DNA of 49,330 bases, counting the filler, from Bipalium vagum (Eukaryota): the NCBI GenBank assembly GCA_037834085.1. It is 2 parts of 2 records of this genome, joined end to end, with 100 filler letters (N's around TTAATTAATTAA, not from the genome) between each part and the next. Parts side by side here need not be neighbours in the genome. Positions count along the whole stretch, not along the records: positions 20,006 to 49,330 come from JBBMKC010032143.1; 1 more part is not named here. One strand, written 5' to 3'. A program made the position numbers and the translations under genes. Shown here in pieces: positions 1 to 49,330 of the stretch. A model generated the notes under the pieces. It had not been told where the DNA came from, searched no databases, and worked only from the letters and a program-made list of their open reading frames with translations. Every line of letters begins with the position of its first letter. Position 1 is the first letter of the stretch.

Positions 1-160
1 TCATTTAATTAGTTCGAACACAACCTTAAGCAACCTTCAACCGTTGAGACCTAAGACACGTTTACGCTCCAACCTTTAACATCTTTTTGCCCATCAACTT
101 AGGATCTTAACATATCTAATAATAAGAAAATATTAATCTTAATCCACTGAAAAAATTATC

Positions 161-775
161 ATGACAATTGACAAAGTACAGCCACAGTACGAAACAATTG
201 AAAGTCTATGCGATGCATTCAATGTTAACAAGGATTACGCAAACGACTTACAAAAGAATTTTTTTGAAACAGGTACACTGGACAGAAAGAGTGGTTCAGG
301 AAGAAAGCATATCGAAGGATATGTTGACAAACATATCCTGTAGTCGGTGAAAAACACAGTCACTACTCAGTAAAGATAATCCAACAATGATTCTCACAGC
401 TATTGCGAAGCCTGATCTTGAAAATTGATTTAATGAATTAAATGGTATCTGGAGAATTCAGAAAGATATAGAGGCCCAGCGTTCTTCGAAAAATCATCAT
501 AAGTGTGACTCATATAAAATTGATTGCAAAATAACGGCAGATAGTTTTTAAGACATAATGAACATTGAAGTTATGCCTACGATTTGAAATAAAATGCAAT
601 TGTGACAATGCTCGTCCACATATTGGAAAGAATAATGTTGAATGCTTCAATGACTTCGTAGATATTCTTGTTCCCAGCATAACGACTTTTAACCAACCAG
701 CAGTCTCCAGATTTAAACACAAACGACATTCGTTTTTTTCGTCTTTCATTAAGCGAGTTCTTAGGAATAAATAGA
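161..775 (+). mobile_element. Degraded Tc1/mariner-superfamily (maT/rosa-like) transposase remnant
   Basis: KNFFETGTLDRKSGSGRK resembles the HTH-linker motif (KFxETGSxxDxxRSGRP); CDNARPH at about 600-620 resembles the second catalytic-D motif. Broken by stops and frameshifts. Confidence 0.6.
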
Positions 776-1023
776 AATGTTGACTTTATTTTTGAGAGCA
801 AATTTCAGATAGTAACAGAAATTATAAAACAGAAAGGTTAAAATGTACCACATTCGTTGTAATAAACTTTGTTAACATTATTTGTCTTATTTTATTATAA
901 TTATTTTTAACAAATCTGATTTCTTTATGATACGGAGTAAGTATATAAATTTAAATGAAGTTAGAGATTTGATATTTTAATTTCATTTGAATTTCTATAA
1001 TCTTTTGATTCTGGTCGACAAAA

Positions 1024-1215
1024 GATTTTTATAAAAGTACAATGAACTACCAAGGATATGAATACCTCACAGAACTATCGAGGGTATTTTTCAATTCGGT
1101 ATCAAACCAGCATGAATGCATAGGGTTTAGAAATTGTTTTTCAGTCTACTAGGTACAGTCATGAATCAAGTCTAAAAAAATGTCAAAGCAAATGCTGTTC
1201 TTGAGAAAATAAAAG
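1024..1215 (+). mobile_element. Possible hAT transposase C-terminal dimerisation-domain remnant
   Basis: Across frameshifts it reads DFYKS..YEYLTELSRVFF / IKPA..V*KLFFSLLGTVMN / SKQMLFLRK, like the hAT pattern FW..YPxLxxLA..PASS..ERxFS..G..+..L+FL. Confidence 0.35.
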
Positions 1216-2150
1216 AACTAGATGGGAACCAAAGAAAATCATTGGACTAGTTTTGCTGAATGTAAATGTGAGCCAAAACTTAAAGAATGCATGCCTAAAA
1301 GAATAAATATACAGAAAAAAATGAGGAACACACTGAAAACTACATTACTCAAATCCTCAGGATGACTGTAAAAAGACGAAAAAATCAGTAGGAAAAATTC
1401 ACTGAAGTTTTTTATTTGATTTAATCGAATTTTTATTTCAGGGCGTTTCCGGAAATGATGTAGTAAAGTTTATAGAAATGATTAAGTCATAAAATTTTTG
1501 ATAAATCGTCAAATGGGCTATTAATAGAAATTTAAAATTTAAAAACGAAAGGAAGAATTAAAATTAAAAATATAGAACAATGTAAATACGAATAAAAATA
1601 GACCTGAATAATAATTAGGCGTATTCATAGATGAAAATGAACAGTGCAAAATATGAAGAAAAGAATGTTTGGTAGAACCGATTAAGTTGAAATGAATCTT
1701 GTTTGAGAACATACTCATTTTTAATCAAATTATTAGAAAAGATCACAAAGAAATTTATTATTTTAAGAAAAAAAGATTGTTAAAGGAAGATCTTCATATT
1801 TAAGATGTAGGTAAGCAGGAAGTCTCAAAAGAATAATATGGAAATCTCGGAGAAATTAAAAGGTGAACTTTTTCCCGATCATTTGAAAGAATCTGTGTAG
1901 AGAACCTTTTAATTAGAGATTTAGAATATGAATAAATACCTTTCTATAACACAGATATGAAGAATCTGATATTTTTTTAATTAAGTGGTATATTACTTCA
2001 TGATTCATAATTATTTTTGATTTGCTAATATATAATTTAATGTTCACTTTAAACCAATTTCTTTAATTTATGATTTTATTACTTTTTAAGAAAAAATTAA
2101 AAGGAGTAAATTCATTCCTCTCTTAAATTAATCATAAGTGATTGCCTTAC

Positions 2151-2444
2151 CAATTATCTTTAATTTAAGATATCTTTTCGTGACTGGCTGACCATTCCAT
2201 TTTGCAACACAATTATAAGTTATATCCATACTTGTGTCAGATATTATTTCGAGAAATTGCGAAACTTCATCTGAACTTTTATATATAGTTTTCTGCAACT
2301 GAAAACTAGAACATAAAGGACATTGCCACTCCACAGTGTATGTTAGATCTTTAGTCGTACAATCATAAACAAAGCCTTTCATTTGAAAATGTGTAGATTT
2401 TGAAAATTCAGGGAAAACAGTTTGAATATAAATCAACTTAGATT
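2151..2444 (-). CDS. Exon C of multi-Ig-domain protein (Ig-like domain)
   Basis: Acceptor tataatttAG (2447-2445), donor G|GTAAGG (2150); 294 nt, phase 1-1. Translation has the Ig pattern VYDCTT...VEW(QCPLC)...FLEI...DITYNCVAK...YLKLKII. Confidence 0.8.
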
Positions 2445-2634
2445 CTAAATTATACAAAATCTTGTATTGAAATTCATGAACAGTAAAAAATTTATATTTA
2501 TTATTTTTCAATAAAAATTAAAAAGATGAATAAAATTTTTGAAATTTTAATGTTTATCAGACTGGTCTAAATTAACACTGGTTTATGGCATTCATACTTT
2601 CTAAATAAAACATTTATAAGAAATAATTATAATA

Positions 2635-2990
2635 AAAATTGTGGCATCATTAAGTATAACTTTCTGAAAACAGGTGATACTATTACAGCAGTTAAATATT
2701 CCCAAAATCTCGAAGAAATGCAATTTTAAATCCTGCATTGGTCAACAAAAATGGCCAAACGGTTTTGCACGACTATGCCCAGATAAATGCTGAACAGATG
2801 ACGCAACAGAAACTGAAAGAATTGGGTTTTGAAATTCTTCCTCACCAAAAATATTTTCCAGACCTCTTTTCCCCCAAGAGATTATCAAATATTTAAACAT
2901 AATGATCAATTCATGTAAAAAAACAGTTCAAAGACGGAAATATAAAATAAAACATATTTCTCATTGGCAAAAATGCATTGAAGAATAAAG
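2635..2990 (+). mobile_element. Mariner transposase 3' fragment (intronic)
   Basis: GIIKYNFLKTGDTITAVKYSQNLEEMQ, VLHDYA, QKLKELGFEILPHQKYFPDL (HPPYSPDL-like), with frameshifts. Confidence 0.85.
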
Positions 2991-3274
2991 TTTAATTTTG
3001 AAAGTTATAATGTTTTAAACAATATTTAAAATAAAATTATACATTAATAAAATATAAAAGTGAAAAATTTGGAAAAATAATTTTTTAGAGATGTTTATCA
3101 TTCCTACTATTTTTTTGACTCAATTATAAAATGAAGTACTCAATTTTCAAATTTTTTACTAAGTTTATTAATTTTGTTTTCACAATGAAAAATATTCATG
3201 AATATGAATATTTTTAGATAAATATTTTTCAGTAAATATAAAAATTATAATTTAAATGATTAAGTGATGTATAC

Positions 3275-3553
3275 CTGATAATTTTAATTCTAATGGAGTT
3301 CTTAAATACTTTTCTGTTGATTGACACACAACGTAATAACAACACTCTAAATTGAAATTGTTAGGTAAGCTGACAGATGAATTATCCTCGACATTTAAAA
3401 GGACATTTTTAGATACAAATTCTGATATAGGAAATTGTACGTTGGCATTATAAAATAAATATATCTTATCATCATGGACTTTACATCTCATGTTTTTATA
3501 TTGATTAATTAGAAAAATATTTTCTGATTTTATCAATTCTGAAACTGAATTTG
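3275..3553 (-). CDS. Exon B of multi-Ig-domain protein (divergent Ig-like domain)
   Basis: Acceptor ttatttCAG (3556-3554), donor G|GTATAC (3274); 279 nt, phase 1-1, open frame. Contains MRCKV ... YYVVCQS ... LELKLS (B-, F- and G-strand-like). Confidence 0.7.
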
Positions 3554-3832
3554 CTGAAATAATAATTTATTAATCATATTGGATTTTATTGTTAATAAAT
3601 AATCGATTTAATGTTAGGTATTTTGGATATATTAAATTTCATCATATGATATTAATAAAATTTACTTCCTAATGCAAAATATTTATTGATTTAACATGAT
3701 TTCAGCTTTATTAAATCTCAATTACTGATTAATATGATTCACTCATGATGCAACACGAAAATATATCGACTATTCGTGGAAATAGTTAGTCCTTTATAGA
3801 ACGTAAAGATTGAGGCGTTCATCGCACCCAAC

Positions 3833-4452
3833 TACAGGATGTCCCAAATAGGACTGAAATTTTAACTTGGCCGTTACTTTTTCCCATTATTGTCAAAGTA
3901 CTTATTTTTTGTTTAAATATTTTTAGTAAACAGAGATTTTAAGAATGGATAAATTTTCAAAAAACCAACAAATATAAATTTTGAAAAATAATTATTTGAA
4001 TGGAACTTGTTTAGCGGCAGCTATTCGAAAATGCAATTCCTCTTTTGGTCAGCGCAATGAACCTTATCGCAAGGCGGTTGTAAATTTATTTGAGCTATGT
4101 GAGACAGTTGAAGACCGAAAATCCCCTTGACCGAATGAAGTCATAGCCGTTTTCAATCCTTCAACCTCAACTCGCTGTCGGAATCAAGAAATCAAAATTT
4201 TAAAAATCTCTCTTCAACTAATGTTGACAAAAGATTTGTACGGGTTGTGTATAGACATACCATGTCACGACCGGGTCACGGTTTGGTGCAGATTTTTGGT
4301 TAAGGAGTGATTGGATCTTCATTTTTTGAAAATACAAGTGGAAAAGTAGTCTCAATCAACGAAATTTGATATAATGAGAGTATTATCAACTTATGAAAGG
4401 AAATTGGTCAGATGGATGTGTCTGACATGTAATTTCAACAAGACGGCACCAT
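3833..4452 (+). mobile_element. Internally deleted rosa/DD41D-type Tc1/mariner element
   Basis: TA-CAGGATGTCCC terminus; MDKFSKNQQ.. N-terminus; RVTVWC..GVIGSSFFENTSGKVVSIN and FQQDGT motifs typical of rosa/maT transposases; truncated at a mariner insertion. Confidence 0.75.
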
Positions 4453-4462
4453 GTTGAAAAGC

Positions 4463-5560
4463 TATTAGGTCATTAAGTATGAAATGCATAACTTTGTATG
4501 GTCATTTTTAAAGTCTAATATATCTGCGAATTTTTATTCTAAAATAATAAATTTTGTTTATGCAGTTTTTGGATAATGGAAAAATTCAAAATTCGTATAA
4601 TAATGGAACATGACTTCCGTAGAAAATCCACGATAGCGCAGACCGTCCGAAACATGAAGGATGTCTTCGGTGATGATGCCCTGGAGATTTTTGCTTGGAA
4701 AATCATCCTTGGAAAAATTTAGAGGAAGATCTAAAACATCAATTTGCAATGATGAATTGAAAGCTGTCGTGGAAAAAGACCAGGGCCAAACTACCACAGA
4801 TTAAGAAACAAGATTTGGTGTTTCCGTCCCAACTATTTTGGTTCATCTGCGACAAAGTCAAAAAACTCGACCGATGGATTCCACCTGGATTGAAAAATAT
4901 CCATAAGAAAAAACGCTTCAATACATGCATATCTCTCCTTTCCCGGAGCAAGAGTGATCCATTTTTGCACCGTGTTGTTACGTGTGACGAAAAATGGATC
5001 TTCTATGACAATCGTAAGCGTTTTGCCCAATGGTTAAATGCAGATGAACCTCTTAAAACATGTCCAAGGCCGAAAATTCATCAAAAGAAACTGATGGTTA
5101 CCGTTTGGTGGACAAGTCGTAGAAACCTTTTCAGTCAATCACCACATAGCTCTAGCGCATTCAATTGGAAGAAATGTTGAAGAACCTGCAAAAACAGCCG
5201 AAATTGACCAATAGAGAAAAACCAATTCTGCCCGTCCACATGTAGCAAATCGAACTCAATTAAAAATTTTGTAGATAGATTTGGAAAAAATCGATCATCC
5301 TCTTATTCTCCAGATCTTTCACTTACAGATTATTGTTTGGACAAGGAAAAATTTTCAGTTCCACAGAGGCTGTCCAAAGTGCCTTCACTCAATTTATTGA
5401 TTCCTTCAAAAAAAAGTTTTTCAATAAAGTCATTTCCGACCTACAGACGAGAAGGCACAAGTTTATTCTTTCTGATTGTGCATACTTCCATTGATTGCCT
5501 TGTTACTTCTTAAAGATTTATTTCATAAGTGTTTTGTCTTAAATCCATACATTTCATAAT
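4463..5560 (+). mobile_element. Near full-length decayed mariner (DD34D)
   Basis: TATTAGGT..TATGAAATG left TIR; WIPPGL (WVPHEL-like), VVTCDEKW, KKLMVTVWW and HPxYSPDL motifs; frameshifted. Confidence 0.9.
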
Positions 5561-5999
5561 AATAATAATAATAATACTAAAAAGAATTGTTTTCTATTTT
5601 TAAGATGTTTCATTAATTATAATATCATATAACTGTTTTCATTGATTTTGCCAAAGCATTTAAGAAACATGTTAGCTTTATGGGCCATTAACATTACATA
5701 AAAATTCAATCACATCAGATCTTAGTCATATTTATCGCTTATGTTTTGGATGTCCACCGAGATAAATCATGGGCATCTCATGCCATTTTTTCAGTATGCT
5801 ACATTAGTTTGCATGAAAAAAACCTAGAAATCTTAGGAGAAATGAACAGTCAACATTCAAACGTAACGTGATCTTCAGAAAATTGAGTACGATTGGAAAC
5901 AAGGAAAACGAAGAAGAAACAACGGAGTAGAGCGAGAAGATGAACATCAATCAATACAACATTGTAGGGATCATAGTGAATAGTAGAGAAAAGAGGAAT

Positions 6000-7120
6000 T
6001 ACACTTTTATTAAGTTAGAAGACAATTATAAGATGTTGGCACAAAACAGGCATTAACTAAAATATCCCAAACAGAAAATTGGATTTAAAACTCGCCTTAA
6101 ATTCAAATTACTCTTCGTACTCTTTTCCCCGACGAAATTCACAGCATACTCACAAAAAATCATTAAGGTCAACGAAATCCACAATAAAATCATACTTGAA
6201 GAAGACTAACTATTCGAATCGCTAAATACAACAAAGCAACAACTCAACTCAGCCAAATGACCCAGGATCTGAACACAGCTCCTACCTCAAAACCGAGAAA
6301 ACCTATAAAACGAGCCAAACCATTGCACACATCTGTGAAAGCATGGAAACAATAAATAAAATGTGTAAATCAATGAGAATGGCTGAGAGTAAAAGAATAA
6401 ATTCAAGAAAGGAAAAGAAATATACCTCACCTCAATTGCTGGAAAGCAAACATGAAGAAAGGGGGTGATATTCCACAAAACAATGATAACAGAGCCTTTT
6501 TGTAGACAATTTTGCGGGATGTTGACCCCTACGACCAGATAATTTCGAACTATAAACTGCAGAGAACATCGACCAGAGAATTAGGTGGTTTACAAACCAA
6601 AAATCTAGCAATAGCAATAAATAAAAAACGAATCATAATTAATTCTAACCCGTGTAAAGCATATATTCCGACCTAATGCTTACACGGAACTCAAATCCAT
6701 CAAACCTCAAATTAATATTCAATAAAAACATGAAATGAACGATGGAAATACAATACATTGATGAGCCAGAAATTCAGACATGATAAAAAAGGACGACAGA
6801 CTTCACAAAAAATATATTTAATTCTTAAATCTCTCCAATAAAGACGATAGATAAACATCAACGTAGGCCTATACTTAATAAAAAGGACTGGGAATGGTAA
6901 AGATATGGAGTTTAAAATTGAACGAAACCCTCATACCTATCAATCAACGACGATGCGCAAAAATGCGTAAAAGTGGGATATATCCGTGAGAGACCACTAA
7001 AGTCTAAGAAAAAATTTCTTCATTCGAAAATCATCTTTGCAATCCGCCATATAAAACTGTAATATAAAATTTAAAATGTTCCGAAACTACAACCGAGAGT
7101 AAGTAAGCGTCTGTGTGAAT
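6000..7120 (+). mobile_element. Possible decayed non-LTR retrotransposon ORF1 (gag-like)
   Basis: A-rich, C-skewed coding-like strand with many stops; PINQRRCAKCVKVG (needs a 1-nt shift) at about 6935-6980 resembles the first CCHC knuckle of Jockey/I-type ORF1. Confidence 0.35.
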
Positions 7121-7610
7121 AACTATCACAATAGCCGTCGTCTCAAATTAGATATTTACACTTTCCAGTAAAATATGGTGTACTGGGTTGTATATCAACG
7201 TTCGATGAATATATAATCCAGTGAATTATACAAGCTCATCGAGTGCTGAGCATGTCAAACAAGCAAATGCTAAAGCTAGTCTTGAATTCTTTAAAATCTC
7301 AGTCAAATGACACGATATCAGAAATAAGGATTGAATAATTAAGCACGGCAGGCATTTCAAATATCTTAGTGGCTTAAAATTAAAATGGCTATAGAACATT
7401 TTGATAAGTATCGCAATATGAATGTAACCTGTCAACTGAACAATAGCGGAATCATTAAAATCATCAAAGCTAGATATAAAAGCACAATATTCACCCGCTA
7501 TGTTCAGAGGAAAAATGTTTGACAAATTGGCTAACCTACGTAGCGCAGGAATACTATCAAAAACAACTAACTTAAATGGTCGTCTATAAAATCAACTGGT
7601 AAATGGAAAC

Positions 7611-9917
7611 ACTAGAGTGGACAAAAAGTAAGTTGAATTTAACTTTAAAAGGTATTTGGAATTCACAATTTCTTATAATTATTTGGTTTTATGCTGGCAC
7701 ATGTCCTTCAAAATTGACAGAAATACTTGAGATTTTCTTTGTTATGATTAAAATTATACAGTGTTTTACAATTATAAAAAAATCATTATTGCGAAATTTA
7801 TTATGGATATATTAATTGAACAGCGAATATGTATAAAATATTTTTAAATAATAAAATTTCGTGCGCAGATGTATTGAAAATTTTGCAAAAGTCTTTCGGT
7901 GATGAAATAATGTCTACAAATTATTTAAAGCCTCCATGAAGTCAGTTGAACATGAACACCATTCGGGAAGACCATTAACCTCAACAAATACAGAAAATAT
8001 TAAGGAAGTCAAGGAACTTGAGCTATATAATTGCCGAATAAATCAAAGAGATCATGTACAGATTATTGGAATATCAAAAACAAGTATTCAGTCCATTTTG
8101 AAAATGATTTAGAGATGACTCGTACGTGTTGATCTTGCCAAGGATAACTATTTGAAATGCATAATTACTAGTAATTAAACATGGATCTATTCTTATGAAT
8201 CACAAACCGCGCAATAACCAATACCCAAAAGATACGTGAAGATCGATCATAAATAAAACTCATGTTAACTGTTTTCGATTACCATGGCATTGCCCACAAA
8301 GAATTTCTATCAACTGGACAAACATGTAAATAAAGATTATTATTTATATACTATGCGTCGATTACGCGAGTCAATTTGTAAAAATTGACAAGAATTATGG
8401 CAAAATATAGATTTTGCATCATGACAATGCACCATACAATAAAGGTATTTAAAAAAAGATGCCATAAACTAAAGTAGTCATTTTTTATTTTTAATAACAT
8501 ATAAATATTAAACAATAAAGTTAATATCCAGGTAGATCACCATTTAACTCGAGGCATTTAGAAATAAAACTTGGCATCGAAATAATCAAAATGACTAGGT
8601 AGCTGGTGAAAAGGGTTTCCCAGATTTCCATAACAATTCTTTCGAAATCTTCCAAGCTTGGAGGTTTTCTTTCTTCAGTCTTTTTCATCAATCCCCACAA
8701 ATTTTTGATCGGTTTCAAATTTGGTGACCAGTCCGAAACATCCCAATCATTTGCCTTAAACCAACTTCCTGTTGATTTTGATGTGTGGCACGATGCCCCA
8801 TCTTACTGAAACAAGAATCTTGGATATAAACCCACCATGGTAGGATATACCTCTGTAAGTATCTTTTGATACTTTATACTGTACCATTAAATTTGACTAT
8901 ATTTTGGACGTCCGATAGTAAGTCTTTCAGCCCATTGACCTCGTTTTTTGGTGCATAGCTGGAATTGGCTCTCATCGCTAAAACACTATCGATTCCATCT
9001 AGTAGAAGTATGATGTTCGCACCAACTGACTCGTCTTGCCTTGTGAAGCGGCGTTAAGAGTGCACGGCATTTAGATGTCATACTAGATTAGCCAGATCGA
9101 TGCAAATATTTGAGAACTATCCTGGGAGAAACTGTTTGACTTCCTTTATTTACCAATTCAATTTTTAGGTCACAGTAGGATGCGGTTGTTCGATTTCTTG
9201 TTAAAGCTGTCAATCTTCGTATATCGTTGGATTTTATAAGTCGTGAACAACACCCCCTTTTCGGTGCTCCAAGGTGAGTCCTTTTCGAAGTTTCTTCAAA
9301 TTCCAGAGGACAGACATGTGTCAATTAAGCAAGTTTTTTGACATTTCGATTACCTTTTTGGTAAAGATGTTGGAGTGTCATTAGGGTAGACTTAATTTCT
9401 AAAATATATGATTTAGTAATCAGTAATTCAATAATAATCAATGGTTCATTATTATTTAACCTGATTAGTATAATAGAGAATTTTCTGCAGTTTCATAAAC
9501 AAAAAAGAAAAGTGGAAAAAAATATTTTCAGGTATAGAAAGTTTAATTTTAAAATAGCATTACTCAGAAATTAATTTTTGCGCATATGTAATTATTTAAG
9601 AATTTTTGATGGGACATCAAACTGTTACTGCTCCTTATTCACCAGATATGGCTCCGTGTGATTTTTTTCGATTTCCTCGGCTTAAGTTGGGCATTGTGTG
9701 GAATCCTTTTCCTTCAATTCAAACCATCAAAGAGAAATCGCTGACTGCTTTGAAAGGTAGAACTGAAATAGAGTTCGAGAAATGTTTCGAAAACTGAAGA
9801 AAACTTTGAAATAAGTATCATATCGAAAGGGAGATACTTTAAAGGATACCAAATATATTTTAATGAATAAATGTATGTTTAAATTAATAATTCACCTTAC
9901 TTTTTGTCCACACCAGT
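7611..9917 (+). mobile_element. Irritans-type mariner interrupted by a Tc1 insertion
   Basis: Matching TIRs (GTGGACAAAAAGTAAGTTGAATT at about 7616 versus reverse complement GTGGACAAAAAGTAAGGTGAATT at about 9890-9912). Transposase motifs EQRICIK, SGRPLTST, KLMLTVF, LHHDNAP (to about 8435) resume as APYSPDMAPCDFF at about 9630. Confidence 0.9.
8436..9588 (-). mobile_element. Decayed Tc1 (DD34E-type) element nested in the mariner
   Basis: Minus strand: HTH region 9088-9324, VFSDESQF, FLFQ*DGASCH, WSPNLKPIKNLW, CLELNGDLPGY end; TACA-like terminus at about 9590. Confidence 0.85.
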
Positions 9918-9984
9918 ATGATTACTACTTTATTCAGAGGTTTTCGCACTAATAATCTATTGAAGAAAAAAAACTTAAACAAAG

Positions 9985-10100
9985 TTGGTAACTGTAGAAA
10001 CTACTATGAGAACGAAGAAACTGTCCTACACGCTGTGGCTGCAACTATGTAACGCCTATAGTACGAAAAAGACACAATGGTGTACGCGATATCCTAGTTA
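9985..10100 (+). mobile_element. Non-LTR (RLE-clade, R4/NeSL-like) retrotransposon C-terminal fragment
   Basis: NCRNYYENEETVLHAVAA...YEK(R)HNGVRDIL resembles the CRxCxxxxETxxH...YxxRHNxV knuckle that precedes the restriction-like endonuclease. Confidence 0.5.
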
Positions 10101-10469
10101 ACTTATTATAGACATTTAAATGTGAAATGCAAGTCGAAAGAAGATCTTAATATTTCTGAATCATATTCTGAACCTATTCTTTTTTTCAACAGATTTTTCT
10201 AATTTTAATATCTTATTGAAAAAAAAAATTATATATTTTTTAAAATATTTTATATAGATATCAATTTTTTGCATAACTTACAATGAAATTTCCATAATAT
10301 TTTTCTGTTTATTATTATTTAACTTAATAATGAGGGACATTAATTATTATAATAAAAATTCATAATTTATTTTATATCTTGATGTAAATATTTTACAAAA
10401 AACAAATTTACTATCCGGTTGCATTTATGGAATTCAAGTAGTTAAACAAATAAAATAAAATAAAAGTAC

Positions 10470-10787
10470 TTAAAATATTTATGGTTGTATTAAAAATTTC
10501 ATATTTCGAAGAAGCATTCCCATAAATTGTACAGCGTAAAAATATTTTAAATGGAGGTTTATGTTTTAAATTTTCTTTGATAGTCAATATTTCTGCCGGA
10601 TATTGATACATTATGGTTTTTGTTCTAATATCGTATAATTCAACCAAAGGATTAGCAGGATACCAAACCGAATTTGATTTTAGATTAATCTTGCTTTTAG
10701 CTTTACAGCATAATTTTTCACCAACATCAAAAGTTCTACGATCATGAGTGCCATTATTTTCACAGGTAACAGTTACATTGTAAGAAA
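10470..10787 (-). CDS. Exon A of multi-Ig-domain protein (Ig-like domain)
   Basis: Acceptor ttgttatTAG (10790-10788), donor A|GTACTT (10469); 318 nt, phase 1-1. Contains TFDVGEKLCCKA...YPANPLVELY...ILTI...FLRCTI...TTINIL and N-glycosylation sequons (NVT, NGT, NAS, NTT). Confidence 0.75.
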
Positions 10788-10899
10788 CTAATAACAAAAT
10801 AGTCTATTTAGGACATGAAAGTTATATTCAATAGTATAATTGATACTAAAAAAATAAGCTTTTTTTTATTTGAAAATTCAATAAAACTATTTTTATTTT

Positions 10900-11690
10900 T
10901 TATATACTTTTGTGTAAAATGGAACATTGCGTATATTATATCTTAGCACATATTATGATCTTCAAATTAAATATATTGTTACATATACTTTAGACACTAA
11001 ATTTATATCATTCTGCTACATGGATTCAAGCTTGTTCATGTTATATAAAAAAGGAGTGATCAAGAAACATCAGAACTTAACAAAATTAGATGGTTTTAAA
11101 AATTTTCGTGGGAAATAGTAGATTTAAAAATGAAGAGTCATGGAAAGTTACGAAAGTTATCAATGTTATCAAAAGTTATCAATAATTCCACGACACCTGA
11201 ATAAGAGGGGAAAGGTTGAAATATGGAGAAATTAGTTGATTTGATAGATTAAAGAAATCTTCATTATTAAATATGCTCGAGACTTCTGTACAACTACAGC
11301 ACTTTATTTCTTTACTGTAATGTGTGATGAGAAATATGTTTAGTATTATAACAGATGAATATCTGAAAAGTTTGAACGTAATGAATGTCCCTAATAATTT
11401 CCATAACAAAAAAGTAATTGTGAAAATTAAATTGTTTTCCACCAGTCTTAATAATCCCAACTTTCTGAATTATGGCAATGCTATTACGACCGAGAAGTAT
11501 GTCCAAGATATTAATATAATGCAGAAAAAATTGATATCATCAAACCACTTAATCAATTGAAAAACTACTATCTTCTTTATGACACAAACTTGTTTAAACT
11601 GATTTATTGAATTTTAGAGTATTTGTTCAAAATAGGTCATTATATTTGCATTAACTTAATTTCATTAAACTTTTAAGTCGTTATTTTAAA
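10900..11690 (+). mobile_element. Highly decayed mariner
   Basis: RWF*/KNFR HTH region at about 11090, VMCDEKY at about 11320, FLNYGNAITTEKYVQDINIMQKKL. Confidence 0.7.
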
Positions 11691-11822
11691 TAAATAAAAA
11701 AGAAGTTGCTTTCTGGAAGAATTTTAAATATACCATATAAAGGCGTTAGTAATTATTTATTATACAGTCCGGGAAATTCATACATATTTTTTGTTGTTAT
11801 TTTTTCTTTAAATACACATTGA

Positions 11823-11823
11823 A

Positions 11824-11886
<63 letters not shown>
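11823..11886. repeat. (AAT)n microsatellite
   Basis: About 21 perfect AAT units. Confidence 0.95.
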
Positions 11887-11887
<1 letters not shown>

Positions 11888-12802
11888 TCTTGTGTGACTG
11901 TTATAAGTATAATAACAAAAGTAATTGTATTTTAAATGAATTCAAATGCAAAATTTAGTTAAAGAAAATTTGAATTATTGTAATTTCTTTATATAATTCC
12001 AGCATAAGTTTAGGTATTTGTATTATTTAAATTATATTTTTCGGAAGGATTTCTTAGTTTCTTGACGGTACTGAAATTGGGTGAAATGAAAACTTTGATC
12101 AAGGACGAAATTTCAAAAAATTGAAGCGTAAAAGAATTTAGGTTATTCAGATCGCAAAATGACACTAAAATTAAGTAGAACTGCAATAGCTATTGATGAA
12201 CCTCTGAAAATAAAAATTATGGTACAAAACATCGCAAAAAACATTTTTGATTATTGTAAGTACTCTAAATAAGCGGTCAACATCATTCATTATAGTGTCC
12301 CAATAGAGCTTGGTGAATGATAAATGTCGTGTCTAACTAATCTTATCCAGAAGTCATAGATTAAAATTGTGGAAGAAAGTCATGCTTCGTGAGTTGTTAA
12401 TATATCGAAAATTTTAAATTTCTAAATGCTGCTCAGGCAAAACTGAAATTAAAGAATTACAAGAATAAAGTCATATTTTGATGAATTTGTAATGTTGATC
12501 CATCAGTAACAAGGAAAACATTGACTTTGGATTAGGTTATTTCAAAATTTGTTAAAAATATTTCAATAATGGATGTAATTGAAGATGTTTAAAAGGATGA
12601 AAACAATAAAGACTAGATAGTTCACAAAATGGAACAAACCTTGTGTATGTATCCTTAAATAATTTGAAGAAATATTTAGTATGTACTGAGAACATTGAAC
12701 TTGAATTGCATCAGTGACTGAACAAAATTACAAAGATTTATGAATTTATTAAATGAAACCAAATTCATTCAAGACAAACTTGAAAATTATGGATTTGTTC
12801 TA

Positions 12803-14391
12803 TAATAATTTTCATACTATTTGATAATAGTAACAAACTAAATGGAATAGTAACAAACTAAATGAAAAAATAGGAAATGATCAAAGTTGATTATGTTAAA
12901 ATTTGTATTAATTTTTATTAAATAAATATAAAATTTTCAAAATCTCTTAAACAAAAACATTTCCACGAATTCACCAATAATTTTAATTATGTATAAAATT
13001 TTATTAGGTGAGTAAATTAGGTTATTATAAATTTAAGTTTGTTTTAAATTTTCTAAGTAAATAACATCCCTGGGTCTACTTTGTTTAATAAACATTTCAA
13101 CATACTTATTTAAATAGTATATAAATTTTTCGCCCATGGTACGAAGAACCAAGGAACAAAAGAATGAATGGGCAACTAAAAACCCTGATTTTATAGATCT
13201 CTTTACTGCGGATGGAAATTGGAGACAATTAACTAACCAGCTAAATGTTCCACGGCCAACTGCATACCGCTGGATTCAAAAAGGGGACAAGCCTGATATG
13301 CGGGAAGGATTTTATAATTCAAAGGTTACCCCTGAACACAGAGATGCGATGTGTAACCTAGTTGAACATAATCCCCGTATTACCCTGACTCAAATGGCAG
13401 ATAAACTGGTTACATTGTATTCGTTGGTTATTTCTAAGACTACTATATTGAGACACTTACATGTATTAACCTATACACTTAAACAGATACGCTTTGAGCC
13501 AGAAAGGGCAAATACCCAAGAGAATAAAGAAAAGCGCAAGATTTTTGCACAACAATTATTGGCTTTTCAAGGTCAAAATCGACCTATTCTCATGGATGAG
13601 AGTAATCTCAATATTCATGTTTCGCAATCAGAAAGTAGGTCAGTACGAGGCACTCGGTGTAGTGTAGCCGCAGCGGGATCTAAGGGGGCCAACGTACATA
13701 TGATTGTTTGTATTGGGTCTCTTGGGTTGATTCACTTTGAAATGTGTCGTGGGGCTTTCCATAAAGATGATGCATATAACTGGTTAAAAATATGCCTTAG
13801 AAAGGCATATTTGTTATATGGAAGATCAGTGGTTATTGTTTTGGATAATGCCCTATGTCATAGTCGTATTGAAGATGTGGTATTAGAAGAAGAATTTAAA
13901 GGCAATATTGTTCTCCGGTTGGCACCATACAGTCCAATGCTCAATCCGATTGAGCAAATTTGGTCTGTTATGAAATCTGAAGTGAAACGAAATTTGGCTG
14001 AAAATGCTTCGGCATTATTAAATGATGAACTAAGAGGTCAGCTTACTGTGAAAGAATATCGGCTTCAGTTTTTGGAAAGATATATTCGAAGTGCGGTAGA
14101 ATTGGTAATACCTGGATTGTGTTGCTCATGCATAGCTCATATTCAAGGTAAGTTGTCTGATGCACTAGCATTAGAGGATGTTGAATTTTAATAAATGATT
14201 GTTATCGAAAATTTATTATTTTTTTAATGAAATTTAATCAAAGATTTATCATCTTTAATTATAAAATTATCTATTTGTTTTAATTTCCTTTTTATTTTCA
14301 TTTATTATCAATTAGTTTGTTACTATTATCATTTAGTTTGATACTATTCCATTTAGTTTGTTACTATTATCAATTAGTATGGAAAATGGTA
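12803..14391 (+). mobile_element. Full-length IS630/Tc1-type DDE transposon with long sub-repeated TIRs
   Basis: TIRs of about 65 bp (12803-12866 versus 14328-14391) containing repeated AATAGTAACAAACTAAATG motifs; TA on both flanks; single uninterrupted transposase ORF inside. Confidence 0.92.
13136..14191 (+). CDS. IS630/Tc1-like transposase (DD35E spacing), 351 aa
   Basis: HTH (LNVPRPTAYRW), NPRITLTQM, catalytic LMDESN / VLDNALCH / LAPYSPMLNPIE with 35 residues between D2 and E; ORF uninterrupted. Confidence 0.92.
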   Translation: MVRRTKEQKNEWATKNPDFIDLFTADGNWRQLTNQLNVPRPTAYRWIQKGDKPDMREGFYNSKVTPEHRDAMCNLVEHNPRITLTQMADKLVTLYSLVISKTTILRHLHVLTYTLKQIRFEPERANTQENKEKRKIFAQQLLAFQGQNRPILMDESNLNIHVSQSESRSVRGTRCSVAAAGSKGANVHMIVCIGSLGLIHFEMCRGAFHKDDAYNWLKICLRKAYLLYGRSVVIVLDNALCHSRIEDVVLEEEFKGNIVLRLAPYSPMLNPIEQIWSVMKSEVKRNLAENASALLNDELRGQLTVKEYRLQFLERYIRSAVELVIPGLCCSCIAHIQGKLSDALALEDVEF

Positions 14392-14469
14392 TAGAATAAA
14401 ATTTAGATTGATTATGATGTATCAAGTTAAAATATATATTTGAGTCCACTGTAAATAATTATATTTTAC

Positions 14470-15583
14470 ACTGGTCTGGCAAAAATATCGCACTCGTGAC
14501 ATTTTATTTTTATCTTATAAATCACATGAAGTTATGTAAAATTTCAAAATTATATTAAATTTTATCGATTTTAAATTTATGTTTTTTAATTAAAAAATCA
14601 CAAAATTAAAAAATTTTCAATGAACAAACGTCATACAAAGTAATATAAATATAATATAATTTTGTAATATTGATATTTTAGAACAAAATACAAAGGAGGA
14701 CATAAAATTGACCCGAACAACTTCTGTTACATAATTGCACAATTTACATTTCCTTCAAAGCGAATATTCAATGATACATTGAAAGAAACGAAGATAAAAA
14801 AAGCAATTCAACAATTCAGAAGCCATTTATAAACTAAAATCAAAGTATGAAGAGTTGTCTGAGCCAAGGCTTATTCCAATTGGGATCCAGATAAATGGGG
14901 GGCTGTTGTAATTACAAACGACTACATATTTCAATCACATTCATCCTCAAGTAAAGTATTGATTAGAAGAACCTCAGGTGAAAGGTATAATCCTACATTT
15001 TTTCAAACAGTTATGTAACATGACATATATTAATATATGACATATATAATATATTGGGTTGCTTCAACAGTAATGTAGTTGGCATTTTATAAAGAATCAA
15101 TGGTAATATGAATGCCGAGAAATATCAAAAAGATTCTTCATGACAAACATATTGGTTAGTGCTCAGTATTTAAAAAAACTGTATTCATCTTTCAGCATGA
15201 TTTGACTCCACAACATAAAGCCAAAACCACCCAAGCTTTCTTAAAAATAAAATTAATGAAATCTTATCCTGACCAGGTAATTCTCCCGACATGAATCCCA
15301 TCGAAAATGCCTGGGGTATCCTAAAAACCAAAGTTTCAGTAAAGGCAAACAACTCTGCTGAAAGATTATGGAAGACAATTCAAGATAAATGCTACAACCT
15401 TTCTCCAAATCTATGCATGAAGATTGTATCCTTCATGCCAAAAAAATTGCAATTGGTTAAAACATCAAAATGATATTAAAAATATTAAACTTACTTATTT
15501 AAAAAATTTCGAGTTTGAACTTATTCATTACCATTAAAAGTTACATTTCTTATAGAAAGTGAACAGAATTTTTACGAGAACTG
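14470..15583 (+). mobile_element. Decayed Tc1 element
   Basis: TA-CACTG / CTG-TA termini; FIFQHDLTPQHKAKTT and PGNSPDMNPIENAW motifs; many stops. Confidence 0.85.
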
Positions 15584-15699
15584 TAAATATAAAAAAGAAT
15601 TTCGAGGAGAAAAATATTGTCTTATCAGACATGTGCTATATATTAATGAAACTCATAAATGGTGTTTTTATCAGATGCAAGATTAATAGAATTTACTAG

Positions 15700-16757
15700 G
15701 TTTATATATAATTATTACTAATTACAATATTATTATTATTGTTTTAGTTACCTTTTAAATCTATAAATCATTATTTTCATGAATGTAATATTTAGAAAAA
15801 ATGGAGAAATGGCAGATAATAAATGTAAAATATGGTCATAACACAAGGACATCAACTACAAATGTCAATGAAATATATCCAGATTTCTTAGGTGTTTTTA
15901 AGTGTCAATCATGGTTTAACAGATTTCGAAGAGCAAATTTTAATCTTCAAAATTCCTCTAGAAGTGGTCGTTCGGTTCAATTTAAAGGAGGTGAATTGTG
16001 AAGAAAATTCTACTCAAAAATGAGGAAATTTCACGAAGAACAAATAAATCTGGAGCAGTTTAACGATACTTGAAATCCATTGAGAAATTTAAGGATTCCC
16101 ATCAATAGGTACTTTATAATCTCAGTGATTCGAAAAAAACTCTACGGTCTAAATGGTTCCTCTTATGTAGATTGTCTTTCAAAGACGGACGAGAAATGGA
16201 TTATGCATTACAACATAATTATGAGAATACAATGGGTTTCTACTGTAGAAACATTCAGAAAAGTTTTTAATCCAAATAACAAAGGATAAAAAAATCTCTT
16301 GTGTTTGGGGATACATTCATAATGTTGTTTACTTGGAAATATTTAAAACTTGGGAAAAATTACTTCACAATATTATTGTGATCAGATTGATAGTTTGAAA
16401 ATAGGCATTCTCATTAGAAAAAAAAAGGTATCTTCCATCATGACAATACCAGACCTCATGTTGCAAGGAATAACTAGAGAAAAAATTAAGACATTTGGAT
16501 GGGAGATTTTTACTCATCCCACATATTCACATGATATTAATCTGTTACCACCTAACAAAAATTTTTAAATGAAATAATTGAGGTTGTGAAAAATATAAAA
16601 CTACAGAAATCCAATCTTTTTAAAGCTGAAATCGAAAAATTGATAAGCAGATAGAGGAAGGTGATTAGAAATTGATGGTGAATATTTTGTTCATTAAATG
16701 ATAGTGTTTTTAAAAATATAATATTGATAAAAATGACATTACTTATTGCTACCCATA
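15700..16757 (+). mobile_element. Decayed mariner
   Basis: CQSWFNRFRRANFNLQNSSRSGRS, TDEKWIMHYN, FHHDNTRPHVA, WEIFTHPTYSHDI; right TIR-like ACTTATTGCTACCCATAATA. Confidence 0.85.
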
Positions 16758-16959
16758 ATATTATTTTTATTTATAATTATTATGTTTTATACTCTTTCAA
16801 TATTAGATTATTGATATTTTATTTCTATCGATTTTATTAAGTTTCCGTGTTAAATTTTTTCTGGGTTATGAAATGTATTGACTTTATATCTCCGAGTGTA
16901 AAATCGTCTAAGTATTTTTCTTTCCATATAAAAAATATTTTCATATAAATTTCCATATA

Positions 16960-17190
16960 CAGGACCATTCAATATAAAGGCCTTTGAAAAAACTAACCAA
17001 ATAGAACGAAAAGTAAAGCAATTTAAAGAAACTGGAAGTGTTGAAGATAAGTCAAAATTTTACTGAAGAAAAAACAGACATTTTTAAGTATGAACATGAT
17101 AAATAGACACCTAACTTCCACTGATAAACACGCAGTAAAGGATATTTTTTTGTAGCTTTTATTGCTCGTACAATGAAAAGAATATTAACA
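16960..17190 (+). mobile_element. Short Tc1/maT-like 5' fragment
   Basis: TA-CAGGACCATTCAA terminus and KVKQFKETGSVEDK motif. Confidence 0.5.
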
Positions 17191-17505
17191 AAATATGGTT
17201 TATAACTGTGTTCAATAAAATACTATTTTAAAAACTTAATACATATGATTATATTCACAAAATTATGACAAAATTATTTCACATATTTAACTTATAATAA
17301 AATTGTATTTGAACATTCGAAATAAATAATAGATCCACAAAATTACCTTTTTAACTAGTTAACACAAAATCTGACTTGTTCAATGAAATAGTAATAATTT
17401 AAATTAATTAATACTTATATAAATTAAAATACAGTACCACGTATTAAGTAAATGATACATGTATAATTTATTATAAAAGACTACTTTAATTTATTTATTT
17501 TAATA

Positions 17506-18621
17506 TTAGGTGTACAAATAAATAATCCAAAATTTTAATTATTTCATATAACTAATACATTTGTTTTAATATTTCAATCTGCGATTATTTAAATCCATTA
17601 TTAATATGGAATCACGTTTTCAAGAAGACCAATCAAAAATTGTAAAAAATTCAGTCCAACAGTGTCTAACATTAAAACACACAAGGTACTTACAATATAT
17701 TATGATTTTTTTATATTTGGGATTGAACCGAAATTCTTTCGGTTTTTGATAACACATACTTAGTAACTTTACGAATTTATGAATGCAATAAATCTCAAAG
17801 GCACATTATTTTTAATAATATGGAGTAATTCTAAAATTATTTAAATTCATTACTTCATTTAGCTTGCTTAAATTTGTTTGAAAACATTTTCAGATGAATA
17901 ATAAAAATAAACATTTGCGTCATTTTATTTTAATAAAGCAAAAATGGAGCACATGTTCATGAAAAAATATGCGAAGTATATGGCACCGATGCGATAACGC
18001 TAATATCATAACCCAAAACAAAAAAGTCATGCGTATCCTGGAGAACCATCAGCATCGGTCGCAAAGTCAAATTGTTTCGGAAAAAATTAATGCTCTTCAT
18101 CTGGTGGGATATTAAGGGCGTGATATACTATGAGCTGTTGGAAGTAGATGAAACAATTACTGCGGATCGTTACAAAGACCAATTAATCCGGTTGAGTAAA
18201 CATTTAGAGTTAAAACGCCCGTTTAAAGGGAAAGGAAAAAGAGCTATGATATTGTTTCATGACAACACTTGGTCATATATAGCTTCAAAGACAAAGGACC
18301 AAAGAAGCTTGGCTAAGAAACCTTTGGGTATCCGGCGTATTCACCAGGCATTGCACCAACTGATTATCATTTGTTTAGGTCAATGCAGCATACCTTGTCT
18401 GATACATACTTTCAATCAGTGGATGCCATAAGAATATGGCTTGAGGAATTTTTGACTTCCAAACAGCCAGAATTTTTCAAAATTGAATTCATCAACTGCA
18501 TGCAAGATGGTTTAACGTTATCCATAACAATGGCGATTAATTGATAAATTTGTATCACTTTTAATAAAATGAATTTTTTGAAGGTTATTAAAAAACATTG
18601 GATTACTTTTTGTAAACCTAA
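17506..18621 (+). mobile_element. Mariner relic(s) bounded by inverted TTAGGT.TACAAA.. termini
   Basis: TA-TTAGGTGTACAAATAAATAATCC versus reverse complement TA-TTAGGTTTACAAAAAGTAATCC. Plus-strand transposase pieces: KKLMLFIWWDIKGVIYYELL, LFHDNT, YPAYSPGIAPTDYHLF; internally deleted. Confidence 0.85.
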
Positions 18622-18654
18622 TAATTATTTCAATTTTACTTTTGTTAAAAAATA

Positions 18655-19535
18655 AAAATGGGTCGTGGAAAACATTGCATAGAATAGAAGAGTATCTTGA
18701 TAAAAAGATTATATGAAGAAAAAGAAAACTTATTCTCCAATTCAGAATATAGTAAAATCTTTTCCTACTATGGTTGTCTAAAGTCGAAAATGTGTTACAA
18801 GTGTGGATGATCGAAATATCATTCTCTTGACGAAACAAATGCCAAATATTAGTTCTAGAAAAAAAAGGATTTAAATTTGGATGCTAGTACATTAAAAATT
18901 AAAAGAAGATTGATACAATTCAATTTGAAAGCTAGAAGTCCCAGAAAGTGCCATTGTTACAAAGAAGATATATTCTTAAAAGATTGGAATTCGCATAAAC
19001 CCAATTAGTTGGTCTTTAACCGAATGGTGTCATATTCTATGGTCTGATAAGAGTATAATAGTTTTGTTAGGTTCCTCTGCTTCTGGGACATATGTTAGAA
19101 GACCTGCATGAAAAGATTAAAAGTCAAGATATACGCTGAAGACTGTTAAACATGAAGGTGCCAAAATAAATATATCGGGATGATTCTTTTATCATGGTGT
19201 TGGGCAAATGGTGTGGCCAGCACTCAAGAACTTGATCTCAATCTTATTGAGAATTTGTAGAAGGATATTAAGAAAGAGGTTTTTGAACACAAACCAACTA
19301 AAATCAAAGAATTGTGGAATGCTGTTCAAAAAGCTTATTACTCTATTTCACCAAAAACATGGTCAAATTTAGTTGAGTCCATGCAACATTGTTGCACAGA
19401 AGTTATTAAGAATTGTAGATTTTCTACTAAATATTAATATTATATTGAGTTATATTTGTATTGGTGTTCTTTGGAGTTATTAATAAAAAAAATTATCAAA
19501 TGGTTTCACTACTATTTTATTGAACAGGCTAAATA
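18655..19535 (+). mobile_element. Internally deleted Tc1 element
   Basis: MGRGKHC start, TVKHEG, WPA..DLNLIENL, ELWNAVQKAYYSI, VIKNCRFSTKY* end. Confidence 0.85.
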
Positions 19536-19905
19536 AATGAATATAATTTGTTTTGAAGTTTAAATATTACATAATAATAATAATACATTATTTTATTAAG
19601 TTGATTTGCATTTTGTTTCCTTAATATTTTACAAGTTCGTAACAAAAAATCCGAATATTATGATTATTATATTATATAATATTTTAATGTACACCTGATT
19701 AATTTCGATTATAAAAAAGTTATATTAACACTATTGCACATAGATGTACGGTACCTAGGTTATTTATCAATTGAAAGAAATAGTATGAATACACACTTCT
19801 TAGTGGTAATTTCTTCATTGGTTTCATTATTTATTACTATCTTACATGAAAAATTATTCTTGATTAAATGGCACTATTTTTTCTAAAATATAGAGTTATT
19901 CTATA

Positions 19906-20005
19906 NNNNNNNNNNNNNNNNNNNNNNNNNNNNNNNNNNNNNNNNNNNNTTAATTAATTAANNNNNNNNNNNNNNNNNNNNNNNNNNNNNNNNNNNNNNN
20001 NNNNN
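19906..20005. other. Assembly gap with artificial TTAATTAATTAA linker
   Basis: 44 N + TTAATTAATTAA (19950-19961) + 44 N = exactly 100 nt. Confidence 0.9.
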
Positions 20006-21480
20006 AAGAAACAACAGTAATGTTTTTATGGCAGATAAATGGGATGTTGGATGCACGGCCTTGCTGAAACATAAGATCGTGATGAAAGGAACTCCCACCA
20101 ACGTGAGACCATTCTTCATAAAAATAAAATCATAAGAAGGTGCAATTCTCCCTGGAACACACCACTCATTTGTGTGTGGAAAAAACGAAGAAAGATATTC
20201 GGCTCTGTTTAGATTTCAGAAAGCTGAATGCCATCACGGAAAGTCAGGATATTTTGATGCCCAATATAGAAGAAATGCTGGATAAATTTGGGGGAGCACG
20301 GTTTTTTAGTTCCATTGATTTATGGAATGGATACTATCAGGTTGAATTGGAAGAAGAATCAAAGGAGAAGACAGCGTTCTCTACAAAATCAGGCCAATAC
20401 TGTTTTAATAGAATGTCTTTCGGGATTGCAGCAGCACCGGGAAAGTTTCAAGAACTGATGACCAAGGTGCTCAACGGAATGGAAGGTACTTGCATATATC
20501 TGGATGATATACTGGTGTTCACTGACAACATTGAGAATCATTATAAAATTTTGAATCGAGTAATTGAAAGCATTGGGGAACGGGACTTCGTATAAATCCA
20601 GAAAAGTGCCACCTTATGAGAAGTCAAATTAAATTTTTGGGCCACATTATCAGCAATGACGGAGTTAAAACGGACCCTATGAAGATCGAAGAAATTAAAT
20701 CATTCGAAAGGCCAAAATGTGTAAAAAGCCTTCGCAGTTTTTTAGGAATCTGCAACTACTACAGAAGATTCATAGAAGGATATTCGCTGAAAGCAAGGGC
20801 ATTAGAAACAATATGTGGAACAACTGGGAAGTTAATCTGGTCAGATAATTGTGAAAAGGCATTTGTAGAGATGAAAGAAGCACTTACAAGATCAACAATA
20901 TTGTGTTTTCCTGATTTCATCAATAATTCATTTTGGTCACAGATGCCAGTTTTGACATTATTGGAGCCGTGTTAGTACAAAAAGACGGAAACGGAAGGGA
21001 AAGAGTAATAGCATATAGCTTCCATGCTATGAATTCTCACGAAAAGGGATATTACATCACAAGGAAAGAACTACTTGCAATTTATTACTTCTGCAATCAC
21101 TTTAATCACTATTTATATGGAAAAAGATTTACTCTTAGAACAGATCCCAAAGCTATAACATTTATGCTATCAACAAAGAAACCAATTACAGCACAGTACC
21201 ACACATGGATAAACTACTTGAGTAGTTTAGATATAAATTTAGAATATTGAAAAAGCTCAGAACATTCTAATACTGACATGTTATCAAGAAGATTCTGTGA
21301 TAACTGTACACAGTGCCTTATGTCACACGTTGATTCTAAATCTGGAAAGATGAAAACAAGAATTTTAAATATGCTGAGCGAAGATAGAGGAAAACTGTGT
21401 CAAAGGGATAATCTGGAAATTCGTAAAATCAAAGAAAACATTGTTAAGGATAAGAAAGGTGGGCTCAGGCTTTTGGCGGG
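20006..21480 (+). mobile_element. Ty3/Gypsy LTR retrotransposon pol fragment (RT + RNase H), frameshifted
   Basis: RLCLDFRKLN, SIDLWNGYYQV, KTAF, RMSFG, YLDD, FLGH, LRSFLGICNYYRRFI, TDAS..IGAVL, KELLAI, NTDMLSR; three frames, truncated before the integrase. Confidence 0.95.
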
Positions 21481-21489
21481 GACTGTAGG

Positions 21490-22450
21490 ATAAGTTCTAT
21501 TATTTTTACCTTTTTCAAATTGTATAGGATTTAAAAGATAGTATGAACTATTAACTTGAACTCTTAAACGTTTTATTTTATTTTGAATAAACAATTGTGT
21601 TTATTAAAATTAAATTCAGATTAAATTCTAAAAGCAATAAATATATAAATTGGTTTATTTGGTACATTATATAATTGTAATGTTTGTGTAGTATCTTCTG
21701 TTAAATTTCTTTTTTCTCAATTTCTAGATAAAATTTAAATTTATAGATTTTCCATGATTCATTTTTATCAAAAGATTTAATTCACTAGATAGATTTAATT
21801 GTAATTCTGGAGTAAATAGTTTTAATCAATTAATTTTATTTTAGCATCTGACTTTGTTGTACCAGACTTTGCCGCACTTCGATTTGTTCCATAAAAAATT
21901 TCTTTATCAATATCAATTTTTCTTGTAAATTTTAATTCTCCTTACATGTTATAATATTAATTTTAATAAAAATTCACTAATGAACTTGTTAGAATATAAC
22001 TTTTTCTAGTTCTAAATCATTTATTATCTTTAGCTGAATCATTTTTAATTTTATCTGGTATCTTACCAAATATTTCTCCATTATTTTTATCGGTCATTGC
22101 AAAATATGTCATAGAATGTGATGAACCAACATTTTCAATTGTTTCTATTTCAGTTGAACTTAATTTTCAAGTAGTATTCGAAAATAAATTTGAAAAGAAG
22201 TTATTTTGTAAGGTTATATTTTCATCAGCTTTTATATCTTGAATTTCAATTTCAAAAACTAAAATTGATTCTGATAAATCTAAAGCATTTGCTGATTGTA
22301 ATAAAGAAAAAGTTAGATTTCCATTAGTATTTAAATTTATTTCAGTTATTGGATTTAAAGAAATTTCTAAATAGTCACATTTTTAAATGTTTAGTCTTGA
22401 TTATAGAAATTATTATCTAGATTTTATTTAAATATATTTAATAGAAAAAT
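21490..22450 (-). pseudogene. Polinton major capsid protein (double jelly-roll) remnant
   Basis: DYLEISLNPITEINLNTNGK..LDLSESILVFEIEI..ITLQNNFFSNLFS..EIETIENVG, later PNKPIYIFIAF and IKRLRVQVNSSYY.LNPIQF; pattern typical of Polinton MCP; frameshifted, 3' part lost. Confidence 0.7.
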
Positions 22451-22489
22451 TTTTTTAAAAATTAAAATGCAGAGTGTTTTACGCTTTAT

Positions 22490-23146
22490 TCTTCTAAATT
22501 AATAAAAAACTAATTGTACTTTTCTTTCATATGTAAATTGTATAAATAATCAAGTTCATCTTTTTCCATAAAACGTACTAACATTTTAGAATATATTTGA
22601 TCTCTATCTGCTTTTGAAATTTTAAATAAAAATTAAAACATTTGTATTATTTCTTATACTTCTTAAAGGTAAATCAAAAAATGATTTAGATAAATATTTT
22701 ACTAAATCAAATTTTTCATATTTTTGTCTAATTTATCTGGAGCTTTAATTTCATTTGCTTTGTCAGATAAAGTTACATTTATGAGACAATGTCTCCAAGA
22801 GGTTTTATATTCAAAAGACTCACTTTGCAGATCTTCAGTCCCTTTCTCATCAAATTAATATTTATTTTCATATTTAAACAATTTTCAAACTTCTTCTTTT
22901 GATAAACCATAAATCAAAACAATCTTTTATATATTTAATTGCTGGTTGAAGAAAAACAGTTTTAGAAAAATTAATTAAATTGTTATAATCAATGTAATCT
23001 TGTTTTAATGACATATTAAATAATAACATTGTTTTTCCACATTCAGAAGGACCAATAATTAACATTCTAAAAATTTTTAGGAAATTAAAATGATTTTTAA
23101 ATCTTACAGAATTATTATTTAAAAAATCAGCACAATAAAACTCCAT
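22490..23146 (-). pseudogene. Polinton packaging ATPase (A32/FtsK-like) remnant
   Basis: FRMLIIGPSECGKT Walker A; C-terminal YLSKSFFDLPLRSIRNNTN. The Walker B/arginine-finger segment appears deleted. Confidence 0.85.
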
Positions 23147-23185
23147 TTTTTATAAATTTTTTTATAAATGTGCCTTTGTCTTAGA

Positions 23186-23430
23186 TCAAACTTGTTTAAG
23201 TTGAACAGTAAAATTTATTTCTTCTCCATTAGAAATTATTAATTCTTTGTTATTATCAAATATCTTAAATTTTATTTCAGAAATATTTCTTGTAATTAAA
23301 GGATGATAAATTGGGAGTTTGGTATTTCAATTATTCTATATCCTCTTGGAACAGAGTTCGAAGGACAATCAAAAATAATATTTGTTCTATAACCATTATA
23401 CAATCTTTTTTAAACAATATTACAATCAAA
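23186..23430 (-). pseudogene. Polinton minor capsid (penton) C-terminal remnant
   Basis: CNIV..LYNGYRTNIIFDCPSNSVPRGYRIIEIP...YHPLITRNISEIKFKIFDNNKELIISNGEEINFTVQLKQV*. Confidence 0.75.
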
Positions 23431-23659
23431 CAATATTACACCTTTTGTAAGGGTCCAACGAAGTTGTCACGAAGTATAAACCATTTCCTTGTTTTACAAT
23501 GTTAATTTTAATTTTACAAAGTTTTTGTAATAATTCTTTTAGTTCTTTTTTATCAGATTTATCTGAATTATCATATTCTAAACTATTTAAAATTGAATCT
23601 TTTTGTCCTTTTCCAAAATAAGGATCGAAGTATAAACCACCATTTTTATCTATAATTCC

Positions 23660-23965
23660 AGGATTTGTAAAATAGATTTCATTTATAATAAATATTTTCT
23701 CTGTCCATTTTGCTGTATACCCTTTTTCAAATTGATTTTTATATTTAAAAAATTCCAACATGATCTCCAATAAGATACTTAGGTTTGAGTTTTGAACTTA
23801 GATCTGAAATATTTTCATCAGTTTTTATTTTTAATTTTTCTAGATTTTTACACGCTTTATTATGAGAAATACCAATTGAACCATGAATTTTATTGGTATA
23901 AATATTTATTAAATTTGGTAATAAGTTTAACCATTTTCTGTTTCCTTGCTCAGTAAATATTTAAC
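23660..23965 (-). pseudogene. Polinton retroviral-like integrase C-terminal remnant
   Basis: FTEQGNRKWLNLLPNLINIYTNKIHGSIG...PKYLIGDHV..FKYKNQFEKGYTAKWTEKIFIINEIYFTNP. Confidence 0.88.
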
Positions 23966-25519
23966 TTGGTGTTCGTTAATCAGAGGTTTACCTGTAATTA
24001 AAAAATTATCTATCAATTCAAGTTATTTTCAAAGATTATACTGTTTTAATTTTGCGACATTATGCCTGATTCATACTTTAAATTTTTTTTGTATAATGTT
24101 CTTGTTTGTGATTTTATTGTTCATTATAATTTTTTGATTTAAATGACTTATTAATCCAGTTATAAATATTTTAAAAAAATATTATTATTTTATTGGCTAA
24201 TGATGGAATATTTACAAACATTTTTCAATCAGTGTAAGGGCTTCGTTTTCCAGATCATTTGTGAATTTTAGATGATGCATCTTATCAGTTGTGAACTCAC
24301 TAATATTATTTATAAGAGGAATTTTTTTACTATATAATGTAGAAATATTTACACTAAAATGATATTTCTATCATTGTGTTCGTAGATATTTGTAGTTTAA
24401 TTATAGTTTAATTATAGTTTAATTATTAATATTAATATTACGCAATATTTTAATTCAATTTAGTTTCAGAACAACATAACTGCCCTAATGTTTATAATAT
24501 AATTAAGATATTTAAACAAACATATTATGGTTGATAATAATTATATTATTAATTATATCTTATTAACTATTTTTAATACCGCAAATGAAATTTTGCGAAA
24601 ATAATTAAATTTAAATATCATTTTTTCATTAGGTATTTATTTAATTAGATGTTCAAAGTTTAGAAATAATTCAAATTTAAGTGCATTTTATCTTAAATGT
24701 ATTAAATAAAAATATGAATCAGAAATTTTAATTTATTTTTAGAATTAATTATTCTGATAATGTGTAATTAATTTTTACAGTTATCATTAATTATTATAAC
24801 GTGATTCAAAAAGTGAAGTTTAATTTAGAAAGATTACATATAATTAAATATACAGTTATCATGAGATTTGTATTTAAATGATTCTATAATAAAAAAAATA
24901 ATAATGAAAAATAACAAAAATTCTACCAAAAATCTGAAACAATATTCTAAAATAAATCATTTACGAAATAATTATTTTTAACAGAAATCTTTTTAATTAA
25001 TAAAAATAGCATGATACTGAACCTAATCTGTGAAAATAATCACTTATTAAATGGAAAGAAACTGTTATATTCTGATGATTCTCAAACCAATCTTGTATTG
25101 GATTAAATTAATCTTTTATTAATACAAATAGCTTTGACGATTACATTGATGTTATGTATCAGCTTTGTGAAAAAACAAATTTTTCTTATAATATTTCTTA
25201 TCACAGTCAATTTTTATAAAATAGTAAAACGAAGTTAAAAAACATTTTTAATAATAACCTCAAATTTATTTATTTACAATGTCCATTAATTTTTGAACTT
25301 TTAAGAAACTCCTAACTCATAAATATTTAATTTCAATACATCGCTACCAAATATGAAAACTGTATTATAATAACACCCTACAAGTTTTGTAAAATACATA
25401 AAATAGATTTTTAAATAAATAATATATTGATAATATTTTCTACAACAAACAATGACAATATAATTTATTTTAATTTTTTTAGTTTTAGCCTTGGATTTGT
25501 ATTAAACATTTATCTGATC

Positions 25520-25680
25520 GCGCTTTAAACTCCTAGCACTAGTCGGCTTGCATTCCATGCTTCTAATTTATCTGCATCAAGTGAATTTTCAAAAGTCATA
25601 TCAGTCATGAGTTGATGAATTTATGGACCAATGAATATCCCTTGTTTCCTTTGTGTATTATTTGATTTCGAAAATCTTAT
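25520..25680 (-). mobile_element. Chapaev3-like (CMC) transposase fragment
   Basis: KQGIFIGP*IHQLMTDMTFENSLDADKLEAW matches the KEGIFVGPQIRxL.D..F...L...E..AW block as I recall it from Chapaev3-type transposases. Confidence 0.55.
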
Positions 25681-25764
25681 CTTAATATCAATAATTTCAA
25701 AAATTTTATAATACTATTAAAATATATACCGATATTAATGAACATAGAACGAGCTATAATGTAT

Positions 25765-26075
25765 GATTTCTGATGATGACAGATTTACCTAGATATGCAT
25801 TGGGAGCCGTAACAGCTCAGCAAGTAGAAAATAAAAAAGATCAGTTAATAGTGTATGCAAGCAAAGGACTAAAGAAACACCAACTAAACTATGTTATGAT
25901 AAAAAGCGCCTAGTAATTGTATAAGAAATGAAAAAATCAGAAACATTCTGTTAGGTAAAATGGCAATATTGTTAAGCGCTCATAGTCAATTATAATGGTT
26001 ACTGAAGAATCGAGATACAGCATGTAGGTTGATAATATGGATATTTGTTTTCCTAAAATATGATATTAAAATAAA
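25765..26075 (+). mobile_element. Second Gypsy RNase H fragment
   Basis: FLMMTDLPRYALGAVTAQ..IVYASKGLKKHQLNY...RNILLG..WLLK..CRLIIWI..LKYDIKI. Confidence 0.75.
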
Positions 26076-28888
26076 TTCCTACTCAAATAATTGAGGAAGT
26101 ATCATAAAGGACAAGTACATCATGGGCAATAGTCCAATGGCACTTGAAATCCATTGGGAATTTTCTGCATTTCAGTTGTTAAAATCTTAGAAAATGGAAT
26201 AAAAATAAGTAAATTAGGTTAAGAATATCGATTTGGGACTTATGGTAACTTAACAGCGTGCCTATTGATTAGAAGGATTTATGGAGTGTAGTTCGAACGG
26301 AACTAATGCAAAAATATGGAAAATCTACTAAATGTAAAATCAAATCAAAACTTAAATAATTGAGAACAAATCGAAAAACTTTTAATACTTTTATTGGAAA
26401 AATATATCAAATTAAAAGTCACAAATTGTTTTAATAAAAACCTCGAAGGGTTAAAAGAATTCTTTCACAGTTACCTTGTAGGCTGTGGAAAGGTCCTAAA
26501 ATAATTTAACAACACTAACCGCTGTGTAAATTGTCAACAAAAAGAGAATGTAGAAGATTTGCAAATAAAAAAGAATAATCCTAGTTGCAAGAGACTAGTG
26601 ATTATTGGGAAACGATTATTTAAATGAATCTTGTATAATTTAAATACAAGTTACCAAGATCTAAAATAGAATAATAATGAATGAGAGTAATTAAAATAAT
26701 AAAAATTATTTAGTAGTAGCATTTTTAGTAGTTTTTATATTAGAATTTTCTGTGGATTTGGACTTGAAATTCTGCAACTGACTATTTTTGTTTTCAATTT
26801 TGTCGTGATTAGTTTTCTCTGTCTGAGTTGGAACATTTGACCATTTTATACAAACCATTGTTTTATTGCCAATAAAGTTTTATTGTTGAACTGATTATTT
26901 TTCTTTTATTTAACACCGATCACTAGTGAGAAAGCTAACGACGTAAAGCTTAGACTTATTATTAGAACAGTAATAACAGGTTTAAAAACACTAAATTTGT
27001 GGGGACTATTCCTAAGCAAGCTCCCAGGCAGGGAAAAAGAAAAGAAATCTTTTTTGTGATCCAAAACTATTTTGTGATTCAACCTTAACATTGTGTATAA
27101 ATTCTTAAGATGTAAAATCAATGAAATTTTTATTTAAATTCTTTTTGCATGTGTATAATACAATATGTAATAATTGAATCCCGAGAAAATAAATAAATTA
27201 TTAAAATATAATGAAAATTCACAAAAAATAATAAATAAAATTACGATAATTCTAAAATTAGAAAAAATGATAAAAATTCTTACTAAAAATAAAGGTTGTT
27301 AACAAAATTAATTAAATGGTGAAGAAAAGAATTATAAAAAAATAAATATAGTATAATAAAGATTTTATAAATAAAAATAGATTAAACATTATAATATAAA
27401 TATAAAATATTTTTAAAATTCAGACACACGTTGAACAAGAATTTAAGTTAAGAATTTTTATTAATTATTTCAAAGAGCAGAAACTTGATAGCCGTGCACC
27501 AGCATCAATTATTAAAGGATTAAATAACTCAAGAAATTTTCAACAAATAGTATTTCAAGCGACACATTGGTCTCAGATTACAACGTCAAAGAAAAAAGAA
27601 AGTGAAAAATTTAATTGACAGCTGGTTTCAAATTTCAACGTCAAAAGGAGTATAAAAGAAACAAACGAACCGGACTAAAGGAGAAGAATCTAATGAAATA
27701 ACAAGAATGCAAACACGTAATTCAAAGTGAGAACCAAAGACCATTACTCTCAACGTTGTCACAAACGAATAACTTCACGATTTCGTCAAGAATTCCTCAT
27801 AAAACCGCACTACAGTTCAGAAGTAAAATCTCAATCCATTTCAAGATCAGCAGTATCAAATTATTCTCGCAGGTTTAAAGGAGTAATTTTTATTTATTAA
27901 TAATCAATTAATTACCGAAATAACAATTTGATTCAAAATTGAATATTTCGCAAACTAATTTGATTATAATTTAGCATTTAATTAATTTAAATAATTTTGT
28001 CAGAATAATTGGATAGATCCCCAATTATTCTGTATCATCAAATAAAAGAAATTTTTTTTGTTCTTCTCATAACTTATTTTTTTTGCTTTCTCAACGCCAA
28101 GTAGGGCGGAGAGGCGCTTTTTACTTTCGAGTGCTCTTGAGGCTAGGACAGCGAAGAGCATAACTAAACTACTTTACTTTAATACTTGTCCGGGATTTAT
28201 CAATAAAATAATTTATTTGTTCAACAAAGTTTTTGATATTCAAATATAATTTATAAAGTTTAATAATATTTTCTAATTTGTCTTTGTGAACGATTTTTAT
28301 TACTTAAGTGTTGGAAATCAGTTTTATTTGAAAGTTTTTTTTTGCATCAATATTCACTACCCAGTCGATTAAAAATTACTACATAAACGCAACCTCTTTT
28401 ATATTGAACACGAGCGTAACACACTCAAAACCCTTCTGATTCTTATAAATTTAAATGAGCCACGTTACGTTTTGACTAAATAATATTATCTATATCCATA
28501 ACCCCCAAAAACTTAACAAATTCTTTCTCTCCATTTTGAAAACTGTTTTGGTATTTCATAAATACAAAGTTAAATTATTGAACTTTTAAATTTTTCATTG
28601 TGTAATTTAAATAAATTCGATTGAATTATTTGAGAATAATTAAATTAACTTCCTTTCTAAAATAAAGAATAAAAAGAATTCAATTATTTCAATTGTATAA
28701 CAAAAAATATGGTTTCCAGTTATACATAATTATCTCTTCTAATAATAATCTGAATGTCTAAATATTATTTGTCAGAAAAATAGTTAAAATTGACCAATAG
28801 TATTTATTTAATCTTTTATTAATAAGTGATTGGTTTTGAAAATTAATAATTTCTTTTTTAAATCAAGGAAATTTAATTTAGTAAAAAC

Positions 28889-29164
28889 ATGAAAATGATT
28901 ACTTTATTATTTTTAATATTAACTTGTATTAGTCAAATGAATGTAAGCGGTTTGGCATTTCAGGCATTTCCTTTTTCGTTTGATCAATGTAAAATGAACC
29001 TTAAAGATTGCTTAAATTTATATTTGCATTATCTTAATGTTGAAGAATCAAATATTTTAAGGAAACGTAATTTGGGAGATTTATCCATAAACGGCGATTT
29101 TGCTCTGATTAGACAAATGTTGGACAATCGTAGGAAAGAAGAAAATCTTCTGAAACATGGATGA
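28889..29164 (+). CDS. Neuropeptide precursor, CRF/DH44/egg-laying-hormone-like (91 aa)
   Basis: AAAC-ATG start; hydrophobic signal peptide (MKMITLLFLILTCISQMNVSG); RKR convertase site; peptide NLGDLSINGDFALIRQMLDNRRKEENLLKH followed by terminal G (amidation); AATAAA at about 29277. Confidence 0.85.
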   Translation: MKMITLLFLILTCISQMNVSGLAFQAFPFSFDQCKMNLKDCLNLYLHYLNVEESNILRKRNLGDLSINGDFALIRQMLDNRRKEENLLKHG

Positions 29165-29909
29165 TCTAGATTTGATATACACAAATTAATTTTTAATATA
29201 TGTTGGCTGTGTTATTATGAATTATATTATTGGGGGTTGCCGATTTCAGGTTTTACCTAAAAAGCATTTGTCAAGTAATAAATGAATTAACAAGATCTGA
29301 AAACGTTAAAAAGATCTTTATAATAATGAAATCTTTATTTTATGAGTATTTCTGCGTTTAATTTTACAGATTTTATTTGTAAGTATTACATTTCATTTAT
29401 TGGAATAGGTATAAAACTCGTTCTGCTCGGAAAGTACTTGTGTAACATTTCATTTTTTTTCAATCATTAAATGCTTCAGTTACATTATTGAATATTCACT
29501 AATTATAAAATTGAGGTATTTAATATTATCATTTATCCAAAGGTTCTTGATATTATAGTAAAAAAATGTTTTAATTTTTTACAGTGTAATTTAAACAAAT
29601 GAGAGTGAATGTTTTAAGAGAAATATATTTTAAAAATAAAAATTAAATTAAAATTAAAAATTAATTTGTTTTAATTCATAAGGATAAGAAAAACAGGATA
29701 ATAAAAATAATTTGACAAAGATAAGACTAGTTTTGGAAAATAAAATTATAAATCAGTTCTTATAAGTAACCGATCAATATATTTTACCACCGAATTTATT
29801 CATTTATGTTTATTTATGTAGATGAATGATTCCTTAATTATTTTATAAAATCAATGACAAGAAAGGGTTCTATCTTATTATGAAAAGTAAAGAACATGTT
29901 ATTAATATA

Positions 29910-30039
29910 CAGTAAACCATGTCAATGTTGGGAACATTTTCCCCCAAATATAGATGGTGCTCAAATCATAGACGGTTCATGAAAGCAAATTTAATTTATT
30001 TAATTTTTTAAACAAAATTTAGAGGTACAGGTTTCACGG
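29910..30039. mobile_element. Possible pogo/Tigger-type MITE
   Basis: TA-CAGTAAACC left end and GGTTTCACGG-TA right end (imperfect inverted termini). Confidence 0.35.
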
Positions 30040-30739
30040 TACTTACAATAAGGAAATTTTAAAAAATGATAACATGAAAGAAATAAAAAAAATAGGAAAA
30101 CGGCATATTATATAACAATGATATTCAGCATCAAAAACAACTTATCTCAAATGATGCAGATATACAGACCTGAGAATCCCAATACAGATTGGTTTTTTAT
30201 TTAATTAAGACGAATTCAGCAATTAAGCTAATCACTTTACTTTAGAGAACTAATAACATTATCACATAATAATAACATTTCATCATAAAAAATTCCATTT
30301 CATCGTGTCAATAATAATTCCTGATTTTGTACAATAGTCTCATGCTAATAATAAATTAAGATAATGCCTCTACATATAATTTTCCGTTGTTTAATCAAAC
30401 CGAGTTAACATTCTTAATGTTAATCGTAAAAGGAAAAATAAAAATAAACGAACAAGTAAAATAATTCTGAGTCAATATTTTAGCTTAAATATACTTATTT
30501 TACTGAGGAAGTGTGAGTTTAATTTTCACTTCTTTTTATTAAAGTTTTTCTTTTTTTATCAATTTTGTTTAGTGTAACTTTTAAGAGTTACTATAGTTCT
30601 GCTAACTGTGGCCAACTCAGCACATTGACTCCAAGTATTAACTTTAAATGAATAAACGAGTTAGGTTGAAGCTTAAATGACGTGTTTTTGTCCACACAAT
30701 TATTCAATATGTAGTGTATGAAATTTAACTTGACTCACT

Positions 30740-31558
30740 CTTAGGTGGTGCAAAATAACAACAACCAGAAAAACAATAATTTGTATTTATATCACAATAC
30801 TTCACACAAATCACAATGATAACAATAACACAAAATCGTTAAACTCAATAAAGGGATCACCAGAAATATTAATTTAGAATGTCTTAAATGTCTTGGGTAA
30901 TATCAATCAATGAAATCAAACGATTGAAACAAACTTTTAATTTAAATCAAATGTTAATAAAAAAATAAGGATTAGTTAATTAACACAAATTTACACTTAC
31001 ATTCATAATAAATAAAGTACAAATAAATGTTAAAGAAAAATGAATAATAAAGAAAAAACAATTTTTCAGGTTGTCTTCGTTTAAATTTCCTGAACTATCA
31101 GCTGAGCCTTTACAGTTACTCAGAGATAGCCATCTGGTGTGGTACTTCCTGTACTGAACACATTATGAATATATACATGTATAGGATAAAGTTTCTCAAT
31201 AACTGCTCTAGTATGCTTTTCCGAAATCAATAATAATCAAGTTCTTGAAACCTTTTCTTGGTCAAAATTCTGGAGATATCCTTCTCTTTTTATACTTTTT
31301 TGATGTTGATCTTGACTTGAAAATGAATTCTTGAAATAATCTCAAAAACCTAAAAACTCCTTCAAAAGTCCTGAAATTACCTAAATTTTCCATTTCATCT
31401 TTTTTTATAAGTACTATTATCATTTTAAAATCACCCCATTTTGAGAGCTGTATTTTAAGTAATTTAAAAATAAGAAAATGTTGGTACTTTTCTTTATTTT
31501 TTTAATGATTTTTTTATAGTTAATTATGTGGTGTGCCCAATAATTAGTGAGCCTAATG
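30740..31558 (-). mobile_element. Decayed Tc1-like remnant
   Basis: Minus-strand TACATTAGGCTCACTAATTATTGGGCAC terminus at 31560 and a KRRIS..LTKKRF-type HTH-linker region; weak. Confidence 0.4.
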
Positions 31559-31619
31559 TAAATTAAAAACTATTATAATTATATAAAGTACAATATATTA
31601 TAGGTAAATGTAAGATATT

Positions 31620-32670
31620 TGTTTTAATATATTATTTTATGTTTATCAGGTAAATCGCGTTTTTTTAATGTCCTTAGAAAATGTTCAGTATTTTAGCGTC
31701 ATTCGTTTCCTCTATTTGAAGAAAAAAGTTGAGAAGAAATTCAAAAGGAATTATATTATGTTTAAAAAGAAAAAAATCCTTCATCGGCAACAAAAAAACG
31801 ATGGTACAATGAATTTAAAGTTGGAAGAACATCCATAATGGACGTAGAAAAATCAGGAACGCCTTGTGAAATCAGCTAAACAATAAAGGAAAACCTACAT
31901 GAAATTTTACAAAATGAAAGAAGAATCACAACAAGAGAGCTCACTGAGCGTCTAAATATTCAGGTACTATTCAGTCATTATTGGCAGTTAGTGGCATCAG
32001 AAAGTTGAGTTCACTTTTTTGTCACGTTTTCTAACTGCTGATATGCAAGATTGCCGTTTGAAGTGCTGCCAACAGGATCTGAAAACTTTACAACGTGTTG
32101 GAGACCATACGCTGGATAACATCATCACGATGGATGAGGCGCCTCTATCTGGAAACTTCCAGGAAAGACCAATTTGAGAAAGATGAGGATATCATCACAC
32201 AAAAAAGCATTAATTTTATGGTATGCTAATGGTGTGGTTCTCACTGATTTTGCTGAATCACGTGTTCGTCTCAACAGTGAGCACTATATCAACCTTGTGC
32301 GACAAGCATGACACTGAGAAAGAAGAGCCGAGTCTCTGAATTTTATTATCTGTTTGACAACTCACCTATTCGATTTAGTGGATTACAAACAACAACAATT
32401 AAGGATTTTAGCTTCATTTTATTCCACATCCTTCCTACGGTCCAAACATGGCTCATTCTGATTTCTTTTTGTTCAAAAGCCTTAGGCGGAAACTAAGAGA
32501 TAAAAAAATTACATCAAAAGACGATTTGCAGAAGACTGTCACTGATTATCTGAACGACAAATCTGCCAATTTCTTTCAAAATGCCTTCACAAATTGTTAC
32601 TCGCTGGAAAAAATGTTGACGTTTCTGGAAACTTTATTGAAAAATAATTACCTGTACACGTAATTTTATT
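31620..32670 (+). mobile_element. Decayed irritans-like mariner
   Basis: VIRFLYLKK, KRWYNEFKVGRTSIMDVEKSGTP, NERRITTREL, IITMDEAPL, LFDNSP, PHPSYGPNMAHSDFFLF. Confidence 0.88.
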
Positions 32671-33567
32671 ATTAATATTATTATTATTCTATGGACCCTT
32701 TTGCGGTCCTTCTCAGTATTATTTAACCCAACACAATTAACAGGTGTTATTGAATGATACAATTGAAATGCTTCCAAACTTTGTTAATTTTAATTAAAGG
32801 TTAGAGATCTTAACGATTAATTGTAATCTAATTAAGCTATCAAAAAGCTACAAGTCTCCACCTAATAGTGTTGAAGCTTTGAACTAGTAAATAAGCAAAA
32901 TTGTTATATAATCTTCAAGTGGTCAAAGATTTGAATATTTACACGTTATTTAAATTTTAATTTAATAGCTCCTGCTAAATTTTTAAATTTATGGACACTT
33001 GAGGAAATATATTCGAACCACAAGCATAACAGAAATTGTTTGGTTTGTACTTGCAGTTTCTTGGCATTTTTAATAAATTTTTAAACAAATTTAGTAAGAG
33101 TTATGGTAATTTATGATTTTATTTATTTTAACTTTTTTCATGATCTAGACGTACCACGATAAGAACTTATATACCAAAATTCATGGTTCTTACAGTACTT
33201 TCAGAAAAATATAGATGTATCTCCGATACAAAAATGCTGTAGACCAGTGCTATTTTACTAAATTAGTTAAGGATGTAAGTAGTGGTAAAACTACTTGTAA
33301 AGTTCGCTAGCCAATTGAAATTGTATATATTGGATAATTTTTAGGTTCAGATTGCCAAGTGTTTTTAACAAGTTGTTTTAACACCACTGAGGTTTTTAAC
33401 ATTTAGAATTAATTTTTACTGTTTGTCGAAAAGATAACAAAAATTATTTTGAAGTTTAAAAGTATTTCGAATATGAGCTTGAACAGATAACTCTCTGTTT
33501 TTTGTAATATTATTTAATAAATTTAAATCATTTTTCTTTCAAGCATACACAAAATCATTTAAATTTC

Positions 33568-34610
33568 ATGGTGTCCCATAAAAAATGACCGTTTCTGAAA
33601 TATCAACATTAAAGCTAAATAAAGTTTTTTTAAAAAGAATTAATTAACTATTGATTTTTTGCATAAAATTTTACGTAGATTGCTTGATAAAATATTAAGA
33701 TTAAATATTTGCTTTATTATTCATTTTAGCGCTCAATTAAAATGTCTACAAAATTTGAAATTCGTGTAATTCTTCTACATTATTAGAAAAGACAGCTGTC
33801 AGCTGCTGAATCCACCAGATTAATAGTAGAAGTTGAAGGCCCAGATGCGCTCAATGAGAGGACAGCAAGGCGCTGGTTTTCAAAATTCAATTCCGGTGAC
33901 ACCAGTCTCCAAATTGCAATAGGTTCTGGAAGACCTTTGGTCTTCAAAGACGATGATCTACTGGATTCTATAGAATCAGATCCTTTTCAATCGACTCGAG
34001 AATTATCATCTCAAATAGGTCATTCAAAATCCACAATTCATCGTCACCTTTGTTCTCTTGGCAAAAAATACAGAGTGCCTCGAATGGACCCACATCAGCT
34101 GACAGATGTGCAAGTTGATAAACGATTTGAAATTTGTAAAAGGTTGTCGGATAACCCATTTAGCCAAAGAATTGTCGCTATGGATGAAAATGGATCCTCA
34201 TTAATAATCCACACAAAAAATGGCAATGGTTATCAGCAAACGAGTCACCTGATGGCAGGCCTAAAGTAGATAGATTTGGAATTATGAGGAAATTGAACTC
34301 TTACCACATCCTCCGTACTCCCCTGATGTTGCAGCATCAGATTTCTATTTGTTCCGCTCCAAGGCACATTCTTGCACTTTTCATCCACTTTGAGAATATG
34401 GATGACTTGGAAAAGTGCCTATCGGTATTTTTTGACTCTAATTCTCCAGGATAGTATGAAAATGGAATTCTCAAAATTGCAGAACGTTGGGCTCTTGAGT
34501 GTGAAAACGATGGATTTTATTTTATTTCATAATTTTATAATGTACAATAAAAATTTTTTGTTGTATTTATTGAATTAAAACGGACCATATTTTTATAAAT
34601 ATGCTGTTTA
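33568..34610 (+). mobile_element. Internally deleted mariner
   Basis: MSTKFEIRVILLHY, RTARRWFSKFNSGD, SGRP, DPHQLT, IVAMDE, then jumps to LPHPPYSPDVAASDFYLFRS. Confidence 0.9.
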
Positions 34611-35504
34611 CATCGTTTTAAAGAAAGAATACAAATTGTCTTTCCAATATAATATGATTATATAGGAAAAGAACTAAATCTTGTCTAACTATAAATAAGT
34701 TTTGGTCAATTTTCTTTATTATTTATTTTTATTTTAATATTTTTTATACTTATAAAACAAAAAATTATACATAATGTTTTCAAATTCATTATATATAACT
34801 TATATATAGTTCGTTTAAAACAAATATTTTGTGTTTGATAAACGTAGATTTCGATCAAATTTTTTTTATTCAAAAAAATTAATAAATAATTCAAATCATC
34901 AGTAAATGGTTAAAATATCTTTCCTATTTTACACAATCTTGATAAAGATCGTTGAGTTGATTTAAATTGTCTTGATAAAATTTACTTGTCATTATAAATT
35001 AAGGAAAAAGAAGAAAATAAATTAAGAGACATGTGATAATGAAACCACTTTTACATGGTTTACATTTTAAATTATAAATTATCTGAGTTCTAACGTTGGT
35101 TATGTCTATCATTTTAAGTTTAATCTATTTCAACATTGTCTCACCAAGGACTAAATGATGGTTGGAGAAGTCTTGTAAATATATAGCAAATTAAAAATTA
35201 AAGTATTCTTACATTTTTAAATCATCAATTTTTTGAATCATTTTTCATAAATGACCGAGTACGATAAGTCTTCATCAAATTAAAAGATAATGACAGTTCT
35301 AAATTTGTTTTTTTCCAATAAATTTTTTTGTTATTATTATTGCTAGAACTCGTAATCTTGGTGAGACAGATCAGAATTAAAGAAATCCTTAAGTAATTAA
35401 ATTTTGTGGGATTCCTAAATTTTGCTTTTCTCAAGTCATTTAGTTTTATTATCGAATTTAATTGCAAATTCAATATAGAATATCATTAATTTACTTTTAT
35501 TAAT

Positions 35505-35675
35505 TAATTTTTATTATTTTTTTTATTAATCTATTTTTATTAATCTATTTTTATTAATTTATTTTTATTAATTTATTTTTATTAATTTATTTTTATTAAT
35601 TGATTTTTATTAATTGATTTTTATTAATTTATTTTTATTAATTTATTTTTATTAATTTATTTTTACTAATTTATT
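35505..35675. repeat. 14-bp tandem minisatellite (TTTTTATTAATTTA)
   Basis: About 11-12 units with block-wise variants (..ATCTA x2, ..ATTTA x3, ..ATTGA x2, ..ATTTA). Confidence 0.9.
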
Positions 35676-36269
35676 TCATTTCTCTTTAGTTATAAATTAT
35701 CTTTAAACTTGTAAAAAGAACTTATATTGTTTAATAAAATAAAATTTTTAATGTTTTTATTATTCTTTTCATTTTATTTCGCGAGTAATTAACTAACCCC
35801 CGGTTAAATCAAAAATTTTTTTTCTATATAATGTGACAATGGTAAAATTTTATTAAATAAGAAAGATTTATGTTTTCTTCCCAAATGTATAAAATTGTAA
35901 AAATTTATATACTTTTCTTTTGTTGTGAAATTATATTTATATTACATATTTGAATTGTTCTTTTTACAATAATAATATTATATTATAAATAATACAATAT
36001 TAATATTATATTATATTATATATTATTATAATAATATATTATATAGTAAAAATAATTATATTATATTATAATTATAAATAGAATATTATTTTTCTCATAA
36101 ATATAAAAATAATATTAATACATTTTACCAAAAAGTTCTAAAAATTAAAATATATATTGTTTTAATTTTCTTTCCTCAATTTAATTTTCTGAATTTTTGA
36201 TGAAAAAATATTTTTAACCAAAATATGTACTTCATAACCCTTATTCAAATTTTTATATTTAAGAACATA

Positions 36270-36530
36270 GACAGTGTGATATTTGTGTAGTTACAGGGTT
36301 TTAAGTTCATTAACAAATGTTTTAAACTAAATAAGAAACTTTTAAGCTTCAATAACAGATTGATACGGATTAATTGCAAAAATACAACCAGTAAAACAAA
36401 AATTTGTTATGGAAGTTTAAAAATTTGTTTTAGAAAAAAGTTTCTTATTGAAGTTTAAAGTTTCTTATTTAATTTAAAACATTTGTTAATGAACTTAAAA
36501 TGATGTAAATACCTTAAAAGCATCACCTAG
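36270..36530. mobile_element. Foldback MITE-like inverted repeat
   Basis: TTTTAAGTTCATTAACAAATGTTTTAAACTAAATAAGAAACTTT..CTTCAATAA (36299-36355) is near-perfectly inverted at 36445-36500. Confidence 0.75.

Positions 36531-49330: not shown

Follow-up and report, generated by a model that had tools for sequence, protein, structure and literature searches.

A compact CRF/DH44/ELH-type prohormone gene, with one predicted 30-residue amidated peptide, probably present in the genome of the flatworm Bipalium vagum

The window considered here is a stretch of 49,330 nucleotides from the genome assembly of the flatworm Bipalium vagum (GCA_037834085.1). At positions 28889..29164 of its plus strand, it contains a complete, single-exon open reading frame (ORF) of 91 amino acids plus stop which is probably a genuine, compact prohormone gene of the CRF/DH44/ELH type, belongs to the flatworm, and encodes one predicted 30-residue amidated peptide. 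This peptide is most likely a new member of the CRF/DH44/ELH family, the shortest among the members compared, and no flatworm report of the family was found in the open-access literature. CRF/DH44/ELH signalling is an ancestral bilaterian peptide system for stress, diuresis and egg laying. The ELH/DH44 motif has been reported from annelids, nemerteans, molluscs and arthropods, and not from flatworms, in a survey that covered molluscs and nine other lophotrochozoan phyla (PMC6425005). In a similar way, no CRF/DH44-type peptide appears among those listed for polyclads in a review (PMC13551398), and the words of the peptide are absent from the supplements of the planarian prohormone catalogue (Collins 2010, PMC2953531).

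Translation of the ORF confirms both the limits and the order of elements that a previous, sequence-only reading of this DNA had proposed, that is, a signal peptide (judged by rule of thumb), an RKR site, a single 30-residue peptide and a glycine directly followed by the stop codon. An in-frame stop lies 4 codons 5' of the ATG, which has an A at -3. The predicted signal peptide, MKMITLLFLILTCISQMNVSG (aa 1-21; 28889..28951), consists of MK, a 10-residue hydrophobic core (ITLLFLILTCI) and SQMNVSG, with V at -3 and G at -1. It was read from the sequence with the -3/-1 rule for signal-peptide cleavage, which is established knowledge, and cleavage after S15 may be an alternative to cleavage after residue 21. 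In the AlphaFold model, a helix covers residues 5-18 of the precursor, in the signal region. The propeptide (aa 22-57; 28952..29059) carries two cysteines, C34 and C41, and shows no resemblance to database entries. Its lone match in a search of representative sequences, P0001, is a 13-fold tandem-repeat protein whose score is a sum of weak matches to the propeptide, and it was rejected as an artefact.

The propeptide is followed by RKR (aa 58-60; 29060..29068), a tribasic prohormone-convertase site, and then by the predicted mature peptide, NLGDLSINGDFALIRQMLDNRRKEENLLKH (aa 61-90; 29069..29158), with a predicted C-terminal amide and a computed monoisotopic mass, in the amidated form, of 3520.868 Da. 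Within this peptide, the N-terminal motif of the family, LSINGDFALIRQML (aa 65-78; 29081..29122), was located by profile match. Further downstream there is an internal RRK (aa 81-83; 29129..29137) which may either stay uncut, as in the annotated sequence of honeybee DH44, or serve as a second cleavage site; it had not been mentioned in the sequence-only reading. The amidation-donor glycine (29159-29161) and the stop codon (29162-29164) close the ORF.

Regarding the local setting, the ORF had been described as lying in a desert of transposable elements, a description that holds only in part. The ORF is indeed single copy in the genome, at both the DNA and the protein level, and has no paralogue there; but an abundant repeat of ~120 bp (28400-28520) ends ~370 bp upstream of it, and retrotransposon and Tc3/mariner fragments are found at 20140-21250 and 33937-34269. 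The G+C content is 24.9% for the piece and 28.3% for the ORF, in which GC1 > GC2 > GC3. An AATAAA hexamer on the plus strand (29277..29282), 113 nt 3' of the stop, is a possible but weak poly(A) signal and constitutes no evidence by itself, because the hexamer occurs ~4 times per kb per strand in the piece. A scan for bacterial promoters and terminators, irrelevant here, gave results below expectation. The stretch also contains a run of N at 44425-44566.

Some observations concern the sample as a whole. The genome searched comprises 441 Mb in 272,664 contigs. In the COX1 of type L027, the best one of this genome, (i) AAA stands at 5/5 positions at which spider COX1 has Asn; (ii) TGA stands at Trp; and (iii) ATA stands at positions of Ile, Val or Leu in the spider, never Met. 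In the COX1 of type L028, ATA is read as Ile and AGA as Ser. Taken together, the codon readings of L027 and L028 agree with the mitochondrial code of echinoderms and flatworms. Nuclear contigs contain degraded copies of mitochondrial DNA that share 88-92% identity with L028 and, therefore, the dominant nuclear genome is taken to be that of the animal from which L028 comes. A third COX1, L029 (ATA = Met; 75% identical to that of spider), belongs to a further animal present in the sample. The best named relatives of COX1 and of the p190RhoGAP-like ORF neighbouring the candidate are arthropods. An arthropod origin was therefore considered, but it was rejected after a search that detected no cuticle-protein domain, which is a weak test. 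The extreme AT-richness and the number of HRM-domain matches (16) are in line with a free-living flatworm, probably a planarian.

The profile comparison with CRF/DH44/ELH peptides that the sequence-only reading had suggested was carried out. The profile has 14 columns, aligned and tallied by hand, and was derived from 18 non-redundant published peptides of molluscs, nemerteans and arthropods, with the candidate excluded; scores are log-odds values with BLOSUM62 pseudocounts and with the six-frame residue frequencies of the genome as background. The reference peptides come from the supplementary data of Thiel et al. 2021 (PMC8557429) and include: (i) among molluscs, Aplysia ELH, Lymnaea CDCH, and the ELH of Pinctada, Crassostrea and Lottia; (ii) four nemertean peptides; (iii) the diuretic hormones of Apis, Bombyx (DH34/41/45) and Tribolium; and (iv) the DH44-like precursor of Tetranychus. 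In all of them, [LIF]-S-[ILV] starts 0-4 residues past a basic site, and positions 7, 10 and 14 are hydrophobic. The candidate likewise has a basic site 0-4 residues before an N-terminal block of the form [LIF]-S-[ILV]-x-x-x-[hydrophobic]-x-x-[LI]-x-x-x-[hydrophobic], the spacing between RKR and the family motif being 4 residues.

The motif LSINGDFALIRQML scores 24.7 bits against this profile, which corresponds to P = 1.9e-9 per 14-mer under the exact null distribution, a null that assumes independent, identically distributed residues (i.i.d.) and is somewhat anti-conservative, since a chance match of 20.8 bits was found in a repeat. With the motif alone, about 1.7 14-mers are expected at that score genome-wide. 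Sampling of sequences from the family columns gives a range of 23.5-36.4 bits between the 5th and 95th percentiles; the candidate falls at the 9th percentile of these samples and, therefore, appears as a divergent but in-range member of the family. Its F at motif position 7 and its L at position 9 are seen in 0/18 references. When the 30-mer was shuffled with its composition preserved, 0/400,000 shuffles reached 24.7 bits (maximum 22.7) and, hence, it is the order of the residues, not their composition, that fits the family.

Four additional features were then combined with the motif: (i) a dibasic site 0-4 residues upstream; (ii) Gly-stop or Gly-basic 10-30 residues later; (iii) [LF][LFY] at -4/-3; and (iv) upstream, an ORF that starts from ATG and is hydrophobic at its beginning. 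The candidate possesses all of them, a combination whose genome-wide chance expectation is roughly 1e-7 to 1e-5, as a rough product of separate probabilities. The family assignment made in the sequence-only reading is thus supported by the profile score and the shuffles and, further, by the spacing after RKR, the LLxx-Gly-stop end, and the neighbours of the precursor in the ESM Atlas (see below).

The likeness to known members of the family extends beyond the profile. Within Spiralia, the comparison set consisted of nemertean and bivalve DH44/ELH (Thiel et al. 2021, PMC8557429; Stewart et al. 2014, PMC4200219). The candidate shares with these peptides a basic site followed by 2-4 residues, then [DE]LS[IV] or LS[ILV]N and a hydrophobic heptad, together with a basic pair inside the peptide and an end of the form ..LLxx-Gly. 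At the level of short words, GDLSI is identical in Nipponemertes, SINGD..ML corresponds to SLNGD..ML in Pinctada ELH1, LSIN recurs in Lottia and Bombyx, and LLxx precedes the amidation glycine in Lottia and the nemerteans as well. One nemertean precursor also contains a short copy of the peptide, of 32 residues there versus 30 here. On the other hand, the candidate differs from the nemertean and bivalve peptides in its length (30 versus 32-42 residues) and in that the glycine is followed by a stop codon instead of KR. It also has one copy of the peptide, whereas the bivalves and the nemertean precursor just mentioned have two, and it shows no significant overall similarity when compared pairwise with the peptide of Nipponemertes.

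Compared with Aplysia ELH, the motifs ISINQDLKAITDML (Aplysia) and LSINGDFALIRQML (candidate) are identical at 7/14 positions in the same register, and both peptides have an amidated LLxx end (RLLEK in Aplysia; NLLKH here, where the amide is predicted). Gastropod ELH, in contrast, has 36 residues and is produced from a multi-peptide precursor of roughly 270 aa together with bag-cell peptides. With insect DH44 the candidate shares RQ at motif positions 11-12 (compare L/I-RQ-x-L in Bombyx DH45, LSINNPMEVLRQRL), with Apis DH44 the internal RRK (..LELARRKAL.. there), and with the DH44-like precursor of Tetranychus the glycine directly before the stop. In this respect, the C-terminus ..NLLKH-G-stop can be placed next to the reference ends RLLEK-GKR, KLLSI-GKR, RLLRL-GKR and ILKEV-G-stop, the last being that of Tetranychus. 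Unlike the candidate, the insect references have 34-45 residues (34 in the case of Bombyx DH34), end in ..FLxx[IV]-amide, and are one residue longer past the equivalent of LL, while motif position 6, which is D here, is P/S in arthropod DH44. Vertebrate CRF and urocortins are also helical amidated ligands (helix and amide being predictions for the candidate), but the candidate is about 10 residues shorter. The recurrence of so many family details would seem to be more than a chance match needs.

The peptide had been called unusually short, and this is correct but to a modest extent: its 30 residues fall below the range of 32-45 aa of the references that were counted or are named by length, and the shortest of these, a 32-aa nemertean copy, exceeds it by two residues. 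Relative to the references from insects and gastropods (34-45 residues), it is between its N-terminal block and its C-terminal LLxx that the peptide lacks residues, the middle of the predicted helix being shorter than in other members.

A second, independent line pointing to the CRF/DH44 family, in the form of leads only, comes from the protein language model of the ESM Atlas. When the whole precursor is the query, two arthropod clusters rank first, those of DH44 and 'Diuretic 41' (score 0.89), in which 78-88% of the members carry PF00473, and all other rows listed are neuropeptide precursors (neuromedin S, NPF, NPFF). When residues 55-91 are the query, the first two places are taken by clusters of the CRF family (scores 0.88 and 0.87), which consist of peptides of 40-41 aa, carry PF00473 in 99-100% of the members, and have 177 and 179 of 256 features in common with the query; clusters of NPY, glucagon and PTH type come next, not far behind. 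These Atlas scores, being below 0.9, count as leads only, their figures are uncalibrated for protein parts, and the family-consistency counts are low (5/10 for the precursor and 2/10 for residues 55-91). As for the structure, AlphaFold, run on the single sequence, predicts one helix in the peptide region, at precursor residues 67-90 (pLDDT about 71-72), in a model of low confidence (mean pLDDT 57.7). The helical hydrophobic moment of the peptide does not differ from that of shuffles.

[quoted passage not shown] In the genome studied here, the class-B GPCR system anticipated by the sequence-only reading is indeed present: Pfam domains give 16 HRM and 30 7tm_2 matches and, among them, two exons resemble CRF receptors, both above Pfam's own thresholds. 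The first one is an exon for the extracellular domain (ECD, HRM), G000:C211217:86-388(-) (L014:86-388(-)), whose six best matches among solved structures are CRFR2/CRFR1 (E = 4e-9), while the match to PTH1R is weaker (E = 5.5e-7). The second one is a TM1-2 exon, G000:C261643:19103-19255(+) (L048:9058-9270(+)), which contains ..RSLRCLRNEIHCNLIISFILR.. and whose five best matches among solved structures are CRF1R (E = 3.5e-10), with GLP2R, PAC1R and PTH1R ranking next. Most other TM1-2 exons in the genome carry C[DH]R[VI]TLHKNLF, which we take to be the signature of calcitonin/DH31 receptors. The genome thus appears to encode a CRF/DH44-type class-B1 receptor, a reading that rests on the best-hit ranking of separate exons with modest margins over PTH1R, PAC1R and GLP2R. 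On the ligand side, the Pfam scans of the whole genome provided no other candidate of the CRF family.

Standard homology searches gave no support of their own. Neither PF00473 (CRF) nor PF02323 (ELH) matched the precursor, its mature part or the whole genome; nevertheless, these negatives do not discriminate for spiralian members of the family, since a published nemertean DH44/ELH peptide, used as a control, likewise remained without a Pfam match at E up to 10. A word-index search of protein collections revealed no homologue, phmmer against 1.84 billion representatives yielded nothing real, the peptide matched none of the sequences of solved structures (which include CRF-family peptides), and BLASTP against Aplysia ELH produced no alignment. 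Exact-sequence look-ups returned no record for either the ORF or the gene next to it. No orthologue was found in protein collections or JGI metagenomes; a JGI match turned out to be spurious, caused by the chance occurrence of the word LAFQAFPF in a GC-rich contig of bacterial origin. In Smith-Waterman comparisons, the candidate reached weak z values of 2.8-3.1 with Aplysia ELH and of 0.9-1.7 with the peptide of Nipponemertes, compared with 4.2-4.5 between those two accepted members. In consequence of what Pfam, phmmer and BLASTP failed to find, the family assignment rests on motif-level and language-model evidence.

These searches and the marginal z values would also be expected of a real secreted peptide precursor without homology to CRF/DH44/ELH, that is, a lineage-specific flatworm peptide or the ligand of another receptor class, whose N-terminus resembles the family by convergence. 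Small size and lineage specificity are, after all, the rule among flatworm prohormones (Collins 2010, PMC2953531; review PMC13551398), the peptide is shorter than every reference counted, its motif positions 7 and 9 are atypical, and the NPY-, glucagon- and PTH-type clusters of the Atlas rank close behind those of CRF. Such a precursor is, nonetheless, an unlikely explanation, given that the profile score falls inside the family's own range, that the two ends expected to contact the receptor, the internal RRK and the amidation signal all agree with the family, and that the genome contains CRF-receptor-like exons and, according to Pfam, no rival ligand of the CRF family. Moreover, the published nemertean member is just as invisible to Pfam.

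Another explanation is that the ORF arose by chance in AT-rich non-coding DNA and is a prohormone look-alike, neither transcribed nor translated. The length of the ORF is not significant by itself: a second-order Markov model of the piece predicts, per 29 kb, 0.6 ATG ORFs of 91 aa or more. Six-frame translations rich in I/L/F readily yield hydrophobic starts and K/R pairs, and the candidate was chosen by eye among many windows. In codon usage it fares no better than random frames do, the log-likelihood, trained on six verified ORFs of the same genome, being -0.035 bit per codon for the candidate versus a mean of -0.021 for random open frames, with no separation; this test is, however, uninformative, because even the verified p190RhoGAP-like ORF nearby scores close to zero (-0.003). 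In a search of sequencing runs, the ORF locus was found in a single DNA run, whose contigs yielded only pieces of repeats, and in no RNA run, and, as stated above, protein searches detected no homologue. Against all this stands the ordered match to the motif (P about 2e-9 per position; no shuffle at that score), correctly placed between the tribasic site and the Gly-stop. Match and placement make a chance origin improbable genome-wide, even if a factor of 100 is granted for the imperfection of the null, and the ESM Atlas, an unrelated method, indicates the same family; we therefore regard a chance ORF as quite improbable.

The locus could, finally, be of CRF/DH44/ELH type but give different products or be a silent relic: cleavage at RRK, a consensus convertase site, would release NLGDLSINGDFALIRQMLDN (2218.105 Da) and an amidated heptapeptide, EENLLKH-NH2 (880.477 Da), and the already unusual shortness of the peptide and the missing RNA run might be read in this sense, but such an outcome is very unlikely, as basic pairs stand at the corresponding place within annotated peptides (RRK in Apis, KRR in Lottia, RKR in Crassostrea, RR in Nipponemertes) and the ORF is intact, with its start, signal, sites and amidation signal all kept.

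Returning to the preferred reading of a genuine CRF/DH44/ELH-type prohormone with a single peptide, the following course can be proposed. The precursor would enter the endoplasmic reticulum (ER) co-translationally, where the signal peptide (aa 1-21) would be removed; a prohormone convertase would cleave after RKR (aa 58-60); and the terminal glycine would be converted into an amide to give NLGDLSINGDFALIRQMLDNRRKEENLLKH-NH2. Two-domain binding of class-B1 GPCR ligands is established for CRF receptors from solved complexes. By analogy, (i) the amidated C-terminal helix (..NLLKH-NH2) would dock on the extracellular HRM domain of the receptor; (ii) the N-terminal LSINGD.. end would engage and activate the transmembrane core; and (iii) the receptor would signal via Gs/cAMP, with raised cAMP. 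With its 30 residues, the peptide still equals in length glucagon, GLP-1 and VIP, all of which span the two domains of their own receptors. Judging from insects and molluscs, the physiological role may be osmoregulation or reproduction.

The fuller claim, namely, that this is the first CRF/DH44/ELH-type ligand in Platyhelminthes, that it is the shortest natural member of the family, and that it is paired with a CRF/DH44-type receptor kept by flatworms, has in our opinion somewhat more in its favour than against it. If the flatworm member is real, it would fill the spiralian gap in the distribution of the family and would provide a possible ligand for those class-B receptors of flatworms that are still orphans; if ligand and receptor are both read correctly, the system has been missed in flatworms, not lost. 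A natural member of 30 residues would indicate to what extent the central helix can be dispensed with, the family then tolerating the loss of about a third of it with both receptor-contacting ends kept. It would also offer an RNAi-tractable system for the role of the hormone in protonephridial water balance or reproduction.

The window contains (i) a decayed retrotransposon pol gene (20140-21250, + strand), which consists of three successive ORFs in differing frames, the first of them containing a reverse-transcriptase domain (E = 4e-21); (ii) a transposase fragment of the Tc3/mariner type, which includes the helix-turn-helix domains (33937-34269, + strand); and (iii) the end of an abundant repeat of about 120 bp (28400-28520), of which at least 40 scored copies, out of 115 candidates, are found on other contigs with 76-93% identity. 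On contig C261643, the CRF-receptor-like exon is preceded, at a distance of about 2 kb, by the ORF of a similar transposase (L048:6659-7204, - strand). On the - strand of the window, two ORFs of 90 and 114 amino acids (22874-23770) are without Pfam matches. The first one carries the P-loop GPSECGKT and may resemble the packaging ATPases encoded by large DNA transposons.

An intronless ORF of 354 amino acids (42715-43779, + strand) codes for the GTPase-like domain found at the N-terminus of a p190RhoGAP-type protein; the ORF has a Ras-family match, and its relatives bear the RhoGAP-FF1 domain (PF16512). Its nearest relatives are metagenome or Logan proteins (58-65% identity), the top named ones being those of Artemia (40%) and Limulus (37%). 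Another ORF (48053-48670) may be a later exon. Downstream of the 354-residue ORF, a run of 142 N (44425-44566) is an assembly gap or mask.

Three intact COX1 types, with a mutual identity of 74-80%, are present in the assembly: C253947 (stretch L027), C246471 (L028) and C253320 (L029). Two of the three use a flatworm-type code; in the remaining type ATA is read as Met, and this type belongs to another animal (prey, host or contaminant). Furthermore, the assembly contains several nuclear, stop-ridden COX1 copies derived from the L028 type; such NUMT-like copies are located on C38971, C246095, C234430, C127110 and C232500.

As regards the receptors, open frames that are intronless, long (about 576-838 amino acids) and contain a complete 7tm_2 domain are found on C229483 (L004), C214409 (L010), C213267 (L012), C159839 (L046) and C216577 (L003). 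No match to HRM, the extracellular hormone-receptor domain, was obtained on these same contigs, and such frames may correspond to adhesion-like orphan receptors. At least six separate exons of the assembly, in turn, code for TM1-TM3 of class-B1 receptors: C46353 (L005), C131279 (L006), C131936 (L008), C83483 (L009), C242328 (L011) and C99009 (L045). They share the signature C[DEH]R[VI].[LI]HKNLF, and three of the six show its narrower form C[DH]R[VI]TLHKNLF; the HRM exons of stretches L015 and L016 bear the motif CPDY[LY]NGF. Taken as a set, the class-B1 TM1-TM3 exons look like an expanded calcitonin/DH31-receptor-like group.
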